64,000 nt of DNA from Parcubacteria group bacterium GW2011_GWA2_43_13. Its GTDB lineage: Bacteria > Patescibacteriota > Patescibacteriia > UBA9629 > GWA2-43-13. A model generated the notes under the pieces. The model saw nothing but the letters and a program-made list of their open reading frames with translations. It was not told where the DNA came from and ran no database searches. Shown one piece after another: positions 1 through 64,000 of the stretch (positions are counted from its first letter, which is position 1; the number at the start of each line of letters is the position of its first letter). The position numbers and the translations under genes are program-made. The stretch covers positions 436 to 64,435 of the forward strand of contig LCFM01000002.1 of assembly GCA_000999025.1 (NCBI GenBank). Reading direction: 5' to 3'.

Positions 1-210
1 TTAATAATGCCTGCTCCTGCTGTTCTTGTTGATTCAAAGTACTTATGCCTGGCAGAGCACGTGGCAACGATTGTTGCGATGTATCAGATGGCGTTGATGG
101 CGATAATTCTATGTTTTGTTTTTTAATACCAAACAATAATATTAAAATAAAGATACCTAAAAGAACAACGCCGATTATGAGAAAAATAATATACTTTTTC
201 ATACAAAAAA

Positions 211-1365
211 TTAATGACGATTCTTAACACGATAAATAGAAACAGTGCCGCCGCAATATTGATCAGATGGCGCAGGAGCACACATATAATTATTTGAGAA
301 CCATGCAAATCGCGCTTTACTGCTTGCATTTGATAGCACTGGTTTACACGCCGGCCCCATACAAATACCAATATGACGACTGTCCGCTTTTTCTGCAATC
401 ATGATATCTCCACACATAGCATTTGCTGTTAATATCAGATCTCCCCTCCCAGCATTTAACCCAGCTTGTACGTCTAAAACGTAATCTTTACTCCCGCGAG
501 AACGAACAATTGTATCAACATTTGCCTTATTTAAAATGTAATTCACTGACCATGCGCATGCCTTATTCCCTCCCTCCGGCCCCCCACTCGTATCTGCCCC
601 ACATGCCAATTTCGCCGCATTGCAAATATCTGCCTGAATATTATCGCTCAATGACACCTTGGTCATCACATTTGTTTGCATTGCTTGTGTCGTGCCACCA
701 CCTACATTAGCACAAGAAGGAGCTGGACCTAAACTGCCTGTCCTCCCACCTCCTCCTATAGCTTCTGCTTTTGCCTGCTCGCGAGCGATATAGGTTGAAA
801 CTTTTGTATCAATGCACGATGGCGGTGTTTCACCATCGCACAAATTATTCCATGGCAAAGAGTTAGAAAACAGCCGAGCCGTTGACTTTAACAGCGTACT
901 TTTTCTTTCCTGATCTTGTTGAGGATTATTTGTGTCTGCTGTATATTCAGGCGTTACTGCAATAATAATTGTATTCACAATAATCCATGATGATAACACA
1001 AGCATCATGCCAAAAAACGTGCGGGACATGATTTCTTTGCCTTGCTGAATTTTTTGGTCATCCCCGCGCGACATCATCCACACCATGCCACCGTACAACA
1101 ACATAATCAGTGCTCCGATTCCGACAAAACTGATCATGATTCTATATATGCCAATCGGAACCGATAAGATATCGCACATGGTGCAATTGCCACACTGCTT
1201 GCATTCTGCTGATACAAACTGAAATGTAACTCCTACTGATTCCAAACGATCAATAGTTGCAGATCCTTCTGATGTCGCGCTCACGCTTACTGGAAAGATA
1301 ACAAACACAACTCCCGCAAAAAGAGTAACCGCACCCATCCATCTCTTTAAAAAATTTCTTGACAT
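211..1365 (-). CDS. membrane-anchored exported protein: N-terminal T4SS-pilin-like (TrbC/VirB2-type) TM hairpin, Gly-rich linker, C-terminal Cys/His CHAP or NlpC/P60-like hydrolase domain
   Basis: 384-aa ORF. N-terminus has two hydrophobic helices around motif YGGMVWMMSRGDDQKIQQGKEIM, which is shared with the N-terminus of the giant ORF at 57351..63215. C-terminus has KACAWSVNY ... GDLIL ... RHIGICMG, resembling the Cys and His boxes of CHAP/NlpC-P60 peptidoglycan hydrolases. Confidence 0.5.
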   Translation of the reverse strand: MSRNFLKRWMGAVTLFAGVVFVIFPVSVSATSEGSATIDRLESVGVTFQFVSAECKQCGNCTMCDILSVPIGIYRIMISFVGIGALIMLLYGGMVWMMSRGDDQKIQQGKEIMSRTFFGMMLVLSSWIIVNTIIIAVTPEYTADTNNPQQDQERKSTLLKSTARLFSNSLPWNNLCDGETPPSCIDTKVSTYIAREQAKAEAIGGGGRTGSLGPAPSCANVGGGTTQAMQTNVMTKVSLSDNIQADICNAAKLACGADTSGGPEGGNKACAWSVNYILNKANVDTIVRSRGSKDYVLDVQAGLNAGRGDLILTANAMCGDIMIAEKADSRHIGICMGPACKPVLSNASSKARFAWFSNNYMCAPAPSDQYCGGTVSIYRVKNRH

Positions 1366-1598
1366 ACTATTGAGGATATTGTATCACATCCAAGTAATGG
1401 AATGAACAAAACCTTTACGAGTCGTTTTGTTTTTGATATGGTATGATTGTTTTAGCGAAGAAAAATCTAACCATTAAAATGGTGGACGCAGTCCTCCTAC
1501 AGGGGGCGAGTAAGCATTTTAATGGGAAGGAGGGGCAAGCGAAAGCTGAAATGTTCTCCTAAAGGGAGAACATGAAAGCTGAAGCTTTGACCCGACGC

Positions 1599-1673
1599 GC
1601 GCCCATAGCTCAATGGTAGAGCAGTGGCCTTTTAAGCCAACGGTTCCAGGTTCGACCCCTGGTGGGCGCACCA
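1599..1673 (+). tRNA. tRNA-Lys (anticodon UUU)
   Basis: Cloverleaf folded by hand: acceptor gcgccca/tgggcgc, D-stem gctc/gagc, anticodon loop cttttaa (UUU), T-stem ccagg/cctgg with loop ttcgacc, discriminator A, encoded CCA. Confidence 0.9.
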
Positions 1674-1783
1674 AAAAAACACCCCTACTTGGGGGCTGTT
1701 TTTTTATCCACACCAATAAGAGGTGTATAATATGTGGTTCACGCTCTTGAGACACAACCGATTCTCCTTTACTATACAAAGAT

Positions 1784-3148
1784 ATGGCTGATGGAATGGA
1801 AAAAATCCCACCGCACAATCTTGAGGCAGAACAATCTGTGCTTGGCGCTCTTTTTATTGATCCTGACGCCATTGTTCACGTTGCGGACATTGTTACAAGC
1901 GATGATTTTTATAAAGAAGTGCACCGCATTATTTTTAACGCGATTGTGGAGGTATATGAAAAGCACCTGCCTATTGATCTTTTAAATGTCAGTAACCGAC
2001 TTTTGGAGCGCAATCAGCTGGAACTCGTTGGAGGACGCGCCTATTTAAGCGAACTCACCACCATAGTCCCCACTGCAAGCAATGTGGCGAGTTATGCCAC
2101 TATTGTGCAAAAAAAAGCAACTCTGCGCCGTCTTCTTAAAGCCGCGCATGATATTACAAGTTATGGATATAATGAAGAAGATGAAACAGAGCATTTGCTT
2201 GATATGTCAGAGCAAGCGATATTTCGGGTATCGCAAAAACATCTGCATCAAAATTTTATTCCCATTACCACAATCCTGACTGAAACATTCGACCGCATTG
2301 ATGAACTTCATCGCGGAGACGGATCTCTGCGAGGCGTACCAACCGGATTCCCTGATCTTGATAATTTAATGTCCGGTTTGCAAAAATCAGATCTGGTGAT
2401 TCTTGCGGCGCGGCCATCTGTGGGAAAAACAACATTCGCGCTCGATATCGCGCGAAATGCGGCAGTTGTGTATAAATCAAAAGTAGGGATTTTTTCACTT
2501 GAAATGTCCAAAGAACAACTTGTTGACCGTTTACTCGCAACTCAAGCAGGTATTGATTTATGGAAAATGCGAACAGGCAAACTCTCGCACCAAGAAGGGT
2601 CAGATGAATTCCCGCGCATCGGGCAAGCCATGGGCGTGCTTTCCGAAGCGCCGATTTTTATTGACGACACGCCAAGCGCCAATGTCATGCAAATACGCAC
2701 AAAAGCGCGGCGCTTGCAGGCAGAACACGGGCTTGATTTTATTATCATTGATTATCTTCAGTTGATGGAATCGCGAGCCCAAAGCAAATCAAGCGACAAT
2801 CGTGTGCAGGAAATCGCGGAAATTTCACGCGGATTAAAATCAATCGCGCGCGAGTTAAACATTCCGGTACTTGCCCTGTCCCAACTCTCTCGCGCTGTTG
2901 AAATGACAAAACCCGCTATTCCAAAACTTGCACATTTGCGTGAATCTGGTTCAATTGAACAAGATGCTGATATCGTTATGTTTGTCTACCGTAAAGCTAT
3001 GGATCGTAATTATCGAGAAGAGGACTTATCTCAAGAAGAAAAACATCTCACAGAAATCCACATTGCCAAGCACCGCAACGGTCCGACCGGGGTTATCAAA
3101 CTATTCTTTGACGCAAATCATGTAACATTTAAAAGTTTAGCTAAATAA
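1784..3148 (+). CDS. dnaB: replicative DNA helicase DnaB
   Basis: 454 aa. Has the N-terminal LEAEQSVLGALF motif and Walker A GKT in ARPSVGKTTFALD. Helicase motifs and the C-terminal RecA-like fold are all present. Confidence 0.95.
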   Translation: MADGMEKIPPHNLEAEQSVLGALFIDPDAIVHVADIVTSDDFYKEVHRIIFNAIVEVYEKHLPIDLLNVSNRLLERNQLELVGGRAYLSELTTIVPTASNVASYATIVQKKATLRRLLKAAHDITSYGYNEEDETEHLLDMSEQAIFRVSQKHLHQNFIPITTILTETFDRIDELHRGDGSLRGVPTGFPDLDNLMSGLQKSDLVILAARPSVGKTTFALDIARNAAVVYKSKVGIFSLEMSKEQLVDRLLATQAGIDLWKMRTGKLSHQEGSDEFPRIGQAMGVLSEAPIFIDDTPSANVMQIRTKARRLQAEHGLDFIIIDYLQLMESRAQSKSSDNRVQEIAEISRGLKSIARELNIPVLALSQLSRAVEMTKPAIPKLAHLRESGSIEQDADIVMFVYRKAMDRNYREEDLSQEEKHLTEIHIAKHRNGPTGVIKLFFDANHVTFKSLAK

Positions 3149-3161
3149 GAGCCCCCACACT

Positions 3162-3461
3162 ATGTTCTCCAAACTCAAACACATTAAAGACCTGCGCTCG
3201 CAGGCAAAAAAAATGCAAGAAGAAATGTCAAAAGAGGTAATTGAAAACCAAAAGCATGGCATCTCTATCACCATGAACGGGAATCAGGAAATTTTAAAAT
3301 TCACCCTGCCCGCTGATGCGCTTTCTTCCGGCAGTAAAGAACGGCTGGAAAAAAACATTGTGGAAGCATTTGATGACACTCTCAAAAAACTCCAACGCCG
3401 CATGGCGGAAAAAATGATGAAAGGAAAAGACATCAGCGATATTCAACTACCTGGATTTTAA
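3162..3461 (+). CDS. ybaB: nucleoid-associated protein YbaB/EbfC
   Basis: 99 aa of typical YbaB length. Pattern KKMQEEM ... GNQEIL ... is characteristic. Sits just upstream of recR, as in many bacteria. Confidence 0.8.
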   Translation: MFSKLKHIKDLRSQAKKMQEEMSKEVIENQKHGISITMNGNQEILKFTLPADALSSGSKERLEKNIVEAFDDTLKKLQRRMAEKMMKGKDISDIQLPGF

Positions 3462-3464
3462 TGT

Positions 3465-4073
3465 ATGCGTTATCTTCCATCCGCGCTTGAGCGGGCAATG
3501 GAACAATTTGAAAAACTCCCAGGCATCGGTCCTAAAACAGCCGAGCGTTTTGTCTTATACCTCATGAAACGGTCAAAAGAAGAAGTCAGCGAGTTTGCAA
3601 AAGCGTTAATTGACTTAAAAAATGAAATCCACCTCTGTCCGCAATGCTTTAATTTTGCAGATAACGAAAATGAATTGTGCGGTATTTGTACCGATCCCAA
3701 ACGCGATCACGCTATGGTGTGCGTTGTTGCGGAATCAAGCGATGTTGTAGCGCTGGAACACACCAGTGAGTATCGTGGTGTGTATCATGTATTAGGCGGC
3801 ACATTAAGCCCAATTCACGGCATTACGCCTGATCGCATTCGTATTCAGCAATTGATGAGTCGCATTGAGGCATCAACGCCTGGTGAAATTATTTTGGCTT
3901 TAAATCCTGATATTGACGGCGAAGCAACGTCGCTGTATCTATCCCGTCTGCTGAAAGGAAGATCATTCCGTCTTACGCATTTAGCGCGCGGATTGCCGAT
4001 GGGATCTGATTTGGACTATGCCGATGAAATCACCCTTACCAACGCCCTCACCAATCGCCGTGATATTGCGTAA
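3465..4073 (+). CDS. recR: recombination protein RecR
   Basis: 202 aa. Contains a helix-hairpin-helix (LPGIGPKTAERF), a C4 zinc finger (CPQC ... CGIC) and Toprim and C-terminal regions. Confidence 0.95.
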   Translation: MRYLPSALERAMEQFEKLPGIGPKTAERFVLYLMKRSKEEVSEFAKALIDLKNEIHLCPQCFNFADNENELCGICTDPKRDHAMVCVVAESSDVVALEHTSEYRGVYHVLGGTLSPIHGITPDRIRIQQLMSRIEASTPGEIILALNPDIDGEATSLYLSRLLKGRSFRLTHLARGLPMGSDLDYADEITLTNALTNRRDIA

Positions 4074-4089
4074 CCATGAAATAAAAAAT

Positions 4090-4118
4090 GTAGAGACGCC
4101 CCCCTGGGGCGTCTCTAC
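4090..4118. repeat. family-A palindromic element (GTAGAGACG-loop-CGTCTCTAC) between convergent recR and rplU; probable bidirectional terminator hairpin
   Basis: 13-bp stem gtagagacgcccc / ggggcgtctctac around a 3-nt loop. A/T tracts lie on both sides. Confidence 0.6.
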
Positions 4119-4187
4119 GCATAAGTATATGACCAATGTAAAAATGCACTTTTAAAAGCGCATTTTTTTATCAACTCAAAAAACGTA

Positions 4188-4502
4188 TTACGCTGAAATT
4201 GTATCAATCCGTACTTTTGTTTTGTGCTGGCGATGGCCGTAGACCTTATGGTAGCGTACTTTTGCCTTATACTTTTCAACGCGAATTTTGCGGTCGCGGG
4301 TTTGTTCTAAAATTGTGCCAACCACTTTTGCGCCAGCAACTGTCGGCGTGCCAACTGACACTTTTGACCCGTCTTCTTCAGCAATAAGAAACGGCTCAAA
4401 CTCAACTATTGAGTTACCTTCTCCAACAAGTTTTTCGATAGCAATAACCATGCCTTCTGTTACTTGATACTGTTTTCCGCCTGTTTTAATGATTGCAAAC
4501 AT
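4188..4502 (-). CDS. rplU: 50S ribosomal protein L21
   Basis: 104 aa, starting MFAIIKTGGKQYQV, which is canonical for L21. Confidence 0.9.
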   Translation of the reverse strand: MFAIIKTGGKQYQVTEGMVIAIEKLVGEGNSIVEFEPFLIAEEDGSKVSVGTPTVAGAKVVGTILEQTRDRKIRVEKYKAKVRYHKVYGHRQHKTKVRIDTISA

Positions 4503-4650
4503 AGATAACTGCGACGCTAATATGCGAATAACACACGAATAACTCGAATATTTGTATCATTCGCATGTATTCGTGTATTCGTGTCGCTCTAAAACAAAGA
4601 CACTATACAACACTCTTTCAACCTCGTCAACCAAGAGCAAAAAAACATCA

Positions 4651-4690
4651 CGGTCTTACTTTTTTCACGGCCGTGAAAAAAGTAAGACCG
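4651..4690. repeat. family-F 40-bp perfect palindrome cggtcttacttttttcacggccgtgaaaaaagtaagaccg
   Basis: Perfect hairpin. A second copy with the same core lies at 40611..40650. A/T tracts on both sides suggest a bidirectional terminator. Confidence 0.6.
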
Positions 4691-4763
4691 CAGAGTTAAA
4701 AAAAACAAGGCGTACAAGGGGTATCACTCTGATGTGAATACCACTACATACGCCTTCGTGTGA

Positions 4764-6267
4764 TTATCGAGCGACTCGCAACCTACCCCATACCGTCGCC
4801 AACTCCGACTGTTCATCGTAGCTGACTTCGGGGAGGGTAGAGAGCGGAGCGTACTTCTCAAGTTGCGCGAGTTGCGCTTTCCCGATCATCGTCGGGACGA
4901 TCACCGACGCAGCAATGACCTCTCTCGACACTCGCGCTGCGGTTGCGGCGACCGGTTGATCGCCAATCGGGTAAAGACACTCGGATAGGTCTATGAACCC
5001 CTCCTTATTGACGATGGCGATCCACCCACTCCATATCGGAGCGACAAGGTCCTTCGGGTCGGTACTCGTAAAGAACGAGCCACCGACCGCGTGCCACTGC
5101 CCCTTTGTATTCAGGGCGAGCACGACGACCGGCTCGACGCCGACGCGGAGGAGGAACTCAAACGCAGATGGGAGGTAAATCCCGAAGGATGCGTCTATCG
5201 TCGGGACACCGAGGAGGTTGATCACCCCCTTGTGTACCTTCACGAGCGTCCCATCCGCACCCCAACCGAGAGGAGAAGGATAGACAGTTACAACCTCTCC
5301 TCCGTTCGGCGCGAAAACGAGAACCGCCCCTGCCTGACTGTTCAGGTCCGGCAGTTGAAATGTCCCCTCACTGATCACCCTTTCCTGTGCCCGGACGGTC
5401 TCGAGGAGACCGTCGCTCTTTTGGTATACGGCAAAACCTCCGTATGGAGGAATGCCAATGCTTGCCATCGGCCTCATGGGGAGGGACAATAATTGCATCC
5501 CAGCCCGAAGCGGATGATTCAGCGAACCCTGCCTGATCGTGATCTCCGGCAATTCAATCAACCCGCTTGCCGGAACGACAAACGGCCCGACACCCCCCTG
5601 AACGTCGTATCCCGGTTCGGTGACGATCCATACCTCATCACCGACTCGAATCTCGGTCGGGAAAAACGGCGTGGCCAGCGCCGTGAACGTACCCCCGGAG
5701 GAGACGTTGATTCTCTCTCCGAAGACAACGAGACCTTCTCGTCGAATTTCGTACCCCACTCCGCAGATCGTCTGCGAAGCTGACCCATCCCCCCGGAAAG
5801 GGCGTAACGAAATCGGTATACACGAACTCGCACAGCTCGGGAACGAGTTCGATTCCGAACGTTTCGCCCCCGGAGGCGCTTTCCGTGACGTCAACAGCAA
5901 CCTCAATCTCCGCCGTAACGCCTTCATTGATGACGAGCGGTTCCGAAAAAACGCTTCGAAGCACACCGCCTACAAAATTGCCACCCCCACCGAGGTCATG
6001 ATAGCTGGGTTCGAGAACGAGGTAGCTCCCTTCTACGACGACACTGGAATCGTAAGAAAGCCCCCAGCGTCGAAGCCCGATCGCCTTGATTGCGATCGGT
6101 ACCGCGCGGGACGTGACTTGAACATCCATAACCCGGACATCACTCTGTCCGGGAGAGACGACCCCCGCTGGCGGGGAGAGCGGAGACATCGTAACGACGA
6201 TGTCCTGGGCGAACGCGGACGACGTGCAGAACAACGCAATCAACGCTACTAAACTCTTACGAAACAT
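4764..6267 (-). pseudogene. GC-rich gene for a signal-peptide-bearing exported protein, split by a 1-nt frameshift in a C6/G6 homopolymer (pseudogene or sequencing error)
   Basis: ORFs 5638..6267 (signal peptide MFRKSLVALIALFCTSSAFA) and 4764..5966 overlap in different frames. Deleting one G from the G6 run at about 5791-5796 joins ...VTPFPG to DGSASQTICGVGYEI, continuous with the lower ORF. GC content is clearly higher than in the flanks. Confidence 0.55.
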
Positions 6268-6361
6268 CGCGATGTCCTCCTAAAGGACAGGGTGTGAACG
6301 AATCCGCTTATACAATCAAAGCGGACGCGAAAAAAGGCCTTTTAATACACTTTCAAAAAGT

Positions 6362-6430
6362 GTAGAGACGCTCCGGTGGAGCGTCTTTGTCGAATTATTA
6401 TTGAGACGCACCATCGGTGCGTCTCTACAC
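6362..6430. repeat. two tandem family-A palindromic elements (6362..6388 and 6403..6430)
   Basis: gtagagacgctcc-ggt-ggagcgtcttt and gagacgcacc-atc-ggtgcgtctctacac. Confidence 0.6.
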
Positions 6431-6566
6431 TCGACCGTACATCCTATTATCAAATTTTTCTCTTAACAAAGCCATTTTTCGTGGCCGCTTTGGAGGTTGT
6501 CAAAGAACTCGCCACGTTATCACAAAGTTGACAAAAAGTCAAGATTTTATAAAAAAACTCACCCTG

Positions 6567-6589
6567 CCCTCTCCTTCTTAAGGAGAGGG
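6567..6589. repeat. family-B palindrome CCCTCTCCTT-ctt-AAGGAGAGGG
   Basis: Perfect 10-bp arms. Contains the SD-like AAGGAG on both strands. Confidence 0.6.
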
Positions 6590-6635
6590 TGGACGACACC
6601 CCCCCCTCCCTCATCCTCCTTTAGAGAAAAAACAA

Positions 6636-7169
6636 TTACTCAAACTCAATTGCGACAGAATCGCCAAGATTGAGCTGATGCTCTTCTATAAACCCGGCAG
6701 GCACTTCCAATACTCGATTTACCGGCCCGACTGGCGAGTATAGTTTACGCTCCTCGCTTTCTTGTTGCGGTTGAGCGCGGCTAACCATATCTAAAATAGT
6801 ATTATCATCAATAAATATAATATCCAAAGGAATGCTCATCCCCTGCATGTGAAATGTATACTCTTGCTTTGAATCAAATTCAAACAGCATGCCATTTTCA
6901 GATGAAAGAGAGTCGCGACCAAGCAAACCCTTTTGCCGATCATCATCTGTCCGCGCGACATCAACAACCACAATATCTCCGCCAATATATACGCGCGCCT
7001 GTGTTTTTGAAATATCCGGAACATCAATATCCGGCGTTACCTGGCGCAACACATCTGTATTTTTATCAAATTCAACAGTGCGTTTTGGCACGATAACAAT
7101 CAGCGCAATGACAATAAGAGCGATAATCGTAAGAATGATAGTGATGATAAGTGATTTTGAAAGTTGCAT
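6636..7169 (-). CDS. DUF192-family exported protein
   Basis: 177 aa with an N-terminal TM/signal. Motifs GLLGRDSL ... GMLFEF ... MQGMSIPLDIIFID ... EVPAGF are typical of the DUF192 family. Confidence 0.7.
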   Translation of the reverse strand: MQLSKSLIITIILTIIALIVIALIVIVPKRTVEFDKNTDVLRQVTPDIDVPDISKTQARVYIGGDIVVVDVARTDDDRQKGLLGRDSLSSENGMLFEFDSKQEYTFHMQGMSIPLDIIFIDDNTILDMVSRAQPQQESEERKLYSPVGPVNRVLEVPAGFIEEHQLNLGDSVAIEFE

Positions 7170-7226
7170 AGAATGAATACCTCACCCCCCGTCATTCCGC
7201 ATTCAGCTCCAGACGGGGCAGGCCTA

Positions 7227-7333
7227 CCCTCTCCTTATAAAGGAGAGGGAAATTAAAGGGAAACCCTCATTGTAAAGGAGAGGGAATCGCCGATCCCCTC
7301 CTCCTTAATAAGGAGGATCCGCCAGCTGGCGGA
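7227..7333. repeat. cluster of three family-B palindromes (7227..7249, 7264..7284, 7299..7317) plus palindrome GCCAGCTGGCGG
   Basis: ccctctccttataaaggagaggg; ccctcattgtaaaggagaggg; tcctccttaataaggagga. The cgccagctggcg palindrome recurs at about 11957..11972. Confidence 0.6.
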
Positions 7334-7344
7334 GGGAGGAGGTG

Positions 7345-8532
7345 TTAAGAAGATGGAGGAAAAGTAATACGCTTTGAGGCGTGATGAACGAATAAAACAA
7401 AAACACTTGCGACAAGAATAACAATAATAACCAGCCAAATCCATGCGACATTGCGCAACATCAAACCAGCAGTCCCCAAAACAAGCGCAAAAAGATAATA
7501 CACAATACTCACTCGCTTAGCGCTGAATCCCATATCAAGCAGACGCAAATGCATGTGGTTTCTATCCCCTGCAAACGGAGAACGCTTTTCTTTTACCAAT
7601 CGTTTGTAAATAACCACTCCAACATCAATAATCGCAAGCCCCATCACAACCAATGTTATTGCTATTTTTGCCTCACTTAAAATAGCAAGGGTGGCGAGCA
7701 TAAATCCTGCCCACGTACTGCCCCCCTCCCCCAAAAAAATCGAAGCAGGAGAAAAATTAAACACTAAAAACCCAAGCATCACACCCAACAAAATAATACC
7801 CAATAGAGGCGATGTTATCTGACCTAAAAACAACCCTACTATCACTAAAAATCCAGCCCCAATCGCTGTTACCCCGGCAACAAGACCATCAACCCCATCT
7901 AAAAATTTTGTTGTATACACCATGCCTAAAATCCACACAAACGTAATACTATCAGCAGGTAAAGTAAAATAATACGGAATCCCATTGATTCGTGTTATTT
8001 CAAATTTCATCTGCGCAAGTTTAATTATTTCGCTCCCCTCTAATCCATCAATAAACGGATTGGTAATAGCGGAAAGCCCGATCCCGCTTGCGATAACAAT
8101 GGCAATCGCTATGAATGGAAATAAACATTGATGCCACGGCTTGAGATTATATGTATCATCAATCAATCCCCCAATGACCAATACTAACCCTCCCAGCGTC
8201 ATGCCAATAAGATGCTTGCCAACAACTTCATGCTCTCCAATAAACGCAATTGCGATAAAAGAAACAAGAGCAAACGCAACAAAACACGCCAACCCTCCGC
8301 CAAGCGGAATGGGCGTGGTGTGATGTTTTCGTCCGCCACTCGGATGGTCAACAATACGCGCTCTCCTCATGAGCTGACGAGTGCAGTATGTTGCGCACAC
8401 AGACACAAGCAAGGCAGAAATGCCCCAGAGTATAAACATAAGGATTATGGGACTGTCGCCGAATACCATATTTGGCATAAAACCCCAAACTCCGGTAAAT
8501 TTTTTTGAAAATTTTTTCGCTAATGTATCCAC
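7345..8532 (-). CDS. glycosyltransferase family 4 (WecA/TagO/MraY-type polyprenyl-phosphate sugar-phosphate transferase)
   Basis: 395 aa, multi-TM. Motifs RIVDHPSGGRKHHTTPIPLGGGLA and LDGVDGL are diagnostic for this family. More WecA-like than MraY-like. Confidence 0.75.
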   Translation of the reverse strand: MDTLAKKFSKKFTGVWGFMPNMVFGDSPIILMFILWGISALLVSVCATYCTRQLMRRARIVDHPSGGRKHHTTPIPLGGGLACFVAFALVSFIAIAFIGEHEVVGKHLIGMTLGGLVLVIGGLIDDTYNLKPWHQCLFPFIAIAIVIASGIGLSAITNPFIDGLEGSEIIKLAQMKFEITRINGIPYYFTLPADSITFVWILGMVYTTKFLDGVDGLVAGVTAIGAGFLVIVGLFLGQITSPLLGIILLGVMLGFLVFNFSPASIFLGEGGSTWAGFMLATLAILSEAKIAITLVVMGLAIIDVGVVIYKRLVKEKRSPFAGDRNHMHLRLLDMGFSAKRVSIVYYLFALVLGTAGLMLRNVAWIWLVIIVILVASVFVLFVHHASKRITFPPSS

Positions 8533-8611
8533 ATTACCTCAAAAATTGTTCGAAAAAATTTCCTCGAGGTTTGGCATTTTCTGCTCAAAAGAGCATTCAG
8601 CGACAGTCCCA

Positions 8612-9007
8612 TTATATCTTATTCAGATATTCTTCCAAAATCTGCGCCGCGACAAAATGGTCAACAGGCATGTTTGTTTGCAGTGGTTGAGATACAAGCT
8701 GATCAGCCAAACGCGATGTCATCCGTTCATCGTACTCATGCACAGGCAGAGCATACCGCGCGCGGACTGTTTCTATAAAATCGCGCGCTTCACGCGTCTG
8801 TTCGGTTTCAGTGTCATTCAGGCCCAAAGGAAGCCCGACAACAATGGTTGAAATATCATGTTCTTTTACACATTCATCCATATCATCCCAAAAATCAGGC
8901 CCGCAGGCGTCGAGCGTTGTGAGCGGAACTATTTTATGGTCAGCATCAACAGTAATAGCAATACCGACATTTTTTTTGCCATAATCAATGGCAAGAACGT
9001 GAGACAT
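8612..9007 (-). CDS. ruvX: Holliday-junction resolvase-like RuvX/YqgF
   Basis: 131 aa. N-terminal LAIDYGKKNVGIA (RNase H-like fold) and a conserved acidic residue pattern. Confidence 0.85.
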   Translation of the reverse strand: MSHVLAIDYGKKNVGIAITVDADHKIVPLTTLDACGPDFWDDMDECVKEHDISTIVVGLPLGLNDTETEQTREARDFIETVRARYALPVHEYDERMTSRLADQLVSQPLQTNMPVDHFVAAQILEEYLNKI

Positions 9008-9027
9008 GTAAGGAATACCTCCCTGTA

Positions 9028-9050
9028 TCCCATCCTTGATAAGGAGAGGG
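9028..9050. repeat. family-B palindrome (degenerate) between map and ruvX
   Basis: cccatccttgataaggagaggg. Confidence 0.45.
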
Positions 9051-9061
9051 CGAGGGGTGGT

Positions 9062-9835
9062 TTACATTTTTGTAATAACTTCCGGGCCGTCTTTGGTTAC
9101 TATTACGGTATGTTCAAAATGAGCGGCAATAGATCCGTCTTGCGTTTTTACTGACCAGCCATCTTCGCCTGTTACAATATGCCAATCGCCTGTTGTTACC
9201 ATCGGCTCAAGAGCCAATACCATACCTTTAACAATTTGGGGGCCGCGATCTGTGCCGTTTTTCCATGGCCAAAAATTCGGTATTCTCGGATCCTCATGCA
9301 CTGAGTATCCAACCCCATGGCCGACAAGATCCCTCACAATACCATATTCATGTTCTGGAATCGCGCTTTGAATAGCAGTTGATATGTCTGCAATATAATT
9401 GCCAATACGCGCCTGCTCTATCCCACTCTCAAGCGCGCGCCGAGTGACTGATAACAATCTGGACAAAGAATCAGAGACATCTCCTATCGCAACTGTCATA
9501 GCGCAATCGGTAAACAATCCATGAAGATTAACCCCACAATCCAATCCTACCACATCGCCTTGGGTAAAAATTTTATCTTCAGACGGAAGCGAATGTACAA
9601 TCTCATCATTCACCGATACGCATAAAGCGGCAGGGTATTCCCTGCCTTTGGGCCCGTACATTTTAAATGACGGTACTGCGCCGTGATCGTGAATATATTT
9701 TTCTGCGAAAATATTCAACTCTGCCGCGCTGACTCCCTCGCGCACTCTCTCAACCAATTCTTTCATTGTATCAGCAAGAATCTTCCCACTCTCGCGCAAC
9801 AGTTCAATATCTTCTTCCCGCGTAATAATAGCCAT
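9062..9835 (-). CDS. map: methionine aminopeptidase type I
   Basis: Start chosen at MAIITREEDIELLRESG. Carries the pita-bread-fold metal ligands (D, D, H, E, E pattern). Confidence 0.9.
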   Translation of the reverse strand: MAIITREEDIELLRESGKILADTMKELVERVREGVSAAELNIFAEKYIHDHGAVPSFKMYGPKGREYPAALCVSVNDEIVHSLPSEDKIFTQGDVVGLDCGVNLHGLFTDCAMTVAIGDVSDSLSRLLSVTRRALESGIEQARIGNYIADISTAIQSAIPEHEYGIVRDLVGHGVGYSVHEDPRIPNFWPWKNGTDRGPQIVKGMVLALEPMVTTGDWHIVTGEDGWSVKTQDGSIAAHFEHTVIVTKDGPEVITKM

Positions 9836-9908
9836 AACGGAGAAATGACACATTTCAAATAAAATTCGAATACCACATACGGTGTTAATAACTATGTTGA
9901 CTTTTTCA

Positions 9909-10484
9909 TTACTCCAGCCCCAACTCTTTTACAATATCTTGATGAACCTTTTCTTGCTCCTGATAACCATCAATAAACACTGTTTTGCAATTGCGCGCAA
10001 AATAATCAATCGCCGGTTTTACTGACGAATAAAAATGATCAATACGATGCTGGATTGTCTCTGGCGTATCATCATTTCTGTGACGATCCTCAAGCCGCTT
10101 GCGCGCGACATCTTCGGGAATCTCTATCGCCAATACAACGACATGTGATATCCCCAGCCGTTGCATCATATCCAACGCATCCTGAGCTTGTGTCTCCCTG
10201 CGTGCATATCCGTCAATAATAATCTTGTCGTGATTCTGAAGAAGATCGCGCAATGCCTCTTCTACCAAAGGCGTGGTTTCGGAATCTTCCATGTGAATGC
10301 CTTTTTCCAAGCGTTCACTAATGGAATGGCCGCGAGGAGAATCTTCCGTAGCAATTGTGCGAAATATTTTTCCAACTTCAATAGAGGCAAACCCATACCG
10401 TTGCTGTAATAATTCTCCTTGAGTACCTTTGCCCGAACCGGCAATCCCCATTAAAAAAATAATAAAAGCATCATTATGTGTCAT
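9909..10484 (-). CDS. adk: adenylate kinase
   Basis: Start at MTHNDAF. Has the P-loop GIAGSGKGTQ. Confidence 0.9.
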   Translation of the reverse strand: MTHNDAFIIFLMGIAGSGKGTQGELLQQRYGFASIEVGKIFRTIATEDSPRGHSISERLEKGIHMEDSETTPLVEEALRDLLQNHDKIIIDGYARRETQAQDALDMMQRLGISHVVVLAIEIPEDVARKRLEDRHRNDDTPETIQHRIDHFYSSVKPAIDYFARNCKTVFIDGYQEQEKVHQDIVKELGLE

Positions 10485-10561
10485 AAAAAAATCTCGGTTC
10501 TTTCCGCAACGCGAATGGAAAGAGAGTACCGAGAAAAATATCATTCACGTAGAAAAAAATC

Positions 10562-11866
10562 CTATGCATCGTATGAATAACTATGGTACGCCATTTGTGC
10601 CTCAACCTTTTTCATTGATTCGATTATAACAGACACCACAATCAAAAGCGAGGTTCCGCCAATCACAAGGTTAAATCCGGTAAATGATTGCACCAATAAC
10701 GGCAAAATAGCGATAATCCCCAAAAACACTGACCCAGCAAGTAAAATCCTGTTTACCACTGCCTGCATATACACTTCGGTCTCTTTGCCCGGCCTGATTC
10801 CCGGGATAAAACTCCCTTGCTTTTGAAGATTTTCCGCTATCTGACGCGGTTGGAAAATAATGGCAGTATAAAAATAGGTGAATGCCACCACTAATACGAA
10901 ATAAATAATACCGTACGGAAGCCCGCCTTGCTGGAATATATTAATGATAAATCCTGCCACGTCCGCAACCCATGGAGATGTCGCGCGCACAAAAAATTGC
11001 GCAATAAACGGGGGAAACAACACCACTGATATGGCAAAGATAATCGGAATCACTCCTGCCATGTTCACGCGCAAAGGAAGATAATTCTGCGCGCCTGACA
11101 TCAACCGTCCGCCGCGCATTTGACGCGCGTGGGCAATGGGGACATTGCGCTGGCCTTCTGTAATAAACACCACCCCGGCGACAACAATAACCGCGATCAC
11201 GAGCAATAACACGTAATTCGTCAATGACGCAGGGTTGTTTGAAATATCCAAACCGATTTGAAATGCGGCTTGCGGAAGGCTGGCGATAATTCCGGCGAAA
11301 ATCAATAAGGAAATGCCGTTTCCCAAACTGCGTTCCGAAATAATCTCACCGATCCACATAAGTAAAACCGTACCAGCCATGACTGTGATAATTGTAGTTA
11401 CCCATGTTATAGGCGTAAACTGATCAAGAAACTGCGAAGCAGATCCCGCACCCGAGCTTGCCCGACTCAAAAAAATAATAGTGCTATATCCTTGCAATGC
11501 GGCTAACGGAACTGTTAACAACCGCGTCCATTTATTGATAATACGTTGCCCTCGCTCTCCTTCTTTTGATAAATCCTCAAAATAGGGAACAATCATGCCG
11601 AGTAATTGAAAAATGATAGATGACGTAATATACGGGCCCACGCCAAGCATGACAATAGAAAAGTTCTCAAGCCCGCCACCGGTTAAAAGATTTAAAAGCC
11701 CCAACACTTGATTTCCTGATAAAGACGCGCGCAATGCAGTAGTATCAATGCCTGGAACAGGAATATGCGCAAGAAACCGAAACGCGACAAGCATCAGCAA
11801 TACAAAAATCAAATCATTGCGCAACTGTTTGGTGGTGAGAAATTGTTTAAATCGGGTTGAAAATGA
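10562..11866 (-). CDS. secY: preprotein translocase subunit SecY
   Basis: 10 TM helices, with a start at MSFSTRFKQF. Sits in the conserved position after rplO. Confidence 0.9.
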   Translation of the reverse strand, partial: SFSTRFKQFLTTKQLRNDLIFVLLMLVAFRFLAHIPVPGIDTTALRASLSGNQVLGLLNLLTGGGLENFSIVMLGVGPYITSSIIFQLLGMIVPYFEDLSKEGERGQRIINKWTRLLTVPLAALQGYSTIIFLSRASSGAGSASQFLDQFTPITWVTTIITVMAGTVLLMWIGEIISERSLGNGISLLIFAGIIASLPQAAFQIGLDISNNPASLTNYVLLLVIAVIVVAGVVFITEGQRNVPIAHARQMRGGRLMSGAQNYLPLRVNMAGVIPIIFAISVVLFPPFIAQFFVRATSPWVADVAGFIINIFQQGGLPYGIIYFVLVVAFTYFYTAIIFQPRQIAENLQKQGSFIPGIRPGKETEVYMQAVVNRILLAGSVFLGIIAILPLLVQSFTGFNLVIGGTSLLIVVSVIIESMKKVEAQMAYHSYSYDA

Positions 11867-12007
11867 CATACGATGAGGGTGTAGTAATATCTCTACGTCA
11901 TCTGAGTTCGCTCGCTGGCGGACGAAGAATCTCGTATAGAGCAAACTAAGAGGGGCCCTTCGTCTCCGCCAGCTGGCGAATCCTTAGGATGACAAAAACA
12001 AACAAGG

Positions 12008-12514
12008 TTATGCTTTCTTTTTCTGGCGCTCTGCTTTCGGCAAAACATTGCGGACTTTTTCGTGTACAACAAGTTCAATAGTACCTCCTGCTTGTTCAAT
12101 ACTCTTTCTCGCTGTTTCAGAGACCTTTTCCAATTTAACTGTCAGTGATTTTGAAAGCGCTCCTCTTCCTAAACATTTTACACCTAAAGAGGATTTTTTG
12201 ACGATACCTTTCTGTATCAAAGCAACTCTATCAACAACAGCGCCTTTTTCAAACAACTGATTGAGGTCGCCAACATTGATAATATCAAAATGCGGCTGAA
12301 GGGAACGAAAACCTCGCAGTTTAGGTATTTTTGATAAAAACTGATCTTTTAACGCTCTGCGCTTCAAGCCACTCTTTCCGCCCGCGCGAGAGCGCTGGCC
12401 TTTCATGCCTCTGCCTGAATATGATCCTTTGCCTGAAGCATTGCCACGTCCAACACGCTTGCTTTTTGAATGCGAGCCAGATGCCGAATGTAATGTGTGT
12501 AATGTGAGTGACAT
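12008..12514 (-). CDS. rplO: 50S ribosomal protein L15
   Basis: N-terminal Gly/Arg-rich KRVGRGNASGKG. Confidence 0.9.
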   Translation of the reverse strand: MSLTLHTLHSASGSHSKSKRVGRGNASGKGSYSGRGMKGQRSRAGGKSGLKRRALKDQFLSKIPKLRGFRSLQPHFDIINVGDLNQLFEKGAVVDRVALIQKGIVKKSSLGVKCLGRGALSKSLTVKLEKVSETARKSIEQAGGTIELVVHEKVRNVLPKAERQKKKA

Positions 12515-12564
12515 AATGTATAACTTACGAACTGATGAGCCTACGAACCCATAAACCGATAAAC

Positions 12565-13254
12565 TTATAAACTCTTTTGTTCTTCAGGTTTACGATTCTT
12601 CGATTCTTGCATTTTCCGTGGTTTATTCGATCGAGACGATGGTTTTCTTGGGCCAGGTTTTTGCGCACGCTGGGCCTCACGTTCTGTCTGTTCTTTCAAT
12701 ATCCGTTCACGCTCCGCTTTTCTCCCCTCAACCATCTTTTTATGTGAATCTATTTGGCGTTGCATATGAGCCGGAACTTCATCGCGCAATGACTCAAGCG
12801 CTCGAATAGTGGCATGGACATTATTCAATTTATTATTCGATCCTAAAATTTTACCAACAACATTTTCCACGCCTGCTAATATAAGCACGGTCCGAACAGC
12901 GCCACCCGCAATAACGCCGGTCCCTAATGCCGCAGGTTTTAACAACACTTTTGCCGCTTTGAATTTCATAGATACGGCATGCGGAATTGTTCCGCCTGCC
13001 ACATGAATAGAAATCATATTCTTCCGCGCGGCAGATGCGGCTTTACTGATAGCTAATTGAACATCAGCGCCTTTTGCCGTGCCCATTCCAATACGGCCGG
13101 CTTTATCACCAAGCACAACACACGCGCGAAAACGCATACGTTTCCCTCCTGCCATAACACGCGTAACACGAGCGAGGTCAATAATCGCTTGGTCAAAATC
13201 ATGCTGTTGTTCTTGTCGTGGTCTCATATCTCTCACGAGGTTCGAATCCGCCAA
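12565..13254 (-). CDS. rpsE: 30S ribosomal protein S5 with a long basic C-terminal extension
   Basis: S5 core plus about 65 extra Lys/Arg/Glu-rich C-terminal residues. Confidence 0.9.
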   Translation of the reverse strand: MADSNLVRDMRPRQEQQHDFDQAIIDLARVTRVMAGGKRMRFRACVVLGDKAGRIGMGTAKGADVQLAISKAASAARKNMISIHVAGGTIPHAVSMKFKAAKVLLKPAALGTGVIAGGAVRTVLILAGVENVVGKILGSNNKLNNVHATIRALESLRDEVPAHMQRQIDSHKKMVEGRKAERERILKEQTEREAQRAQKPGPRKPSSRSNKPRKMQESKNRKPEEQKSL

Positions 13255-13295
13255 CCGACGGACAAAATTCGAAACTATTACATAATAGGATTACA

Positions 13296-13643
13296 TTAAA
13301 ACTCTAATCCTGCTGATCGCGCCGCTTCGGCAACCGCTTTCACACGGCCATGATACGCATATCCTCCCCGATCACACACAATGGTGATTATCTTTTTCTC
13401 TTGCGCTTTTTGAGCGATCTCTTTCCCTACCATCTCGGCCTGTTCAAGTTTTGTGCCTTTTTTCAATCCAAGCGTTGATGAAGATGCTATCGTAATCCCG
13501 TTCACGTCATCAACCAATTGCGCGACAATATGGCGAGCACTGCGGAAAATAGAAAGCCGAGGCCGTTCTGACGTGCCTTGTATTCTTGTCCGGATACGCG
13601 CATGGCGCCGGATGCGTGATTGCTGTTTCTTAAGAAGAGTCAT
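13296..13643 (-). CDS. rplR: 50S ribosomal protein L18
   Basis: 115 aa with L18 motifs. Confidence 0.9.
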   Translation of the reverse strand: MTLLKKQQSRIRRHARIRTRIQGTSERPRLSIFRSARHIVAQLVDDVNGITIASSSTLGLKKGTKLEQAEMVGKEIAQKAQEKKIITIVCDRGGYAYHGRVKAVAEAARSAGLEF

Positions 13644-13652
13644 ACAAAAATA

Positions 13653-14204
13653 TTATCCGCCTGACTTCACTTGTTTACCGGCTTTTCTGCGGATGATTTC
13701 ATCGCTATACTTAATTCCCTTGCCTTTATACGGCTCTGGCTTACGCACTTTTCGCACATTCGCGGCAAATTCACCAACTTGTTGCTTATCAATTCCTCGT
13801 ATACTGATAACATTCTTTTCTACTTTCACCTCTACTCCTTGAGGCGGAACCATAATCACAGGATGAGAAAATCCAACCGAAAGAGTAAGTGTGCCACTAT
13901 CAATATTGGCGCGGTATCCGACACCATTGATTTCCAATTGTTTTGAAAATCCTTCTGTAACGCCACACACCATATTTGCCGCAAGAGCCCGACTCAACCC
14001 CCAAAACGCACGCTCGCTTTTTTCTTCAGGATGAGCAACCGAAATCTCGAGCTGTTTTTCAGCATCGTTATACACCATAATCGCCTTTGACGGCATTGTT
14101 TGTGTTAATTCTCCCAACGGACCTTTCACACTCAAAACAGAACCATGTATAGAAATAGTTACGTTTGCTGGAATAGTAATGGGAAGTTTTCCTATACGTG
14201 ACAT
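13653..14204 (-). CDS. rplF: 50S ribosomal protein L6
   Basis: 183 aa with the tandem L6 domains. Confidence 0.9.
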   Translation of the reverse strand: MSRIGKLPITIPANVTISIHGSVLSVKGPLGELTQTMPSKAIMVYNDAEKQLEISVAHPEEKSERAFWGLSRALAANMVCGVTEGFSKQLEINGVGYRANIDSGTLTLSVGFSHPVIMVPPQGVEVKVEKNVISIRGIDKQQVGEFAANVRKVRKPEPYKGKGIKYSDEIIRRKAGKQVKSGG

Positions 14205-14234
14205 ACTATTAAATTAAAATGTAAATTTTATCTT

Positions 14235-14627
14235 TCAATATACTTCACACAACACTTCGCCGCCAACTTGTTCCTGTTGCGCTTTTTTATTTGTCATAAG
14301 ACCTTTGGGTGTTGAAATAACAGCTATTCCCAAATCATTCAACACTTTAGGCATATTTTTATATGAACGATATACCCTCTGCCCAGGCGTGCTTATTCGC
14401 TTAATCGTTGTTATACGCGGCGCATGTCCTTGATATTTCAGATCAACCACCAATGCCGATTTTATCCCCTCTGTCTCAATGCTCACACCGCCAACATACC
14501 CCTCTTCTTCGAGAATACGGGCAATCTCCTTTTTCATGCGAGAATAAGGAATCAAAACCGACCGTTTTTTAGCGGCTTGTGCGTTGCGAATACGCGTTAA
14601 CATGTCTGCTATTGGGTCTGTCATCAT
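14235..14627 (-). CDS. rpsH: 30S ribosomal protein S8
   Basis: 130 aa, starting MMTDPIADMLTRIRNA. Confidence 0.9.
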   Translation of the reverse strand: MMTDPIADMLTRIRNAQAAKKRSVLIPYSRMKKEIARILEEEGYVGGVSIETEGIKSALVVDLKYQGHAPRITTIKRISTPGQRVYRSYKNMPKVLNDLGIAVISTPKGLMTNKKAQQEQVGGEVLCEVY

Positions 14628-14715
14628 ACACTAAGTTAAAAAGCAAAAAGTAAAAAGTTAAAGATGTATATCAGCCGTTATTTTTGACTTTTGCTCTTTC
14701 ATTTTTGATCTTTAG

Positions 14716-14901
14716 TTACCAGCTACTACTTTTCACTCCAGGAATTTCTCCTTTACAAGCAAGCTCACGAAAACAAATACGACACAAGCCAAACACACGC
14801 ATATACCCGTGATTTCTTCCGCATCTCCAACACCTCCGCACAATGCGGGTAGAAAATTTAGGTTTCCGTTTTGACTTTGCGATACGTGCTTTTGTTGCCA
14901 T
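14716..14901 (-). CDS. rpsZ: 30S ribosomal protein S14 type Z (zinc-binding)
   Basis: 61 aa with CxxC...CxxC. Confidence 0.9.
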
Positions 14902-14917
14902 ATTACGAATGAGAGTG

Positions 14918-14995
14918 CGATACTAATACACGGATTCATGCGAATGACGCGAATATTCGTGTCATTCGTGTGCCATTCGTATATTAGCATCGCAT
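14918..14995. repeat. 78-bp repeat, copy A, filling the rplE-rpsZ spacer
   Basis: cgatactaatacacggattcatgcgaatgacgcgaatattcgtgtcattcgtgtgccattcgtatattagcatcgcat. Near-identical to 15893..15969. Starts directly after the rplE stop codon. Confidence 0.8.
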
Positions 14996-14997
14996 GT

Positions 14998-15558
14998 TTA
15001 GAGTTTCTCTTTTACAAACGGCATTCCAAATTCCCGATACAACGCAAGTGCATGATCACGATTCTGCGCTTGTACTGAGATTGTTATTTGTAATCCATGC
15101 GTATGCTCAACAGTATCAGGATTCACTTCAGGAAACACATAATGCTCGGAAAGCCCTATTGAAAGGTTCCCACTCTGATCAACGGATGTCATGGGAATGC
15201 CACGAAAATCACGCACGCGAGGTAAGGTAATATGAACCAACCTCTCAAGGAAATCATACATTCTGCGTCCACGCAAGGTTACCATCATACCGACAACGCT
15301 TCCTTCTCTCAATTTAAATCCTGCTATTGATTGCCGAGCTTTTGTTTCAACCGGTTTTTGGCCAGAAATCCGAACCAGCGTTTCTTTTACCGTATCAACC
15401 GCTTTCTGATCTTTTGACATCTTCCCAATACCAACATTAAGGGTAATTTTTTTCACCCAAGGCACTGCTAAAACATTTGAAAGGCCTAATTCGTCTTTCA
15501 ACTTTTTCACTATAATGGTATCAAAATTTTTCTTCAGATTGTTCATACGTCGGTTCAT
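14998..15558 (-). CDS. rplE: 50S ribosomal protein L5
   Basis: 186 aa with the L5 signature. Confidence 0.9.
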   Translation of the reverse strand: MNRRMNNLKKNFDTIIVKKLKDELGLSNVLAVPWVKKITLNVGIGKMSKDQKAVDTVKETLVRISGQKPVETKARQSIAGFKLREGSVVGMMVTLRGRRMYDFLERLVHITLPRVRDFRGIPMTSVDQSGNLSIGLSEHYVFPEVNPDTVEHTHGLQITISVQAQNRDHALALYREFGMPFVKEKL

Positions 15559-15568
15559 GTATCCTGTA

Positions 15569-15883
15569 TTATGTTATTTCCTCTCCCGAGCGCGTGCTCA
15601 CTCTCACTCGCTTCCCATCTGCAAGAGATTTTACACGCACCCGCGTCGGCTTTCCGCTCTGTGGGCATTTCAGCATAACATTTGAAATATGGAAAGGCGC
15701 TTCAAAAGTAATCTTCTGGCCTTTTTCTGATTTTTTTCCGGACTTCAAATGCTTTGTCATAATATTCACTCCGGAAACGACAACACGATCAAGCTCGGGA
15801 AATACCTGCAGTACTTTCCCTTCTTTGCCTTTGTTCTTCCCGGCCATGATAACAACAATGTCATTTTTTTTGATACGAGTCAT
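15569..15883 (-). CDS. rplX: 50S ribosomal protein L24 (alternative GTG start at 15898)
   Basis: KOW motif IVVIMAGKNKGKEGKV. Confidence 0.85.
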   Translation of the reverse strand: MTRIKKNDIVVIMAGKNKGKEGKVLQVFPELDRVVVSGVNIMTKHLKSGKKSEKGQKITFEAPFHISNVMLKCPQSGKPTRVRVKSLADGKRVRVSTRSGEEIT

Positions 15884-15892
15884 AGACGAGCG

Positions 15893-15969
15893 CGACACTA
15901 ATACACGGATTCATGCGAATGACGCGAATATTCGTGTCATTCGTGTGTCATTCGTATATTAGCATCGCA
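15893..15969. repeat. 78-bp repeat, copy B, filling the rplN-rplX spacer
   Basis: About 75/78 identical to copy A. Starts at the rplN stop codon. Contains direct and inverted ACGAATGAC units on the mRNA strand. Confidence 0.8.
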
Positions 15970-16341
15970 TTATAATACTTCCGGCGCAAGCGAAATAATT
16001 TTTTGAAACCCCTTTTGCCGAAGTTCGCGGGCAACAGGACCAAAAATACGCGTACCTTTCGGTTCTTTGGTTTTTTGATCAACCACGGCAACCGCATTCT
16101 CATCAAATCGGATTCTCACCCCATTCGCCCGAGTAATTTCTTTTTTTGTCCGCACCACAACAGCATACACAACATCTCCTTTCTTTACAGCAGTATGAGG
16201 AGTTGATTCTTTGATAGCACACGTCACGATATCGCCGATTGTGGCGTATCGCTTTCTATACCCTCCATTCACGCGGATCACCTGAAGTTTCCGCGCGCCT
16301 GTGTTATCTGCAGATTGTACTATTGTGCGTGTTTGAATCAT
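15970..16341 (-). CDS. rplN: 50S ribosomal protein L14
   Basis: 123 aa, starting MIQTRTIV...ADNTGA. Confidence 0.9.
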
Positions 16342-16387
16342 ACAGTAATCTTAAACTTTTCCTTGTCATTTTTCTGTTTTCCACTTT

Positions 16388-16642
16388 TTAAATCTTCCCA
16401 ATAACTCGCCATTTCTTTTCTTTCGATAAGGGACGACATTCGGCAATTTCAACATGATCTCCAACAGCATACATTCCATCTTCATCATGAGCTTTATAGT
16501 TCCTGCTTTGCGTTATGCGCTTATGATACAACCGATGAACTGTAACGCGATCAACGCGAACAACAACCGTCTTTTGCATTGCAGTTGACACCACGGTGCC
16601 TTTGAGCGTTCTTTTTTTTACTGATTGTGTTCGTGTTTCCAT
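16388..16642 (-). CDS. rpsQ: 30S ribosomal protein S17
   Basis: 84 aa. Confidence 0.9.
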   Translation of the reverse strand: METRTQSVKKRTLKGTVVSTAMQKTVVVRVDRVTVHRLYHKRITQSRNYKAHDEDGMYAVGDHVEIAECRPLSKEKKWRVIGKI

Positions 16643-16651
16643 AGATCGTGA

Positions 16652-16840
16652 TTACGTTGCAATCTGACGCAATGCCGTATTGATACGCGCGATTAATATT
16701 TTTATCTCGTGTATTTTATGAACTGTTTTTAACTGACCTGCCGCGACCTGAAACGTAAGCGCACGAAGCTCATTCCGGCTTTCGGTCAATTTTTTTGTCA
16801 ATTCATCTTTTGAAAGTATGCGCACATCATTCATCTTCAT
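16652..16840 (-). CDS. rpmC: 50S ribosomal protein L29
   Basis: 62 aa. Confidence 0.85.
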   Translation of the reverse strand: MKMNDVRILSKDELTKKLTESRNELRALTFQVAAGQLKTVHKIHEIKILIARINTALRQIAT

Positions 16841-16867
16841 ATATGTATCCTAAAGGAATCAAATCCA

Positions 16868-17284
16868 TTATGCCTTAACAACAAACTTTGTTTTTACTGG
16901 TAATTTATGGCCAGCCAACCGAAATGCTTCTCGAGCAGTCGCTTCATCAACGCCATCCATCTCAAAAATAACTGTTCCTGGCCGTACATTCGTCACATAA
17001 TGATCCACAGCTCCTTTCCCCTTTCCCATCGGAACAGCCAATCCTTTTGTTGTAATTGGCTTATCCGGAAAAATACGGATCCATACCTTGCCTCCACGCC
17101 GGATAAACCGCATAATCGCGCGACGCGACGCTTCAAGCTGACGTGATGTTACCCAGCTTGCCGTTGTTGACTTGAGCCCGAATGAGCCAAAGCTCACTGA
17201 ATGGGTTCGCGTCGCAACAGACCCGCCGGACATCCCTGCGGATTTATGCCATTTTCTGTGTTTTACTTTTTTAGGAATCAGCAT
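16868..17284 (-). CDS. rplP: 50S ribosomal protein L16
   Basis: Starts [11 protein letters not shown]. Confidence 0.9.
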
Positions 17285-17324
17285 AGATATCTTTTAAAAG
17301 AGTAGAGTATTTTTGACACATTCT

Positions 17325-18014
17325 TTACTTGCTGTCAATATCTCCCTGCATCTCATGATCTTCTTCATGGACATCTCCAAATAATTCACCTTTATAAATC
17401 CACACTTTAATTCCAATAACCCCGTAGGTTGTGCGCGCAATGCCACGTCCATAACTGATATCGGCCCGCAATGTATGCAGTGGCATACTTCCATCAGACA
17501 GTGTTTCAGTACGTGCGATTTCCGCGCCATTGAGCCGGCCCGCAACCTGAACTTTCACCCCAAGCGCTCCTGCTTTTTTCACCTGATCAATAGTGCCTTT
17601 CATAACACGCCTAAATGGCATGCGACGTTGAATTTCCGCGGCCATAGAGGAGACAACAACATCTGCGGACAGCATGGGTTTTTTTAACTCTTTGATGGTT
17701 AACTGAACATCTCCTTTTCTTTTTAACGCCTTATTTTTAATTTCTTCTTTCACTTCTTCAGCTTTCTGTCCGCCACGACCAATAACAACTCCGGGCCGAG
17801 CCACAGACACAATAACCTCGATATTTTTCTCCGCGCGACGCACAACTTCTATCAAACCAACCCCGCCATCTTTAAATCGCTGTTTCACGATCTTTCGTAT
17901 CGCCTGATCTTGCTGAAGAAGAGGACCCATCCCGGTGCCATGATGAAACCACTTGGATGTCCAAGTTAGCGTGCCCCCCAGTCGGAATATTCGCGGATTA
18001 ACTTTTTGTCCCAT
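17325..18014 (-). CDS. rpsC: 30S ribosomal protein S3
   Basis: Starts MGQKVNPRIFRLG and contains a KH domain. Confidence 0.9.
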   Translation of the reverse strand: MGQKVNPRIFRLGGTLTWTSKWFHHGTGMGPLLQQDQAIRKIVKQRFKDGGVGLIEVVRRAEKNIEVIVSVARPGVVIGRGGQKAEEVKEEIKNKALKRKGDVQLTIKELKKPMLSADVVVSSMAAEIQRRMPFRRVMKGTIDQVKKAGALGVKVQVAGRLNGAEIARTETLSDGSMPLHTLRADISYGRGIARTTYGVIGIKVWIYKGELFGDVHEEDHEMQGDIDSK

Positions 18015-18055
18015 ATATGAATAACTTATGAACAGATAATCATGAAAGAGTATTA

Positions 18056-18493
18056 TTATTTTTTTCCGCCAGAGGCGATGTGCCCACCTTTGGCTGGAGA
18101 TCCGCCTTTGGCGGAGTTTTTTGTCCGCCGGCTGGCGGATTGTTCTTTGTCCTTATGCACGTCCGGCCCTTCCAATACAAGAGTGATATGAGATGAACGC
18201 TTTCGAAGCGGAGTAGCTCTCCCATGAGCGCGCGGCATCCATCGCGAAAGAGTTTGTCCGTCTTGCGCTGTTGCTATTTTAATCACAAGCATTGCTCGAT
18301 TCATCCCCAAATTATGCTCTGCGTTCGCAATCGCTGATTGGAGTATTTTAAACACAGGACGAGCCGCTTCTTTAGAACTATGCACAAGCTGGGCAAGTGC
18401 GTCTTCTGCCTTCATCTTTCGTATCATAGCCAAAACCAACCGAACTTTTCGGGGAGATATACGAATTTGACGTGCGCTTGCTTTTACTTCCAT
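18056..18493 (-). CDS. rplV: 50S ribosomal protein L22 with a repeat-derived C-terminal tail
   Basis: L22 core begins MEVKASARQIRISPRK. The last ~22 aa (RTKNSAKGGSPAKGGHIASGGKK) are encoded by the repeat at 18062..18125. Confidence 0.9.
   Translation of the reverse strand: MEVKASARQIRISPRKVRLVLAMIRKMKAEDALAQLVHSSKEAARPVFKILQSAIANAEHNLGMNRAMLVIKIATAQDGQTLSRWMPRAHGRATPLRKRSSHITLVLEGPDVHKDKEQSASRRTKNSAKGGSPAKGGHIASGGKK
18062..18125. repeat. family-D ~64-bp palindromic repeat inside the 3' end of rplV
   Basis: About 85% identical to 50632..50694 at the 3' end of nrdR. Contains a ccgccagaggcg ... cgcctttggcgg hairpin. Confidence 0.75.
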
Positions 18494-18515
18494 AGTATAT
18501 TCAAACTCTTGTCTC

Positions 18516-18818
18516 TCATTTTTGAGCAACGGTCTTTGTTTTTGATTCAATCTCTTTTTGTATCTTTCCGCCATGACGAACAAACTTGCGTGTCGGAGCG
18601 AATTCTCCCAAACGATGACCTACCATATCTTCAATAACATACACAGGGACATGAACTTTTCCATTATGAACACCAATGGTCAAACCAACCATCTCCGGAA
18701 TAATCATGCTGTCGCGCGACCATGTTTTTATCGTTGCCTTGTTTCCAGGTTGAGTTGCATGAACTCTCTTAAGAAGCTTTGCGTCAATAAATGGTCCTTT
18801 TTTAATACTGCGTGCCAT
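18516..18818 (-). CDS. rpsS: 30S ribosomal protein S19
   Basis: Starts [12 protein letters not shown]. Confidence 0.9.
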
Positions 18819-18917
18819 ACGTTCAAGTACCAGTTTTCGATCCTCGGTTATCAGTTTTCAAAAAACCGACACCTTCCATCCACCTCTGGCGGAGACAACC
18901 GAAAACTGGATGTATTA

Positions 18918-19724
18918 TTATTTCCGTTTCTTCCTTTTTTTGATAATAAAACGATTACTTGTTGTTCGTTTTCTTGTTTTAATACCCATGACTTTCTTTC
19001 CATAAACACTCTTCGGGCCTTTCAACCCGATTGGCTGATGCCCCTCACCACCGCCATGCGGATGATCAACAGGGTTCATTGACTTTCCTGTTACCGACGG
19101 CCGCACTCCGCGATGCCGCATGCGCCCTGCTTTCCCCAAACGGACATTCCGATAATCGCTATTAGATACCTGTCCTACTGTTGCCAATGCATTTTTGGAA
19201 AACAAACGAACTTCTCCGGACGGCATTTTTACCTGCGTATATGCTCCTTCTGTGCTTTGGACAATGGCGACCATCCCAGCGGAACGAACCATACGACCGC
19301 CTTTTCCGGGCTGAACTTCAATATTATGTACAGCAACTCCTGTCGGGATATATTCCAAAGGCATGGTATTTCCCGGTTTTATCGGCGCTTGCCCTTGTTT
19401 TGACAGCACGACATCACCTGTATGTAACCCTTCCGGCGCAATGATATATCTCTTTTCTCCATCGCTATACTGCAATAACGCAATAAACGGAGTCCGATTC
19501 GGATCATATTCCAATGCTATTACCTTTGCTTCCCTGTCATATTTATTGCGTTTAAAATCAATCACTCGATACATCTGTTTATTCCCACTCCCTTGATGCC
19601 GAACCGTAATTTTGCCTTGATTGTTTCTGCCGGCATGAGTCGGCAACGAAATAACCAAAGATTTCTCTGGCTTCTTTTTCGAGAGGGAACTGTAATCAAT
19701 AACAGATGCCCCTCTGCGAGCTGG
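18918..19724 (-). CDS. rplB: 50S ribosomal protein L2
   Basis: Start at MPIKRYKPTTPARRG. Confidence 0.9.
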   Translation of the reverse strand, partial: PARRGASVIDYSSLSKKKPEKSLVISLPTHAGRNNQGKITVRHQGSGNKQMYRVIDFKRNKYDREAKVIALEYDPNRTPFIALLQYSDGEKRYIIAPEGLHTGDVVLSKQGQAPIKPGNTMPLEYIPTGVAVHNIEVQPGKGGRMVRSAGMVAIVQSTEGAYTQVKMPSGEVRLFSKNALATVGQVSNSDYRNVRLGKAGRMRHRGVRPSVTGKSMNPVDHPHGGGEGHQPIGLKGPKSVYGKKVMGIKTRKRTTSNRFIIKKRKKRK

Positions 19725-19870
19725 CGTTGTCGGTTTGTATCTTTTTATCGGCATATACCATAATTTTAATCTACGAATATTATCCGAATGCAACGAACAC
19801 TACACATACCATCTGATACATTCATAGATTGGTAGATTCGAATGTCATTCGTAGATTAGAATTGCCCATT

Positions 19871-20251
19871 CTACACATTTTCAAACACATCAATATGCGA
19901 TCCTTCAGGCAGTGTAATAATCGCTTTTTTCACATCTGAACGCTTGCCCAATGAACGCGAAAATTTATTTTTCTTCCGTTTTCCCAGAATGCGAACTGTA
20001 TTGATTGCAACCGGCTTTACACCATACACTCCTTCCACAGCCCGCGCAACCTCAACTTTATTCGCAGAAACAGGCACAAAAAAGATGACTTTCGATGCTC
20101 CTAAAGCGGCTGACTTTTCAGTCACAACCGGACGCAACAGCAATCCCGCCTCTCGTTTTTGCAAAACCCGCTTTTTTTCATCACGAACACCGGCAATCCG
20201 CTTTTTTTCGACTGCTTGCTGAATGTTATTTTTTTTCTTTAACAATGCCAT
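19871..20251 (-). CDS. rplW: 50S ribosomal protein L23 (N-terminally extended)
   Basis: L23 core is LLRPVVTEKS... Confidence 0.85.
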   Translation of the reverse strand: MALLKKKNNIQQAVEKKRIAGVRDEKKRVLQKREAGLLLRPVVTEKSAALGASKVIFFVPVSANKVEVARAVEGVYGVKPVAINTVRILGKRKKNKFSRSLGKRSDVKKAIITLPEGSHIDVFENV

Positions 20252-20260
20252 AGGGATCTA

Positions 20261-20905
20261 TTACACTGCTTTCGTAAATAATTTCTCTATCTTTTTTATG
20301 CCGCCTTGCGTAATAATCATTGCATCAGCTTTCAGCACATCAATAATATTTAATGAATCAGGAGCGCATACCGCGACATGAGGAATATTCTGCGTCGTTC
20401 TAATCAGCTCTGCATCGAAAGTTTCAAAACTCACCAACACTCGCTTCCCTATCCATGGCAGTTGCTTAAGAATACGCACCATCTCTTTTGTTTTAGGGCT
20501 CTTCAGTACAATCTTATCCACGACAATCAAACGATCCTCCTTCGCTTTATCAGATAATGCCATTTTGAGCGCGGCCTGTTTCATCTTTTTATTTATTCGT
20601 TGAGAAAAATTCCGTTCATTCGTCGGGCCAAACGTTACGCCTCCTCCAATCCATATCGGAGACCTGCTTGATCCATGACGCGCTCTGCCTGTGCCTTTTT
20701 GTTTCCATGGCTTTCGTCCGCCTCCGCGCACTTCAGCGCGGCCTTTTGTATGAGCCACAACTGTACGCGCATTCGCATGTTGAGCCACCACAACCTGATG
20801 AACCAAGGCCTCGGATATCGGCACGCAAAAAATCGCATCAGGCAAATCCACTATCCCGATTTCTTTTCCGGTCTGATCGTAAAGTTTCGTTTGAATATCT
20901 GCCAT
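20261..20905 (-). CDS. rplD: 50S ribosomal protein L4
   Basis: 214 aa. Confidence 0.9.
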   Translation of the reverse strand: MADIQTKLYDQTGKEIGIVDLPDAIFCVPISEALVHQVVVAQHANARTVVAHTKGRAEVRGGGRKPWKQKGTGRARHGSSRSPIWIGGGVTFGPTNERNFSQRINKKMKQAALKMALSDKAKEDRLIVVDKIVLKSPKTKEMVRILKQLPWIGKRVLVSFETFDAELIRTTQNIPHVAVCAPDSLNIIDVLKADAMIITQGGIKKIEKLFTKAV

Positions 20906-20908
20906 ACA

Positions 20909-21535
20909 TTATTCTTGAATAATCTCAACCCATGAATTGCGCGCTCCGGGGATGCCTCCTTTGACATATACCATATTCTTATCAGAATCAACTTTCATAA
21001 TTTCAAGGCCACGAATAGCAACCTGAACAGCTCCCATATGCCCTGGCATTTTTCTGCCCTTAAAAACCTCTTGTGGTCCGGTTGACCCAATAGATCCAGG
21101 CATACGTTCTTGATCTTTATGTCCATGAGATGCTGGTCCGCCTGAAAATCCATGGCGCTTGACAACGCCTTGAAAACCTTTCCCTTTGGTCACCCCTCGC
21201 ACAGTCACAGTATCTCCTACTTGAAATTGCTCCACCCCCAATTCGGCCCCTGCTGTGTGATCGAATACTCGATTGCCATGACGAGTATTTAACCGAACCT
21301 CTTTCAGCTTTCGATATGCCGGCATTCCCAATTTTTGAAAAAACCCAGCATGAGGTTTTGAGCTTTTTTTTGCCACACCCGCCGCAATGCGCACTCCATC
21401 ATATCCGTCTGTTTCTTGCGTTTTCACACGAGCAACACGATTCGGCTGTGCTGTAACAATCGTAACACTAACCAGATTTCCGGCCTGATCATATAATTGC
21501 GTCATTTCCTTTTTCTGACCTAACAGATACTTCAT
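20909..21535 (-). CDS. rplC: 50S ribosomal protein L3
   Basis: 208 aa. Confidence 0.9.
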   Translation of the reverse strand: MKYLLGQKKEMTQLYDQAGNLVSVTIVTAQPNRVARVKTQETDGYDGVRIAAGVAKKSSKPHAGFFQKLGMPAYRKLKEVRLNTRHGNRVFDHTAGAELGVEQFQVGDTVTVRGVTKGKGFQGVVKRHGFSGGPASHGHKDQERMPGSIGSTGPQEVFKGRKMPGHMGAVQVAIRGLEIMKVDSDKNMVYVKGGIPGARNSWVEIIQE

Positions 21536-21846
21536 ACAATATAATCCTAATATCCGAATGCACTCGAATGCAATGAGTCCCCTTCGTTCAGAACATGTGT
21601 AGATTCGGATAGTATTCGCAGATTAGGATCGCTGTTTAAAAAAAACATCCCGCCTCAACTCGACGGAAGTGATATCAAACAGCAGTGCTGGTATCTCTGT
21701 CCTTGAATGAGTTGGTCAATTGTAGATTGGGGAAAAAACAACACCTTTCACGGTTCAGGGACGCAGTATGCACTTTCCCCTGCGTGCGCTGAAAAAATAA
21801 TTTTCAGAACGCGCAGAGGAGTTGCATACTAAGACCGAATTGAACC

Positions 21847-22194
21847 TTACATTTTTATTTCAACATCAACGCCTGCGGGTAAGTTTAACTTCATTAGGTC
21901 GTCAACTGTTTGCGGAGTCGGATTAAAAATATCAATCAACCTTTTATGAATTCGCATCTCAAACTGATCACGCGAATTTTTATGAACAAACGTTGACTTG
22001 AGCACAGTAAACTTTTTCTTTTCAGTGGGCAGAGGGACAGGGCCTGCGATTTCCGCTCCCGAGCGCTGGGCTGTATCAATGATTTTTCGCGTTGATTGAT
22101 CAATTATTTTATGATCATACGCGCGAATTTTCAAACGGATACGCGTCTTTACCTCGTCGTCTTTCACTGGAGTTGTAATGTTCTTCTCTGACAT
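21847..22194 (-). CDS. rpsJ: 30S ribosomal protein S10
   Basis: Contains [14 protein letters not shown]. Separated from rplC by an unusually long 310-bp spacer. Confidence 0.9.
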
Positions 22195-22212
22195 GGAAAA
22201 ATTACATGAACC

Positions 22213-22245
22213 AGCCCTGCCTCCCCATACGAGGGAGACAGGGCT
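22213..22245. repeat. family-B-like palindrome between tuf and rpsJ
   Basis: agccctgcctcccc-atac-gagggagacagggct. Confidence 0.5.
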
Positions 22246-22253
22246 TAGTAAAT

Positions 22254-23444
22254 TTATTTAAATATTTCTGTCACCGCGCCTGCTCCAACAGTTCTGCCTC
22301 CTTCACGGATAGCAAATCGCATTTGTGCTTCCATAGCAATCGGTTTCGCAAGTTTGATTTTCAAACTCACAGTATCTCCTGGCATAACCATTTCTGCTCC
22401 TTCTGGCAATTCAACCTCACCGGTCACATCAGTTGTTCTGATATAAAACTGCGGTTTATATCCCTTAAAGAATGGAGTATGCCGGCCACCTTCATCTTTA
22501 GACAAAATATACACTTCAGCCGCAAACTCTGTATGCGGAGTAATGGATCCTGTTTTTGCAAGCACCTGACCGCGCTCGACATCGGTCTTTTTGGTTCCGC
22601 GCAAAAGAATACCCGCATTATCGCCTGCCTGACCTTGATCTAATGACTTGTTAAACATTTCAACGCCAGTTACAACTGTTTTCTGCGTATTAACTAAACC
22701 GACGATTTCAACTTCTTCATTCACTTTCACCATCCCACGCTCAATGCGACCTGTTACCACTGTTCCTCGGCCTTCTATGGAAAAGATGTCTTCTATCGGC
22801 ATGAGAAACGGTTTGTCAACATCACGTTGCGGAAGAGGGATATAGGTATCAAGCGCATTCATGAGATCCATGATCGGCTGTGCCCATTTTTCATCAGTGG
22901 AATTTTCAAGCGCTTTTAACGCAGAACCACGGATAATAGGCGTTTCATCACCGGGAAATTCATATTTTTTGAGCAAATCGCGAATTTCTTCTTCAACTAA
23001 ATCAACCAATTCAGGATCATCCACCATGTCAATTTTGTTCAAAAAGACAACAATATACGGAACGCCAACCTGACGAGCAAGAAGAATGTGCTCTCGAGTT
23101 TGAGGCATCGGTCCGTCTGCCGCAGATACAACTAAAATAGCGCCATCCATCTGTGCCGCTCCGGTGATCATGTTTTTGACATAATCAGCATGACCTGGAC
23201 AATCAACGTGAGCGTAGTGACGGGCTTCTGTTTGATACTCAACATGCGATGTCGCAATAGTAATACCACGCGCTTTTTCTTCTGGCGCGTTATCAATTTG
23301 GTCAACGCTTCTTTCCGCGGCAACCAATCCCTTCGCGTGCAATACTTTTAAAATTGCGGCGGTCAGTGTTGTTTTCCCATGATCAACGTGACCAATGGTA
23401 CCCACATTTATATGGGGCTTTGAACGATCAAATGCTTCAGCCAT
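22254..23444 (-). CDS. tuf: elongation factor Tu
   Basis: Start at [26 protein letters not shown]. Confidence 0.95.
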
Positions 23445-23489
23445 GGTGAGTTTTTTCCACAGCCCCCACACCTATTACCTATTCTTCCA

Positions 23490-23509
23490 TGATCAGTATA
23501 CTGATCATA
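23490..23509. promoter_or_regulatory. 20-bp perfect palindrome ATGATCAGTATACTGATCAT in the tuf 5' region, nested inside an 11-12 bp inverted repeat
   Basis: Perfect dyad 46-65 nt upstream of the tuf start. Flanked by cacctattcttc / gaagaataggtg. Confidence 0.5.
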
Positions 23510-23774
23510 TCTCCTAAAAAATAAAAGATGTGTTTAGAAGAATAGGTGCGGGGTTTCAATCCAGCCGTGGCGCTATATTAAATATGTTCAATCATGATAA
23601 GATACCGCATGCTTTCGATATCCTCTCATAAAGGCACATGAATAATAGATGAGAAAAATTGTCATGTTATCCACAGCAGGAAACAGTGATGATTGTACCA
23701 CACTGCGTCAAAAAAACAAGGGGATGATTGCACCCCGATCCCCCCTTATATACACATCAAGGAAAAAAGAGCAT

Positions 23775-24076
23775 TTATTGGACCGGTTCAAGATATACCC
23801 TGTCATCATCGCGATCAGGTGAATCAGACGGCATGACTGGCTCAAAGTCATCCCAACCAACCTCTTCCTGACTTTGTTTCCACACCGCAATATCGCGGTT
23901 TATCTTATCCAATAATTCCTCTTCTGTCAAGGATTGGACGTCCTGACGATACCCAATCACGCGCTCATATTCAGATAACGGCATCACCACAATCGGCGAC
24001 TCTTGGGTATCAACAATAATAACCCGATCTCCGGTGCTTCTTGCGAGTCCCAATACGCGCTCAAGATCTTTCATAC
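23775..24076 (-). CDS. small protein with a Phd/YefM-like antitoxin fold and an acidic C-terminal tail; no toxin partner
   Basis: Start at MTFCMKDLERV, with a GGGG SD 5 nt upstream. The segment RVIIVDTQESPIVVMPLSEYERVI matches the YefM core (VIITRNGKPVAVLVSLEEYE-like). Confidence 0.35.
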
Positions 24077-24270
24077 AAAAAGTCATTAACCCCTTTTGCA
24101 ATACTATAGAAAAAAACCATAGAGCGCAAGCTTTGCAAAAAGAAAAAGAGGTCAGCAGAGCCAACCCCTTTCGCGACAGAACATCCAGCATGACATCAGG
24201 AGGGTTTTCCTCCCAATGTGGGAATACCCAACTAAGAGGGTGGTATTTCATTGGCGACCCATACACAAAA

Positions 24271-24297
24271 AGACGCTCCATTGGAGCGTCTCTACAC
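24271..24297. repeat. family-A palindromic element (degenerate) just downstream of fusA
   Basis: agacgctcc-att-ggagcgtctctacac. Confidence 0.55.
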
Positions 24298-24313
24298 TAT
24301 CATTATACTATTA

Positions 24314-26410
24314 TCACCGCGCAGTGCCGGCACGGCCTGCTTTTACCTCTTCTTCTACATTTTTAGGCACTGTTTTATATTCATGAAATTCCATTGAATA
24401 TGATGCCCGGCCTTGTGTCATAGATCGAAGCGCTGTCGCATACCCAAACATTTCTGCCAAAGGAACTTTTGCGTGCACCACCTTAATACCGGCTCGTTCT
24501 GTCATTTCCTCTATCTGTCCACGCCGCGCGTTCACATCACCCATCACATCACCCATAAAATCCTCTGGCGTAATCACTTCCACTTTCATAATCGGCTCCA
24601 GCAAAACCGGACCTGCCTTTTGCGCCGCTTCTTTAAACGCAAACGATCCTGCAAGTTTAAACGCCGCTTCAGACGAGTCAACCTCATGATAACTCCCATC
24701 ATACACTGTCGCTTTTACATCAATCATCCGATACCCGGCAACAATACCATTATCCAACGCCTCGCGCACGCCTTTGTTAATCGGCTGAATATATTCTTTA
24801 GGAATCACGCCTCCTTTAATAGCGTCAACAAATTCATATCCCTTGCCTGCCTCAAGTGGCTCAATGCGAAGCCAGCAATGGCCATACTGACCGCGACCAC
24901 CTGATTGACGGATATACTTACCTTCGGCTTCTGCGGATTTTGTAATGGTTTCACGATACGCAACCTGCGGCTTGCCCACATTCGCCTCAACCTTAAATTC
25001 GCGCTTCATACGATCTATAATAATTTCCAAATGCAACTCTCCCATTCCCGCGATAATGGTTTGACCTGTTTCTTCATCCGTATGCACACGAAAAGTCGGA
25101 TCTTCTTCTGTAAGTTTTGAAAGCGCGATGCCCATTTTTTCTTGATCCTGTTTTGTTTTCGGTTCAATGGCAACCTGTATGACCGGCTCCGGAAACGTAA
25201 TTGATTCAAGTACAATAGGATGATCCGGATCGCACAATGTATGGCCGGTAAACGTCGTTTTTAATCCAACCGCGGCGGCAATTTCTCCGGCATATACATC
25301 TTCAACATCTTCACGGTGATTCGCATGCAAGCGCACAATACGGCCGAGTCGTTCCTTGTCTCCGGTTGTCGCATTTAAAATATATGATCCTGCTTTCACC
25401 ACGCCTGAATACGCGCGAAAAAATGCGAGCTTCCCAACAAACGGATCTGCCGCTATTTTAAACGCAAGCGCTGAAAACGGCTCGCTGTCATCTGCTTTCC
25501 GTTCCATTATCTCCTCGGAGTTCCCAAGCGCATGGCCTGTTACCGGTGGAATATCAAGCGGAGACGGCAAATAGTCAACCACCGCGTCCAACATAAACTG
25601 TACACCTTTATTTTTTAAAGCAGATCCGCACAATACCGGAATAATATCCAAATTGATAACCGCCTTGCGCAATATTTTTTTAAGCGTTTCGATTGAAATT
25701 TCCTCGCCAGCTAAAAATGCGTTCATGGTGTGTTCATCATTTTCCGCGATTGCTTCAACTAATTGCGCGCGATATTTTTCAACTAATTCTTTCATATCAG
25801 AAGGCACTTCAATCTCTTCGTGTTTTTGTCCAAGATCATCAGTATAGATGTATGCTTTTTGCTCAATCAAATCAATAATGCCTTTAAAGCTATCTTCTAT
25901 ACCTATAGGCAATTGAATAGGATGGGCCTTTTTTGTGAGCCGCGTATAAATTGAGTCAAGATCTTTATAAAAATCCGCTCCGGTGCGATCCAATTTATTG
26001 ATAAAACAAATACGAGGGACATGATATTTATCCGCCTGGCGCCACACGGTTTCTGATTGCGGCTCCACACCGGCAACTCCATCAAACACAACAACAGCGC
26101 CGTCAAGCACGCGTAAAGAACGCTCCACTTCAACGGTAAAATCAACGTGCCCGGGAGTATCAATAATATTGACGCGACAGTCCTTCCAAAAACAAGTGGT
26201 TGCGGCCGCGGTAATGGTAATGCCGCGCTCGCGCTCTTGTTCCATCCAGTCCATGGTTGCCTCGCCTTCATGCACTTCGCCAAGCTTGTGCTTTTTTCCG
26301 GTGTAAAACAAAACCCGCTCGGTTACAGTTGTTTTTCCGGCGTCAATATGCGCTATAATCCCGATATTTCGTGTTTTTTCTAATAAATATTCACGTGGCA
26401 TACGTTCCAA
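24314..26410 (-). CDS. fusA: elongation factor G
   Basis: 698 aa with the GTPase domain AHIDAGKTT. Confidence 0.95.
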
Positions 26411-26491
26411 ATATCAAATGTCAATTTTCAAATACCACATTCGTACCGCATCATCCGCGTATATCCGCATCAATCTGCGTTCATCCACGCA

Positions 26492-26962
26492 TTAATTCCC
26501 AAAATGCGCGAACGCGCGGTTTGCTTCAGCCATACGATGCATATCATCGCGCTTTTTCACTGCTTCTCCCATATTTTCCGAAGCGGCAAGGAGCTCTTCG
26601 GCAAGCTTGTGTTTCATTGGCTTTCCTTTTCGCTTTCGCGCGGCTGTCAATAACCACCGGTATGCAAGCGCCATTCTGCGATCTCCGCGCACCTGCAATG
26701 GCACTTGATAATTAGCCCCGCCAACTCTGCGTGATCGAACTTCAACTGTTGGAGCGACATTTTTGATAGCTTTATTAAAAATACCCAAGGGATCTTGCTT
26801 GGTTTGATCGCGGATAATATCAAACGCATCATACACAATCCCTTGCGCTGTGCTTTTTTTACCGCCCTCCATAATCATATTAATCAGCTTGGCAATAGTT
26901 GTGCTTTGATACTTGGGATCTGGTTTGAGCGCGCGTTTTGGTGCTGGTTTTCCTCTCATAGT
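26492..26962 (-). CDS. rpsG: 30S ribosomal protein S7
   Basis: Start at [17 protein letters not shown]. Confidence 0.9.
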
Positions 26963-26963
26963 T

Positions 26964-27383
26964 TTATGCTTTAGGTCGTTTCGCCCCGTACTTTGATCGC
27001 CCGCGTTTGCGGCCGTCAACGCCGGTTGAATCATACACTCCGCGGACAATGTGATACCGCACGCCGGGAAGATCTTTCACCCTGCCTCCACGAATCATCA
27101 CAATAGAGTGTTCTTGGAGTTTATGTCCTTCCCCGGGGATATACGCTGTTACTTCCATTCCATTAGAAAGACGGACACGCGCGATTTTGCGCAATGCCGA
27201 GTTTGGCTTTTTAGGAGTCATGGTTGTTACTTTCAAACACACGCCACGTTTAAAAGTTGCTCCTTTGGCTAACTCCTTCCGTGTACGCGTTGCAGGATTA
27301 TACACTGACTGAAGCCCTGGGGTTTTTGATTTTGACGATTTTGTGCTTCGTCCTTTTCGGATAAGTTGATTAATTGTTGGCAT
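26964..27383 (-). CDS. rpsL: 30S ribosomal protein S12
   Basis: Starts [12 protein letters not shown]. Confidence 0.9.
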
Positions 27384-27400
27384 ACGAAACAAACCAAATT

Positions 27401-27483
27401 TATAGACATCACATTATGACATAGGGCTTGAGGCGCCGTAGGAATGGAATGGATCAATACTATTTTATAATGTGATGTCTATA
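27401..27483. repeat. MITE-like element: perfect 17-bp inverted repeats TATAGACATCACATTAT / ATAATGTGATGTCTATA flanking 49 bp, upstream of rpsL
   Basis: Inverted-repeat core TAGACATCACA is shared with the ftsA-ftsZ element at 52777..52959. Confidence 0.6.
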
Positions 27484-27587
27484 ACATTAAAAAAAGTGGT
27501 TGCAACCAGCCACGCATTGCACGCACTACAATATCATAACCGATTTAATTGGTCAACACGGCTCTATGGTGATGTTGCGATGCTGTA

Positions 27588-28235
27588 TTACAAAAACCTC
27601 TGCGCCAAAGATAAAAACCAATCAAACACCACGCCTAAAATACTCACTGGTAAAAAGTTATCAATAATAATCAACCCAAATAACAGCCATGGGCCGTGCA
27701 TTTCCCATTTTATTTTTCTCTGTTGCCATTCATAACTATCCGGCAAAACAGCGTATGCCACTTTAGAACCATCAAGCGGAGGAATTGGCAAAAGATTAAA
27801 CACCATCAAAACTGTGTTAATCATTATCAAAAAAACGCAAAACTGCACTAATAGATTATCTTGAGCAAACCCAGCGCCGGCTAATATACGCATAACAATC
27901 ACAAACACAATAATACTGATTAAATTTGAAACCGGACCTGCAAGCGCAACAAAGGCAGACCCCAATTTCATGCTTTTGATTTTGGTAAGCTGATACGGAT
28001 TAAATGGCGCAGGCCTACCCCATCCAAACCCGGCAACTAATAATAACAAAAACCCCATCGCATCAATATGAGCTAACGGGTTCAATGTCAAACGGCCATG
28101 CTCTTCTCCTGTTTTATCGCCTAATGCCCGCGCCATGGCAACATGAGAAAACTCATGAATCGTAATCCCATACACAATGGCGCACACCCACAACACAAAA
28201 AAAATCGGATCAGAAAATAATGTTGAAAGTATCAT
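27588..28235 (-). CDS. site-2-protease-like intramembrane metalloprotease (peptidase M50 family)
   Basis: Motifs HEFSH and NLLPIPPLDG in a multi-TM protein. Confidence 0.75.
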   Translation of the reverse strand: MILSTLFSDPIFFVLWVCAIVYGITIHEFSHVAMARALGDKTGEEHGRLTLNPLAHIDAMGFLLLLVAGFGWGRPAPFNPYQLTKIKSMKLGSAFVALAGPVSNLISIIVFVIVMRILAGAGFAQDNLLVQFCVFLIMINTVLMVFNLLPIPPLDGSKVAYAVLPDSYEWQQRKIKWEMHGPWLLFGLIIIDNFLPVSILGVVFDWFLSLAQRFL

Positions 28236-28251
28236 ATGGACATTACAATTA

Positions 28252-30039
28252 TTACAGGGAAATTTTCAAAGGTGGTGATACTTTGGCAGACACTCTGCCG
28301 CGAGCACGCGCCGCGCGAATAATCGGCAGATTGCGCAATCGTTCTCTTTCTTGTCTGGTCTCTTTTATGCGATCAACAAACTTTTTTACCTGATCCCCTG
28401 CAAATCCTAATATTTTTTCTCCTGCAATCGCAAACGGCTCCATCATGGTCTCCACAGAAAACCATTCAGCACCTGATGTGGCTTTTGTATCTGCTGTATC
28501 CACTCCCCCATTTTGAGATTTCTGTTTAGCACCTTCTTGTTCTTTGGTATGCGCTTCTTTTTGCTTGATCAATGTATCATACTCATGCGCAAGCTGTTGC
28601 CGAATACGTTCCACCGCCTGGGCTGACTCTACAAACGCAGGGTTACGCTTATCTCCCGGGTAGTGTTCAAGTTGTTCAACTGCATCAACAAATAAATCAA
28701 GTTTTGTTCCCCCTTTGGCATCTCGCAACATACGGGGGGAAGTCAAATACGCCGACTCCCCTTCTTCAAGTGATCCATCTATTTCTATAACTGCTGTTTT
28801 AACTCCCCGTCGCACTGCCCGCTTCATTCTACCCCATACGGTTGTTGGCTGTTGTTCTGGCTGTGTGCGCAATTGCCCCAAATCATCGCTTGACGCGCGA
28901 TCAAATTGAGAAAGATTCACTACCCTTTCTAAATACTCCTCTGCCTGATCTAATGAAAAATCATCTCCCTCATCATTGCGCATAAAATCTATAATCGCAT
29001 TCCGTATCTCTTCCTCTTTATACAATTCACCTTTAAAATACCTACTGTCAATATCCTTTTGTTTGCTTGCGGCAAGTAGTGATGCTATCCGATGCGCCCA
29101 CTTTGCGCCATCATGTTCCAAAACACTTTGCACTTTTTCTGGCAAAGGAATGGCTTGAGATACCTCATTGCCAATAAACCACTGCCCAACTTTTTTAAGC
29201 CATGATTTTTTAGATGCATCGTCATCTTTGGAAGTATTGCCATACTCTGCTTCTATTTCAGATAACACCAATGTGAAACAATCATGCACAATGGCAGAAG
29301 AAAGCCCGACGCGCTTTGAAAGCAATCCTACTGCCAACTCTGTATTCTTAGCGACAAACTGCAGTGTATCAATCATGTCTTGCTCTCCGTACGCTTCCAC
29401 TTCTGCAAATTGCACTGTATCTTTTAAGAGGGTTGCCTCTTCTCCGCGTAAAATCCCATTTTTTTCAAGATGGCCTATCTTCCCAGTATTTAACCCACGC
29501 CGCAATGATTGAGACCCTAAATGCACACGCGGATCCTGCTGTTCAAATAAAGAAGAAACCTCATGACGCAATTTATCCGCAATTGTTGGCCGTGATTCTT
29601 TATACCGCGCGTCAATGACAGAAAATAAATCATCTAAATCCTTGTATGAGAATGGCTCTTCCGTTTCTACAGATCCATATAAAAATGCCACCATTTTTCG
29701 TAAATGCTCTGACTGGTCTACGACGTTTTCATACAACCATTTATTTTCACTATCAAAAACATCCGCCTTTCCTGCGCGCTCCCACTCGCTTCGCTCTTGC
29801 TCAAAATTCTTAAACATCCACTCTTGTGTCATTAATGCATCTGATGCCAATATACCCCATAATTCATCAGGGCATTCTTGTGGCTGTTCGATGGCTTCCC
29901 TTGCCAACTCTCTGCGTACACGTTCTCGTAATTGCAATGCGCGCGATTGTTCATCAGGAGTAAATGTTTTTTGCTCCTCTGCCGAGAGTTCGGCATTATT
30001 TGCTTCATGCCCTCTTGGAGGTTCTTGTTCTCTATTCAT
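28252..30039 (-). CDS. hypothetical acidic cytoplasmic protein (595 aa)
   Basis: Long ORF with no TM segment. It is 16 bp upstream of the M50 protease gene and 17 bp downstream of ORF 30057..30464. Confidence 0.5.
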   Translation of the reverse strand: MNREQEPPRGHEANNAELSAEEQKTFTPDEQSRALQLRERVRRELAREAIEQPQECPDELWGILASDALMTQEWMFKNFEQERSEWERAGKADVFDSENKWLYENVVDQSEHLRKMVAFLYGSVETEEPFSYKDLDDLFSVIDARYKESRPTIADKLRHEVSSLFEQQDPRVHLGSQSLRRGLNTGKIGHLEKNGILRGEEATLLKDTVQFAEVEAYGEQDMIDTLQFVAKNTELAVGLLSKRVGLSSAIVHDCFTLVLSEIEAEYGNTSKDDDASKKSWLKKVGQWFIGNEVSQAIPLPEKVQSVLEHDGAKWAHRIASLLAASKQKDIDSRYFKGELYKEEEIRNAIIDFMRNDEGDDFSLDQAEEYLERVVNLSQFDRASSDDLGQLRTQPEQQPTTVWGRMKRAVRRGVKTAVIEIDGSLEEGESAYLTSPRMLRDAKGGTKLDLFVDAVEQLEHYPGDKRNPAFVESAQAVERIRQQLAHEYDTLIKQKEAHTKEQEGAKQKSQNGGVDTADTKATSGAEWFSVETMMEPFAIAGEKILGFAGDQVKKFVDRIKETRQERERLRNLPIIRAARARGRVSAKVSPPLKISL

Positions 30040-30056
30040 AGAATTGCGTGGTTACA

Positions 30057-30464
30057 TTATGAAACAGATGCAATCATATCCGCGGCTTCTTGCCGCCATT
30101 TCATAGAAAATAATTCAAATGATTGTTGCAATATCGCGCTAAGGTCAACCGTAGCAGAAGCAAAAAACTCATCAAGCTGGTCTTGCCCGCCATCTCGGAT
30201 AATTTTTTCAAGTTCACTGCGCTTGTCAGTAGATAAGGAAAAAAATACTCTCTCCCCGACAAAAGCATTCAGATCCTGCGTTATGATTTGCCGTAATGCC
30301 TCTTGCTGATCAGCAGGCAATACATCTATTCCAATATCATGGCACACGCCATCAATAAACTCCTGTATACCACTATCTTTTTGTTGATCCATAGGGTGAT
30401 TGAGAAGTAAATAATTCTTTTGGCTTTCTATAGTATACTGCGCTCTTGAGAAAAAACGCAACAC
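30057..30464 (-). CDS. hypothetical small protein (start may be at 30391, MDQQKD)
   Basis: ORF lying first in an apparent three-gene minus-strand unit. Confidence 0.4.
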   Translation of the reverse strand: MLRFFSRAQYTIESQKNYLLLNHPMDQQKDSGIQEFIDGVCHDIGIDVLPADQQEALRQIITQDLNAFVGERVFFSLSTDKRSELEKIIRDGGQDQLDEFFASATVDLSAILQQSFELFSMKWRQEAADMIASVS

Positions 30465-30469
30465 AACCC

Positions 30470-30498
30470 TTGACTGGTAATGATTTTTTAAGTACAGT
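30470..30498 (+). promoter_or_regulatory. sigma70-like promoter for rpmB (TTGACT-17-TACAGT)
   Basis: Consensus-like -35 and -10 boxes about 40 nt upstream of rpmB. Confidence 0.5.
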
Positions 30499-30537
30499 AA
30501 GGTTTGTTATCTTTATATTTCTTATATTAGAAAATCT

Positions 30538-30717
30538 ATGGCAAAATCGTGTTATGTATGCGGTAGGGGATCCAGCATGATGCAGTTTCGGTCTCATTCC
30601 ATGGTTGCGACAAAACGGCGCGTATATCCAAACCTGCAAACAAAAAAAATCGAAGGCAAGCGCAGAACTGTGTGCGCGCGATGTATCAAAACATCTTCCA
30701 AAGCACTTGTTGCGTAA
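30538..30717 (+). CDS. rpmB: 50S ribosomal protein L28
   Basis: 59-aa ORF below the ORF-track cutoff: MAKSCYVCGRGSSMMQFRSHSMVATKRRVYPNLQTKKIEGKRRTVCARCIKTSSKALVA. Matches the L28 pattern (C..TGK...GNN.SHA.N.TKRR..PNLQ..CxxC). Confidence 0.85.
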   Translation: MAKSCYVCGRGSSMMQFRSHSMVATKRRVYPNLQTKKIEGKRRTVCARCIKTSSKALVA

Positions 30718-30718
30718 A

Positions 30719-30742
30719 AAAGGGCGAAAGCCCTTTTTTTGT
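30719..30742 (+). terminator. intrinsic terminator after rpmB
   Basis: aaaagggcgaaagccctttttttg. Confidence 0.7.
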
Positions 30743-30791
30743 TTTTTTCTTGCTTTTCACGCCTGCATTTTCTAATATACCTGTATATCCC

Positions 30792-30819
30792 GTAGAGACG
30801 TATTGCCATACGCCTCTAC
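30792..30819. repeat. family-A palindromic element (imperfect)
   Basis: gtagagacg-tattgccata-cgcctctac. Confidence 0.5.
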
Positions 30820-30827
30820 ACTAATAT

Positions 30828-30900
30828 CGGGGTGTGGCGCAGCTGGTAGCGCGCATGCATGGGGTGCATGAGGCCGCCCGTTCAAGTCGGGTCACCCCGA
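30828..30900 (+). tRNA. tRNA-Pro (anticodon GGG)
   Basis: Acceptor cggggtg/caccccg, D-stem gcgc/gcgc, anticodon stem catgc/gcatg with loop atggggt (U33, GGG, G37), T-arm gcccg-ttcaagt-cgggt, discriminator A. No encoded CCA. Confidence 0.85.
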
Positions 30901-30962
30901 TACTGCATCTTAACAACACACATACAAAACGCATACAGTGTGATACACTCTAATTATTCATT

Positions 30963-32039
30963 TTGTCATTTTTAAATGAACGACTTATCGTTCACATATC
31001 TATGGACACACCATCTCTTACTCATCATAAACAAGTCATCCCGGTGGGAACGCTTTTTAAAGTAGCGTACCGGCGCATGAAAAACCGCGCAAAAACTCTT
31101 TTTGCTATTGCCGGAATATATGCGCTTGCTCTTATTCTCTTTGGAATTTTTACCGATGTTATACCTAAAACAAATTCTGCCTTATACCCCCTTGTAATAG
31201 TCATTATCTATATTATATACCTCGTAATCGGATGGTGGGCAGGACCAGCCATTGTTGATGGCGCTATTCGAGAAGATAACGCGCCGTTTTCTTCAGTCGC
31301 GCGCAATGGATTGCGGTATGCTTTCCCATTTATAGGAATCGCTCTGGTAGGTAGTTGGATGATATTAGGTGGATTTATTGCATTTGGTATCCCGGGTATC
31401 GCCATTATGACCCAACTGATATTTGCTTCAGCAATCTATGTTCACAAAAAAACTAAAATAATGGAATCATTGCGGCTTTCCCGTTTATTGGTAAAAGGAA
31501 GATGGTGGGCAGTGTTTGGACGAACGGCATTAATAGGGCTTGTTATTTACGGATTTCTGTTAGTATTACTTCTTATTGCGTGGTTGTTAGGCACTCTTAT
31601 TGGGGAGAATACAGGCACGAAGATAATGAGTGCGATTATCATGGGTATCTTTTTACTTGTGTATCTCCCTTATGTAATGTGCTATATTGCGGAACTCTAT
31701 CACGACCTTGATAAAACAAAACAACAGCCGGACGAAAAACAGATACAAAAAAATAAAACCTTTCTCAAGGTATTTATGATCCTCGGCATTGTAGGACTTC
31801 CTTTGATTATTGGTATTGTTACTACAATTGCCATATACTCTGTTAATAATTTTCGCAAAGCAAGTACCAATGATATCCCTGCGTCATGGCAGATTGATGA
31901 TTCAGATACTACGATAATTCCAGATGACGCCTCTCTGGAAAATGCGGACATTCCTTTAAATGGTACCACGCAGTTAGATGAAGCGGATATTGAAGCATTA
32001 TTACAGCAGTATCAAGAACAAAGCGCACCTGTTGATTAA
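30963..32039 (+). CDS. polytopic membrane protein of unknown function, with an acidic C-terminal tail
   Basis: About 7 predicted TM helices. Start is possibly MDTPSL at about 31003. Confidence 0.55.
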   Translation: MSFLNERLIVHISMDTPSLTHHKQVIPVGTLFKVAYRRMKNRAKTLFAIAGIYALALILFGIFTDVIPKTNSALYPLVIVIIYIIYLVIGWWAGPAIVDGAIREDNAPFSSVARNGLRYAFPFIGIALVGSWMILGGFIAFGIPGIAIMTQLIFASAIYVHKKTKIMESLRLSRLLVKGRWWAVFGRTALIGLVIYGFLLVLLLIAWLLGTLIGENTGTKIMSAIIMGIFLLVYLPYVMCYIAELYHDLDKTKQQPDEKQIQKNKTFLKVFMILGIVGLPLIIGIVTTIAIYSVNNFRKASTNDIPASWQIDDSDTTIIPDDASLENADIPLNGTTQLDEADIEALLQQYQEQSAPVD

Positions 32040-32063
32040 AAATCTTGCATAATCATCCCTCCT

Positions 32064-32147
32064 GTAGAGACGGGGTTAACCTCGTCTCTATTTTGTTAAC
32101 CTCCCCCTACCCTCTCCTCCACGATGAAGGGGTAGGGGGAGGTTAAC
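32064..32147. repeat. family-A element (32064..32090) followed by a long family-B-like palindrome (32095..32147)
   Basis: gtagagacggggttaacctcgtctcta, then gttaacctccccctaccc...gggtagggggaggttaac. Confidence 0.6.
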
Positions 32148-32153
32148 ATTAAA

Positions 32154-32183
32154 TTGACATTAAAAAACAAATATGTGTATTAT
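32154..32183 (+). promoter_or_regulatory. sigma70-like promoter (TTGACA-18-TATTAT)
   Basis: Reads into the GC-rich region 32190..32944. Confidence 0.45.
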
Positions 32184-32266
32184 TATCATAGTTTCGTTCT
32201 TCGACTACGACCTCACTTCTCTGATCAGCACAGTGCTGTCGGAGAATTTTTTTCTGGAGACATCGC

Positions 32267-32944
32267 GTGGGACTACGACATCTGCGAGGAGTGCCTATTG
32301 AATCGACTCGCACAACAGAGTGCGAACGACAAAAGGCAGTACTGAAGCAACTCATGCACGCTCAATGCGAGCATGTTCAAAGTATTGCCGCAGTACTCCT
32401 TACGCAAATCACCTTCTTTCAGCCGCTCAATCCTTTAACTACGGTGGACATGGCTCAACTCTTCCCGGCAGATACCATCGCTTTCCTTGGGTCAGACGAT
32501 GCTGATACCAGGGAAACCCTTTTCAAGGGCAATCCCGAGGTATCTGCGTGGTGCGTTGTCGCTAATGCGCTTTTCCCTGCTTCATGAAAGGTTCGACGCA
32601 TGGGGATTTCAACCATAGCCCAACCGTCAATTCCACACATTTCTCCTCTCTCCATGAACACCCAAGGCCTGGCCGCATTCTTACTAATCACCCTTCGCAA
32701 CGATCTTCCGTACTGGCAACAACGCGTCCCGATATGCAAGCGTGAAATCGCTTGGGCATTGAAGGCATATCTCGAAGGAGATGCGCCAAGGCCCGATCGC
32801 ACAACAGTCAAAGCGGCGATTATTGCCACGTACCAAAGAGGTAATAGGGGGAGTTTTAATCACCCCTCACATCTCATGGAATTCGAATGCGTATTTAATG
32901 ATGCATGGCATCAAATTACGTCATTTGTAAGCGTCAGTGCATAA
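32267..32944 (+). other. GC-rich segment with one reading frame (GTG 32267 to 32944) interrupted by a single in-frame TGA at 32588; hypothetical gene(s) or pseudogene
   Basis: ORFs 32267..32587 and 32600..32944 are in the same frame. A + strand terminator follows at 32962..32998. Composition is atypical versus neighbours. Confidence 0.3.
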
Positions 32945-32961
32945 CGCGTCCATCACATAGC

Positions 32962-32998
32962 CACGGCTACACATCCTCTGTAGCCGTTTCTTTTTTTA
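32962..32998 (+). terminator. intrinsic terminator
   Basis: ggctaca-catcctc-tgtagcc, then a T-tract. Confidence 0.6.
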
Positions 32999-33026
32999 TT
33001 GATTTTCTTGCCCATCTTGGTATGAT
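32999..33026 (+). promoter_or_regulatory. lysS promoter (TTGATT-16-TATGAT)
   Basis: Upstream of the lysS ATG at 33088. Confidence 0.5.
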
Positions 33027-33087
33027 GAAAATACCTTAATTGTTTCGTATTATTCTTCGAGAGCTTCGAATTTCGTATTTTAAAACT

Positions 33088-34545
33088 ATGGCCCTCCATG
33101 ACGAAATCACAACCCGAAAAAACCAGCTCGCAAAAATCCGCGAATGTGGTATCCATCCGTATCCTGAAAAATATCCCAAAGATAAAGCAATGGCTGATAT
33201 TCTTTCGTTAAAAGAAGGCGAGCAAATCTCAACCGCGGGTCGCATTACTTCAATCCGCACAATGGGCAAAATCACGTTTTGCCATATTTCAGATATAAGC
33301 GGAAAAATTCAAATCGTTATTCAAGAAGATACAATCGGAAAAGATGTGTACAAGCAATTTCATGATATCTATTCAATTGGCGATTTTATCGGTGCGAGTG
33401 GAGAACTCTTTACAACAAAAAGTGGCGAACTTTCAATCAAAGCAACTTCCACGACATTTTTAGGCAAAGCGCTGTTACCGTTGCCGGAAAAATGGGCAGG
33501 GCTCAAAGACACAGAAACCAAATACCGCCAACGCTATCTTGACCTGATTGCAAATCCGGAAAGTAAAAAACTCTTTTTATTCCGCAGTAATGTCATTAAG
33601 GCGGTGCGGGAATTTTACTGGCGCAATGGGTTTCAAGAAGTGGAAACACCAACATTATTGCATGTCGCAACCGGCGCTGTGGCAAACCCATACAAAACGC
33701 ATCATACTGCCCTTAATCAGGATTTATTTTTGCGCATCTCACACGAGTTGCCGTTAAAAGAACTCATTGTCGGAGGATTTGAAAAAATTTTTGAAATAGG
33801 AAAAGCATTCCGCAACGAAGGTATTGATCCATCTCATCTTCCTGAACACACACATCTTGAACATTACTCCGCGTACTGGAATTTTGAAGACAATATCGCG
33901 TTTACGGAAAAAATGTTTTCGTATTTGTTTGAAACATTAGGGATCGCTCAAACGCTTGTCATGGATAGCGGAGTTGAAGTTCAGCTCAAACAGCCATGGC
34001 CGAGATATAACTTTGTGGAATTGATCAAAGAAAAAACAGGCATTGATGTTTTAGCGTATGAAGCGGCAGATACCTTGCGATCGGACATTAAGAAAAAAAA
34101 TATTTCCTTTGATGGAATTGATCAGATGTCGCTTGCAGGATTGATGGATAATCTGTATAAAAAAATTGTGCGCCCGACACTTATCAATCCAACATTTTTG
34201 ACAACTTATCCTGAAATCTTACAGCCACTCGCGCGCAGAAACGATGAAAATCAAAATGTAGTAGATCAATTCCAGCTTGTTATCAATGGCTGGGAAGTGG
34301 TAAAGGCGTACAGCGAATTGGTTGACCCAATAGATCAACAGCAACGGTTTGCGCAACAATCAGAACATAAAGAGCAGGGTGAAATTGAAGTCATGGAGGG
34401 TGATGATGAATATATCACCTCTATGAAACACGGCATGCCGCCGATTTCCGGACTTGGCATGGGGCTGGATCGCCTTGTCGCGCTGTTATCCGGCAATTCC
34501 AACCTCCGTGACGTTGTGCTGTTCCCATTATTGAGGAAAAAGTAA
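33088..34545 (+). CDS. lysS: lysyl-tRNA synthetase (class II)
   Basis: Start at MALHDEITTRK. Has an OB anticodon-binding domain and class II motifs (FRNEG, GLGMGLDRL). Confidence 0.95.
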   Translation: MALHDEITTRKNQLAKIRECGIHPYPEKYPKDKAMADILSLKEGEQISTAGRITSIRTMGKITFCHISDISGKIQIVIQEDTIGKDVYKQFHDIYSIGDFIGASGELFTTKSGELSIKATSTTFLGKALLPLPEKWAGLKDTETKYRQRYLDLIANPESKKLFLFRSNVIKAVREFYWRNGFQEVETPTLLHVATGAVANPYKTHHTALNQDLFLRISHELPLKELIVGGFEKIFEIGKAFRNEGIDPSHLPEHTHLEHYSAYWNFEDNIAFTEKMFSYLFETLGIAQTLVMDSGVEVQLKQPWPRYNFVELIKEKTGIDVLAYEAADTLRSDIKKKNISFDGIDQMSLAGLMDNLYKKIVRPTLINPTFLTTYPEILQPLARRNDENQNVVDQFQLVINGWEVVKAYSELVDPIDQQQRFAQQSEHKEQGEIEVMEGDDEYITSMKHGMPPISGLGMGLDRLVALLSGNSNLRDVVLFPLLRKK

Positions 34546-34591
34546 AAAAACAGGAGCGAAACGTTCTTCGCTCCTTGTTCTACTCAAACAC

Positions 34592-35179
34592 CTATTGCGC
34601 ACATCCCCTCATGTTGAGGAAATTTCGCAAAAGAAGTTTGCCATGTTCAGTCAGTATTGCCTCAGGATGAAACTGAACTCCGTACACCGGCAATGTGCGA
34701 TGCGCGACCCCCATGATCTCGCCATCGTCTGTTGACTCGGCGGTGACGCGCAGAGAACCGACAGGAAATTCCGCCCTATCAATCACCAAAGAGTGATACC
34801 GACATGCGGTAAACTTGTTTGGGATGCCCGCAAACACGCCGGTCCCATCATGCTTGATGATAGATGTCTTGCCATGCATGAGGCGCGTGGCACGAACGAT
34901 CGTACCCCCAAACACAACGCCAATCGCCTGATGACCAAGGCACACCCCCAGTACCGGAGTACCTTGATCCCCAAATGCGCGAATGGCATCAATAGAAACA
35001 CCGGCCTCTTTGGGAGTGCATGGTCCCGGAGACACGACGACATGAGATGGCCCCATGAGCAAAAGCTCACCTACCCCCAAGAGGTTATTGCGGACAACCG
35101 TAACATCACCACCCATCTCCCCAAGATACTGAACGAGGTTATAGGTGAATGAATCAAAATTGTCGATTATCAGGATCAC
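34592..35179 (-). CDS. trpG: glutamine amidotransferase component II of anthranilate/aminodeoxychorismate synthase
   Basis: Starts MILIIDNFDSFTYNLVQY. Catalytic Cys is in GVCLGHQ, with the His/Glu triad. Confidence 0.85.
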   Translation of the reverse strand: MILIIDNFDSFTYNLVQYLGEMGGDVTVVRNNLLGVGELLLMGPSHVVVSPGPCTPKEAGVSIDAIRAFGDQGTPVLGVCLGHQAIGVVFGGTIVRATRLMHGKTSIIKHDGTGVFAGIPNKFTACRYHSLVIDRAEFPVGSLRVTAESTDDGEIMGVAHRTLPVYGVQFHPEAILTEHGKLLLRNFLNMRGCAQ

Positions 35180-35184
35180 GGTTG

Positions 35185-36669
35185 CTATCCCTCCAATCCG
35201 TTATGCGCATAAGCAAGCGCGCGGAACATCCCGCCTGCTTTCCGCAAACACTCATCATGCTCACGAGCAGGGTCAGAATCCGCAACAATCCCAGCGCCTA
35301 CTTGCCAGGATATGGAGTCCTTCGTCACCACTGCCATGCGAATCGCAATAGCGACATCAAAATGCCCGTTAGGATTTACCCAACCAACAACACCGCCGTA
35401 AGGGCCGCGACGCGTTACCTCCAATTCATCAATGATCTCCATCGCGCGCACTTTCGGAGCTCCAGAGAGCGTGCCTATGGGGAAAGTGGCACGAAATGCG
35501 TCAAACTGAGAACACGTTGATCTCATCGTGCCTTCAACCGTCGAGGAAAGATGCATCACAGTCGAGTATCGTTCAACTTCCATGAAACGCGTTACTCGAA
35601 CAGTACCCGAGACGCATACCCTGCCAAGATCGTTTCTGCTAAGATCCACAAGCATGACGTGCTCTGCTTGTTCTTTTAGATCTTGTCGAAGTTCTTGAGC
35701 AAGGTATTCATCTTCTTCTGGAGTTAATCCGCGACGCCGTGTTCCCGCAAGCGGTCGCGTGATGATATCTGCCCCTGCCACGCGGATAAGCATTTCAGGA
35801 GAAGATCCGACCAGAGCACATTCTCCGCAATTCAAGAAAAAGAGGTACGGAGAAGGATTCACGCTTCGCAACGCCCGATAGAGCTGAAACGCCGACATAG
35901 TTCGCGGGACTGACAAGCGCTGTGAAAGCACTACCTGAATCACATCGCCTGCGCTAATGTAGTCCTTTGCCCGACGCACAGAATGCTCAAACTCCGATTG
36001 AGAGACCGTTGACACAGCAGACGGAAGCATCCCATGCCCGGCGCGAACTTCACAGGTTCTCTCCTCTTGAAGAAACGAGCATGTTGTATTGATACACTCA
36101 ACCGCACTGGCATACGAACCATCAACGCCTTCTCTTAAAGGGTCAGCGAATGCGACAACCGACATGGTATGTCGCACATGGTCAAACACCACGACTGTTT
36201 TCATTGTCATGAAAAAACAGTCGGCCAACCCGAGATCATCAACCGGTGCGTTTGGCAGATGTTCGATGTATCGAACCATGTCATACCCAAAGTACCCCAC
36301 ACTCGCTCCAATAAAACGAGGCAGTGAAGGAATTGACGCGCATCGGGATGCGTTGATGAACAATTCACATTCGCGGATTGGATCCACCGCCGAGAAGGTT
36401 TGAACCAACCCAGAAGTGTTGTCATGAATCGTAACGCGATTGTCCTTTGAGGAGAACGTCCGGATGGGATCCACTCCAATGCATGAATAGCGGCCCAGCC
36501 GTTCGCCACCTTCGACTGATTCAAGAAGAAACCCGCGACGCACATCGCCACCAAGGCGGAAAAACGCCGAAACCGGAGTAATGGTATCTGCTAATATTTC
36601 ATGCACAACTGGGATTCTCACCCCGGTATGTGCCTGTGCGACTGCTCGAAAATCAGCTAACGTTTGCAC
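35185..36669 (-). CDS. trpE: anthranilate synthase component I (or PabB)
   Basis: Chorismate-binding domain (GAPKVRAMEIIDELE, RGPYGGVVGW). Start chosen at the GTG with an AAGGAG SD. The upstream T-box-like leader with a UGG-containing loop favours TrpE. GC is elevated versus flanks. Confidence 0.8.
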   Translation of the reverse strand: MQTLADFRAVAQAHTGVRIPVVHEILADTITPVSAFFRLGGDVRRGFLLESVEGGERLGRYSCIGVDPIRTFSSKDNRVTIHDNTSGLVQTFSAVDPIRECELFINASRCASIPSLPRFIGASVGYFGYDMVRYIEHLPNAPVDDLGLADCFFMTMKTVVVFDHVRHTMSVVAFADPLREGVDGSYASAVECINTTCSFLQEERTCEVRAGHGMLPSAVSTVSQSEFEHSVRRAKDYISAGDVIQVVLSQRLSVPRTMSAFQLYRALRSVNPSPYLFFLNCGECALVGSSPEMLIRVAGADIITRPLAGTRRRGLTPEEDEYLAQELRQDLKEQAEHVMLVDLSRNDLGRVCVSGTVRVTRFMEVERYSTVMHLSSTVEGTMRSTCSQFDAFRATFPIGTLSGAPKVRAMEIIDELEVTRRGPYGGVVGWVNPNGHFDVAIAIRMAVVTKDSISWQVGAGIVADSDPAREHDECLRKAGGMFRALAYAHNGLEG

Positions 36670-37085
36670 TTTCTTGCTCCTTTGCAAGATGCGCGAGTTG
36701 AGTTGTGAGAAAGAACGACGCACGAGGAGAAACAAAAAACCCCTCATCCTTATGCGTATCAAAAAATACGCAACAAGGACGAAGGGTCTTCTTTATTTTT
36801 TAACAAAAAAGAGACACTCCGCGGTGCCACCTTGGTTCCTATCAATATATATCATTGACATTGATAGGCACTTTTCGTGTACTCCTTTGCGGGATATACA
36901 ATATCCTATGGTAACGGAGGAAACCGGATTATGCTACAATCATAGCTGATTTTCGCATAACCATCTGGCCTGGTCCATCGATACCGCATAAGTGAGAAGT
37001 CCTTTCAGCCCATGAGACCTCCTCTCTTGCACTCTTGCTATGGCATCTATTCCAAGCTCTTAACGATGTTGACATTGTTAATGAA
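36670..37085 (-). ncRNA. candidate T-box riboswitch-like leader (tRNA-Trp type?) upstream of trpE
   Basis: On the minus strand: AACCAAGGTGGCACCGCGG (13/13 match to the T-box core GGUGGNACCGCGG), an F-box-like CCGUUA, a stem-III-like hairpin cctatcaat...attgatagg, an AGUA motif, and UGG in a predicted loop. The terminator/antiterminator geometry is non-canonical: a T-tract follows 8 nt after the T-box, and a larger hairpin plus T-tract lies at about 36720-36790. Confidence 0.45.
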
Positions 37086-37092
37086 CACTATA

Positions 37093-37121
37093 AGTATATA
37101 GTATCATTTCATTTTTGTCAA
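37093..37121 (-). promoter_or_regulatory. strong sigma70-like promoter TTGACA-17-TATACT driving the trpE leader
   Basis: Consensus -35, a 17-nt spacer, and a near-consensus -10. Confidence 0.6.
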
Positions 37122-37131
37122 ATGCAATCAA

Positions 37132-37175
37132 AAAAAGCAACACCCTCTCGGGGCGGTTGCGCCCGAAAGAGGGTG
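37132..37175 (-). terminator. intrinsic terminator (minus strand) ending an upstream small transcript
   Basis: caccctctttcgggcgcaaccgccccgagagggtg, then ttgcttttttt. Confidence 0.6.
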
Positions 37176-37375
37176 TGCTTAGTGACCATGGTGTACCATA
37201 TACCCTTGGTGCCTTACTCAAGAAGCGTAATGTGCCCCCCAATGATAATCGGTCTCTTGCGAGACGCGTGGATCCGCACTCACACTCCGCAGAGTATAAG
37301 TATAAAGATCGTTGTTAGGAGACGTTATAGAACACTTTTTACACTCCCCTTGTAAAGCACTTTTATTATAGCAAA
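37176..37375 (-). ncRNA. candidate ~230-nt small RNA between an extended -10 promoter (TGcTATAAT at about 37365) and the terminator at 37132..37175
   Basis: No ORF above 10 codons with an SD. Contains a GNRA-type hairpin gtctc-gcaa-gagac. Confidence 0.3.
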
Positions 37376-37497
37376 ATAGAGATTAAAAGAAAATGAATAA
37401 CCTTGCCATTGTGTGCAAAATAAAAACAGGGTTATTAAAAAAACAGAGGTTATGCGTATAACTTCCGTTCAAAGTCATTTGCATAACCCTTCTGTCT

Positions 37498-37713
37498 TCA
37501 ATTGAAGACAATCTCCGTCCCTTCGGGGTAACGCTCTACCCAATCTTTCCCTAAATGCGTCCGAACAAATTCTTCAAAGGTAACGATATCGTCACCGACG
37601 TCATTATCACCGACGTCATCGTCACCGATGTCATCGTCCTCAACGACCAAAGATGATGCTGGAGGATCGGGGAAAACAAGCGTCCTCCCTCTAACACACA
37701 CACGTACAGGCAT
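37498..37713 (-). CDS. small highly acidic protein (71 aa) with internal 15-bp tandem repeats
   Basis: Good SD (AGGAGAGGGAG 7 nt before the ATG). Encodes DDDIGDDDVGDNDVGDD from about 3.5 copies of gtcaccgacgtcatc. Has its own terminator at about 37440-37495. Confidence 0.5.
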   Translation of the reverse strand: MPVRVCVRGRTLVFPDPPASSLVVEDDDIGDDDVGDNDVGDDIVTFEEFVRTHLGKDWVERYPEGTEIVFN

Positions 37714-37887
37714 ACTCCCTCTCCTAAAAGAACGATGTTCTCCATCAAAAAATCCCGCTGTTCGCGCGGGGTCCTTGATGTGAACTGAATGATTCCGTGG
37801 CTATGCTCACCATCAAAGATCCCGCGTCATGCGAGATTTTGCATTGGTGTTAAATTGGTAAAAAAAACCAATATTCATAGCCATTGT

Positions 37888-37936
37888 GTATTTTTAATCA
37901 TATTCTCATTTTTGTCAACCATTTTTGTGTGGATAA
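37888..37936 (-). promoter_or_regulatory. minus-strand promoter (TTGACA-17-TAAAAAT) abutted upstream by a consensus DnaA box TTATCCACA
   Basis: Plus strand reads ttgtcaac-N8-tgtggataa, identical in architecture to 38486..38529. Drives ORF 37498..37713 through a leader with a terminator-like hairpin. Confidence 0.45.
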
Positions 37937-37951
37937 ACAACCTCACTCTAA

Positions 37952-37985
37952 CCCCCTCCTTTATCAAGGAGGGGGTAGGGGGCGG
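37952..37985. repeat. family-B palindrome
   Basis: ccccctcctttatcaaggaggggg. Confidence 0.55.
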
Positions 37986-38094
37986 TAAAAAAACAGGGTA
38001 AGAACGTTGTCTCACCCTTGCGCATGGAGGATCACTCAATACGGTTTGCCCTTATAAAAGAGGGATTACCTCTCCCAAGAGCGTTGGTTAAAAG

Positions 38095-38298
38095 TTACCG
38101 ATCCGACGCATTGTCTTCGACAACGATGTTGATCGTTGCTTCGGTTCCCCGAAGAACTAACCCAAAATCATTGCCGAAACAATGCCCGACATTCCGTGTC
38201 GGGCAACTGCCGTTGCAGTGCCAACACGGAATTGATCGCTCGCCAACGCCCAACATACGGGCGAGGGCGAGAATATCGTCGCGACGCCGATCTTCCAT
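38095..38298 (-). CDS. small Cys/His-rich protein (67 aa; CWHCNGSC...HC), putative metal-binding
   Basis: GC-rich. Start MEDRRRDD with an AAGGGGG SD. Lies between the promoter at 38486..38529 and the terminator at about 37990-38020. The leader carries an attenuator-like terminator (38340-38370). Confidence 0.35.
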   Translation of the reverse strand: MEDRRRDDILALARMLGVGERSIPCWHCNGSCPTRNVGHCFGNDFGLVLRGTEATINIVVEDNASDR

Positions 38299-38485
38299 TG
38301 CCACTACCCCCTTTGTTAGAAAGATTGCTTTCCCTAACAAAAACCTCGCCCGAGTAAGGCGAGGGTCAAGGTCCATGGGATTGGTTTTTTAGTATTACAC
38401 AGCACCTTTAAAACTCGCCTTATCTCTAAGGATGAGATTAATGACGACGAGTTTAATGCAATGCATGTGCATACTGAATATAAGA

Positions 38486-38529
38486 TTAAAGTACCATTAA
38501 AATTTTGTCAACGACTTATCTGTGGATAA
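38486..38529 (-). promoter_or_regulatory. minus-strand promoter (TTGACA-17/18-TAATCT) abutted by a consensus DnaA box TTATCCACA
   Basis: Plus strand reads ttgtcaac-gacttatc-tgtggataa. Confidence 0.4.
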
Positions 38530-38603
38530 CAAAAACAAAAGCGGGGATTATTCCCCGCCATTCGTGAGTTACTTGTCTTATATTCGTGTACCATCCGTGT
38601 CGA

Positions 38604-39197
38604 TTAAAACATAATATCCTCTTCTGCCCGCTTATACTGGTGAATCTCTTCCGGCCCAAACCATAAATGGATTTCATTATCCGCTTCTGCCTGCGTTTCA
38701 GAAGCATGCACAATATTTTTAATTGCTCTGCTTTCAAGATTTGCAACTGCCGGCGAATCAACGCTGAAATCGCCGCGAATAGTTCCCATTTCAGCAAACA
38801 CAGGTAAGGAATGGCCAACTAATTTGCGCACCATATCAATCGCGTGTATGCCCTGCACAACCATTGCCACAATCGGACCTGATGACAGGTATTCAAATAA
38901 AAGTTCTTTCACCTTCGTACCTATTTCCATTTTATTATCAGTCCCCTGCGCCGCAATAGGATCAATATTGTATTCAGTAAATGTCTTTAAGGTTTTTTCT
39001 CCAAGCCGCTCAACCCATGCAGGATCAGAGGGCAAATGTTTTTCAAGATGGTTACGATCCACCCATACCATTTTCATGGCAATAATTTTCAAACCACGCC
39101 GCTCAATACGACTCAAAATTTCCCCAATCAACCCACGCTTTACACCGTCCGGCTTTACAAGGACAAGCGTCATTTCTTGTTTCATTTTCTGATGCAT
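38604..39197 (-). CDS. ndk: nucleoside diphosphate kinase (long form)
   Basis: LVLVKPDGVKRGLIGEI...NIVHASE has the NDK catalytic His context. Confidence 0.8.
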   Translation of the reverse strand: MHQKMKQEMTLVLVKPDGVKRGLIGEILSRIERRGLKIIAMKMVWVDRNHLEKHLPSDPAWVERLGEKTLKTFTEYNIDPIAAQGTDNKMEIGTKVKELLFEYLSSGPIVAMVVQGIHAIDMVRKLVGHSLPVFAEMGTIRGDFSVDSPAVANLESRAIKNIVHASETQAEADNEIHLWFGPEEIHQYKRAEEDIMF

Positions 39198-39228
39198 AGA
39201 AAGGTTAAAATTCGAAATCTAAACCACA

Positions 39229-39639
39229 TTACTTCTTTTTACCAACCTCTTTTAAAACGGATTTGATTTTATCAGAGACCTGTTGTGGGGTCAAGTTCGC
39301 TTTCACTAAATAATCATACGCTCCAAGGGACTTCCCTTTTTCAATATCTTCATCTTGACCAAGATTTGTCAGCATAATCACAGGAATATTTTTTGTTTTT
39401 TCGTCTTTTTTCAATTTTTCCAACACCCCGAACCCGTCTACTTTTGGCATAATAATATCCAAAAGAATCAAATCAATACCGCCTTTTCCCGCCTGCGTAA
39501 TACTTTCCTCGCCGTCCTTTGCCACAACAACATTAAATCCGTCATGCGTCAATTTAGTGGTATACATTTGTGCAATAAGGTCATCATCTTCTGCAAGTAA
39601 AATAGTTGATTGGGTATCTTTGCCAGCCATAGTAAACAT
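39229..39639 (-). CDS. stand-alone response-regulator receiver domain (CheY-like)
   Basis: Carries the conserved receiver residues: the acidic pair in LLAEDDDLI, the phospho-acceptor Asp in DLILLDIIMP, and the Thr and Lys in MLTNLGQ and KANLTP. Confidence 0.8.
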   Translation of the reverse strand: MFTMAGKDTQSTILLAEDDDLIAQMYTTKLTHDGFNVVVAKDGEESITQAGKGGIDLILLDIIMPKVDGFGVLEKLKKDEKTKNIPVIMLTNLGQDEDIEKGKSLGAYDYLVKANLTPQQVSDKIKSVLKEVGKKK

Positions 39640-39679
39640 TTTATTTAAAATTCAGATAACTACAGTATACCACAGCGCA

Positions 39680-40591
39680 TTAAAATTCACCAATAAAATG
39701 GGTACGAAGCGCGTATGTTCTTCCGTCTGACGCAAACGTAACATCGCCATCGATGTCTGTTCTATACACAACGCTTCCGGCTTGATTCAGCGTAAGGAGC
39801 GTACGCGCGTTGGGATGGCCAAAGGAATTATCACGGCCTACCATTATGACAGCAATTTCCGGTTGTGCTTGGGTGATAAATTCTTTACTCGAAGATGTTT
39901 TACTGCCATGATGCGCGACTTTTAACACATCAATATCAGGAATAAGGTTATTCGCCAAAAGTTGGGACTCAGTATCTGCCGATATATCGCCGGTAAATAA
40001 AAATTCGTGTTCGCCATATCGTAATAATGCAACAACTGATCCTTCATTTGCATCAGGTAAATGCAATGTATCAACTGCCATAGAAATCGGCCATAAGAGT
40101 TCTAATGACACGCCGTCTTCGAGGATCATTGTACGCTGTGAAGAAACAAAACTCACTGGAATATGAAACTCGCTAACCTTTTTCGTAAATGCCTCCCACT
40201 CAGGACTACTGTAAGGAATATCTGATGTAATCAATTGCTTGATAGCGTATCGCTCGGCAACATCTAAAAATCCGGCGAAATGATCTGTTTGCGGATGCGT
40301 GATGATGGCAAGATCAATCGTGCGATCATAAAACGGAAGCGCTTTTCCTAACTTTTGAACGACTGTGCCCGTGGGCCCTGCGTCAATTAAAATTGTGTGG
40401 TTTCGCGGTGTCCGAATCAGCGTGCTATCCCCTTGTCCAATATCTAAAAAACTAACGATGAGATGATTTTTCTCGCGCGATGATTGAAAAAGAAATATCA
40501 ATAAAAAAACCTCAACAACACCAATGATGATCAGTAAAAAAATCAGTTTCTTTTTTAAACAGTTACTCTTCCTCATACACCTTACACCCAT
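39680..40591 (-). CDS. comEC: ComEC C-terminal metallo-beta-lactamase domain protein (split ComEC)
   Basis: N-terminal TM, then an MBL fold (DIGQGDSTLI...HPQTDHFAG). Confidence 0.75.
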   Translation of the reverse strand: MGVRCMRKSNCLKKKLIFLLIIIGVVEVFLLIFLFQSSREKNHLIVSFLDIGQGDSTLIRTPRNHTILIDAGPTGTVVQKLGKALPFYDRTIDLAIITHPQTDHFAGFLDVAERYAIKQLITSDIPYSSPEWEAFTKKVSEFHIPVSFVSSQRTMILEDGVSLELLWPISMAVDTLHLPDANEGSVVALLRYGEHEFLFTGDISADTESQLLANNLIPDIDVLKVAHHGSKTSSSKEFITQAQPEIAVIMVGRDNSFGHPNARTLLTLNQAGSVVYRTDIDGDVTFASDGRTYALRTHFIGEF

Positions 40592-40610
40592 TATTCACTT
40601 TACTTGCACC

Positions 40611-40650
40611 CTGTTTTACTTTTTTCACGGCCATGAAAAAAGTAAAACAG
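40611..40650. repeat. family-F 40-bp palindrome between the two comEC fragments
   Basis: ctgttttacttttttcacggccatgaaaaaagtaaaacag. Confidence 0.6.
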
Positions 40651-40657
40651 TATAGTG

Positions 40658-42205
40658 TTATGCAGATACTTTTATACTTTGAATATCCTGCATCATGCCG
40701 AACCTGCGATTTCTTCTTTTACGCATAGATAGCGCATACACACCCCAGCAAAGAAGCACATAACTTATCATCATCCATGGCCATGAAAACCATTCAATAG
40801 ACATACTCGCATATCGCCATGATGAAAAAAATTCAATACTCCGTAAAATATATTCCAATAGTATCCACGCAGGAAACGCGATATACGCAAACGATTGAAC
40901 ATTCAATGGGATACATACCGCAACCGCTGTTACAAGCCCGCCCACTGCCATCACAAAAGGAGTCAGCGGCACCACAAAAAAATTCGCAATAATACTCACC
41001 ACTGAAAGTCGGCCAAACACAAACAATACCAATGGAAGGGTCGCGATGGTCGCGGAAAATGTCGCAACCACAACTTCTTTCATACTATGTATCCATCCAT
41101 GGCCATGTGATTCAAAGAGCGGCGAAATATAAATCAACCCCGCTGTTGCCAAAAATGAAAGCTGAAACCCAACGTCATACCGTAAAATCCACGGATTGAT
41201 TGCAACCATCAACCCGGCTGTAAGCAACAGCGCATTGGTCATTGACTGCGCTCGGCCAATGCTATATGCCAGCGCGCCGATGGCTCCAAATAAAGCCGCG
41301 CGTACTACCGACGCCTGCCCCCCGACAAGGATAACAAACAGTCCAATACACGGAATCATCATCCACAGCGCATGCCTGCGGTTGATCCATATCCATGGCG
41401 CGAGAATCAGCACAAAACGGATCACTATCGTAATATTGTATCCGGAAATCGCAATAATATGCGTCAGGCCTACGCGATTGAATTGTTCCATCACATCATC
41501 GGGTAACCCCTTTTTTGCGCCAACCAACATACCGGCAAGTAAAGAGGCGTGAGGTTCTGGTAATGCGCGGTTGATTGCCTCAAGTAGAGTATGTTTGAAC
41601 GCAAAAAGATATGAAAAAATATTCTTCGGCGCGAAAACGCGTTGTGAGATGTCAGGATAATAACACACTGCGTCAATATTTTTTGCGCGCAAATATTTCT
41701 CATAATCAAACGAATCAAACGCTTGCGGCTTTTGCACAATGCACTCAAACGATAATTCATCATGATATTCATAATATGGATACAATCGTGTTGTTGCTAA
41801 AAGCAATCCGTTAAGCCCATGGACTCGTATCACCAACCGTTGCTTGTCAAGCAATCGTTCCGGCTCGGCAACAATCGTTCCTTTAAAAGATTGTTGCATT
41901 CCAATGCGCGATACAATATGATGATCGCCCGATTGTACCCGAATGACGGAAAACCGCATCATGCCGAAAAATAAAAAGAATGTGCCCACGCTTATTACGA
42001 CCAATATTTTTATCCACCCCCTAGTATAGAATTGATAGGCGATACTCATAACACCCACCGCGATGATACTTCCACCCAATACTCCTACAAGAAGATTGAA
42101 AGAAATACTCCACAGCGTTGCAATGAAAACCCCAAGAATAAAACTTGTAAGCGCTAACCTCAACCACTGATACGGATATAACCTTATCTTTGTTTCGGTC
42201 TTCAT
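40658..42205 (-). CDS. comEC: ComEC/Rec2 competence channel domain protein
   Basis: Multi-TM with GLTHIIAISGYNITIV, the competence-domain signature. Confidence 0.85.
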   Translation of the reverse strand: MKTETKIRLYPYQWLRLALTSFILGVFIATLWSISFNLLVGVLGGSIIAVGVMSIAYQFYTRGWIKILVVISVGTFFLFFGMMRFSVIRVQSGDHHIVSRIGMQQSFKGTIVAEPERLLDKQRLVIRVHGLNGLLLATTRLYPYYEYHDELSFECIVQKPQAFDSFDYEKYLRAKNIDAVCYYPDISQRVFAPKNIFSYLFAFKHTLLEAINRALPEPHASLLAGMLVGAKKGLPDDVMEQFNRVGLTHIIAISGYNITIVIRFVLILAPWIWINRRHALWMMIPCIGLFVILVGGQASVVRAALFGAIGALAYSIGRAQSMTNALLLTAGLMVAINPWILRYDVGFQLSFLATAGLIYISPLFESHGHGWIHSMKEVVVATFSATIATLPLVLFVFGRLSVVSIIANFFVVPLTPFVMAVGGLVTAVAVCIPLNVQSFAYIAFPAWILLEYILRSIEFFSSWRYASMSIEWFSWPWMMISYVLLCWGVYALSMRKRRNRRFGMMQDIQSIKVSA

Positions 42206-42213
42206 ACGTCATA

Positions 42214-42240
42214 TGAGACGCCCTACCGGGGCGTCTCTAC
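42214..42240. repeat. family-A palindromic element downstream of prfB
   Basis: tgagacgcc-ctaccgg-ggcgtctctac. Confidence 0.6.
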
Positions 42241-42298
42241 AGATTTCTCATTCTACATTGGAGAGGATTCCTATTTGGACATCTCTTGAAAAAAATTA

Positions 42299-43391
42299 TT
42301 ATGACGATTGTTTTCTCCAACGCAAATACGCTTCCACAAACGCATCCAACTCACCGCCCAATACTGCCTGCGGATCGGTTGATTCGTATTCAGTGCGATG
42401 ATCTTTTACCAATTTATACGGATGCACCACATAGGAACGAATTTGATTTCCCCATTCAGCAGACAGTACCTCCCCTCGCAAAATCCGCTCTTCTTTTTCT
42501 CTCTCTAACTCAAGCCGTTGCGCCAACTTTCCGCGCAAAATCATCATTGCAGTTGCTTTATTTTGATGCTGTGAACGCTCATTTTGGCATGTGACCGTAA
42601 TATTCGTTGGGATATGAACAATACGCACTGCAGAATCAGTGGTATTTACTGACTGCCCTCCGTGCCCGGATGACCGATACACATCAATCCGAAGATCGGT
42701 TTCAGGAATATCAATCTCTCCGATGTCAGGCAATTCAGGCACCACATCAACCAATGCGAACGAGGTATGCCTCATCCCTTCCGCGTCAAAAGGCGAAATT
42801 CTCACCAACCGATGCACGCCTGCTTCTGCCTTTAAGTATCCATATGCATACCGTCCCTCAATTTTAAGCGTTACGCTTTTAATGCCTGCCTCCATACCGC
42901 GGGACATATCAACGACCTCTGTGCTCCAATTCTTTTTTTCCGCAAATCGCGTATACATACGAAAGAGCATTTCAGCCCAGTCCTGCGCATCTACCCCACC
43001 GGTTCCTGCGTGAATAGAAAGAACAGTGCTGTGTTCATCATATAAGCCATTCATTAAAACCAAAAATTCCAGTTTTTCAAACTGGGACAGGTATCTCTTA
43101 TAATCTTCTTCAATATCAACCTTTAATAATCCAGCGTGTTCCTCTTGAGCAAGAGCGAGAGTATCAGAGACATTCTTTTCCAACTGCGACCACTCGTTCA
43201 ACTCTATCCTTAACTGTTCAGCGCGTTTTGCAGTGTGGCGTGCCGCAGACGAATCATTCCAAAAATCACTGCGCGCCATGTGAGCATTCAGCTCTTGCAA
43301 CTCATATTCGCGTTTAGGATGGTCAAAGATACCTTCTGGCTTCGCAAATACGCGCCAGAAGGTGCTCCAATTCACTTATCACATGTTCCAT
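42299..43391 (-). CDS. prfB: peptide chain release factor 2, with a programmed +1 ribosomal frameshift
   Basis: ATG at 43391 gives MEHVISELEHLLARICEARRYL, then CTT TGA C. The +1 frame continues DHPKREYELQ... through the GGQ motif (SGHGGQSVN). Compare E. coli ...RGYL-stop-DYDAK. Confidence 0.9.
43322..43331 (-). promoter_or_regulatory. RF2 +1 frameshift site TAT CTT TGA C, with an SD-like AGAAGG immediately upstream
   Basis: Canonical CUU UGA C shifty stop at codon 23. Confidence 0.85.
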
Positions 43392-43413
43392 AAAAATGAT
43401 ATACGATTTCTCA

Positions 43414-44628
43414 TTATTGCCTTGGCCGTTCGGTTAATGTAACAGATACCTCTTTTTCTGATGCTTTATGCATGACTTTCAGTTTAATCACATCTCCTAC
43501 CGCATACTGTCCAACCAATCGGGCAAGTCCATTTTTTTCATCTATGCGCGTGCCGTTGATCTCCAAAATAATGTCATTCTCAACAATGCCGGCCTTATCA
43601 GCAGGGCTCCCGGGAATCACGGCAAGTTCAGCCAAATTTTCTCCACGAACAACAAGCGCTCCGTACTCAACAGGAAGATCATTTTTTTGCGCAACATCTT
43701 TATTTAATACCATATAGCGCACGCCAATGTATGGATGCACTATTCTGCCAACTTTTTTAACGCTTTCAACGATTCGTTTCGCCTCGTTGATCGGAATAGC
43801 AAACCCAATATTTTCGCCTTGTTGGCTCACAGCTGAATTCACGCCCACAACTTGGCCAGCAAGATTCACTAACGGCCCGCCAGAATTACCCGGACTGATT
43901 GCCGCGTCTGTTTGAATCACTGCTTCCAGCCGCTCGGAAAAACCGGCATTATCTCCGGCAACAATAGTGCGGCCCAATCCGGAAATAATACCCCGTGTTA
44001 CACTGTTTTGAAACTCGCCTAACGCATTTCCCACAGCAATGACTGTCTGCCCGATCTGTATCTGTTCGGAATCACCAAGCTCTAACGCAGGCAACTCTTT
44101 TGCGTCAATTTTAATGACAGCAAGATCAAGTGCAGGATCGCGATCCAATACTATTGCAGTATATGTTTTCCCATCATTCATCACAACACTGTAATCTGCC
44201 TCTTCATCGCTCACCACATGTTTATTCGTAATAATCAATCCGTCAGACGATACAACAAATCCGCTCCCGCCTCCGATCTGCCGTTTTTCTTTTTGCGTGT
44301 TTTGTTCAGGTTGAGCAAACGGATCACCAAAAAAAAGATCAAACGGACTTCCAGAAAACGGATTCCTTTGGTATGTAACCAGTTCTTTTGATACGACAAT
44401 ACTCACAACACTGGGCACAACTTTTTGCACAGCATCAACGGTCTGCGATTCTTCCTGAACAGTAAGGGTTGAATCCTTTTTGTCAGCATTGCCGTTTTGA
44501 GATTGGGCATTTCGGAAAACAGCAGAAGAATTGTTTATGACAATAAACGCAACAAGAAATCCGGCAAGAGCGCCTGCGATGATGGATTGAAAAAGATGGC
44601 GATGATGTTCAAGTTGAGGAGAGAGCAT
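43414..44628 (-). CDS. htrA: HtrA/DegP-family serine protease with a PDZ domain
   Basis: Trypsin-like His-Asp-Ser (GNSGGPLVN), plus N-terminal TM and PDZ. Confidence 0.85.
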   Translation of the reverse strand: MLSPQLEHHRHLFQSIIAGALAGFLVAFIVINNSSAVFRNAQSQNGNADKKDSTLTVQEESQTVDAVQKVVPSVVSIVVSKELVTYQRNPFSGSPFDLFFGDPFAQPEQNTQKEKRQIGGGSGFVVSSDGLIITNKHVVSDEEADYSVVMNDGKTYTAIVLDRDPALDLAVIKIDAKELPALELGDSEQIQIGQTVIAVGNALGEFQNSVTRGIISGLGRTIVAGDNAGFSERLEAVIQTDAAISPGNSGGPLVNLAGQVVGVNSAVSQQGENIGFAIPINEAKRIVESVKKVGRIVHPYIGVRYMVLNKDVAQKNDLPVEYGALVVRGENLAELAVIPGSPADKAGIVENDIILEINGTRIDEKNGLARLVGQYAVGDVIKLKVMHKASEKEVSVTLTERPRQ

Positions 44629-44652
44629 AGATTACTCTTGTAATACATCTGG

Positions 44653-44946
44653 TTATTGTAATAAATTTCGATATTGGTCAAGCCCTTCTAATAGCGGAGA
44701 TACTCCATTCGGCACCATACCACTATTCGTATACAGAGTCGTAAACTGCTTGATCAGTGGAGGTAAAAAATATACTACCGCAACCAACGGCGCGACAATA
44801 AGAATAATCTTTATAGATCCCAATATCTGCGCCCAAAACAAATACCGCTTTACCTTCTGAAGTACTTCAGTATTGCGCTCTAATAATTCTTGAACTTCTA
44901 TCAATACTTGTTCTGGTGTTTTTAGTTTTTGGTTGTCTTCTGCCAT
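44653..44946 (-). CDS. small membrane protein (about 97 aa; start MAEDNQKLK)
   Basis: One C-terminal TM. The upstream part of the longer ORF overlaps the neighbour. Confidence 0.4.
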   Translation of the reverse strand: MAEDNQKLKTPEQVLIEVQELLERNTEVLQKVKRYLFWAQILGSIKIILIVAPLVAVVYFLPPLIKQFTTLYTNSGMVPNGVSPLLEGLDQYRNLLQ

Positions 44947-45575
44947 ATTGAACAAAGATGAGAGGTTATTATTTTTACTGATGATCTCATTTTTAATAGT
45001 TCTATCACTCCAATGGGGACACCAATATAGAGTATATCCCCCACAAGCATGTTGCGATAAAAAGGAATCCCCGCAACCAACGACGCGACCAAACCATTCA
45101 ATGTATGCGGATACAGCGTTCCAAACAGCCACACCGCGGAGTTTGTCAACAGGAAAAAAGTGAGTGAACCGAGTAATGCACATAATACCCCTCGCGACAC
45201 ACCCCTTAATCCCCTCTCAAGAGGGGAAAACGACGGCCTCCCTCCTTGAGGAGGGATTGAGGGAGGTGTCATTCGTGAGCTATTCGTCGTATATTCGTGA
45301 GCTATTCGTCCCCAAATGGCATACAACGCAAACCCCACATACACACTCACAAAAATAGGCAAGTGATACCACCCAATCACGCTATCGCTGACCATCATGG
45401 CACCAAAGCTCAAGAGAATTCCAACCCACCACGGTTTTAGATAATATGCACTTAAAAAACCAACTGCGCCGATAGGAGTAAAATTCCATGGATGCGGAAG
45501 AAGTCGAGCCACAATAACAAGCAAAAAGAAAATAATGAAAAATCCATATCGTTTCATAGACCAGTATCTTATCAT
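44922..45575 (-). CDS. polytopic membrane protein carrying an in-frame composite repeat insertion
   Basis: Six predicted TM helices. Residues HEYTTNSSRMTPPSIPPQGGRPSFSPLERGLRGVSRG are encoded by repeats at 45211..45311. Confidence 0.55.
   Translation of the reverse strand: MIRYWSMKRYGFFIIFFLLVIVARLLPHPWNFTPIGAVGFLSAYYLKPWWVGILLSFGAMMVSDSVIGWYHLPIFVSVYVGFALYAIWGRIAHEYTTNSSRMTPPSIPPQGGRPSFSPLERGLRGVSRGVLCALLGSLTFFLLTNSAVWLFGTLYPHTLNGLVASLVAGIPFYRNMLVGDILYIGVPIGVIELLKMRSSVKIITSHLCSIWQKTTKN
45211..45311. repeat. composite repeat inside the CDS: two family-B palindromes plus a duplicated attcgtgagctattcgtc unit
   Basis: cccctctcaagagggg; cctccctccttgaggagggattgagggagg; cattcgtgagctattcgtcgtatattcgtgagctattcgtcc. 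Confidence 0.7.
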
Positions 45576-45613
45576 GGCTTCATTCTATAACTCAAGGACC
45601 AGTTTCCTCTTGC

Positions 45614-46369
45614 CTATTGTATTTCGTATATAAGTGTTACAGAGACGGTAATCGCGTTCTCGCCAGTAGAAATTTCAGTTGAGGATTTTACATCCGCCAC
45701 TCCGCCATACCCGCCATACAAAGGCACTGGCGGTTGGGTTCCACCCTCGCCTTCTGCAACCTGCACATCAACAATCTTACCAAGCATAACCCCTGTTTCC
45801 TTGGAAATCGCCTCGGCTTTTGTTTTTGCTTTTCGGATTGCCTGACTTCGGGCTTCGGCCACAAACTGATCCCGTTCATCAACAGTAAAATTTACTGTCC
45901 CCACCTCGTTCGCGCCCGCAGTAGTCGCGCTGTCTATGACTTTATTCAGTTTGTCAAAATCCTTAATCTTCACCTCTAATCGTGATTCAGCGCGATATCC
46001 ATCTATAATAGATCTGCCTGATGACTGTTCATAACGATAGTTCGGATAAATGCTGTAATTCACTGTCTTGATATATTTTTCCTCAATGCCCTGATCTTTC
46101 AATGCTTTCAACACCGCATTATTTACGGTGTTTAAATCCTTTTGAACATCAGTAACTTTCTTCCCTTCTTTAATCACTGCGAGTGTTACTTGCGCTGTAT
46201 CTGGTTTAACATACACTTTGCCAGTGTCAGATACGCTGAACAATGTATCTTTTTGCGTAGTAATTTGCCGAACTGACAAATCAATGGGCTTGCGAATAAG
46301 AACAACAATAACCAATCCAACTGTTGATAACGCTGTTATAATAAACACTTTAATAAAAAATTGTTGCAT
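45614..46369 (-). CDS. SIMPL/DUF541-family periplasmic protein (BP26/OMP28-like)
   Basis: N-terminal TM/signal, then a SIMPL domain with a Gly-rich C-terminal segment. Confidence 0.7.
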   Translation of the reverse strand: MQQFFIKVFIITALSTVGLVIVVLIRKPIDLSVRQITTQKDTLFSVSDTGKVYVKPDTAQVTLAVIKEGKKVTDVQKDLNTVNNAVLKALKDQGIEEKYIKTVNYSIYPNYRYEQSSGRSIIDGYRAESRLEVKIKDFDKLNKVIDSATTAGANEVGTVNFTVDERDQFVAEARSQAIRKAKTKAEAISKETGVMLGKIVDVQVAEGEGGTQPPVPLYGGYGGVADVKSSTEISTGENAITVSVTLIYEIQ

Positions 46370-46414
46370 AGCAATAATTCATCAAACATAATTGATAAAA
46401 AAAAGAATACATCT

Positions 46415-46900
46415 TTACAACTGCCCTTTTACATATTTCCACTCAATAACTTCTCCACCTGACAAAGGATATTTTGACGCGCTCACTGTTGCGTATTCGT
46501 TATTCACCCAATACTGCCATGATTGTTCAACTCCTCGATTTTGCTTATCTCCTATTTTTTCAACCATCACGCCAAGAGAATCATACTCTTTAACCTCAAG
46601 GAGAAATTTTTCTTTTTGCGACATTGTTTGTAATACCCCCCATACGGTTGTATCAGAAATGGTAGCGAGAGAGACATCATTCCATGCCTGAATAACACCA
46701 TCGCCAAAATCAAGCATAATACTCACTGTACACGATACCGCCTCCCCTCCTTTACAAGGAGAGGCCAGAGAGGAGGTGGTCGAAGGCGCTTGAGCTATCG
46801 GAGGACTGCCGACATCGTAGCCAACGATAAATGATACAATCACTGCTAAAAACACCAGCAGTGGCCCTATCGCTTTATGATGCTTCCATAAAAACCTCAT
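46415..46900 (-). CDS. membrane-anchored extracytoplasmic protein of unknown function, carrying an in-frame family-B repeat
   Basis: N-terminal TM. Residues SLASPCKGGEAV are encoded by the palindrome 46741..46776. Confidence 0.5.
   Translation of the reverse strand: MRFLWKHHKAIGPLLVFLAVIVSFIVGYDVGSPPIAQAPSTTSSLASPCKGGEAVSCTVSIMLDFGDGVIQAWNDVSLATISDTTVWGVLQTMSQKEKFLLEVKEYDSLGVMVEKIGDKQNRGVEQSWQYWVNNEYATVSASKYPLSGGEVIEWKYVKGQL
46741..46776. repeat. family-B palindrome inside the CDS
   Basis: cctcccctcctttacaaggagagg. Confidence 0.65.
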
Positions 46901-46955
46901 ACATTCGTATTATACTACAACCGAGTTACTTCTCAAACAACCATTCCTATTCCCT

Positions 46956-46985
46956 CAGAGACGGAGCACCGCCCCATCTCTACAC
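46956..46985. repeat. family-A element (degenerate) downstream of nrdJ
   Basis: cagagacgg-agcaccgcc-ccatctctacac. Confidence 0.45.
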
Positions 46986-47008
46986 AATTCGTGAGTTATT
47001 ACCCACAC

Positions 47009-50000
47009 CTATGAACATCCCAATGAATTGCCACAATTCAAACATTTATAACATGACCCGTTACGCACAGTGATATGACCGCACTGATCGCACGCAGGCG
47101 CGTCGCCCATCATCTCGCTCATATATTTATTCACGCCAGTGGTGTCGCCAAGCGCGGACAACGCCCCAGGCCCGTCTGCTACTGATGATTCATCATAACC
47201 AAATCCAAACGAGGTGCCTGTAGAGACGGGGTTAACCCCGTCTCTACTTTCCACAGGATGATCAATAATATCAAATTGAACATGGCGGTTTAATACTACT
47301 TCATCTTTGCGCAACATGGTTCCCGTTTGCTCCGGCATTACATGAATAAGATCAGTCCGGCCCAAATATTCCATAGCAAGGACTCGAAAAATAAAGTCAA
47401 TCACACTGGTTGCGGTTTTAATATTAGGGTGATCTGTCATGCCGTGCGGCTCGAATCGAGTAAATGAAAACGACTGGATGAGTTTTTCAAGCGGTACGCC
47501 ATACTGAAGCGCGTGAGAAATTGCAATCGCAAAACAATTCATCATACTTCGAAACGCCGCGCCTTCTTTATGCATATCAATAAAAATCTCGCCCAATGTT
47601 CCATCTTCATATTCGCCAGTCCGTAAAAAAATCTTATGCCCACCGACGCGTGATTCCACAGTGATGCCATTGCGTTTTTTAGGCAATGACCGCTTTTCCC
47701 CACGCGTAAGCGCAAGCGGAAGCGGCATGGTCCCAGTCGGGGTATACGAAGGACGATCACCAGTAGGCGCCATTGGCGTGTGAGCTTCTTGTACATCTTC
47801 TTGTTTCGCGATTTCTCCCTGGATGGAGACGCCCCAACGGGGCGTCTCTACAGGTTGTTCATTCTTCTTCTCTTCTATTTTCTGCGCATCCGATTTTGTA
47901 TTAAGAGGTTGCGAAAGTTTTGATCCATCCCGATACAAAGCAATGGATTTGACTCCCCATTCCCATGCTTTGCGGTAGATTTCAGAAATATCCTCAACAG
48001 TGGCTTCATTTGGAAGATTCACTGTTTTGGAAATTGATCCGGAAATAAACGGCTGAACCGATGCCATCATTTTCACATGCGCAATCGGCGCAATATACCG
48101 CTTGCCATTTCCGCATTTATTAGCGCAATCAAATACTGCCAAATCTTCCTCTTTCATTTCCGGCGCGCCTTCTATTGTCATTGTACCGCACACATAATAC
48201 TGGGCTTCTTTAATTTCCTGATCGCCAAATCCCAGCTCTTTCAATAAATTGAATGTTGGAGATGTATACACTGCTTCCGAAATGCCAAGTCGTTTTAATG
48301 TCTCATCTCCAAGAGAAAACCGATTAAACGCAAACGATAACTCAAACACTCCTTTTAATTGTTCTTCGATTTTTGCGATGTCATCAATAGTAAAACCCTT
48401 TGCCACAAGCGTCTCTGTATTGATATGCGGAGCGCCTTCAAGCGTCATCGCACCCACAACGTGCTTCATCATACGGTCAATCTGCAAAGGGGTATAGTTC
48501 AATGCTTCAAGTGCGGGTTGAATTGACTGATTTGCGATTTTAAAATATCCGCCACCTGCAAGTTTTTTAAACTTCACTAATGCAAAATCCGGCTCCACGC
48601 CTGTGGTATCGCAATCCATTAAAAGCCCAATCGTGCCTGTCGGCGCAATCACAGTCGTTTGTGCGTTGCGATAGCCATATTGCTCACCCCATAGCAATGC
48701 CTTATCCCATGCCTCGCGTCCGGCTTTCAGTAAATCATCAGGGCAATACTCCGGTTGAATGGCAACAGGATAAATATCCAGATGCTCATACTCTTCGCGC
48801 GGCACATTGTATGCGGCGCGACGATGGTTCCGTATAACTCGCAACATATCATTTTTATTCAACTCATACTTTGGGAATGAACCAAGAAAACTCGCCATCT
48901 CAGCACTTGTGGCATAAGATTCGCCAGTCAAAATCGCAGTCAAAGCTCCTGCCACGCCCCGTGCTTTATCAGTATCATACGGAATACCAGAAAGCATAAG
49001 CATTGTTCCAAGGTTCGCGTACCCAAGCCCTAAAGTGCGATACGCGTATGATCCTTCGGCAATCTCCTTGCTCGGATACTGCGCCATCAATACACTAATC
49101 TCCAGCACGACCGTCCACATCCGTATCGCATGTTTGTATCCTTCGATATCAAACTTGCGGGTTGTGTAATCGTAAAATTTCACCAAATTGATAGACGCGA
49201 GATTACACGCAGTATCATCCAAAAACATATATTCACTGCATGGATTTGACGCGCGAATGCGACCTGACTGCGGACAGGTATGCCATTCGTTAATCGTATC
49301 ATCGTACTGTACCCCAGGATCTGCGCACGCCCATGCGGCATAACATACCTTCTGCCACATATCTTGCGATTTCACTGTTTTATAAGGTTTCCCGTCAATG
49401 CGGCGAATAAGATTCCAATCGCCATTTGCGTCAATCATGCGCATGAACGTGTGTGGCACACGAACCGAATTATTGGAATTCTGGCCAGATACGGTTGTGT
49501 AGGCCTCGCCTTCAAAATGAGAATCATATCCCGCCGCAATCAAAGCGGCTACTTTTTTCTCTTCTTTTACTTTCCAATTGATAAATTCCTCAATTTCCGG
49601 ATGATCAAGATTCAAACACACCATTTTCGCCGCGCGCCGGGTTGTGCCACCTGATTTGATTGCGCCTGCCGCTCGATCGCCAATCTTTAAAAATGACATC
49701 AGTCCGGATGATGATCCTCCTCCTGATAATGTTTCCCCTACTCCTCTGATATTAGAAAAATTCGTTCCTGTGCCTGACCCGTACTTAAACAGTCGCGACT
49801 CCCTCATCCATAAATCCATAATACCGCCCGGATTCACCAAGTCATCTGTTACAGATAAAATAAAACACGCATGCGGTTGCGGATGCGTATACGCATCCTC
49901 TGACGGTCGTACTTCTCCTGTTTCAGGATCAGGATAATAATGGCCTTGCGCAGGTCCGGTAATACCGTATGCCCACTGGAGTCCGGTATTAAACCATTGC

Positions 50001-50536
50001 GGAGAATTCGGAGCGGCGTACTGACGTATCAGCATAAACGCAAGCTCATCTTCAAAAATTTGCGCATCCTCTGCTGACGCAAAATAGCCGTATTTTTCTC
50101 CCCAATACCTCCAGCATCCTGCAAGACGCGCAACCACCTGGCGCGCGCTTTTCTCCGGCCCCAATACAGACGATCCGTCTTTATCTAATAGGGGATTTCC
50201 ATAGTGATCGTATTGCGGCACTCCTGCTTTACGAAAATATTTTGATACCATAATATCTCCTGCCACTTGAGTCCATTCAGCAGGGATTTCAGCATCCTTC
50301 ATTTCAAACACAACAGATCCGTCAGGATTCGTTATGCGACTTGTTCTTTTTTCGTAGACAACCTCATCTAAAGGATTGCTACCCGGATGAGTAAATCTGC
50401 GAGTAAATCGCATGCCCTTTTCTTTTAATAAATCAGGCACTGCGTATGATGGAATGGTTACTTTTGAGTAATAACCATTCAGCCGCTCAACTTCATGAGC
50501 GACCTTTGAAGAAGGGGAAGAGGATGGGGAGGCCAT
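47009..50536 (-). CDS. nrdJ: class II (adenosylcobalamin-dependent) ribonucleotide reductase NrdJ, 1175 aa
   Basis: RNR 10-strand barrel motifs (NPCSEY, thiyl-radical Cys region) and the class II C-terminal Zn-ribbon CDQCGH...CYKCLNCGN. Two family-A palindromes lie in-frame in its linker regions. Confidence 0.9.
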   Translation of the reverse strand: MASPSSSPSSKVAHEVERLNGYYSKVTIPSYAVPDLLKEKGMRFTRRFTHPGSNPLDEVVYEKRTSRITNPDGSVVFEMKDAEIPAEWTQVAGDIMVSKYFRKAGVPQYDHYGNPLLDKDGSSVLGPEKSARQVVARLAGCWRYWGEKYGYFASAEDAQIFEDELAFMLIRQYAAPNSPQWFNTGLQWAYGITGPAQGHYYPDPETGEVRPSEDAYTHPQPHACFILSVTDDLVNPGGIMDLWMRESRLFKYGSGTGTNFSNIRGVGETLSGGGSSSGLMSFLKIGDRAAGAIKSGGTTRRAAKMVCLNLDHPEIEEFINWKVKEEKKVAALIAAGYDSHFEGEAYTTVSGQNSNNSVRVPHTFMRMIDANGDWNLIRRIDGKPYKTVKSQDMWQKVCYAAWACADPGVQYDDTINEWHTCPQSGRIRASNPCSEYMFLDDTACNLASINLVKFYDYTTRKFDIEGYKHAIRMWTVVLEISVLMAQYPSKEIAEGSYAYRTLGLGYANLGTMLMLSGIPYDTDKARGVAGALTAILTGESYATSAEMASFLGSFPKYELNKNDMLRVIRNHRRAAYNVPREEYEHLDIYPVAIQPEYCPDDLLKAGREAWDKALLWGEQYGYRNAQTTVIAPTGTIGLLMDCDTTGVEPDFALVKFKKLAGGGYFKIANQSIQPALEALNYTPLQIDRMMKHVVGAMTLEGAPHINTETLVAKGFTIDDIAKIEEQLKGVFELSFAFNRFSLGDETLKRLGISEAVYTSPTFNLLKELGFGDQEIKEAQYYVCGTMTIEGAPEMKEEDLAVFDCANKCGNGKRYIAPIAHVKMMASVQPFISGSISKTVNLPNEATVEDISEIYRKAWEWGVKSIALYRDGSKLSQPLNTKSDAQKIEEKKNEQPVETPRWGVSIQGEIAKQEDVQEAHTPMAPTGDRPSYTPTGTMPLPLALTRGEKRSLPKKRNGITVESRVGGHKIFLRTGEYEDGTLGEIFIDMHKEGAAFRSMMNCFAIAISHALQYGVPLEKLIQSFSFTRFEPHGMTDHPNIKTATSVIDFIFRVLAMEYLGRTDLIHVMPEQTGTMLRKDEVVLNRHVQFDIIDHPVESRDGVNPVSTGTSFGFGYDESSVADGPGALSALGDTTGVNKYMSEMMGDAPACDQCGHITVRNGSCYKCLNCGNSLGCS
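47220..47247. repeat. family-A palindrome embedded in-frame in nrdJ (encodes VESRDGVNPVST)
   Basis: gtagagacggggttaaccccgtctctac, a perfect 12-bp stem. Confidence 0.8.
47825..47852. repeat. family-A palindrome embedded in-frame in nrdJ (encodes PVETPRWGVS)
   Basis: ggagacgcccc-aac-ggggcgtctctac. Confidence 0.8.
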
Positions 50537-50585
50537 ATATTTGTGTTAATGACAAAAAACAAATAACAAAGAAATGATAGAGAGA

Positions 50586-51146
50586 TTATTGGTTTTTTAT
50601 TATTGGTTTTCTGTTATTAACTATTGGGGGGTTCCCACCAAAGGCGCTGTGCCCGCCTCTGGCTGGGGGTCCGCCTTTGGCAGAGTTTTTTGTCATCCGA
50701 GGCATCAATGCGTCTACTTCCTCTTTAAATGTTTCAACATCTGAAAACTGGCGATACACAGAAGCAAATCTGATATAGGCGACCTTATCAAATTTTTTCA
50801 ACTGCCGCATAACAATATCACCAATAGCATCGCTTGGTAACTCTTGCTGGCGCTTTAATTGGATATCGCGCTCAATCGTATGGACTAACGCAGATATATC
50901 TTCTTGGGTGTATGGCCGTTTGTATAACGCGCGCTTTAACCCTGCCTGAAGTTTATCGCGCGAATACGGTTCCCTGCGACCATCGCGCTTTATCACAGCA
51001 AGTCCTAATATTTCGATTTCCTCAACTGTAGAAAAACGGAACGCGCATTTTGTGCATTCACGTCTCCTCCGCACGGTTAATCCGTCAGATGAAACACGAG
51101 AGTCAAGCACGCGAGTTTCTTGATGATGGCACCCAGGACATTGCAT
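50586..51146 (-). CDS. nrdR: transcriptional repressor NrdR with a repeat-derived C-terminal tail
   Basis: Starts MQCPGCHHQETRVLDSR (zinc ribbon) and has an ATP-cone. The tail TKNSAKGGPPARGGHSAFGG... is encoded by the repeat at 50632..50694. Confidence 0.9.
   Translation of the reverse strand: MQCPGCHHQETRVLDSRVSSDGLTVRRRRECTKCAFRFSTVEEIEILGLAVIKRDGRREPYSRDKLQAGLKRALYKRPYTQEDISALVHTIERDIQLKRQQELPSDAIGDIVMRQLKKFDKVAYIRFASVYRQFSDVETFKEEVDALMPRMTKNSAKGGPPARGGHSAFGGNPPIVNNRKPIIKNQ
50632..50694. repeat. family-D repeat at the 3' end of nrdR
   Basis: About 85% identical to 18062..18125. Confidence 0.75.
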
Positions 51147-51260
51147 ACATGTGTATACTCCTCCCCCTCCTTTCAATACATAAAACAGAGGGTTTTTTCA
51201 TTATACTCCTTTCACAAAGCGTCGCACAATTAACAATATATAGTAGTAGTAATAATCAGT

Positions 51261-51302
51261 ATACCACAATATGTGGTATCAACGAAGAATCTCTGTGGAT
51301 AA
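51261..51302 (-). promoter_or_regulatory. nrdR upstream region: 19-bp near-perfect palindrome ATACCACAATATGTGGTAT (NrdR-box-like) plus a consensus DnaA box TGTGGATAA 15 bp away
   Basis: Palindrome at 51261..51279. DnaA box at 51294..51302, next to a TTGATA -35-like hexamer on the minus strand. Confidence 0.4.
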
Positions 51303-51425
51303 CCTCGCGTATTATGTGAGTGTCGCCAAATTCCGAAAATACATCTAACATATCGCATCCGACGAAAATCCCTCTAATACGAAAATCGGCCGTATGGCCG
51401 ATTTTATATACTCATATGAGGTTAC

Positions 51426-52613
51426 TTATCCCATTTTCTTTCGAAGAAATGTAGGAATCTCAAGATCATCTTCTGCTGGTAATTGTTTTTTATCATTCTG
51501 CCCTTTTTGCTCGCCAAACTGCGGACGCTCATTTTCTTCACTTTCGTCTTTTTGATGAAAAATAGACGGCGCTTTCTTTGTAATATCCTCTTCCCCCTGC
51601 GTCTGTTGGGATCGTTGTTGGTTGCCAAAATCCTTGCGATCGGTATGGGTTCGTGGACCGCGATCTAAGACGCCATCATTGAATCCGGTGGCAACGACAG
51701 TGATTTTGATTTCATCTCCAAGCGAATCATCAATCACAGTCCCAAAAATAACGCGCGCATTCGGGTCTGCCTGTTTGGTGATAATTTGAGCCGCTTCATG
51801 GACTTCATACATTCCAAGAGACGAGTCACCGGCAACGGTGAACAGAATCCCTTTTGCGCCATCAATGGAAACCTCAAGCAAAGGGCTATCAATCGCCGCC
51901 TTCGCCGCCTCTGCCGCGCGATTATCGCCGGTACCGCGGCCAATCCCCATAAGCGCTGAGCCCGCATTCTGCATAATGGATTTAACGTCTGCAAAATCAG
52001 CATTGATCACTCCAGGTACTGTGATTAATTCTGAAATCCCTTGCACGCCTTGGCGTAACACATCATCCACAACTTGAAACGCATCCAAAAGTGTTGTTTT
52101 TTTATCAATAATATGAAGAAGACGATCATTCGGAATGGAAATAATAGTATCAACAACATCTGCCAATTCATCAAAACCGCGTTCCGCTATCGCTTTTCTT
52201 TGCGCGCCTTCAAAACTAAACGGCTTCGTAACCACCGCAACTGTTAATGCGCCCAAATCGCGGGCAATTCTTGCAATAACAGGAGACGCGCCAGTGCCTG
52301 TACCACCGCCAAGCCCGCAGGTGATAAAAATCATATCAGCACCAGCTAATTTTTGTTCTATTTCCTCTGCGCTCTCTTCAGCCGCCCGCTTGCCCTGATC
52401 CGGCTCCATGCCAGCTCCAAGCCCACGCGTAATGGATTTACCAATCTGAATTTTACCTGGCGCTTTGCAATGCTGAATCGCTTGAGCATCGGTATTGATC
52501 GCAAGAAACTCAACTCCGCGAATCCCAACCTGCATCATCCGGCTTAATGCCGAATTCCCTGACCCACCTACGCCCACAACTTTAATTTTTGCAAATGTTT
52601 CAATATCAGGCAT
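51426..52613 (-). CDS. ftsZ: cell division protein FtsZ (alternative starts up to 52712)
   Basis: IKVVGVGGSGNSA and the tubulin signature GGGTGTG, with a C-terminal tail. Confidence 0.9.
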   Translation of the reverse strand: MPDIETFAKIKVVGVGGSGNSALSRMMQVGIRGVEFLAINTDAQAIQHCKAPGKIQIGKSITRGLGAGMEPDQGKRAAEESAEEIEQKLAGADMIFITCGLGGGTGTGASPVIARIARDLGALTVAVVTKPFSFEGAQRKAIAERGFDELADVVDTIISIPNDRLLHIIDKKTTLLDAFQVVDDVLRQGVQGISELITVPGVINADFADVKSIMQNAGSALMGIGRGTGDNRAAEAAKAAIDSPLLEVSIDGAKGILFTVAGDSSLGMYEVHEAAQIITKQADPNARVIFGTVIDDSLGDEIKITVVATGFNDGVLDRGPRTHTDRKDFGNQQRSQQTQGEEDITKKAPSIFHQKDESEENERPQFGEQKGQNDKKQLPAEDDLEIPTFLRKKMG

Positions 52614-52776
52614 AACCTCTGTTACTGATGCATGTGGTTTTAAAGCGTCTTTTTTCATAAGAATAGGCATAAAAAAAGTACTCATTCCGTGAACCCATAG
52701 TACCCCAGCCATGATAAAAAAACAAGGCGATATCTTCTACAGGTTATACACACGGCAAAATAAGGAACAATCACAT

Positions 52777-52959
52777 ATAGAGACATCACACTCCAGAATC
52801 GTACTCAATAACTTGTTAAAATTATGCCTGGCTTGTTTTTCGCTTCAGGGAATTTTCGCCGTATCATTGGATACGGCTCAAATTTCCCTCGTTCCAAAAC
52901 TGCGCCAGACACAATTTTTCCTGCGTTCCAAGTCCGATTCTGGAGTGTGATGTCTCTAC
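52777..52959. mobile_element. MITE-like element in the ftsA-ftsZ spacer: 24-bp perfect terminal inverted repeats TAGAGACATCACACTCCAGAATCG around a 133-bp core
   Basis: Left inverted repeat at 52777..52801 and right at 52935..52959, with no coding capacity. The inverted-repeat core is shared with 27401..27483. Confidence 0.55.
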
Positions 52960-53006
52960 CAAAAAACCGCGCCACAAGAGTGCGCGGAGTACTCTCTGCC
53001 ATACTA

Positions 53007-54242
53007 TTACGCTCCAAGAGAATGGAACCAATCCCTGATTTTTCCTACCCCGTGATGTACTGTTGAAAAACGAGAAAGCATGCCACTTCCGGCTTCTTGA
53101 CGCGAACGATCGCCCCACACAATCAACCCTACTGCTGTTGACAAAGCAGGATCATGCACCTTATCAATTGCGCTTGAAACATCTTTCGGATACCCGATAG
53201 ACGCAGGCAAGCGAAATTCCTTACGCGCGACATCTACCAACCCTTCTAATTTCGCTCCTCCGCCGGTTAATAAAATCCCAGCTGGTAATTTACCAGATCG
53301 CTCAATAGCTTTCAGCTCGCGATCTGCCATTTGAAAAATTTCCTCAACACGAGCAAGAATAATATCTGCAATATGTTTGCGCGATACCACTTCCTGCTCA
53401 CTATCGCCAAATTCCGATAAATCAATTTCTTCTCGCTTATCAATCTCTTCAGGCACAGCAGTGCCGTATCGAATCTTGACCAATTCAGCTGTATCAAGCG
53501 ATGTTCGAAGCCCAATGGCAATATCTGAAGTAATATGCATTGCTCCAACCGGCAAAATCGCAGTATGAATCACGTCACCTTCCTCAAAAACGGCAAGAGA
53601 GGTGGTTGCTCCGCCAATATTTAACAAACACACGCCAAGTTCTTTTTGGCGTTTATTCAGCGTTGCTTCAGCCGCGGCAAGCGGGGCAAGCACAATATCT
53701 TCAATATCAACTCCTGTTCGATAGACCGATTTGGTGATATTTTTCACCTGCGATGACAGACCTTGTATAATCTGTGCTTCCACTTCAAGACGAATACCAG
53801 TCATCCCAACAGGATCTTTAATACCTGACTGGCTATCCACAGTAAACGAACGCGGAATCACATGAAGGATTTCATAATTCGGCGGCGTTGCAACTGCCTG
53901 CGCCGCTTCAAGCGCGCGATCAACATCTTGCTCTCGAATTTCACCGTCAGCTTTCGCAACCGCAACAACGCCCCGAGAACTTTGCGAAAGAATATGAGTA
54001 CCTGCTATTGAAACATACGCATTCTTTGCCGGAATGCCTGTCATGCGCTCTGCTTTTTCAAATGCCGTTGAAATACTCGAAACAGCATCCTCAATGCTAT
54101 TGATGATTCCCTTGCTAATGCCCTCGCTGGGAACTTCGGATATACCAATAATATGCACCGGCTCTTGCGCGATCTTTTGCCCTACCACCACTCGTATCAT
54201 GGTGGAGCCGATATCTAACCCACAAATAATAGTATCTTTCAT
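53007..54242 (-). CDS. ftsA: cell division protein FtsA
   Basis: Actin-like ATPase, starting MKDTIICGLDIGST. Confidence 0.9.
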   Translation of the reverse strand: MKDTIICGLDIGSTMIRVVVGQKIAQEPVHIIGISEVPSEGISKGIINSIEDAVSSISTAFEKAERMTGIPAKNAYVSIAGTHILSQSSRGVVAVAKADGEIREQDVDRALEAAQAVATPPNYEILHVIPRSFTVDSQSGIKDPVGMTGIRLEVEAQIIQGLSSQVKNITKSVYRTGVDIEDIVLAPLAAAEATLNKRQKELGVCLLNIGGATTSLAVFEEGDVIHTAILPVGAMHITSDIAIGLRTSLDTAELVKIRYGTAVPEEIDKREEIDLSEFGDSEQEVVSRKHIADIILARVEEIFQMADRELKAIERSGKLPAGILLTGGGAKLEGLVDVARKEFRLPASIGYPKDVSSAIDKVHDPALSTAVGLIVWGDRSRQEAGSGMLSRFSTVHHGVGKIRDWFHSLGA

Positions 54243-54277
54243 ACATGATTATTAGTATACCATAACACGCTTACTGT

Positions 54278-54754
54278 CTACCACTTTCGCTGTAAAATTT
54301 TTTGTTCAAGCCGCTCCATAACCTGCGCAGAGCGTTCTGTATCGTGATGAACTCCGGCAGTATGCAAAAGACCATGCACCCACAGCCGCTCAAGATGCCA
54401 AGTATATGGTATGCGCAATGAATGAGATTCTTTTCGTATGACATCAGGACACAACACAATTTCCGCCTGCACGCAACGTGCTGTTTTTTCCAATACAAAT
54501 GTCAAGATATTTGTTGATGTGTCTTTTTTGCGAAAATGAGCATTCATTTTTCGAATCGCCTGCGGTTTGACAAATACCACTGAAAGGAGAACCTGATATG
54601 TTTTCAATTCCGTATGCTCAATAACTCGATCAAGGAGATAGTCAAGCCGCTTCCGACGATACCACGCGCCACATGTGTTAGTGATTTCAGTCATATTCAG
54701 TAAAGCCAGCCCTAAAACATCAAAGAATACCATCAGGCGTTGCGATATGCACAC
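54278..54754 (-). CDS. ybeY: rRNA maturation endoribonuclease YbeY (start possibly at 54694)
   Basis: HGLLHTAGVHHD zinc-binding motif. Confidence 0.8.
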   Translation of the reverse strand: MCISQRLMVFFDVLGLALLNMTEITNTCGAWYRRKRLDYLLDRVIEHTELKTYQVLLSVVFVKPQAIRKMNAHFRKKDTSTNILTFVLEKTARCVQAEIVLCPDVIRKESHSLRIPYTWHLERLWVHGLLHTAGVHHDTERSAQVMERLEQKILQRKW

Positions 54755-56513
54755 CAGGAGTAAAACTCACAATTCCTACTCCAAGACAAAAAGAAAATTC
54801 ATACAGCGCGCACGATCCGGTTGCTGTGCATTCTTTTCGCGATGAATCAAGCGCTCGATACTGGAAACGGTTTTTGTCGCCACATGCGCCATCTGCTGGA
54901 GTCGGCGCTTGAGGGAATTGAGGTAAATAAGAAGAGAAGGGCTTTACCTCATCACCGGAAAGCACAGTGCCTTGCGACGCATCGCCAAGCGGATATGAAT
55001 TATTATCGTTATAATACAGCTCAAGCGCAGTTTGAACTTTTTTAACCGATTCAATGCGATCAGTATCGCGAGACACTATATCTTGCGTATTTCTTTTTTG
55101 CGCTCCCTCTACTCGAAGACCCCGCGCAATCATTTCAAACGTTGTTAAAAAATTCAATTTTTGTTTGTTTCCGGATTCGTATTTGAATGAAATAATTTTT
55201 GCCACGCCAACCGCTTTGGTGAACACTGTTTTTTCATCTGCAGTCCACAATAAATCAAGGTTCTGAAACGATTGCACCCTCATTGTTTCCAAAGACGCTG
55301 ATTGATTATGCGCTTGATACCAATCAAGCAATGACGCATTATCCAAATTTTGATCCACTGTAACAGAAATATATTCTTCATCAGTCGTGGTCGCGATAAT
55401 CACTTCATTTTGGGACTGATCGTCAACCGGTTCAGCGGCCCATGATCCGGGATATAATAATGTGTAGCCATGGATCGGATTCGCATAAATCGCTATTTTA
55501 TCATCTTGAGCAAGCCGCGCTTCGCCTTGCTTTCGAGGTGAAAACAAATTCAATACTTCAGCGCCATCGCGATAACTGTCTTTGTCAGTATCAGCAATAG
55601 TAGGATCAGTGCCGTATAAAAATTCTTCCAAATCAGCCAACCCATCGCCATCAGTATCATCGCTCCTTTCCGGCTTGGCGCTCGGTTGCGCTAATTGTTC
55701 TGGTGTCTCTGATTCCGGAACACGCGCAGAAATCACTGCTTGTTCAGACACTATGCCATATGAATCAGCGCTCACTGCGGAAAGAAGCACTGTGGCTTGT
55801 GATTTTTCAGCATCAAAAAAACTGTTTTCCAAAATAGTCCATTCTTCTTTTTCTTCATTCCATGTTGCAATGCGCAGGTCCTTCTGTGTGATATCTTCCG
55901 CCGGAATGGCAATAGACAAAGAAAGCGGTGTGAGGACAGGCGCAACAGGCCGTATGATATATTCGCCATATATACCCTTTCTTTTCATATCCTTGGCATC
56001 ATCGGAGATGGATTTACCAACCAAGGTAAATGATACGCTCTGTTCGTTTTCAGGAACCAACAGTGTGGCACGTGAAATAATTTTTCCAGCTCCGTTCCTT
56101 ACTGCCGCTTCAATCGTTTTTGGCGCCACAATGGATTGTTCCTCTTGTTGCGGCGCACTCTGTTCAATCTGATTTTGCGCAGAAATTTGCTGATTGACAC
56201 CACTGGTTGCCTGCGGTGCTACAAACCGCTTCCCAACAAAAATCCACAACACAACCCCAATAATAACAATCCAAATAATAACAATCAGCCCAATAAGCAA
56301 CCCTTTTGATTGTTTCTTCACTACAGGCGTGCCGGCATGGTGTGACGGCAAAAACCGCTCCGGAATCGTGTGGATTGGAACATGGGGAGCAGAAACAAAT
56401 AGTGCTACCCCCTCTGTTGAAGTATTATGAGAAGGGGTGGCTTGCGACACCAGCGCTATTGCTCCTCCTGCTGTTGGTTGTATTGAAGACACTCCTGTTT
56501 CTGGCATACACAA
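54720..56513 (-). CDS. type II membrane protein with a thrombospondin-type-3-like Ca-binding repeat and a C-terminal pilin/pseudopilin-like globular domain
   Basis: TM at about aa 75-95. DTDGDGLADLEEFLYGTDPTIADTDKDSYRDGAE. C-terminal KVQTALELYYNDNNSYP...C...C resembles a pilin alpha1C/beta-sheet headgroup with a disulfide. Confidence 0.5.
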   Translation of the reverse strand: MCMPETGVSSIQPTAGGAIALVSQATPSHNTSTEGVALFVSAPHVPIHTIPERFLPSHHAGTPVVKKQSKGLLIGLIVIIWIVIIGVVLWIFVGKRFVAPQATSGVNQQISAQNQIEQSAPQQEEQSIVAPKTIEAAVRNGAGKIISRATLLVPENEQSVSFTLVGKSISDDAKDMKRKGIYGEYIIRPVAPVLTPLSLSIAIPAEDITQKDLRIATWNEEKEEWTILENSFFDAEKSQATVLLSAVSADSYGIVSEQAVISARVPESETPEQLAQPSAKPERSDDTDGDGLADLEEFLYGTDPTIADTDKDSYRDGAEVLNLFSPRKQGEARLAQDDKIAIYANPIHGYTLLYPGSWAAEPVDDQSQNEVIIATTTDEEYISVTVDQNLDNASLLDWYQAHNQSASLETMRVQSFQNLDLLWTADEKTVFTKAVGVAKIISFKYESGNKQKLNFLTTFEMIARGLRVEGAQKRNTQDIVSRDTDRIESVKKVQTALELYYNDNNSYPLGDASQGTVLSGDEVKPFSSYLPQFPQAPTPADGACGDKNRFQYRALDSSRKECTATGSCALYEFSFCLGVGIVSFTPGVHIATPDGIL

Positions 56514-56548
56514 TTTATACTGTCATAGTTATAGAGTCATGGTCATCC

Positions 56549-57331
56549 TCACTGCGCGCTCTTGCCCGGCCCTTTAGGATTATACCCATTACGAACCTCT
56601 TGGCCATCATCAAAACCATCGCCATCAGTATCCTTTGAAAGCGGATCCGTACTATATATCTGCACTTCTTCCCGATCAGTCAACCCGTCAAAATCAGTGT
56701 CAGGAAAAAATTGATTTGTATTATACTGAACCTCATCTTGATCAGTCAGACCGTCGCCATCAGTATCAATAACAACTGGCTGATCTTGTGGAAGTTGTTC
56801 TTGAGGCGTGTCTTGTAATTGATCATCAGGGGAAAGCGCGTCAAGGTTAGATGTGGTTGTATCATTTTCCTGTGTCGGTTGAACATCTGATTCACTTTCA
56901 GTTTCAGTGGCAGGAATAGAATCAGCAGGAATGATTGATTGCGAATCAAAGGATGGCAAATCCTCAAGCGTCGGTTGTTTCATCATCGAAAGAACTGCCA
57001 TCGCTCCACCTATAATAATAGCAATTCCCACAACCGCTATGCCGATAATGAGTATCATTTTTCTTCCGCCTTTCGGTGATTTTACTGACTGGGGTTGAGG
57101 GACACTCGGCATTGCCTTTGGCTGTATTTTACCCACAGAGACCGCTGAAGGAGGTGGCGGTGCAGATTGAGCACCCTTGTCTGTTGAGGAAAACATATCA
57201 ACAACGCCTGTGGCAGGAGCTGGTTGAACCATTGGTTCAGGAACAGAAATCGGCGCAACAGGAAGATTAGCCGGTGGCGTGCCTGCTTGCTGATCTGCTT
57301 GAGGTTGAATAGGATCAATATCATCAAACAT
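56549..57331 (-). CDS. membrane protein with three thrombospondin-type-3-like Ca-binding repeats
   Basis: Pro/Gln-rich N-terminus and a single TM. Repeats are DTDGDGLTDQDE, DTDFDGLTDREE and DTDGDGFDDGQE. Confidence 0.55.
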   Translation of the reverse strand: MFDDIDPIQPQADQQAGTPPANLPVAPISVPEPMVQPAPATGVVDMFSSTDKGAQSAPPPPSAVSVGKIQPKAMPSVPQPQSVKSPKGGRKMILIIGIAVVGIAIIIGGAMAVLSMMKQPTLEDLPSFDSQSIIPADSIPATETESESDVQPTQENDTTTSNLDALSPDDQLQDTPQEQLPQDQPVVIDTDGDGLTDQDEVQYNTNQFFPDTDFDGLTDREEVQIYSTDPLSKDTDGDGFDDGQEVRNGYNPKGPGKSAQ

Positions 57332-57350
57332 AGAGAAAAAAAATTAAAAA

Positions 57351-60300
57351 CTATGGTGAAATAACAACATTAACACACTGATTTTCCTGTTCACTGCCCG
57401 AGGTCGCAGGCCCGGAAGGAATTGTCATCATTGGAGCGTCATCAACCCCTACCCATGTAACGCGCTCAAACTCAAAGTGCGCTTTTATATCAAATCTATC
57501 CTGATCAACATACCGATACTGATACACATATGATTCTGGCTTACACACAAACCGCAATCCAATGAGTTGCGCCTTATTCCAGCACGTTGACTGATCATAC
57601 CCTAAAGGACAATCAAAGAGATTCAACGGATCAACCGGAAAAGCCACGCCAACCTGTCGGCCCAATTCCGTTTGCCATGAATTCCATCTACTGGTTGTAT
57701 GATTCTGCTCAAAACTTCCAGCAGGAACAGGCGGATGCCCTGACGCATTGCTCTCTATCGCGCGGACAATATACGTTACGTCCATCACGCGAAGCGCGTC
57801 TCGCCTGAACCGTTCACGCGTTGATTCTGAAGAAAGATTCGTATTAAAGGTCATGCTGTTTACAAGCGCATTAAACAATTGGACAGTCCGCGGTTGAGCG
57901 CCTTCATTATATGATAAAACAGTTACTGTGGTAAAGGCATTGCTCGTACCGTCGTAATCTGCTGAACGCACATACACGCTTGTTCCGGCCCTCGCCGCAG
58001 GATACCCACCCACATTTGTTTGCTCTGTAATCTTTCCTTGCCCATCTGCTATTGGCAAACTTGCCTCCCGAACCCAGTCATCAAGCGAAAGGCGATCATC
58101 ATTTTTCCCAGTCAAAATAATAATCGCATCCGGCTCTTCCGGCTGTTCTGGATTCGGCACCTGAATATAATGAATATTCGTAAAACGAGGTCTGTCAGGG
58201 ATCTCTGTCTTTATACTCACGCGCACAGGCCATGCCTCTTCTTCCAAATCATCAATACACGCGAATGTTGCGAAGTGGGTCTTTATTCCGCTATGCGGAG
58301 ATCTGACGCGCTCCGACGGTCCATCATCAGTAAGTAAATAATTGGTATTGATTTCATTATACGACTCATCCGTGTCTTTTACGACAAAATGCTGTTTACA
58401 TGACTCAATAGTAAACGGATATTCACCAATAATTTTTGTTTTTGTTTCCGGTTCTGATAATTCAGCAATTATTTTATTAGGGATTGCGCGCGTTGTGCGA
58501 CTTGCGACAACCACAGAATGCTGGCCATTTTGTTCAGATATACGAGCGCCTTGACTTGCAATCGTCCATTTAGCAATAGGCGGAGATGAGAGCGGCTGAT
58601 TGCTTGCGGAAAACGGCACGCCGACAAACAACGCTTGCGTGCCCTCATGAATATGCACCTCTGCAGTATCAGCCACCGTCATCCCGGCGACTTCAGCAGG
58701 GGCCACCTGTATCGTTGCCACGCGACATACAGTCGCGGCTGTGGTAAACGACCACACGCACGCGCCTGCATCATTTGACAAAACTGATCCGCACTTCAAC
58801 GACTCACCGTTGCGCCCCCACGATCCAGACAATAATCCAATCTCATATACCGTTGATGGGGAAAAGAGCTGACCACTCGCTGGCCGTATCTGCAAAAGAC
58901 GGCCATCTATTGTTATTTTTCTTCCTGGCACAGAAGGGTTCATCGCTATGAGAGAATCAACCACTGAAGTAGACGCAATTCCGCGATCAAATACTACTTG
59001 AATCAAGCTATTTGTGCATACTTGCGTTGCTTGATCCAGTGGGGCGATATCCACAATAGTCGGTGGGCCGCTGTCTTCACTCCCTTCATGTTCACACGCC
59101 TTAATACTGCCATACGAATATGACACCTCACACGCGCCTTCATTGCAGAGCAATCCATACTCAACAGAGGTTGCTGAAATAATTACATCTCCCATATCAG
59201 CTGTATCTATGTTCCCATCGCGATTGACATCTTCACGCGGACACCCAACGCCTCCAGAGCATAATGGACTCGTTTTCCCTTCTCCAAAACGGCGCGATAT
59301 ATCAATAACCAATTGCGCGCTCGTTTGATCAATAGAGATCACATGAGGAAGGGGAGATTGCATCTGCAAGCGCAACTCGGTATTCTCTGATGGTTTTTGT
59401 TCAACATCACCAATAACAAATTGAAGAACCTTGGTTACGCCTGATGTTGCGCTGGAAAGAGCAATCATACGGCTGACATCCGAGCCCCCAACCTGCTCAA
59501 ACACTTTCAGATTCGCAACAGGAAAAGCAGAAGGGGAAACATACTTATCAAGCGTAACGGTGAGTGTTGCGCGGCATGTTGTTCCTGCGCGCGCGCCATC
59601 AGCAGTGATAGACACAATCCGTATTTGACGAGCAGGATCAGGGATATCAGAACACTCATCACCTGTACATCCTGATCCTTTAGTTGACAAAACAGCGTCA
59701 ATCGGAGCAGTGGCGTCAATATCACCAATAAATGTCCTCATCATGGCTTCAGAATCTGTTAAGTCCGGAAACGCTTTCAATGCCTGAATCTGAAACCGCT
59801 GACTTGGAGGATGAGGATTGGGATTGGAAACCACATACTCAATGCCATGCACCATAACAAAATCAGCTCTGCGGGAGCTCGGATATGCCGGCTCACCTGA
59901 ATCCTGCGCAAATACAGTAATTGTCGCATCCTCACGCGCGCCTACTTTAAGAGAATACTCGCTTTTATTAAATACAATACCAACAACAGGCGCAGGGCCA
60001 CGCGTTACGGAAAATTGATATGAACACGCTTCAGCATTCAGCCCTTTTGCACGTGAACAATCAAGCACTGCTGTCGGCGCTGTGGTTGTTTTTAATGCAG
60101 ATGTATTCAGCGCGACGTTATACGACGCGTTCAAATCAAAATCAATTGGAGATTCAGTTGCGCTCCCTTTGTTCGCAAGTCGGCGTATACGAATTTTTGA
60201 CGGATCAATAAATTCGATAGCGCTGGACCCGTCAGGATTGCGGCTCAAATTCGCCGCGTCTCCTTGCTTGGTAAGTTGAATCGCATCAGGCGTCGCAGTT

Positions 60301-63215
60301 GATGAATCCACAGACGCGTTAAAACTTACAGTCACCATTTCATCTGAATGGCGATTCACTCCTTGCGGCCCTGCCTGCACCACATAAAATGGCGGTCCGC
60401 TTCTTAATAATACTTTTATAATAGAAAATCCTCGTTTCCCCTCGGCGCTTGCAATAACCTGCGTCTCTCCTAATGCCACAGGATCAACGCGCACATTCAA
60501 AGAATCTGCTGTCGCGCCAATCCGGGCAATGGAACTGTCTGATGATTCCCATACCGGCACAACAGTTATACCCTGCTCGCACACTTCGCCAATAGGAACA
60601 GCACTCACGTTCGTCCCCACCCCACCGATTTGCATAGTCACGCTTGAAGGAGACACATTAAGCCGTTTCAATGTATCTGTTTTAGGGATGAATTGAAGAG
60701 ATGACTGACAATCCGTTACCGGACTGTTTGCGCAATCAAGCGCATTGCCCTGCGCATCTTGTACTTCTGAAGATGATTCAACAGCAACAGATCCGCTTCC
60801 AAGCGGCCATTGCTTATTTTCTGTTTGCGGAAAAAATAATACTTTTTTCCCGGATGCCGCTTGAGCGCTGGTATGAGAGAGTGCAGATCCTTCAAAATCA
60901 ATCCGTGTATGAGATGCAACGCTTTCCACGTTCATGGGCCGATCAAATTCAAGCACAATAGAACAATTTGTCGGACTCGGGCCTGTGGGATGAACTTGCA
61001 TCAATCGTGGATTTTTCGGTAAAGGTGGCGGGTTATTCGGATTGCTCGTACCAGGTCCTGTGCCGGGTCCACCAGGACCGGTGCCACGCGGAAACCCTGA
61101 AAGCACACGAAACCATGCAGGCGTTCCTTTATCATCCCCAACAAAAGGCGCAACATATCCTGTGTGTGTTCCAGATGGAATCGTAAATCCAATTTCCGTA
61201 TCGCTGGCAGAAGAAAAATCAGCCCTATTTACTCGTATATCAGAAGCAAGCCCAATATGAGAAATACGGTTTAAATGAATCCCCTCTGTTACCACAGGAA
61301 TATTCACCGGACCTTCAAACGGAGTAATACTGCAGAATCCGGGTCGAGGAGCGCCATTTTCAACAACCACTGGAATACGATTACTCACCTCACTCACACT
61401 GCCTAATGTGTTCACTCTGATTGTGTATTCTCCAATTGCAAGATCATCAGGAATATATATGGTAAGCGAATGATCATTCCATGTTTCAGATGTGCTTTTA
61501 CATACATCAGGAGCATTCGTAATCGTTTTTACCACAGCCCCTTCTTTGATAAATTCCACAGCCCCGCGCATGGATCCAAAATTCCTTCCAACCAACCGCA
61601 ACAATTCTTTTTTTCTTACAGGATTCGGGCTTGCGTCATGAAGATATGGGCTTAAAATATCAATCTGCTCTTTTGACACGGTTTTAAGATCTTCGCCCAA
61701 CCCTATGGTAATTTTTCCGGTTGTGGCGGCAAGGGGAACTTTAATATTGATTTCCGTTTCACCCCACCGCTGGACACATGGCGTTGTCAATAGGTACGGC
61801 GGCGTCGCAATACTGCATGCGCTATCCGCGATTGTCGTGTTAAATGTTACTTCTCCCCGCGCTCCAAATCGGGCGCCGGAAATCGTAACTGTTTGACCAT
61901 AACGCGCTGTTGCAGGAGAAAGAGCGGTTATTTCGGGCTGGCATTCATCTGTTGATTGCACGCCTGTTGAAAATCGCCACACAAAATCTTGAGCAGTATT
62001 TCCAATCGGATCGTCTTGTTTTCCGTTTAAAGGATTGCCGCATACATCTAAAATCCCTTCTCTTTTTTCCGCATCATTTTTTGTATATAACCGCATTTCG
62101 TACTCATGAATTCCTGTTGCCGGTTTTTGAAGTGGCGCAAGCGGCTGGATAGTAAATGATTGAAGATCGCTCCCGATACTAACGGACTTTAAAGGCACTG
62201 ACACACCTGTCTCGGTATCAATCAGCACGATATACGATTGCTGTAATGTTGTGATATCCATCTCCTCGGTAAACACGGCCTGAATCGGCGGAGTCAAACA
62301 AATGTTCGTTGCTCCCGGTCGTGGCGATACGTCAAAAATACGCGGGCCCTCTGTATGATCAACTTGAGGCAACAAATCATCTGCTTCTTCTGCCGCTGAT
62401 GTCGTGAATCGCCACTGACGCGAGGAAGACATCCTTAATCCTGCTAATGTTGTTGCGTCAACTGATGCGCGCGCATCAGTTGAGACCTTTGCTGTATATG
62501 ATGTGTTTAAAAGAAAATCTTTTCGTTCAGCCCCTTCGGCAAGATAAAAACGAAACGCATTCTCATTTACAGAAAGCGCTCCTCCCGATACTGCTGTAAA
62601 CGAAGTTTCCACACCTTCCTGAACCAAAGAAAATGCAGTTGCAAGCGATACTTCATCAACAGTCGAATTAAACACGCCTTGCACCGCTCTACATGCTTTC
62701 ACATTCACTTCATTATCAGCAGGCGAATGAGATGTCAATTTGAATGTATTTCCCGGCGGAGCCAAAAAACAACCATCCCCAATACATGTGACTGGCGGAC
62801 TGCCAGTATCAGAGCCGAGATCGTGTCCTGTGGCGCGACCAATCAGCCAAAAAATAAAATTAGCAATCACAGCCGCGCCTAAAATAATAGCCAACCCTAT
62901 CACGCCATTGATCATGATTTTTTTCGCCTGGCTGATTTTGTCTTGATTCCCTCCAGATGTCATCCAAATAATGCCTGCATAGATAATCAGAATTAATGCG
63001 ATCAATCCTAAAAATCCGAGAAAAATATTAATAACCCGCGCGATGGTTGCAGTCAATGATCCGCGCGCGAGCCCTGTTTGTTCAATCGCAGGCGTGCTAA
63101 AGTCCTCTGTCTGGGCAAAAACAGGAACAGTATGCAACGAAAAAAACGCCACAATCGTGGTAATCCCTATAGCAATGAATCTTGATGTAAACACTGTGTA
63201 TTTATTTTGTTTCAT
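57351..63215 (-). CDS. giant (1954 aa) cell-surface protein: signal peptide, T4SS-pilin-like TM hairpin, multiple IPT/TIG- and Ig-like domains, Pro/Gly linker, dockerin/EF-hand-like DVNRDGNID motif
   Basis: N-terminal IYAGIIWMTSGGNQDKISQAKKIM motif between two hydrophobic helices. Repeated G..I.I.G..FG IPT-like segments. Tightly packed with flanking genes (gaps of 20-36 bp). Confidence 0.6.
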   Translation of the reverse strand: MKQNKYTVFTSRFIAIGITTIVAFFSLHTVPVFAQTEDFSTPAIEQTGLARGSLTATIARVINIFLGFLGLIALILIIYAGIIWMTSGGNQDKISQAKKIMINGVIGLAIILGAAVIANFIFWLIGRATGHDLGSDTGSPPVTCIGDGCFLAPPGNTFKLTSHSPADNEVNVKACRAVQGVFNSTVDEVSLATAFSLVQEGVETSFTAVSGGALSVNENAFRFYLAEGAERKDFLLNTSYTAKVSTDARASVDATTLAGLRMSSSRQWRFTTSAAEEADDLLPQVDHTEGPRIFDVSPRPGATNICLTPPIQAVFTEEMDITTLQQSYIVLIDTETGVSVPLKSVSIGSDLQSFTIQPLAPLQKPATGIHEYEMRLYTKNDAEKREGILDVCGNPLNGKQDDPIGNTAQDFVWRFSTGVQSTDECQPEITALSPATARYGQTVTISGARFGARGEVTFNTTIADSACSIATPPYLLTTPCVQRWGETEINIKVPLAATTGKITIGLGEDLKTVSKEQIDILSPYLHDASPNPVRKKELLRLVGRNFGSMRGAVEFIKEGAVVKTITNAPDVCKSTSETWNDHSLTIYIPDDLAIGEYTIRVNTLGSVSEVSNRIPVVVENGAPRPGFCSITPFEGPVNIPVVTEGIHLNRISHIGLASDIRVNRADFSSASDTEIGFTIPSGTHTGYVAPFVGDDKGTPAWFRVLSGFPRGTGPGGPGTGPGTSNPNNPPPLPKNPRLMQVHPTGPSPTNCSIVLEFDRPMNVESVASHTRIDFEGSALSHTSAQAASGKKVLFFPQTENKQWPLGSGSVAVESSSEVQDAQGNALDCANSPVTDCQSSLQFIPKTDTLKRLNVSPSSVTMQIGGVGTNVSAVPIGEVCEQGITVVPVWESSDSSIARIGATADSLNVRVDPVALGETQVIASAEGKRGFSIIKVLLRSGPPFYVVQAGPQGVNRHSDEMVTVSFNASVDSSTATPDAIQLTKQGDAANLSRNPDGSSAIEFIDPSKIRIRRLANKGSATESPIDFDLNASYNVALNTSALKTTTAPTAVLDCSRAKGLNAEACSYQFSVTRGPAPVVGIVFNKSEYSLKVGAREDATITVFAQDSGEPAYPSSRRADFVMVHGIEYVVSNPNPHPPSQRFQIQALKAFPDLTDSEAMMRTFIGDIDATAPIDAVLSTKGSGCTGDECSDIPDPARQIRIVSITADGARAGTTCRATLTVTLDKYVSPSAFPVANLKVFEQVGGSDVSRMIALSSATSGVTKVLQFVIGDVEQKPSENTELRLQMQSPLPHVISIDQTSAQLVIDISRRFGEGKTSPLCSGGVGCPREDVNRDGNIDTADMGDVIISATSVEYGLLCNEGACEVSYSYGSIKACEHEGSEDSGPPTIVDIAPLDQATQVCTNSLIQVVFDRGIASTSVVDSLIAMNPSVPGRKITIDGRLLQIRPASGQLFSPSTVYEIGLLSGSWGRNGESLKCGSVLSNDAGACVWSFTTAATVCRVATIQVAPAEVAGMTVADTAEVHIHEGTQALFVGVPFSASNQPLSSPPIAKWTIASQGARISEQNGQHSVVVASRTTRAIPNKIIAELSEPETKTKIIGEYPFTIESCKQHFVVKDTDESYNEINTNYLLTDDGPSERVRSPHSGIKTHFATFACIDDLEEEAWPVRVSIKTEIPDRPRFTNIHYIQVPNPEQPEEPDAIIILTGKNDDRLSLDDWVREASLPIADGQGKITEQTNVGGYPAARAGTSVYVRSADYDGTSNAFTTVTVLSYNEGAQPRTVQLFNALVNSMTFNTNLSSESTRERFRRDALRVMDVTYIVRAIESNASGHPPVPAGSFEQNHTTSRWNSWQTELGRQVGVAFPVDPLNLFDCPLGYDQSTCWNKAQLIGLRFVCKPESYVYQYRYVDQDRFDIKAHFEFERVTWVGVDDAPMMTIPSGPATSGSEQENQCVNVVISP

Positions 63216-63652
63216 GCACTCACTTTTTTTACCATATCCGAAACTCGCTGGCCTGTTGCGGTTCCATGTACTTTAGGCATTACAATTTTCATAATCTGCC
63301 CGACATTGTGTACTTCCTCACTCCCCAAATCCGCTATCGCCTCACGTACAATACTCTCCACTTCCTCATCAGACATTTGCACGGGCAGATAACGCCCCAG
63401 AATTACTTTTTCTTTTCCTTCTTTTTCAGCAAGTTCCGGACGGTTGCCTTTTTGAAATGCTTCTTGCGCGTCAGTGCGTTTTTTCACCTCGCGCAAAATA
63501 ACAGAAACAACCTCGTCAGATGACAAGTCATGACCCAGTGCGATGCGCTCATTTTTCAACGCCGCAATCATCATGCGCAATGTATCCACTGTCAGCTGAT
63601 CTCGTGCTTTCATTGCTTGCGTTACATCGTTCTGTATTTTTTCAAATACCAT
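63212..63652 (-). CDS. yqeY: GatB/YqeY-domain protein
   Basis: Start MVFEKIQNDVTQAMKARD. Family of unknown function related to the GatB C-terminus. Confidence 0.75.
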   Translation of the reverse strand: MVFEKIQNDVTQAMKARDQLTVDTLRMMIAALKNERIALGHDLSSDEVVSVILREVKKRTDAQEAFQKGNRPELAEKEGKEKVILGRYLPVQMSDEEVESIVREAIADLGSEEVHNVGQIMKIVMPKVHGTATGQRVSDMVKKVSA

Positions 63653-63730
63653 AGAGAACAAAATTTCACATTATAATAGAGGCAGTGATACTGCCTCTAT
63701 TATACATGCTCTTATCAAAAAAGTCATCAA

Positions 63731-63991
63731 TTACCTTCGTCCCCTGCCGCGCTTTGAACTTCGTGAACGCTCAAGATACTCATCAAGTTTGCCAACTCGA
63801 TCAAGCCAATCCAAGCGCGCCGCTGTGCGGGCGCGATGGACAGCGCTTTTTTTCTTGGCATTCCTATTTTGAGGTCGTGAAAAATACTGACTGCTTTTTA
63901 TTGGACGAATCACAGAACTCATAGCCATTTTACTGAATCGTCTCAATAAATGATCCAATGACTCGTTATCTTTCTTTTTAACCTCAATCAT
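63731..63991 (-). CDS. rpsU: 30S ribosomal protein S21
   Basis: MIEVKKKDNESLDHLLRRFSK... with a basic C-terminus; an S21-like pattern. Confidence 0.7.
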   Translation of the reverse strand: MIEVKKKDNESLDHLLRRFSKMAMSSVIRPIKSSQYFSRPQNRNAKKKSAVHRARTAARLDWLDRVGKLDEYLERSRSSKRGRGRR

Positions 63992-64000
63992 AGAATGCAC

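Follow-up and report, generated by a model that had tools for sequence, protein, structure and literature searches.

Two predicted attenuator leaders, a candidate structured small RNA and a predicted Trp-specific T-box riboswitch between ndk and trpEG of a Candidatus Jacksonbacteria genome

Trp-specific T-box riboswitches have been described ahead of trp biosynthesis operons in Firmicutes and Chloroflexi, and promoters controlled by DnaA boxes are those of dnaA and nrdAB in E. coli and of the small-protein gene sda in B. subtilis. Together with the E. coli trpL, ilvL and leuL attenuators and with stand-alone small RNAs such as 6S RNA, they are the described systems with which we compare a 1.8-kb island between ndk and trpEG. 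The host genome is that of Candidatus Jacksonbacteria, a member of the candidate phyla radiation (CPR), and biosynthesis of most amino acids is presumably absent from this organism. The island was analysed within a stretch of 64,000 nucleotides, hereafter referred to as the window. As the explanation that we consider somewhat better than even, four autonomous minus-strand transcription units (A, B, RNA C and T-box) fill the island: units A and B carry attenuator leaders that are probably governed by a ribosome on an upstream ORF (uORF), RNA C is a small RNA, and the T-box reads tRNA-Trp.

A first-pass annotation had read the island as a succession of mini transcription units on the minus strand. 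Each unit does possess a predicted promoter and a predicted terminator of its own, and all sequence features listed there were recovered, none of them more than a few bases away from the position given. We observed nine terminator-like sites in the island, all on the minus strand, as compared to 2.4±1.7 in shuffled sequences, and the predicted hairpins have fold z-scores between −3.1 and −6.3. Hits to the promoter consensus alone are not enriched (4 versus 4.9±2.1 in shuffles), and the support for the island promoters comes from their conservation in relatives rather than from the count of consensus hits. The GC mosaic with a GC-rich core was likewise recovered, with a maximum of 0.60 at 38200-38299 and values down to 0.29-0.36 in the promoter segments. 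When the 64-kb window was scanned for a terminator followed at plausible leader spacing by an ORF with a Shine-Dalgarno sequence, and the hits were judged by reading, this arrangement was found in the island only. Two elements outside the transcription units serve as landmarks:

38540..38559, minus strand: intrinsic terminator of ndk (GGCGGGGAATAATCCCCGC followed by a T-run), the upstream edge of the island, with a stem that is kept in the relative L096
37950..37985, no strand assigned: palindrome CCCCCTCCTT-TATC-AAGGAGGGGG (37954..37973), followed by a third G-rich copy (TAGGGGG), of a small repeat family

Elements resembling this palindrome are present at 45240 of the window and at 12276, 9843 and 3718 of L001, L056 and L096, respectively.

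Unit A comprises a promoter, a leader and a gene for a small Cys-rich protein:

38483..38511, minus strand: promoter A, TTGACA-17-TAATCT or TTGACA-15-TTTAAT, predicted from its consensus match and its conservation
38338..38482, minus strand: leader A, a predicted transcription attenuator of ~135 nt (fold z = −4.7), homologous to leaders in L096 and L001
38395..38472, minus strand: uORF A, a candidate ORF of 25 codons (MHMHCIKLVVINLILRDKASFKGAV) that spans regions 1 and 2 of the leader
38095..38298, minus strand: ORF-A, a 67-aa Cys-rich protein with the motif C-x2-C-x3-C-x8-C and the ribosome binding site AAAGGGGG, assessed by pN/pS
37988..38082, minus strand: 3′-UTR of unit A, folding into a hairpin (38082..38048) and, as anticipated in the first-pass annotation, a terminator (38018..37995) with a U-run

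The −35 hexamer TTGACA of promoter A (38511..38506) is followed by TAATCT at 38488..38483 with a 17-nt spacer or, alternatively, by TTTAAT at 38490..38485 with a 15-nt spacer. Promoter A is 87.5% identical in L096, where the ndk 3′-UTR retains just 48% identity, and its counterpart in L001 reads TTGACG-17-TAATGT. Leader A can be divided into a 5′ rod formed by regions 1 and 2 (1:2), an antiterminator (2:3; AAGGCGAG…AAGGU with ACCUU…CUCGCC) and a terminator (3:4), the latter being a CCTCGCC-TTACTC-GGGCGAGG hairpin at 38364..38344 with a T-run that extends to 38338. The upstream segment AAGGCGAG had been proposed to compete with this hairpin, and its complementarity to the 5′ arm of the terminator is indeed pronounced (z = −4.2), none of 500 shuffles being as good. 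The uORF starts 10 nt past the −10 element without a Shine-Dalgarno sequence and has counterparts of equal length and frame in L096 (MHMHFVKLVIINLILGDKARFIGAV) and L001 (MHQQTSKLFIINKLVTDKVSFDTEA).

The designation of the island as non-coding proved wrong at least for the Cys-rich ORF. Comparison of ORF-A with its L096 orthologue yielded a pS of 0.61 and a pN of 0.22, corresponding to a ratio of 0.36, as opposed to 1.30 and 1.40 in frames +1 and +2. Judged by this substitution pattern, ORF-A is a real, lineage-specific protein-coding gene. The identity to L096 amounts to 87-89% for promoter A and leader A, 59-81% for ORF-A and about 81% for the flanking housekeeping genes. At the syntenic position of L001 we observed a weak match to the ORF-A motif, and searches for families and homologues returned no match to ORF-A beyond the copies of the relatives. 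Of the 3′-UTR hairpins, the first shares 85.5% identity with L096, and the terminator stem displays compensatory changes in this relative.

Unit B repeats the layout of unit A ahead of an orphan 71-aa acidic-repeat ORF:

37890..37918, minus strand: promoter B, TTGACA-17-AAAAAT (or 16-TAAAAA), predicted, with 10 of 12 consensus positions
37746..37889, minus strand: leader B, a second predicted attenuator with a layout like that of leader A (fold; 2:3 complementarity z = −5.0)
37884..37813, minus strand: uORF B (MAMNIGFFYQFNTNAKSRMTRDL), a candidate ORF within leader B
37498..37713, minus strand: ORF-B, a candidate gene for a 71-aa acidic protein with (D/N)D(V/I)GD repeats and the ribosome binding site AGGAGAGGGAG
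37433..37499, minus strand: terminator of unit B, a long hairpin with U7 (−26.8 kcal/mol, fold z = −6.3)

The −35 element of promoter B is located at 37918..37913 and its −10 element ends at 37890. The antiterminator of leader B pairs 14 of 15 bp between GCGGGAUCUUUGAUG and CAUCAAGGACCCCGC, a 5′ rod is also present, and the terminator hairpin at 37770..37754 is followed by a T-tract, the U-run of the transcript, to 37746. The 15-bp tandem repeats noted before were located at 37588..37638 (3.4 copies) inside the acidic-repeat ORF, where they encode its peptide repeats. ORF-B has a good ribosome binding site and is matched by identical copies only; homologue and family searches revealed neither a homologue nor a family. 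An analogue of leader B is found at 11430-11572 of L001, and an acidic 64-aa ORF without similarity to ORF-B occupies the corresponding position there. In L096 the whole of unit B (about 37990..37400, from terminator A to the RNA C promoter) is missing.

Both small-ORF promoters, which are of the sigma-70 type, are accompanied by an exact DnaA box, an element absent from the list of the first-pass annotation:

38521..38529, minus strand: DnaA box with the exact consensus TTATCCACA, 9 nt upstream of the −35 element of promoter A
37928..37936, minus strand: DnaA box with the exact consensus TTATCCACA, 9 nt upstream of the −35 element of promoter B

Using the consensus TTATCCACA (TTWTNCACA), we counted five exact boxes in the window versus 0.5±0.7 expected, and three composites of a box and a −35 element versus 0.15 expected. 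Four of the five exact boxes lie upstream of, and point toward, dnaB, nrdR, unit A and unit B. The box at promoter A is exact in L096 as well, and L001 carries TTTTCCACA at the equal position. The arrangement of these sites suggests that the firing of promoters A and B may also be tied to the replication status. Neither ORF-A nor ORF-B shows similarity to Sda or to any known family.

Attenuator-like leaders with a competing upstream segment are present in two units, and leaders A and B most likely act by transcription attenuation. In this model the 5′ rod (1:2) would sequester region 2, itself complementary to the 5′ arm of the terminator (3:4); with the rod formed, the terminator would form and the small gene would not be transcribed. 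Occupation of region 1 would instead permit the 2:3 pairing to displace the terminator, resulting in read-through. The likeliest occupant would be a ribosome that stalls before it has passed the midpoint of the uORF, reminiscent of leader-peptide attenuation as in the trp and ilv leaders. This uORF of 23-25 codons begins close to the predicted 5′-end of the transcript, at a distance of a few bases, and covers regions 1 and 2.

Five leaders were compared, namely leaders A and B of the window, leader A of L096 and leaders A and B of L001, position 1 lying a few bases downstream of the −10 element. In all five, the minimum-free-energy fold includes the terminator. The complementarity between regions 2 and 3 far exceeds that of shuffles (z = −4.2, −3.8, −6.1, −5.0 and −2.1), and the 2:3 partner segment begins at leader position 63 in four of the five. 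An ATG-initiated uORF of 23-25 codons, starting 5-12 nt from the −10 element, is found in every one of them. Masking of the RNA up to a stalled ribosome made the terminator probability drop to ~0 for stall positions between about codon 3 and codons 13-15. For positions beginning at codons 12-17, a value that varied between leaders, and reaching to the stop codon, it was back at 0.9-1.0. The stall window is rich in Ile, Leu and Val in A-type uORFs and in Phe and Asn in B-type uORFs. The peptides of the A-type uORFs can be aligned without gaps across three genomes; this gap-free conservation could equally stem from selection to maintain the rod of the RNA. As the elements are carried by three lineages only, the leaders offer little covariation.

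The coincidence of the uORF start and stop codons with the strands of the closing helix (UAUGCA with UGCAUA) points to a different reading, which we hold to be less probable: leaders A and B could be riboswitch-like or protein-dependent attenuators, with a ligand, an RNA-binding protein (possibly the downstream small protein) or an sRNA stabilising or opening the rod. The uORF would then be a by-product of a helix with an AUG in its 5′ strand and UAA or UAG after its 3′ strand. Consistent with this reading, rod and terminator are better conserved than the downstream ORF, and the substitutions between the window and L096 are located mainly in loops or at helix ends. Moreover, a Shine-Dalgarno sequence was found at none of the uORFs, their peptides (MHMHCIKLVVINLIL…, MAMNIGFFYQFNTNA…) show no stretch encoded by tandem codons for a single regulatory amino acid, their pN/pS of 0.56-0.68 is uninformative, and their presence is individually only weakly above chance when compared with shuffles (P = 0.04-0.21 each). 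However, none of 4227 Rfam families matched the leaders. A scan of 761 nt with relaxed filters and a limit of E≤10 returned no riboswitch family of Rfam 15, and neither did a 2.1-kb scan. Likewise, four independent leaders that are alike in architecture and share little sequence would be unusual for one aptamer class, and the open frame of 23-25 codons with a stop just after region 2 is kept in five of five leaders. Attenuation by a ribosome stalled on the uORF remains our preferred reading of both leaders.

The third unit has an extended −10 promoter and contains no ORF:

37365..37373, minus strand: extended −10 promoter of RNA C, TGcTATAAT, predicted; identical in L096 and TGaTATACT in L001
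37128..37358, minus strand: RNA C, a candidate stand-alone structured small RNA of ~225 nt (fold z = −5.5; covariation)

Here, the first-pass annotation had noted an ORF-less unit of about 230 nt with a GNRA hairpin. Promoter and terminator (37175..37132, strong) are confirmed as predictions, but the unit holds more than a GNRA hairpin, namely a conserved structured RNA with covariation. In the predicted fold, a long-range helix closes the structure around two or three internal hairpins, and there is an invariant 3′ hairpin (GCACCAAGGGU…ACACCAUGGU). Homologues in L001 and L096 bring the number of genomes with RNA C to three, and 10 pairs have changed on both sides; shuffles gave 3.3±1.5 such pairs and slid controls 0-3. 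RNA C matched neither 6S (RF00013) nor SRP nor any other Rfam family, and no complementarity to the mRNAs of neighbouring genes emerged when this was tested. On the strength of fold and covariation, RNA C is a previously undescribed structured small RNA and a candidate for a new family, which probably acts in trans or binds a protein. The suggestion that the island may hold sRNAs or cis-regulatory RNAs is supported for both kinds.

The fourth unit leads into trpEG:

37093..37121, minus strand: trpEG leader promoter, TTGACA-17-TATACT, predicted, with 11 of 12 consensus positions and conserved in L096
36734..37063, minus strand: Trp-specific T-box riboswitch of about 290 nt, predicted (Rfam RF00230)
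34592..36669, minus strand: trpE together with trpG, trpE extending from a GTG start at 36669 to 35185 (Pfam; TIGR00564 trpE_most, equivalog, 526.5 above the cutoff of 517.7)
35179..34592, minus strand: trpG (Pfam)

What had been annotated as the trpE leader promoter contains this promoter, but the whole is predicted to be a complete Trp-specific T-box riboswitch. The Rfam scan that the first-pass annotation had suggested identified RF00230 in the trpE leader and no family for RNA C or for leaders A and B. The match covers model positions 1-219 of 219 with 75.1 bits (E=6.5e-16), and the T-box of L096, the specifier of which is also UGG, scores 68.3 bits (E=5.1e-13); both matches are highly significant and stay under the gathering score of 93. 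The Stem I specifier loop reads …GGUAUCGA-UGG-A-CCAGG… and aligns to the specifier position, with the Trp codon UGG followed by the purine A. T-boxes are recognised by a conserved …GGUGGNACCGCG… that forms the antiterminator bulge and offers UGGN to the 3′ NCCA of the tRNA. Here, the T-box sequence is AAGGUGGCACCGCG, and AAGGUGGCACCGCGG at about 36833..36819 aligns to the T-box of the model with high posterior probability. The segment GGUGGCACCGCG has UGGC, and its C can pair with G73, the discriminator of bacterial tRNA-Trp, the gene of which lies outside the window. The terminator, a long hairpin with U6 at 36792..36734 (fold z = −6.3), has as its 5′ arm (CUUCGUCC) the segment that is paired with the T-box sequence in the RF00230 model, and the two structures are mutually exclusive. 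According to this model, the T-box would sense uncharged tRNA-Trp via the UGG specifier, whereupon transcription would continue into trpEG.

Comparative alignment, likewise suggested beforehand, revealed that promoter and leader A, ORF-A, RNA C and the T-box are conserved in relatives, and that unit B is variable. L096 contains unit A, RNA C, the T-box and trpE without unit B. In L001, ndk is followed by two leader-plus-small-ORF units, RNA C and a convergent lysS, without trpEG and T-box. More distant relatives lack the island; other genes, most commonly a convergent ORF of about 505-540 aa, follow their ndk at a distance that ranges from about 40 bases to several hundred.

The same comparison bears on the scenario, raised as a possible refutation in the first-pass annotation, that the island is a conventional gene, or several, decayed to a pseudogene, its hairpins, promoters and small ORFs being chance features of junk DNA. 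The island does lack any ORF of more than 125 codons and displays overlapping small ORFs without family matches on both strands. Nevertheless, tblastx of the island against 80 related loci recovered only the L001 counterparts of leader A and RNA C and no protein remnant, and no relative has a larger gene at this position. With the enrichment of terminators, the covariation of RNA C, the purifying selection on ORF-A and the T-box match (E=6.5e-16), the scenario is in effect refuted, and we regard it as extremely improbable.

A tentative alternative concerns the origin of the island, which could be an insertion hot spot for horizontally acquired cassettes and an acquired T-box-trpEG segment, with fast-evolving accessory or selfish small ORFs that lack an integrated regulatory role. 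This would fit the patchy distribution of the units: unit B is present in the window, has an analogue in L001 and is cleanly missing in L096, T-box-trpEG is shared by the window and L096 and missing in L001, and the distant relatives carry other genes after ndk. Furthermore, the small ORFs are orphans and GC-richer than the promoter segments, a palindrome of the repeat family borders unit B, strain variants that are otherwise identical in background differ by 8% in their trpEG allele, and the nearest non-self TrpE proteins, from non-CPR phyla, are only about 50% identical (a near-self cluster at 93% being excluded). On the other hand, integrase, transposase and attC-like or direct-repeat boundaries were not seen, and purifying selection on leader A, promoter A and RNA C is clear across three lineages. 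Since this alternative addresses origin and not mechanism, it is compatible with the four-unit explanation rather than exclusive of it. The acquired-DNA remnants invoked in the first-pass annotation are borne out in that parts look acquired or variable, and not in the sense of pseudogene remnants.

Compared with known systems, leaders A and B share with the E. coli trpL, ilvL and leuL attenuators a set of four regions with the alternative pairings 1:2, 2:3 (antiterminator) and 3:4 (terminator with U-run), a short ORF that covers regions 1 and 2 and stops just past region 2, and, in silico, the loss of the terminator upon early stalling and its return with the ribosome at the stop codon. The sole weak Rfam resemblance is that of leader B to RF00513 (Trp_leader), with 19.6 bits (E=0.3-0.8) under the cut-off of 41. 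In contrast to trpL-type leaders, the uORFs lack a Shine-Dalgarno sequence and have their ATG as close as about 3-5 nt to the predicted 5′-end; a single-amino-acid codon run and sequence homology to known leaders are missing; and orphan small proteins rather than biosynthetic operons follow downstream. Like the dnaA, nrdAB and sda promoters, promoters A and B have an exact 9-mer directly upstream of the −35 element, and the small-protein genes beneath a DnaA box recall sda; unlike these promoters, they have a single box each instead of a cluster.

Conceivably, although we consider it doubtful, leaders A and B constitute a CPR-specific attenuator class that gates DnaA-wired orphan small proteins, and RNA C represents a new regulatory or protein-binding RNA family restricted to Jacksonbacteria. 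Such a class may take one of two forms: attenuation that is uORF-dependent and near-leaderless, or a leader that acts as a new riboswitch or binds a protein. If true, units A and B would provide a checkpoint module for replication or translation status in an ultra-small symbiotic bacterium.

RNA C resembles 6S RNA and other stand-alone sRNAs of ~200 nt in its own predicted promoter and intrinsic terminator and its length of ~225 nt, in its strong structure, its conservation with covariation and a long closing helix that links the 5′-end to a distant segment. It differs from the 6S rod with a central bubble by a multi-branch 5′ domain and a separate 3′ hairpin plus terminator, and it is known from three related genomes only. 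We found no report of T-boxes in CPR bacteria in the literature. The T-box here, in a CPR host and with only trpE and trpG under its predicted control, is like known T-box leaders in its full-length model match, the Stem I distal motifs AGAGA and GNUGAAA, the long terminator hairpin and the downstream trpE, but it deviates from the RF00230 model by a poorly aligning base of Stem I (K-turn region) and by insertions of 28 nt and 34 nt. Taken together, the island represents mostly familiar kinds of regulation, by new members or variants in a poorly studied lineage, and in addition one new candidate RNA family.

The window stems from a bacterium of the candidate phyla radiation (CPR), and ORF-B, an acidic-repeat ORF of the locus, is listed in the database as a hypothetical protein under Candidatus Jacksonbacteria RIFCSPLOWO2_02_FULL. 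CPR bacteria cannot be cultivated on their own, and their very small genomes encode few regulators that can be recognised. To our knowledge, almost nothing is known about their gene regulation, and a literature search found no published report on regulation in Jacksonbacteria. The locus is arranged as follows.

Upstream of ndk, minus strand: comEC, a metallo-β-lactamase-fold gene and a response regulator gene
39197..38604, minus strand: ndk
38600..36770, minus strand: the island, following ndk
36669..35185, minus strand: trpE, 3′ of the island
35179..34592, minus strand: trpG, following trpE
33040..34545, plus strand: lysS, convergent

The first-pass annotation described the island as a non-coding chain of small transcription units on the minus strand, and the sequence contains all features listed there, in or close to the places it named. 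A consensus scan yielded nine terminator-like sites, none of which is on the plus strand, compared to 2.4±1.7 in dinucleotide shuffles, while promoter-like consensus matches alone were not enriched (4 vs. 4.9±2.1 in shuffles). The terminators of unit B and of the trpE leader (fold z = −6.3 each) were overlooked by the scan tool because of their long loops. The 15-bp tandem repeat was found at 37588-37638, the palindrome at 37954-37973, and the GC mosaic is borne out by a GC content of 0.60 at 38200-38299 as opposed to 0.29-0.36 in the promoter segments. The reading as a chain of self-contained units is thus largely right, but has to be corrected in three respects. Part of the island is coding, as ORF-A of unit A is protein-coding (pN/pS 0.36 in its own frame); the trpE leader, to which only a promoter had been assigned, is a predicted tryptophan T-box; and the ORF-less hairpin unit is a candidate sRNA that covaries at ten compensatory pairs. 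The idea of a decayed pseudogene was rejected, since tblastx of the island against 80 related loci finds no protein remnants. An Rfam scan, which the annotation had proposed, returned a T-box match in the trpE leader and no family for the remaining RNAs, and the comparative alignment it likewise proposed revealed that ORF-A is kept in the relative L096, and the hairpins of leader A and of RNA C, the predicted transcript of unit C, in both L096 and L001.

The trpE leader matched the T-box model over its full length at 36772-37063(−) with 75.1 bits (E=6.5e-16, Rfam E-value scan), a score that does not reach the curated gathering score of 93; the gathering scan of the whole window gave a single match, a tRNA at 1599-1670. 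At the specifier position the alignment has UGG and a following A. AGAGA and GCUGAAA, the distal motifs of Stem I, are also present, as is the T-box sequence AAGGUGGCACCGCG, whose 3′ partner is the 5′ arm of the long terminator hairpin. The N of UGGN is C here, as would be expected for bacterial tRNA-Trp, whose discriminator base is G73 according to general T-box knowledge. The gene downstream passes the trpE equivalog model TIGR00564 (526.5 vs. a cut-off of 517.7), and L096, a related metagenome contig, has this T-box too, with an identical specifier (68.3 bits). On these grounds the trpE leader is taken to be a new member of the known T-box class, for which a literature search found no published report in CPR/Patescibacteria.

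The T-box and trpEG are present in the window and in L096 and absent from all 80 ndk-anchored loci taken from the genome collection, including L001, a Jacksonbacteria MAG that represents the closest other species in this collection (Ndk 86% identical). Apart from a near-self cluster at 93%, the nearest relatives of TrpE are 50-53% identical and belong to non-CPR phyla (Poribacteria, TA06, Latescibacterota, Syntrophomonadaceae and Planctomycetes); a cluster look-up added a duplicate of L096 and no new lineage. No trp genes other than trpE and trpG were noted nearby. An isolated, horizontally acquired and T-box-controlled anthranilate synthase would be metabolically odd in a CPR genome. Across ten strain contigs the island does not vary (100% identity), and therefore the strains provide no selection signal. 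Three strain variants (L083, L088 and L090) differ by 105-176 SNPs, all but three of which lie within trpE/trpG (34592-36669; ~8% divergence); the rest of the 4.8 kb, including ndk and the whole island, is identical, with 1 SNP in the T-box. This confinement suggests either that the trpEG allele was recently swapped by recombination or that two populations were assembled into a chimera.

The stretch of RNA C between an extended −10 element (TGcTATAAT, 37373..37365) and a strong terminator (37175..37132) contains no ORF and folds with z = −5.5 relative to shuffles. BLAST recovers no other part of the island in L001, where RNA C has the same promoter type and a terminator. A covariance model built from these two sequences had no further match in 71 other related loci and the window, and nhmmer searches with profiles made for leader A and for RNA C retrieved no additional homologues. 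A pattern scan of metagenomes uncovered one further lineage, L096 (173.9 bits), the other hits being a duplicate of L001 and chance matches within genes; L097 and L099 are duplicates. When the three sequences are aligned, 66 pairs are predicted, of which 10 are altered on both sides and still paired, compared to 3.3±1.5 in shuffles and 0-3 with slid partners, and 94.9% of the cells are paired, compared to 44-54% when slid. RNA C has no family in Rfam, neither in the gathering scan, which covered the entire window, nor in E-value scans over stretches of 2.1 kb, 271 nt and 761 nt; in these E-value scans leaders A and B gave chance-level matches at most, and two viral scans contained no copies of RNA C or the leaders. 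A role as antisense regulator of the neighbouring leaders was rejected, with duplex energies no better than those of shuffles (z = −0.4 to −1.6). RNA C is not a leader either, because in L001 it is followed by the convergent lysS alone. By our reading it is a candidate stand-alone sRNA and the founder of a candidate new family. A literature search found no published report of 6S RNA in CPR/Patescibacteria. Separately, two metagenome contigs (L095 11252-11281 and L098 6791-6820) hold a near-identical copy of the invariant 3′ hairpin of RNA C only (GCACCAAGGGTTCAGTGAACACCATGGT; 18 bits) in unrelated context, which could reflect either coincidence or a short motif in common.

The alignment of L096 to the window runs across ndk and unit A at about 81% identity, distributed unevenly over the elements.

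Identity to L096 of elements downstream of ndk and in unit A
ndk 3′UTR: 48%
DnaA box and promoter A: 87.5%
Leader A, 5′ rod: 89%
Leader A, linker: 65%
Leader A, terminator: 87%
ORF-A, codons 1-33: 81%
ORF-A, codons 34-67: 59%
Unit A 3′UTR hairpin: 85.5%

For ORF-A (38298..38095, 67 aa), comparison with L096 yields pS 0.61 and pN 0.22 in its own frame, a ratio of 0.36, as opposed to 1.30 and 1.40 in the other two frames; ORF-A is therefore protein-coding. The motif C-x2-C-x3-C-x8-C with CFGxDFGL is conserved, and L001 holds a weak syntenic echo of it (pairwise E=0.011). When 5.8 billion sequences were searched by word index, ORF-A and ORF-B retrieved themselves and nothing else; ORF-B is an orphan putative gene. 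An exhaustive HMMER search of 1.84 billion representatives with ORF-A returned ORF-A itself and two huge repeat proteins, which we rejected as artefacts; P0004, the one looked at, has eight matches to a 17-residue stretch. The small ORFs and antisense ORFs have no family in Pfam, NCBIfam, PHROGs or PADLOC, a single PADLOC match on an antisense ORF being at chance level (E=0.012), and the AlphaFold2 single-sequence prediction of ORF-A was unusable (pLDDT 50.5). At the position of unit A, L001 has two GC-rich small ORFs and not one: a 45-aa acidic ORF (10858-10995, MATEHLDEERLEEEQPEHH…) and a Cys-rich ORF of ~91 aa (11058-11332), which has only the motif PC..C…C…C[FW]G.DF in common with ORF-A. 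L096 carries insertions totalling ~80 nt, hairpin-rich in appearance and absent from the window, between the 3′UTR hairpin and the terminator of unit A (reverse strand, GAAAGGAGGCGGGATCCGCAGTGAATCC… and …GGTGCATAGGATTCTTTGGCGGAGCGTGCAAGATTCTTTTCTTGCGCGC; around window 38020-38040).

Unit B repeats the layout of unit A in front of the 71-aa ORF-B (37713..37498). In L096 the stretch from the unit A terminator to the RNA C promoter is swapped for 185 nt, and in L001 the analogue of unit B combines a leader of the same architecture with a non-similar acidic ORF of 64 aa. Among the 40 closest ndk loci, L001 alone has an island of this kind; in most others ~40 to several hundred bases after ndk lead to other genes, most commonly a convergent ORF of ~505-540 aa. 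The island thus looks like a variable slot of self-contained units, some of them under clear purifying selection. The palindrome belongs to a small repeat family, CCCCTCC-loop-GGAGGGG with another G-rich copy, the third, a few bases further on ((A)GGGGAGG or TAGGGGG), so that its C-rich arm has two alternative partners; members occur at differing intergenic positions in several CPR genomes (window 37950-37985 and 45240-45270, L001 12276, L056 9843, L096 3718).

The exact DnaA box TTATCCACA occurs five times in the window, compared to 0.5±0.7 expected, and all five sites are intergenic.

1704-1712, plus strand: upstream of and toward the dnaB helicase gene (1784-3148)
23667-23675, plus strand: upstream of tuf (22254-23471), facing away
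37928: upstream of and toward unit B
38521: upstream of and toward unit A
51294-51302, minus strand: upstream of and toward nrdR (50586-51176)

The dnaB and nrdR boxes are located just upstream of promoters and face the same way as those of units A and B. L096 has an exact copy of the unit A box, and L001 has TTTTCCACA there, within the TTWTNCACA consensus. The composite of box, 6-14 nt and TTGAY is found three times vs. 0.15 expected and recurs in other CPR loci, which suggests a recurrent CPR promoter architecture; we infer that DnaA may regulate these promoters. Such composites, with a DnaA-box-like 9-mer ~8-10 nt upstream of a TTGAC −35 element, were seen in other Patescibacteria loci at L028 17531(−), L004 8099(−) and L025 11094(+), the L028 composite being TTATCCACA-N9-TTGACA-N17-TATAAT.

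Five leaders were compared (A and B of the window, A of L096, A and B of L001). Four fold with z = −2.4 to −4.7; leader A of L096 was folded without shuffles. In all five, region 2, the 3′ strand of a 5′ rod, is able to pair with region 3, the 5′ arm of an intrinsic terminator, a complementarity with z = −4.2, −3.8, −6.1, −5.0 and −2.1 relative to shuffled leaders, and in four this complementarity begins at position 63, numbered from a few bases after the −10 element. A-type leaders are homologous across the three genomes (nhmmer reciprocal E=0.0015 and 0.034; profile; alignment) and have architecture but not sequence in common with B-type leaders; one common motif for four leaders was discarded, as alignment gave a weak consensus only. 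A whole-window scan for a terminator followed by an ORF with a Shine-Dalgarno sequence revealed, by our reading, plausible leader positions in the island only.

In each leader an ATG 5-12 nt past the −10 element opens a uORF of 23-25 codons, which covers regions 1 and 2 and stops just after region 2; the A-type peptides align gap-free across the three genomes (MHMHCIKLVVINLILRDKASFKGAV in the window, MHMHFVKLVIINLILGDKARFIGAV in L096, MHQQTSKLFIINKLVTDKVSFDTEA in L001). In a ribosome-masking model, in which RNA up to 12 nt beyond the A-site codon was set unpairable, the untranslated minimum-free-energy fold contains the terminator; its probability is ~0 with the ribosome at codons ~3 to 13-15, and rises to 0.9-1.0 at codons 12-17, a point that differs between leaders, staying there to the stop. 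A ribosome held early in the uORF would switch the terminator off, and one near the stop would switch it on. Leaders A and B are hence modelled as predicted attenuators. Yet a switch operated by a ligand or protein on the same hairpins stays a serious rival, because the uORFs lack a Shine-Dalgarno sequence and a regulatory-codon run, their individual shuffle P is 0.04-0.21 and their pN/pS is 0.56-0.68. No known riboswitch model matches either leader.

Taken together, the 1.8-kb island would pack at least three layers of RNA-level control, namely a tRNA-sensing T-box on acquired trpEG, two terminator/antiterminator leaders and a covarying small RNA. DnaA boxes are identically placed before the promoters of two orphan small-protein genes and of dnaB and nrdR. 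Both the leaders and RNA C come from a lineage whose regulation is essentially unexplored. If confirmed, the island would provide concrete, testable cases of CPR gene regulation, and the list of CPR-specific parts would grow by one candidate RNA family and by a small, conserved Cys4 protein. The locus also cautions that "non-coding islands" of CPR genomes can hide real small genes missed by annotation and homology searches.

In the masking model the predicted attenuators share their terminator on/off logic with trp/ilv-type leader-peptide attenuation, from which they differ in that their uORFs are preceded by no Shine-Dalgarno sequence and contain no run of one regulatory codon. No part of the island is a categorically new system; the leaders vary known kinds of regulation by joining DnaA-box promoters to attenuators, possibly with near-leaderless uORFs, ahead of orphan small proteins.

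Follow-up and report, generated by a model that had tools for sequence, protein, structure and literature searches.

Exact DnaA boxes at five promoters and putative attenuator leaders at two of them in a candidate DnaA regulon of Candidatus Jacksonbacteria

The window analyzed here, a 64,000-nucleotide stretch from an uncultured groundwater Candidatus Jacksonbacteria (CPR) genome, carries five exact DnaA boxes that likely mark a small DnaA regulon comprising the genes for the replicative helicase and ribonucleotide reductase, among others. Our preferred reading, which we hold with moderate confidence, is that these 9-mers are the DnaA operators of a predicted five-promoter regulon and that two of its members, here called units A and B, are additionally governed by attenuator leaders. 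Control of promoters through DnaA boxes is a familiar type of regulation, and two of the five promoters appear to drive conserved stop-or-go leaders.

Exact DnaA boxes and the promoters they accompany

We applied TTATCCACA as the DnaA-box consensus, with TTWTNCACA as its relaxed form. The exact 9-mer occurs five times in the window against 0.50 copies expected, and none of 100 dinucleotide shuffles of the window reached at least five; one-mismatch variants were at chance level (22 seen, 17 expected). About 13% of the window is non-coding, and all five exact boxes fall there (P ~4e-5), with promoter elements 5-12 nt from the box at four of the five sites. Among other Patescibacteria loci (1.23 Mb), where non-coding sequence amounts to 11.7%, 12 of 22 exact boxes were likewise intergenic (P ~1e-6). 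The five sites are:

1704..1712, plus strand: exact box in the gap separating tRNA-Lys from dnaB (1784-3148), which encodes the replicative helicase
23667..23675, plus strand: exact box in the tuf leader/promoter region, inverted relative to tuf
37928..37936, minus strand: unit B box, exact TTATCCACA, followed 9 nt later by the -35
38521..38529, minus strand: unit A box, exact TTATCCACA, followed 9 nt later by the -35
51294..51302, minus strand: exact box upstream of nrdR-nrdJ, spanning roughly -51 to -43 relative to the predicted start

The first-pass annotation had reported the three minus-strand copies, each of which we recovered as an exact match at the position given, but it missed the plus-strand pair that brings the total to five. 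No further exact copy was found in 19 kb of flanking sequence from the same genome. All five boxes are single: inspection of the flanks revealed no second box of at least 6/9 at 2-3 bp beside any site, the best neighbor being a weak match, TAATACGCG (5/9), located 3 bp upstream of the nrdR box. Double boxes of the form TTATCCCCA-N2/3-TTATCCACA are present in a related genome (L044). We considered and rejected the idea that the window is itself a replication origin, as the cumulative GC skew is monotonic, the boxes are unclustered, and neither a dnaA gene nor an oriC, with which the first-pass annotation had proposed to compare the boxes, was found within the 83 kb examined (window plus flanks). 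The organism turns up in many public metagenome assemblies, but contigs from elsewhere are 99.7-100% identical, with only two SNPs in the region, so that selection is not readable from population variation.

The box that had been missed at the replicative helicase gene, dnaB, strengthens the regulon idea. Relative to a TATAAT at 1726-1731 this box covers the -35 position, and a TTGAGA-17-TACTAT pair lies 35 nt downstream of it; with two candidate promoters, its position relative to the real one is ambiguous. The boxes at dnaB and tuf were absent in the distant relatives checked.

The region upstream of the ribonucleotide reductase operon contains the following features:

51232..51279, minus strand: nrdR promoter region, with an extended -10 TGgTATACT (51258-51266)
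50586-51146, minus strand: nrdR (Pfam Zn_ribbon_NrdR and ATP-cone)
47009-50536, minus strand: class II ribonucleotide reductase gene nrdJ (Pfam Ribonuc_red_2_N and Ribonuc_red_lgC)

The box does lie 11 nt upstream of a TTGATA hexamer, as had been noted, but TTGATA is not a credible -35: it is only 13 nt from TATACT, a promoter scan at nrdR returned no canonical -35/-10 pair, and the extended -10 reads better. NrdR-repressed nrd promoters carry two palindromic boxes of ~16 bp, ~31-32 bp apart, a consensus and spacing reportedly set out by Rodionov and Gelfand in 2005. Two elements fit this arrangement, and we take them to be NrdR boxes from the established consensus rather than from a matrix score. 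The 19-nt palindrome at 51261-51279, whose resemblance to NrdR boxes had already been pointed out, overlaps the extended -10, and a second box lies at 51232-51244, the two centers being 32 bp apart. A few other CPR lineages (L107, L163, L125, L161) likewise have exact DnaA boxes ahead of nrdR, with 3 in 73 upstream regions against ~0.3 expected.

Units A and B, their leaders and their small ORFs

Units A and B are paralogs that occupy an insertion specific to the genus, with ndk on one side and T-box-trpEG/lysS on the other. The order within each unit is box, promoter, upstream ORF (uORF), terminator/antiterminator leader, small ORF with a Shine-Dalgarno sequence, and terminator:

38483..38511, minus strand: unit A promoter, TTGACA (38506-38511), 17 nt, TAATCT (38483-38488)
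38395..38472, minus strand: putative uORF A, 25 codons (MHMHCIKLVVINLILRDKASFKGAV), AUG ~3-5 nt from the predicted transcription start
38335..38364, minus strand: predicted intrinsic terminator of leader A, CCTCGCC-TTACT-CGGGCGAGG plus T-tract
38095..38298, minus strand: 67-aa Cys/His-rich orphan ORF with Shine-Dalgarno AAGGGGG
37995..38018, minus strand: terminator ending unit A
37890..37918, minus strand: unit B promoter, TTGACA-17-AAAAAT, from the promoter scan (10/12 matches)
37813..37884, minus strand: putative uORF B, 23 codons (MAMNIGFFYQFNTNAKSRMTRDL), AUG at the predicted transcription start
37745..37770, minus strand: predicted intrinsic terminator of leader B, whose 3' arm GCGGGAUUUUUUGAUGG approximates a repeat of the uORF tail (repeat D7)
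37498..37713, minus strand: 71-aa acidic orphan ORF with Shine-Dalgarno AGGAGAGGGAG
37430..37497, minus strand: terminator ending unit B, recovered as inverted repeats I1 and I17 and reading GGTTATGC...GCATAACC with a T-tract

The shared architecture claimed for the two units holds as described: the box, a spacer of 9 nt, or of 8 nt if the g before TTGACA is assigned to the -35, and then TTGACAAAA. The -10 of unit A was assigned by analogy with the neighboring T-box promoter, to which the unit A promoter is 79% identical (repeat D2). Across the 27-nt block that spans box and -35, the two units are 85% identical (repeat D3); boxes A and B, as paralogous copies, are not independent. Within this block the 9 nt from box to -35 have diverged (2/9 identical), and box and -35 are unchanged.

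Two sister species retain the unit A box, -35, -10, uORF frame and attenuator. Their orthologous boxes read TTTTCCACA (L012) and TTGTCCACA (L180) and are placed 7 nt from the -35 rather than 9; the three-species alignment of unit A, built from genomes whose NDK proteins are 78-86% identical, contains GTTnTCCACA, TTGAC and TTTAAT as invariant blocks. Position 3 of the box varies among the orthologs, and the G of L180 lies outside TTWTNCACA. Unit B of L012 lacks a box, L177 has no such unit within 200 nt of ndk, and most relatives checked had no box near ndk. The layout box-N7/9-(-35) recurs in L039 and L037. Searches of 1.47 Mb of fetched loci with nhmmer profiles of the leaders or of unit C matched nothing beyond the window species, L012/L179 and L180.

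In both leaders the 5' arm of the terminator can base-pair with the 3' part of the uORF. The 3' part of uORF A forms the antiterminator strand GGCGAGUUUU, and its alternative pairing with the terminator arm is predicted at -18.1 kcal/mol (2 of 500 shuffles as good); the stop codon of uORF B falls within the antiterminator strand GCGGGAUCUUUGAUGG, and the corresponding duplex is predicted at -20.9 kcal/mol (0 of 500 as good). Both terminators, at 38364-38344 and 37770-37754, lie 40-45 nt ahead of the start codons of the small ORFs, and with only 45 nt between the leader A terminator and the ATG, the 67-aa ORF would need read-through for expression. Across five leaders from three species, the duplexes between uORF tail and terminator arm range from -15.6 to -20.9 kcal/mol; shuffled sequences did as well in 0-2 of 500 cases for four leaders and in 34 of 500 for the L012 unit B leader. 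The antiterminator appeared in truncated or full minimum-free-energy folds of three of four leaders, among them the truncated fold of leader B.

All five leaders contain a uORF of 23-26 codons (25 in L012 A, 26 in L180, 25 in L012 B), none with a Shine-Dalgarno sequence and each with its AUG 0-5 nt from where its -10 element places the transcription start. One reading frame, G[CU]G AGU UUU followed by four codons and a stop, recurs in the three A-type leaders, and the position of the stop relative to GGCGAGUUUU is identical in the three species. Their peptide cores read KLVVINLIL, KLFIINKLV and YIILVLKKLVL; the window's unit B leader encodes FFYQF, and L012 B has no obvious run. By our own count in alignment A4, the window and L012 A-type uORFs differ by 10, 9 and 13 substitutions at codon positions 1, 2 and 3, without third-position bias.

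Neither leader A nor leader B matched a family in Rfam 15 at the gathering threshold, and a permissive search (E up to 10) of 36600-38700 gave only chance-level matches, the T-box excepted. A Trp_leader identity was rejected, as its score (19.6 bits, E 0.83) merely reflects the terminator/antiterminator arrangement. A single consensus RNA structure for A and B was likewise set aside, given a poor RNAalifold result on four sequences and an alignment of the five 3' halves that was out of register. The accessory island that holds units A and B also contains, next to them, a structured RNA of 230 nt; this RNA, which was previously undescribed, and the attenuator leaders are what is new here.

Both small ORFs are present where the first-pass annotation had placed them, but the role that it gave them did not survive comparison. 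It had put them forward as novel small-protein members of the regulon, to be checked by their conservation in relatives. Word-indexed searches of 5.8 billion clustered proteins returned only the self-match for each, phmmer with the 67-aa ORF against 1.84 billion representatives returned itself and two spurious repeat proteins, Pfam holds no family for either, and tblastn of both against 80 related loci gave no match. The acidic tract of the 71-aa ORF is a 15-bp tandem repeat (repeat D1), and this ORF had no significant pairwise or three-way similarity to the acidic ORFs of the sister species; the 67-aa ORF showed a marginal Cys-motif similarity to an L012 ORF (pairwise E 0.011). The sister species have the same promoter and leader but unrelated small ORFs downstream. 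In our preferred reading, these acidic and Cys-rich ORFs are cargo that is specific to the lineage and evolves fast. The suggestion of DNA-mimic proteins is unsupported. Conservation extends to the box, promoter and uORF/terminator-antiterminator leader, the last of which the first-pass annotation had overlooked, and neither ORF should be carried forward in annotation under a protein-family or "DNA mimic" label.

A candidate DnaA regulon with a proposed second layer of control

The predicted targets of the regulon are dnaB, the nrdR-nrdJ operon, the tuf leader and mini-operons A and B. Of the small DnaA regulon first suggested from the three minus-strand sites, what stands is that the 9-mers are non-random, linked to promoters and most readily explained as operators for DnaA; what does not is the membership of novel proteins, and the boxes are single. 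In E. coli, where DnaA mostly depends on paired boxes in vivo, only 13 of 32 single consensus boxes were bound and pairs 2-3 bp apart are preferred (PMC11317965). For B. subtilis DnaA, box number is higher in the regions that are best bound, both in vitro and in vivo, than in other bound regions (PMC4447404).

At units A and B, the box lies 9 bp upstream of a strong -35 and is centered at ~-49, so that in a first layer of control bound DnaA may modulate recruitment of RNA polymerase. In a proposed second layer, whose function we infer from the anatomy of the leaders, the transcript would start with a nearly leaderless uORF of 23-25 codons, and the 3' end of this uORF can pair with the 5' arm of a terminator placed 40-45 nt before the small ORF. 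On reaching the uORF stop, a ribosome would cover the antiterminator strand, the terminator would form, and transcription would end. If the ribosome instead stalled earlier, for which the Ile/Leu/Val-rich codons of the A-type leaders and FFYQF in B are candidate sites, the antiterminator strand would be left free, and formation of the antiterminator would let transcription read into the small ORF. A further extension, which we regard as a long shot, would make units A and B a genus-specific two-input switch in which DnaA at ~-49 reports on replication and the leaderless Ile/Leu/Val- or Phe/Tyr-rich uORF attenuator on aminoacyl-tRNA or translation status, the two together gating rapidly evolving acidic and Cys-rich mini-proteins through which replication or growth would be adjusted in return.

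Several other explanations of the boxes deserve weight. It seems unlikely that they bind DnaA mainly to titrate or position the initiator, controlling replication rather than the adjacent genes. The gene content does look origin-proximal (dnaB, recR, ribosomal protein operons, tuf/fusA), and origin-proximal DnaA-box clusters modulate initiation in B. subtilis (PMC3245932), but the boxes here are scattered singly over 50 kb, the GC skew places no origin in the window, and each box keeps a fixed, short spacing to promoter elements, something that titration by itself would not call for. That a different DNA-binding protein reads GTTnTCCACA, its likeness to a DnaA box being coincidental, is quite unlikely in our estimation: orthologous unit A sites have A, T or G at position 3 around an invariant TCCACA, and the boxes lack the pairing that E. 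coli DnaA prefers (PMC11317965), yet every window site has the full 9-mer consensus with one-mismatch variants at chance, helicase and ribonucleotide reductase genes are the targets expected of DnaA (PMC8203912), and double boxes such as those of L044 are to be expected in a true DnaA system. We consider it very improbable that the 9-mers are functionless, whether arisen by chance or carried along in the duplication of units A and B. Their enrichment and wholly intergenic placement speak against this, as do the intact box and -35 on either side of a diverged spacer and the retention of the unit A box in three species; in its favor are the location of boxes A and B within the 27-nt duplicated block (repeat D3), the lack of a box in L012 unit B and the scarcity of boxes near ndk in other relatives.

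For the leaders, a possible though not favored alternative is that they work as attenuators that bind a protein or, like riboswitches, a ligand, or else as small RNAs in their own right, and that the uORFs are by-products of a conserved UAUGC/GCAUA helix. The start and stop regions do pair in predicted P1 helices, the folds are far better than those of shuffled sequences (z -4.7 and -4.5), and the uORFs have neither Shine-Dalgarno sequences nor a third-position substitution bias (alignment A4). However, the P1 register differs between window leader A and L012 A, the length, frame and stop position of the uORF are kept in three species despite sequence change, L180 moves the internal hairpins yet retains a 26-codon ORF, and no Rfam family matches.

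We are aware of no experimental knowledge of how genes are regulated in CPR bacteria, and a full-text literature search that combined "DnaA box" with "Patescibacteria" returned no paper. If the helicase and ribonucleotide reductase genes do belong to a DnaA regulon, initiation would be coupled to dNTP supply and replisome genes in reduced symbionts too. Translation-coupled leaders would mean leader-peptide attenuation, possibly leaderless, in an organism whose amino-acid biosynthesis is largely missing, and the two-input switch, if real, would be a CPR counterpart of the DnaA-to-Sda checkpoint.

Comparison with known systems

The closest parallel is E. coli nrdAB, in which DnaA boxes lie upstream and NrdR boxes over the promoter, and in which dNTP supply is coupled to initiator status (PMC8203912, PMC11317965); nrdA and nrdD are also DnaA targets by ChIP-seq (PMC11317965). 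The first-pass annotation had pointed, for nrdR-nrdJ, to the established DnaA-dependent control of nucleotide reductase genes in E. coli and B. subtilis, and the likeness to E. coli is borne out in that a DnaA box directly precedes the promoter of a ribonucleotide reductase operon with tandem NrdR operators. Unlike nrdAB, the window site has one strong box with a 5/9 neighbor in place of two or three cooperating boxes, the reductase belongs to class II, nrdR comes first in the operon, and the host is a CPR bacterium in which the arrangement is known from sequence. Caulobacter crescentus has predicted DnaA boxes at the dnaB helicase gene, dnaQ and ribonucleotide reductase genes (PMC8203912), and the box that precedes the replicative helicase gene here is similar, as judged by sequence alone.

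Units A and B recall B. subtilis sda, the gene of a small checkpoint protein that is directly activated by DnaA (PMC8203912), in that a very small ORF follows a promoter with a DnaA box. They differ from it in having no sequence similarity, only one box instead of several, an interposed attenuator leader, and ORFs that are unconserved in sister species. Their leaders resemble trpL, leuL, ilvL and pheL in having a leader ORF, a terminator before the gene and mutually exclusive pairing between the uORF 3' end and the terminator 5' arm, and they resemble the leaderless Cys-uORF attenuators of mycobacteria (bioRxiv 10.1101/834739) in that the uORF start codon is at or beside the 5' end. Unlike leader-peptide attenuators, they would regulate orphan small ORFs rather than biosynthetic operons, their runs of regulatory codons are weak or absent (L012 B), and their putative uORFs come from three species only. 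Finally, like the origin-proximal clusters of B. subtilis and datA and DARS of E. coli, the boxes lie outside oriC in what looks like origin-proximal DNA (PMC3245932, PMC11317965); unlike those clusters and precisely spaced pairs, the boxes in the window are isolated and each is tied to a promoter.

Exact DnaA boxes and adjoining promoter elements

The three copies of the DnaA-box 9-mer TTATCCACA reported by the first-pass annotation were exact matches, and two additional exact copies were located on the plus strand, bringing the number of sites from three to five.

Exact boxes and their predicted promoter contexts (window positions)
37928-37936, unit B box: 9 nt, then TTGACA-17-AAAAAT
38521-38529, unit A box: 9 nt, then TTGACA-17-TAATCT
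51294-51302, nrdR box: at about -51 to -43, judged by the extended -10 TGgTATACT (51258-51266)
1704-1712, plus strand, dnaB box: overlaps the -35 position of TATAAT (1726-1731); TTGAGA-17-TACTAT follows 35 nt further on
23667-23675, plus strand, tuf box: inverted; near +15 if read from the extended -10 TGgTACAAT, or on the -35 of a weaker candidate promoter

These five copies compare with 0.50 expected, and none of 100 shuffles gave as many. One-mismatch variants occurred at chance (22 versus 17 expected), indicating that only the perfect 9-mer is in excess. All five lie in non-coding DNA, which makes up about 13% of the window (P ~ 4e-5), and beyond the 9-mer itself promoter elements are their sole common feature. 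The 19 kb flanking the window contained no exact copy. The intergenic bias of exact boxes is general and extends beyond the window: among 22 found in other Patescibacteria loci (1.23 Mb), 12 were intergenic, where the non-coding share is 11.7% (P ~ 1e-6).

The -10 assigned to unit A gains support from its conservation in three species and from a 79% similarity to the promoter of the neighbouring T-box (repeat D2). At nrdR, the TTGATA previously proposed as the -35 did not hold up, as it lies just 13 nt from TATACT and a promoter scan found no canonical promoter there. The 19-nt palindrome noted near this box is present and covers the nrdR promoter, and a second box resembling the operator of the NrdR repressor, ACTATATATTGTT, is centred 32 bp downstream of it. 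This spacing matches the one that Rodionov and Gelfand reportedly described in 2005 for tandem NrdR operators.

The dnaB gene (1747-1786, plus strand) has no Shine-Dalgarno sequence, and TTGAGA-17-TACTAT would place its transcription start at, or 1-2 nt from, the ATG (1784), which suggests that this organism may use leaderless translation. Between fusA and tuf, a 168-aa ORF (23775-24281, minus strand) forms an unusual interruption of the str operon; its only match was a weak, Phd/YefM antitoxin-like one below the cut-off (E 2.9e-4), and the tuf promoter and DnaA box directly follow it.

DnaA as the candidate regulator

It is reasonable to suppose that the five boxes form a small DnaA regulon, which would be ordinary in kind and of a known type of regulation. 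The part of this earlier proposal that stood comprises the promoter-linked boxes and the RNR target, and the additional box at the helicase gene strengthens it; its small-protein members were unsupported. All five sites match the consensus perfectly, and the target set fits DnaA: in E. coli, B. subtilis and Caulobacter, control of helicase and RNR genes by DnaA is established or has been proposed (PMC8203912), with nrdA and nrdD confirmed in E. coli by ChIP-seq (PMC11317965). The nrdR promoter pairs a DnaA box with NrdR operators, similarly to E. coli nrdAB. Exact boxes also lie upstream of nrdR in other CPR bacteria (L107, L163 and L125, of one clade, and L161), with 3 in 73 such regions versus about 0.3 expected. 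The arrangement of a box followed by 7 or 9 nt and a -35 recurs in L039 and, upstream of ftsZ, in L037.

Against DnaA, the boxes in the window all stand singly. E. coli DnaA mainly binds box pairs 2-3 bp apart, with only 13 of 32 single consensus boxes occupied (PMC11317965), and in B. subtilis the best DnaA-bound regions have more boxes than other bound regions (PMC4447404). Also counting against this reading, no dnaA gene was seen in the 83 kb formed by the window and its flanks. The window genes, most of them on the minus strand, include ribosomal-protein operons, fusA/tuf, ftsA/ftsZ, nrdR-nrdJ, ndk, trpEG, lysS and the replicative helicase gene dnaB; GC skew is negative throughout, indicating that the window holds no origin.

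Several related loci showed other box arrangements. In the clade of L107 (2220), L163 (25) and L125 (12), the exact TTATCCACA is conserved at or just past the ftsZ 3' end, and a TTGACA/NrdR-box promoter of nrdR follows 60-130 nt downstream. L039 (14400-14531, minus strand) carries TTATCCACA, 9 nt and TTGACA-17-TATAAT before a transcript of about 75 nt consisting of a hairpin and intrinsic terminator, which may be a small RNA under DnaA control in another Patescibacteria genome. A point for DnaA is found in L044 (500-700, minus strand), where two double boxes, TTATCCCCA-3 bp-TTATCCACA and TTATCCCCA-2 bp-TTATCCACA, lie 158 bp apart. More distant from the window species, L040 has two exact boxes 15 bp apart just downstream of ndk (7725-7748, minus strand). 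Both arrangements are possible oriC, dnaA-promoter or titration sites.

Transcription units between ndk and trpE

The 1.85-kb gap between ndk and trpE, read on the minus strand, holds four transcription units, two of which (A and B) are paralogous.

Transcription units of the ndk-trpE interval (minus strand)
Unit A: box, promoter, leader of about 135 nt with terminator 38364-38344, 67-aa Cys-rich ORF with Shine-Dalgarno 45 nt past that terminator, closing terminator
Unit B: box, promoter, leader with terminator 37770-37754, 71-aa acidic ORF with Shine-Dalgarno 40 nt past that terminator, closing terminator
Unit C, 37130-37360: extended -10 TGcTATAAT (37365-37373), 230-nt RNA, terminator 37141-37155
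T-box leader before trpE-trpG, 36772-37063: promoter 37093-37121, TTGACA-17-TATACT

The T-box scored 75 bits (E 6.5e-16), below the Rfam gathering score of 93, so that a standard scan misses it; its specifier, read off the cmscan alignment, is probably UGG (Trp).

Unit C would be a new, independent structured RNA gene of narrow distribution, found among the loci compared only in the window species and L012/L179. Its counterpart in L012 (8920-9158) is 78% identical, and in folding both RNAs outperform shuffled sequences by a wide margin (z -7.1 and -5.3). All 59 predicted pairs are intact in the two species, 9 of them through compensatory double changes; the RNA had no Rfam match. A relaxed-consensus DnaA box, TTTTGCACA (37412-37420, minus strand), precedes the -10 of unit C by about 40 nt; the window has 14 such relaxed boxes versus 8.4 expected, close to chance.

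In most relatives (NDK 68-76% identical), a convergent lysS directly follows ndk. This variable gap, in which the A-B-C block is located, is a hot spot where small elements, unrelated to one another, have inserted, including orphan small ORFs and a toxin-antitoxin pair (L013-L036, L061, L069). The block occurs only in the window species and L012/L179 (NDK 86%), and unit A also in L180 (NDK 78%); in L177 (NDK 83%), the 200 nt available after ndk are of another sequence. No exact box lies beside ndk in relatives with NDK at least 62% identical. The region upstream of unit A has diverged across three species except for GTTnTCCACA, TTGAC and TTTAAT (alignment A6), blocks that look like the phylogenetic footprint of a protein-binding site. 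The orthologous boxes (TTTTCCACA in L012, TTGTCCACA in L180) each lie 7 nt from the -35; the G at position 3 in L180 and the altered spacing fit DnaA imperfectly. Unit B of L012 has no box.

Putative attenuator leaders and the small ORFs behind them

Since the space between leader terminator and ORF is too short for a promoter in units A and B, the small ORFs would be expressed solely by read-through. The first-pass annotation had proposed their products as novel small proteins of the regulon, possibly DNA mimics; neither conservation of the two proteins nor a DNA-mimic role found support. Both ORFs matched only themselves in a 5.8-billion-cluster search and belonged to no Pfam family, and exhaustive phmmer with the 67-aa ORF returned itself and two spurious repeat proteins. 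The ORFs are not conserved in relatives: behind the same leaders, sister species carry ORFs of 45, 90 and 64 aa (L012) and 60 aa (L180), all acidic or Cys-rich with a good Shine-Dalgarno, and without significant similarity to those of the window (best, a Cys motif at E 0.011). The acidic DD(I/V)GD tract of the 71-aa ORF is encoded by a 15-bp tandem repeat (D1, 37583-37642, three overlapping 30-nt copies). Publicly, this ORF is annotated as a hypothetical protein in a MAG that the Rifle aquifer study yielded for Candidatus Jacksonbacteria (GCA_001818055.1, MHJP01000030), and the same DNA occurs in many metagenome assemblies at 99.7-100% identity. Eleven metagenomic copies of 1.95 kb differed at only two positions, T>G and G>T at 38343 and 38333, both within the T-tract that ends the leader A terminator or immediately past it.

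Units A and B would be a new pair of paralogous mini-operons under attenuator control, each with a short uORF that is conserved; their support is computational and their distribution narrow. All five leaders open with an AUG at 0-5 nt from the transcription start that the -10 predicts, and this AUG begins an ORF of 23-26 codons. The frame around the conserved GGCGAGUUUU is identical in the three A-type leaders, with G[CU]G AGU UUU followed by four codons and a stop, and is kept although the four codons and stop codons vary; in L180 the internal hairpins are rearranged and the 26-codon ORF is retained. The uORF tail is complementary to the terminator 5' arm and a near-repeat of the 3' arm (for example GCGGGAUCUUUGAUGG versus GCGGGAUUUUUUGAUGG, repeat D7). 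The tail-arm duplexes reach -15.6 to -20.9 kcal/mol, in four of five leaders beaten by just 0-2 of 500 shuffles, and three of four leaders showed an antiterminator when folded in truncated form or in full.

That the leaders are instead ligand- or protein-sensing attenuators is a serious alternative to translation coupling, because no Shine-Dalgarno precedes the uORFs, substitutions between the unit A leaders of the window and L012 lack third-position bias (our own count, alignment A4), and the region of the uORF start can pair with that of its stop. The A-type peptides are rich in Ile, Leu and Val (KLVVINLIL, KLFIINKLV, YIILVLKKLVL); the window's unit B peptide contains FFYQF, and that of L012 has no clear run. 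The anatomy of the unit A and B leaders matches that of classical leader-peptide attenuation, and with an AUG at the 5' end they also match the leaderless uORF attenuators of mycobacteria (bioRxiv 10.1101/834739).

Follow-up and report, generated by a model that had tools for sequence, protein, structure and literature searches.

Family-B hairpins in a groundwater Parcubacteria genome as probable copies of a small dispersed palindromic element

Introduction

Among the small dispersed hairpins of bacteria, SDR1-8 of cyanobacteria are reportedly 21-27-nt units whose stems show compensatory changes and which lie nested or embedded in other repeats; they are said to have been proposed as the smallest mobile elements. 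SDRs were reportedly confined to Nostocaceae-type cyanobacteria (Elhai et al. 2008, Genome Res 18:1484, as cited in PMC5861425 and PMC3116915). REP/REPIN/BIME sequences are repetitive extragenic palindromes thought to be mobilized by RAYT HUH-tyrosine transposases (PMC3116915, PMC3733652), and REPs have been hypothesized to act in transcription termination and mRNA stabilization (PMC3733652). RPE, according to the account of Ogata et al. 2000 in PMC10969869, is a Rickettsia-specific repeat of ~100-150 bp that encodes a conserved peptide.

Hairpins termed family B had been listed at twelve sites in a 64-kb stretch of a groundwater Parcubacteria genome (the window, i.e., the whole stretch analyzed). 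We consider that these hairpins are probably full, half and composite copies of one small non-autonomous dispersed palindromic element. The closest overall description would be a REP/SDR-like dispersed palindrome, non-autonomous and under filtering selection, of which a few copies have perhaps been co-opted; we favor this description, with some reserve.

Results

Architecture and comparison with described repeats

The hairpin makes up the core of a longer unit, laid out in full as ACCTCACCCC / CCCTCTCCTT-loop-AAGGAGAGGG / GGGGTGAGGT. The core stem comprises 7-11 bp, its 5' arm being entirely pyrimidine and its 3' arm entirely purine, and the canonical core, CCCTCTCCTT-N2-4-AAGGAGAGGG, is 22-24 nt long. 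A conserved GGGGTGAGGT-type tail lies 2-6 nt past the hairpin, or its complement ACCTCACCCC stands as a head, or both are present, and an extra variable hairpin is frequently found between the core and the outer arm. Across 120 genome loci, 130 of 133 exact inner hairpins had an outer arm at ≤60 nt, and a purine arm stood upstream of 127 of 135 exact GGGGTGAGGT motifs. The 11th base pair of the stem covaries, though it lies outside the search pattern, and stems stay paired between lineages via compensated changes. Self-nesting, i.e., insertion of the inner hairpin into the loop of an outer hairpin, was considered and discarded, as outer-only hairpins are absent and tails lacking the core are very rare.

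Like REP/REPIN sequences, the element is a short imperfect palindrome with a conserved unpaired tag beside the stem, present in tens to hundreds of copies that are mainly extragenic and occasionally in genes; some inverted pairs may form a longer hairpin, copies are clustered and nested, and relatives differ from strain to strain. However, its tag is the 10-nt GGGGTGAGGT, 2-6 nt off the stem, instead of the GTAG or CGTC of REPs; a strictly pyrimidine arm is followed by a strictly purine one; searches beside copies, in the fetched loci and in the window gave no RAYT; and the sequence is near-unchanged across phyla, whereas a REP family usually stays within one genus or species. GTAG-tagged repeats also occur in the window and form a family distinct from the family-B hairpins. 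The tail may match GGGGWSAS, a motif reported from the TIRs on either side of RAYT-like 'TIRYT' genes. The 22-24-nt core, the compensatory stem changes and the nesting recall the described features of cyanobacterial SDRs; unlike SDRs, the element also occurs in Chloroflexota, Armatimonadota, Bacteroidota/Ignavibacteriota, Patescibacteria and phages. It resembles Rickettsia RPE as a palindromic repeat lying in-frame in unrelated conserved genes at tolerated positions, but its units are 35-70 nt long, use any frame, are chiefly intergenic and belong to other host phyla. With MITEs such as Correia, Nezha and ERIC (PMC3184786, PMC10969869), it shares a probably non-autonomous state, strong secondary structure, empty and filled sites and the fusion of some copies to ORFs, whereas it has no TIRs shared with a parent IS and no target-site duplication and is far shorter.

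Copies in the window

At ≤1 mismatch, CCCTCTCCTT occurred 17 times in the window versus 2.1 expected, a count reached in 0 of 100 shuffles, and six perfect homopyrimidine-loop-homopurine hairpins with a stem of at least 8 bp were present versus none in 100 first-order Markov simulations. A covariance model, R1, was trained solely on copies from other genomes and then run on the window. Matches at E < 0.01 were obtained at 6553-6592, 7227-7249, 7301-7315, 9026-9064, 32096-32146, 37937-37982, 45237-45270 and 46744-46764, and marginal matches at 7176-7218 (E 0.06), 45200-45226 (E 0.1) and 7264-7282 (E 2.2), the last being a decayed copy. The window holds 8 units in 64 kb versus a background of 2 matches in 547 kb of unselected loci, which came from a metagenome scan for DUF6580 relatives that gave distant relatives only. 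No further copy was found in the 9.3 kb past the right end of the window. The independent loci in the window were 5 intergenic versus 2 in coding sequence; the window is ~90% coding by ORF tiling, and the intergenic bias has P ~4e-4 (binomial estimate).

All twelve sites of the sequence-only reading have the sequences given for them, and ten belong to one family. The sites at 1551 and 22213 gave no R1 match: the former is a different hairpin, ATGTTCTCC..GGAGAACAT, upstream of tRNA-Lys, and the latter is another, AGCCCTGCCTCCC..GGGAGACAGGGCT, at the tuf/rpsJ junction, which must therefore be struck from the claim. The copies reported at the map/ruvX and GT4/DUF192 junctions are located there.

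The unit past the DUF192 stop (6549..6625, minus strand; R1 44.8 bits, E 5e-12) has the hairpin CCCTCTCCTT-AAG-AAGGAGAGGG at 6567-6589, followed by the tail CAGGGTGAG and then T7, with a G-rich stretch, GGGGGGGGTGTCGTC, upstream. It was not scored as a canonical terminator, and two relatives (L125, L129) have a unit with a varied stem at the same position. As a separate observation, which speaks against a mobile reading, the position of this copy is conserved in three relatives.

A cluster spans the entire GT4-to-DUF192 spacer (7170..7344, minus strand). In plus-strand coordinates, it consists of an outer arm (7179-7188; ACCTCACCCC on the plus and GGGGTGAGGT on the minus strand), a nested arm of 35 nt (7189-7223), a hairpin (7227-7249), a decayed hairpin (7264-7284), a further hairpin (7299-7317), the nested palindrome TCCGCCAGCTGGCGGA (7318-7333) and the outer arm GGGAGGAGGTG (7334-7344). 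The predicted RNA fold of the cluster is -65.7 kcal/mol (z -4.4), an outer arm lies 9 nt upstream of the DUF192 ATG, and the number of units in this spacer differs among relatives.

A single full element constitutes the map-to-ruvX spacer (9011..9061, minus strand; R1 E 0.004), reading ACCACCCCTCG / CCCTCTCCTT-ATC-AAGGATGGGA / TAC-AGGGAGGT on that strand; the same junction in L125, L126 and L129 is without the element and has an unrelated AT-rich 116-nt spacer instead. The long palindrome at 32094..32148 (unstranded; R1 E 3e-4) has arms of 26 nt that are 88% complementary, and its outer arms, TTAACCTCCCCCTA / TAGGGGGAGGTTAA, enclose a decayed inner hairpin. Positioned 3' of gene 30963-32039, it adjoins a family-A GTAGAGACG repeat and has a predicted fold of -41.5 kcal/mol (z -7.2). 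Another intergenic full element (37939..37986, unstranded; R1 37.6 bits, E 8.5e-10) reads AACCTCACTCTAA / CCCCCTCCTT-TATC-AAGGAGGGGG / TAGGGGGCGGT, with a predicted fold of -30 kcal/mol (z -5.5).

In-frame copies in the DUF6580 and DUF4430 genes

Two copies had been proposed to lie in-frame inside coding sequences, and both do. The DUF6580 gene (44922-45575, minus strand) contains an in-frame composite at 45198..45268 (minus strand), in the order outer arm, CCCCTCT/AGAGGGG (45210-45227), spacer, TCCCTCCT/AGGAGGGA (45239-45256) and outer arm TTGAGGGAGGTG. AAGGAG, which had been assigned to both arms of every copy, is so placed in some copies only, as the arms of these two hairpins show. The composite translates to about MTPPSIPPQGGRPSFSPLERGLRG and is able to fold as one long hairpin. 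Adjoining it at 45270..45312 (minus strand) are two direct copies of ATTCGTGAGCTATTCGT ('family C'), at 45271 and 45293, translated RIAHEYTTNSSR, as the earlier claim of a duplicated unit had stated; family C has 6 matches in the window versus 0.11 expected. The predicted gain of about 35 residues in this membrane protein agrees with the ~36 extra residues that we counted, 189 residues aligning to 153 Pfam positions (DUF6580). In the AF2 model, helices 72-101 and 118-151 flank the composite. L001 and L002 carry a homologous composite whose stems are compensated, orthologues P0005-P0019 are without it, and the loop holds unrelated repeat families in other relatives.

In the DUF4430 gene (46415-46900, minus strand), the unit at 46738..46780 (minus strand; R1 E 8e-5) reads ACCACCTCCTCTCTGG / CCTCTCCTT-GTA-AAGGAGGGG / AGGCGG on the minus strand and is in frame (TTSSLASPCKGGEA), with a net gain of 9 residues that are absent from 6/6 orthologues (53-78% identity). 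Comparison with orthologues had been suggested as a check on both interrupted genes; the segments were missing from the six DUF4430 orthologues and from distant DUF6580 orthologues. Both intragenic segments are accordingly insertions, lineage-specific and in-frame.

Gain and loss among relatives

Copies are gained and lost among related genomes; they cluster and nest, and entire composites are duplicated en bloc. Some junctions form clean pairs of empty and filled sites: between YbaB and RecR the window has 3 nt and L129 has 40 nt, exactly one unit, and the DnaB-YbaB spacer is 13 nt in the window versus 146 nt in L129. Positions 3462-3464 of the window are an example of an empty site. The YbaB proteins of the two are near-identical (3 differences in 99 residues). 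L129 also carries an identical 58-nt composite (unit plus nested arm) at two unlinked loci, at one of which the window has a different repeat. Ten assemblies at ≥99.2% identity had identical copies and no insertion polymorphism, indicating evolutionary turnover and not visibly ongoing activity. The active or recently active mobilization of the sequence-only reading is upheld as mobile or recently mobile behavior, on the strength of orthologues without the segments, junction differences and the duplicated 58-nt composite; ongoing activity is not visible. Copies persist chiefly in spacers; those within genes are all in-frame and confined to loops or linkers that tolerate them, and among them all three frames are used.

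Occurrence in other phyla and phages

By exact match, the unit was located in phage contigs, in one archaeal MAG and in no fewer than six bacterial phyla, with Nostocales as the richest hosts. Genomes with the element include Calothrix NIES-267 (AP018227.1), Nostocales HT-58-2 (CP019636.1), Capsulimonadaceae (OZ241338.1 and OZ252240.1) and the Parcubacteria MAGs GCA_001818105.1 and GCA_040960375.1. Near letter-for-letter copies occur in Cyanobacteria, Chloroflexota, Armatimonadota, Bacteroidota/Ignavibacteriota, Patescibacteria and tailed phages. Most copies in other genomes are single half-units, and ~10% of exact-match copies are in-frame within conserved genes (Pkinase, GcvP, UvrD, M16 peptidase and FemAB genes and a phage TerL linker), with three frames used. 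The element was present in 53 viral contig stretches, including bona fide head and terminase modules; copies on phage contigs lie directly after the major head gene and have T-rich tails.

The 40-nt nested-arm composite had no exact match in a metagenome scan. Rfam returned only tRNA and no family for the hairpins on the window, and no relevant match for 18 loci at the gathering score; with 8 loci searched at E up to 5, the matches that fell on an element were all spurious and came from long-hairpin (miRNA) models. Literature searched by sequence string yielded primers only, and blastn of plasmids with the full element yielded one irrelevant match, probably owing to the low-complexity filter.

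Discussion

The simple composition of the arms, the sequence differences among window copies and the failure to find a mobilizing gene are compatible with convergence, in which purine/pyrimidine low-complexity hairpins would arise without homology by repeated local slippage or template switching. We hold this to be highly improbable. Across phyla, 130 of 133 hairpins come with the specific non-repetitive tail GGGGTGAGGT, a tail that is hardly ever present alone, and this coupling largely refutes convergence; in addition, 58-nt composites are identical at unlinked loci, a model from other genomes recovers the window copies with E down to 5e-12, and simulations gave no such hairpins. It is scarcely credible that the intragenic segments are selected protein features, i.e., Pro/Gly-rich linkers with a chance likeness to the repeats, even though their reading frames are unbroken and helices of the AF2 model run into part of the DUF6580 insert: orthologues lack the segments, what the loci have in common is DNA and not peptide, the genes read the repeat in three different frames, and the same DUF6580 loop has unrelated repeat families in other relatives.

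The tail holds GGTGA, which is complementary to the 16S 3' end, and the arms hold AAGGAG/GGAGG; the tail also precedes the ATG of ruvX and DUF192 by 9-10 nt and, in relatives, the starts of GT4 and DUF192 by 7-10 nt. These features would suit SD/anti-SD devices, in which the purine arm and tail are ribosome-binding sites or sequester them, tuning the translation of the next cistron. Nevertheless, we judge this improbable. GGAG/GAGG at -22..-4 occurs in only 4 of 64 window genes, two of the four motifs being the element's own outer arm, and 0 ribosomal-protein genes in the window have an SD-like motif; the 'next SD' said to follow most copies is accordingly misleading. In L129, no nucleotide separates the tail from the start of RecR, and only two or three junctions in the lineage have the arm ~8-10 nt upstream of a start codon. 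Among 178 outward-facing outer arms in other genomes, 2.8% lay 3-12 nt before a long-ORF start versus 5.6% of random positions, i.e., tails across phyla are not enriched there. Ribosome-loading pads, once suggested, therefore find no support as a general role in a genome that barely uses SD. A further point against the SD reading is that SD is sparse in many of the host phyla, Cyanobacteria and Bacteroidetes among them (PMC4535381). We further regard it as rather unlikely that the hairpins are mainly functional RNA modules (3' exonuclease barriers, attenuators or terminators at gene ends and junctions) that selection keeps and whose mobility is incidental. The predicted folds are very stable (z -2.5 to -7.2), stem pairing is kept by compensated changes between lineages, the post-DUF192 copy is conserved in position and followed by a T-run, phage copies stand right behind the major head gene with T-rich tails, and the three positions just past the tail (+1 to +3) are enriched in T. 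However, family-B copies are absent from the terminator-like sites listed in 5900-9200, only ~20% of tails have at least 4 T in the next 6 nt, copies lie inside coding regions, the same junction differs between close relatives, Rfam has no matching family, and the element is symmetric and therefore cannot signal direction. Most copies are not canonical terminators (G+C-rich stem, U-tract within 0-2 nt); as a by-product, they may influence RNA processing or stability.

As a non-autonomous dispersed palindrome, the element would spread as a folded single strand recognized in trans, by analogy with REP/REPIN and RAYT HUH-tyrosine transposases, or alternatively by an RNA intermediate, as proposed for cyanobacterial SDRs. 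Phages or other vectors would transfer it between lineages, and selection would purge disruptive insertions. Transcribed copies are predicted to fold as very stable hairpins, which might protect mRNA 3' ends as a buffer. A small number seem to have been co-opted, with the outer arm ~9-10 nt before the ruvX and DUF192 starts, and the unit with the T-run at the DUF192 operon end is a further candidate. Searches revealed no transposase adjoining a copy or in the window; when the 1281 ORFs surrounding 120 copies were clustered all-against-all, the result was large housekeeping families only and no recurrent neighboring transposase family, and the genes between paired copies are ordinary. A phmmer search with an approximate IS200 TnpA query found no match in ORFs of at least 90 aa from the fetched loci and the window, a weak test because the query was approximate and RAYTs are divergent. 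No target-site duplication was found at the filled YbaB-RecR and DnaB-YbaB sites. An IS3-type rve transposase on phage contig L153 was considered as the mobilizer and looks unrelated.

We entertain tentatively that this hairpin-plus-tail of ~35-50 nt, near base-for-base across Cyanobacteria, Chloroflexota, Armatimonadota, Bacteroidota/Ignavibacteriota, Patescibacteria, scattered lineages and tailed phages, may be an undescribed pan-bacterial mobile element or structured nucleic-acid module, which phages would move between phyla and a putative widely shared enzyme would recognize. Since SD and anti-SD sequences are mimicked by its arms, SD-poor lineages might be the ones that chiefly tolerate it. 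Repeats of this small palindromic kind are commonly regarded as lineage-specific curiosities. A unit common to distant phyla, ~1 Mb CPR bacteria and phages would make DNA flow across phyla tractable as a marker and would offer a way to find the enzyme by which such mini-elements move. Its insertion remodels proteins (DUF6580 and DUF4430 here; protein kinase, GcvP, UvrD and phage terminase elsewhere), and it rewrites operon spacers, so that gene calling, MAG assembly and the reading of 'hypothetical' low-complexity peptides (PSPCKGEG) are affected. Near-identity across phyla is unusual for a REP-type repeat and could mean a conserved cellular function instead.

Identification and anatomy of the element

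The window derives from a groundwater CPR organism, has a G+C content of 44.5% and is about 90% coding, predominantly on the minus strand (greedy ORF tiling); its genes include a tuf-S10-spc ribosomal cluster followed by secY-adk-map-ruvX-GT4-DUF192. CCCTCTCCTT at no more than one mismatch was observed 17 times in the window versus 2.1 expected, and six perfect pyrimidine-loop-purine hairpins with a stem of at least 8 bp were found versus none in 100 Markov simulations. The purine-first polarity occurred at two sites in the window (mean of 0.06 per simulation), both outside family B. Because the pyrimidine arm is the 5' arm on either strand, this polarity is intrinsic to the family-B element. 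The sequence-only reading had listed about 12 hairpins, and inspection of the sequence confirmed their positions. R1, a covariance model of the element trained on copies from other genomes without those of the window, recovered 8 units at E < 0.01 plus 3 marginal ones, and gave no match at 1551 or 22213; therefore, 10 of the 12 listed sites form one family, and the tuf/rpsJ example (22213) is a different hairpin.

The sequence-only reading had covered only the core, which is one part of the element. Window cores carry, at a distance of 2–6 nt, a C-rich head (ACCTCACCCC, CACCTCCCTC, ACCACCCCTCG), a complementary G-rich tail (GGGGTGAGGT, GAGGGAGGTG, CGAGGGGTGG) or both. Three units cluster in the GT4-DUF192 spacer; one has a 35-nt hairpin nested between core and outer arm, and another contains a nested 16-nt palindrome, TCCGCCAGCTGGCGGA. 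In other genomes, the distance from head or tail to core clusters at 3–6 nt and at about 9, 15 and 22–25 nt; spacers in the longer classes resemble small hairpins and give the unit a Y-shaped or cloverleaf-like form, as in an Armatimonadota example, ACCTCACCCC-GGAAC.TCT.GTTCC-GA-core-T-GACAGC.TT.GCTGTC-GGGTGAGGT. Among the matches listed, ACCTCACCC or GGGTGAGGT (at most one mismatch) was within 60 nt of 130 of 133 cores, and both were in 42. Conversely, tails almost never stand without a core (127 of 135 are accompanied), and no outer-only hairpins occur among the loci examined. The 11th base pair, not part of the search pattern, covaries (CG 31, UA 7, GC 2, UG 2, AU 1, unpaired 14).

Copies inside genes

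Two copies were said to be inserted in-frame, and comparison with orthologues upheld this, as conserved protein sequence was not found across either segment. The nine residues gained with the unit at 46738-46780 in the DUF4430 gene (46415-46900, minus strand) are missing in all six orthologues (53–78% identity), and the DUF6580 segment encoded by the composite at 45198-45268 (gene 44922-45575, minus strand) is absent from orthologues with less than about 55% identity; therefore, both segments are insertions. The DUF6580 protein has 189 residues versus 153 aligned Pfam positions. Its insert comprises two inverted units with outer arms, predicted to fold either into a single long hairpin or into two hairpins enclosed by an outer stem; in the AF2 model (pLDDT 85.8), its center (residues 102–117, pLDDT 66–74) is a coil between two long helices. 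The three nearest relatives have inserts at the same loop. At the DNA level, related loci L001 and L002 carry a homologous composite, with paired changes distinguishing its stems from those of the window: the first hairpin is CCCTCTCCTT/AAGGAGAGGG in L002 versus TCCCTCCT/AGGAGGGA in the window, while the second (CCCCTCT/AGAGGGG) is unchanged between the two. In a fourth relative, P0004, this loop holds an unrelated palindromic repeat encoding HCEKPAGDEAIS...SLAMT. Different relatives hold different inserts here (window 45190-45320; proteins P0002-P0004), and the loop is either a hot spot for small repeats or uniquely tolerant of them.

In other genomes, about 10% of copies (14/139) lie in long ORFs. 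Pfam placed in-frame copies within or between domains of protein kinase, GcvP, UvrD, M16 peptidase and FemAB proteins, and translated copies use all three reading frames (PSPxKGEG, LSLxRRG, PLLxKER). Two CPR loci (L100 833-4228 and L105 3-8000) encode intein-containing proteins, namely a UvrD and a giant NYN/HINT protein, with an in-frame copy in each.

Gain and loss between relatives

We compared the window with two related genomes, represented by L125/L126 and L129 (L129 and L001 being one assembly). The single element between map and ruvX in the window is absent from L125, L126 and L129, which have an unrelated AT-rich spacer of 116 nt. Between ruvX and GT4, the window has no unit and L129 alone has two; the three units of the GT4-DUF192 spacer are replaced in L125 and L129 by other unit numbers with other nested arms, whereas the unit after DUF192 is conserved in position in both. 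The YbaB-RecR spacer, 3 nt in the window, measures 40 nt in L129 and there consists of exactly one unit (TACGAGTAT-CCCCTCCTT-TTC-AAGGAGGGG-CGAGGGGTGG), with YbaB near-identical (3 differences in 99 residues by our count); the DnaB-YbaB spacer is 13 nt versus 146 nt. Downstream of RecR, the window has a GTAG-type repeat and L129 a family-B unit whose 35-nt nested arm is also found at GT4-DUF192. These two L129 loci share 58 identical nt, indicating that the composite was copied as a block. No target-site duplication was visible at the filled sites compared. Across 10 assemblies of the window strain (at least 99.2% identity), element content was the same and only SNPs differed. Active or recent mobilization, as previously proposed, is therefore supported by junction turnover between relatives but not by any content difference among near-identical assemblies.

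SNPs within units were seen at 7249 and 6557 relative to strain-level loci L134, L137 and L135. At 7249, G>A converts C-G pairing to G.U in minus-strand RNA only, and the change at 6557 brings the tail nearer the GGGTGAGG consensus.

Distribution across phyla and phages

An exact core scan of one genome per GTDB species returned at least 120 loci, with roughly 1–2 chance matches expected in 596 Gb by our estimate. By record titles, the matches listed include about 47 from Cyanobacteria (mostly Nostocales, isolates included), 19 from Chloroflexota, 16 from Patescibacteria, 13 from Armatimonadota and 12 from Bacteroidota/Ignavibacteriota, with a few from Proteobacteria, Acidobacteria, Leptospirales and Binataceae, one Bathyarchaeia MAG, and none from Firmicutes or Actinobacteria. 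As a control, R1 was run on 547 kb of unselected metagenome loci encoding DUF6580, where it matched only twice.

The element was also present in 53 IMG/VR stretches. Phage contigs L142 and L153 represent genuine head and packaging modules: L142 has an in-frame copy in the TerL inter-domain linker, and in L153, which comes from the groundwater sample that also yielded the window strain, a copy lies directly 3' of the major head gene. Phage copies were noted at L142 4409-4431 and 1908-1930, L153 3907-3929 and L141 4093-4115; contexts include the terminase large-subunit linker and a Mu-F-like head protein, both in-frame; other copies directly follow major head protein genes and have a T-rich tail.

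Function or dispersal

The best-supported reading treats family B as a dispersed, non-autonomous palindrome of the REP/SDR kind that carries a conserved tail. Its main rival, that the element is primarily a functional RNA hairpin, draws on the copy conserved in position, the phage contexts and the striking cross-phylum conservation. Predicted RNA folds of the copies are very stable; transcribed copies would therefore form hairpins whatever their origin. However, copies inside genes and junction turnover argue against this rival, as does the lack of terminator features: no copy within 5900-9200 qualified as a terminator, and a T-run follows only about 20% of tails in other genomes, T being enriched at +1 to +3. 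No Rfam family matched the element.

The suggestion that the arms serve as ribosome-loading pads fared poorly. GGAG/GAGG at -22..-4 precedes 4 of 64 window genes, none encoding ribosomal proteins, and two of the four motifs are element arms (ruvX, DUF192); translation in this genome seems to start largely independently of SD. Arms lie 7–10 nt ahead of GT4 or DUF192 starts in relatives, and one abuts the RecR start codon in L129, but of 178 arms from across phyla, only 2.8% are placed 3–12 nt before a long-ORF start, versus 5.6% of random positions.

On the dispersed-palindrome reading, copies come and go over the time in which genera or species diverge, selection filters them into spacers and tolerant in-frame sites, and occasional co-option is possible. 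The element behaves like the known small palindromic repeats REP, SDR and RPE, and REPs within genes are documented (Di Nocera et al. 2013, PMC3733652). The same study describes RAYT-like "TIRYT" genes flanked by inverted repeats that have GGGGWSAS in common, a motif that the family-B tail GGGGTGAG fits at sequence level. By analogy, the element may move as a folded single strand recognized in trans; no mobilizing enzyme was found beside copies or in the window. Three features appear new in the searchable literature, although the core may equal a cyanobacterial SDR: the pyrimidine/purine polarity with the GGGGTGAGGT tail; near-identity across many phyla, CPR bacteria and phages; and the absence of GTAG or CGTC tags.

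Other repeats in the window

CCGCCAGCTGGCGG palindromes occur at 7318-7333, 11966-11979 and 18125-18138 (3 versus 0.09 expected), one nested in a family-B unit. A second repeat family, GTAGAGACG...CGTCTCTAC (20 matches versus 6 expected), lies at 4090-4118, 6362-6428, 30792-30819, 32064-32091, 42232-42240, 46975-46983, 47220-47247 and 47843-47851, and resembles the GTAG-tagged REP superfamily. One member, a perfect palindrome at 47220-47247 within the ribonucleotide reductase ORF (47009-50536) and past its TSCPD domain, may be another in-frame intragenic repeat. Family C (ATTCGTG..ATTCGT; 6 versus 0.11 expected) occurs at 4503-4590, 14941-14980, 15899-15969, 38560-38603 and 45270-45312, and at about 8992-9040 in L129, often immediately following a family-B tail and immediately preceding a start codon (...TATATTAGCATCGCA-N5-9-ATG); it might serve this SD-poor genome as a portable promoter or short-leader cassette. 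Two intergenic 40-nt near-perfect palindromes, CGGTCTTACTTTTTTCACGG|CCGTGAAAAAAGTAAGACCG (4651-4690 and 40611-40650), form a further separate family. Finally, the roughly 580 nt that follow DUF192 (5967-6550, minus strand) contain no gene and no Rfam match. This stretch opens with a promoter-like box, TTGAC, and over the approximately 290 nt compared it seems almost identical to L129 4240-4529; it may be an unannotated RNA gene.
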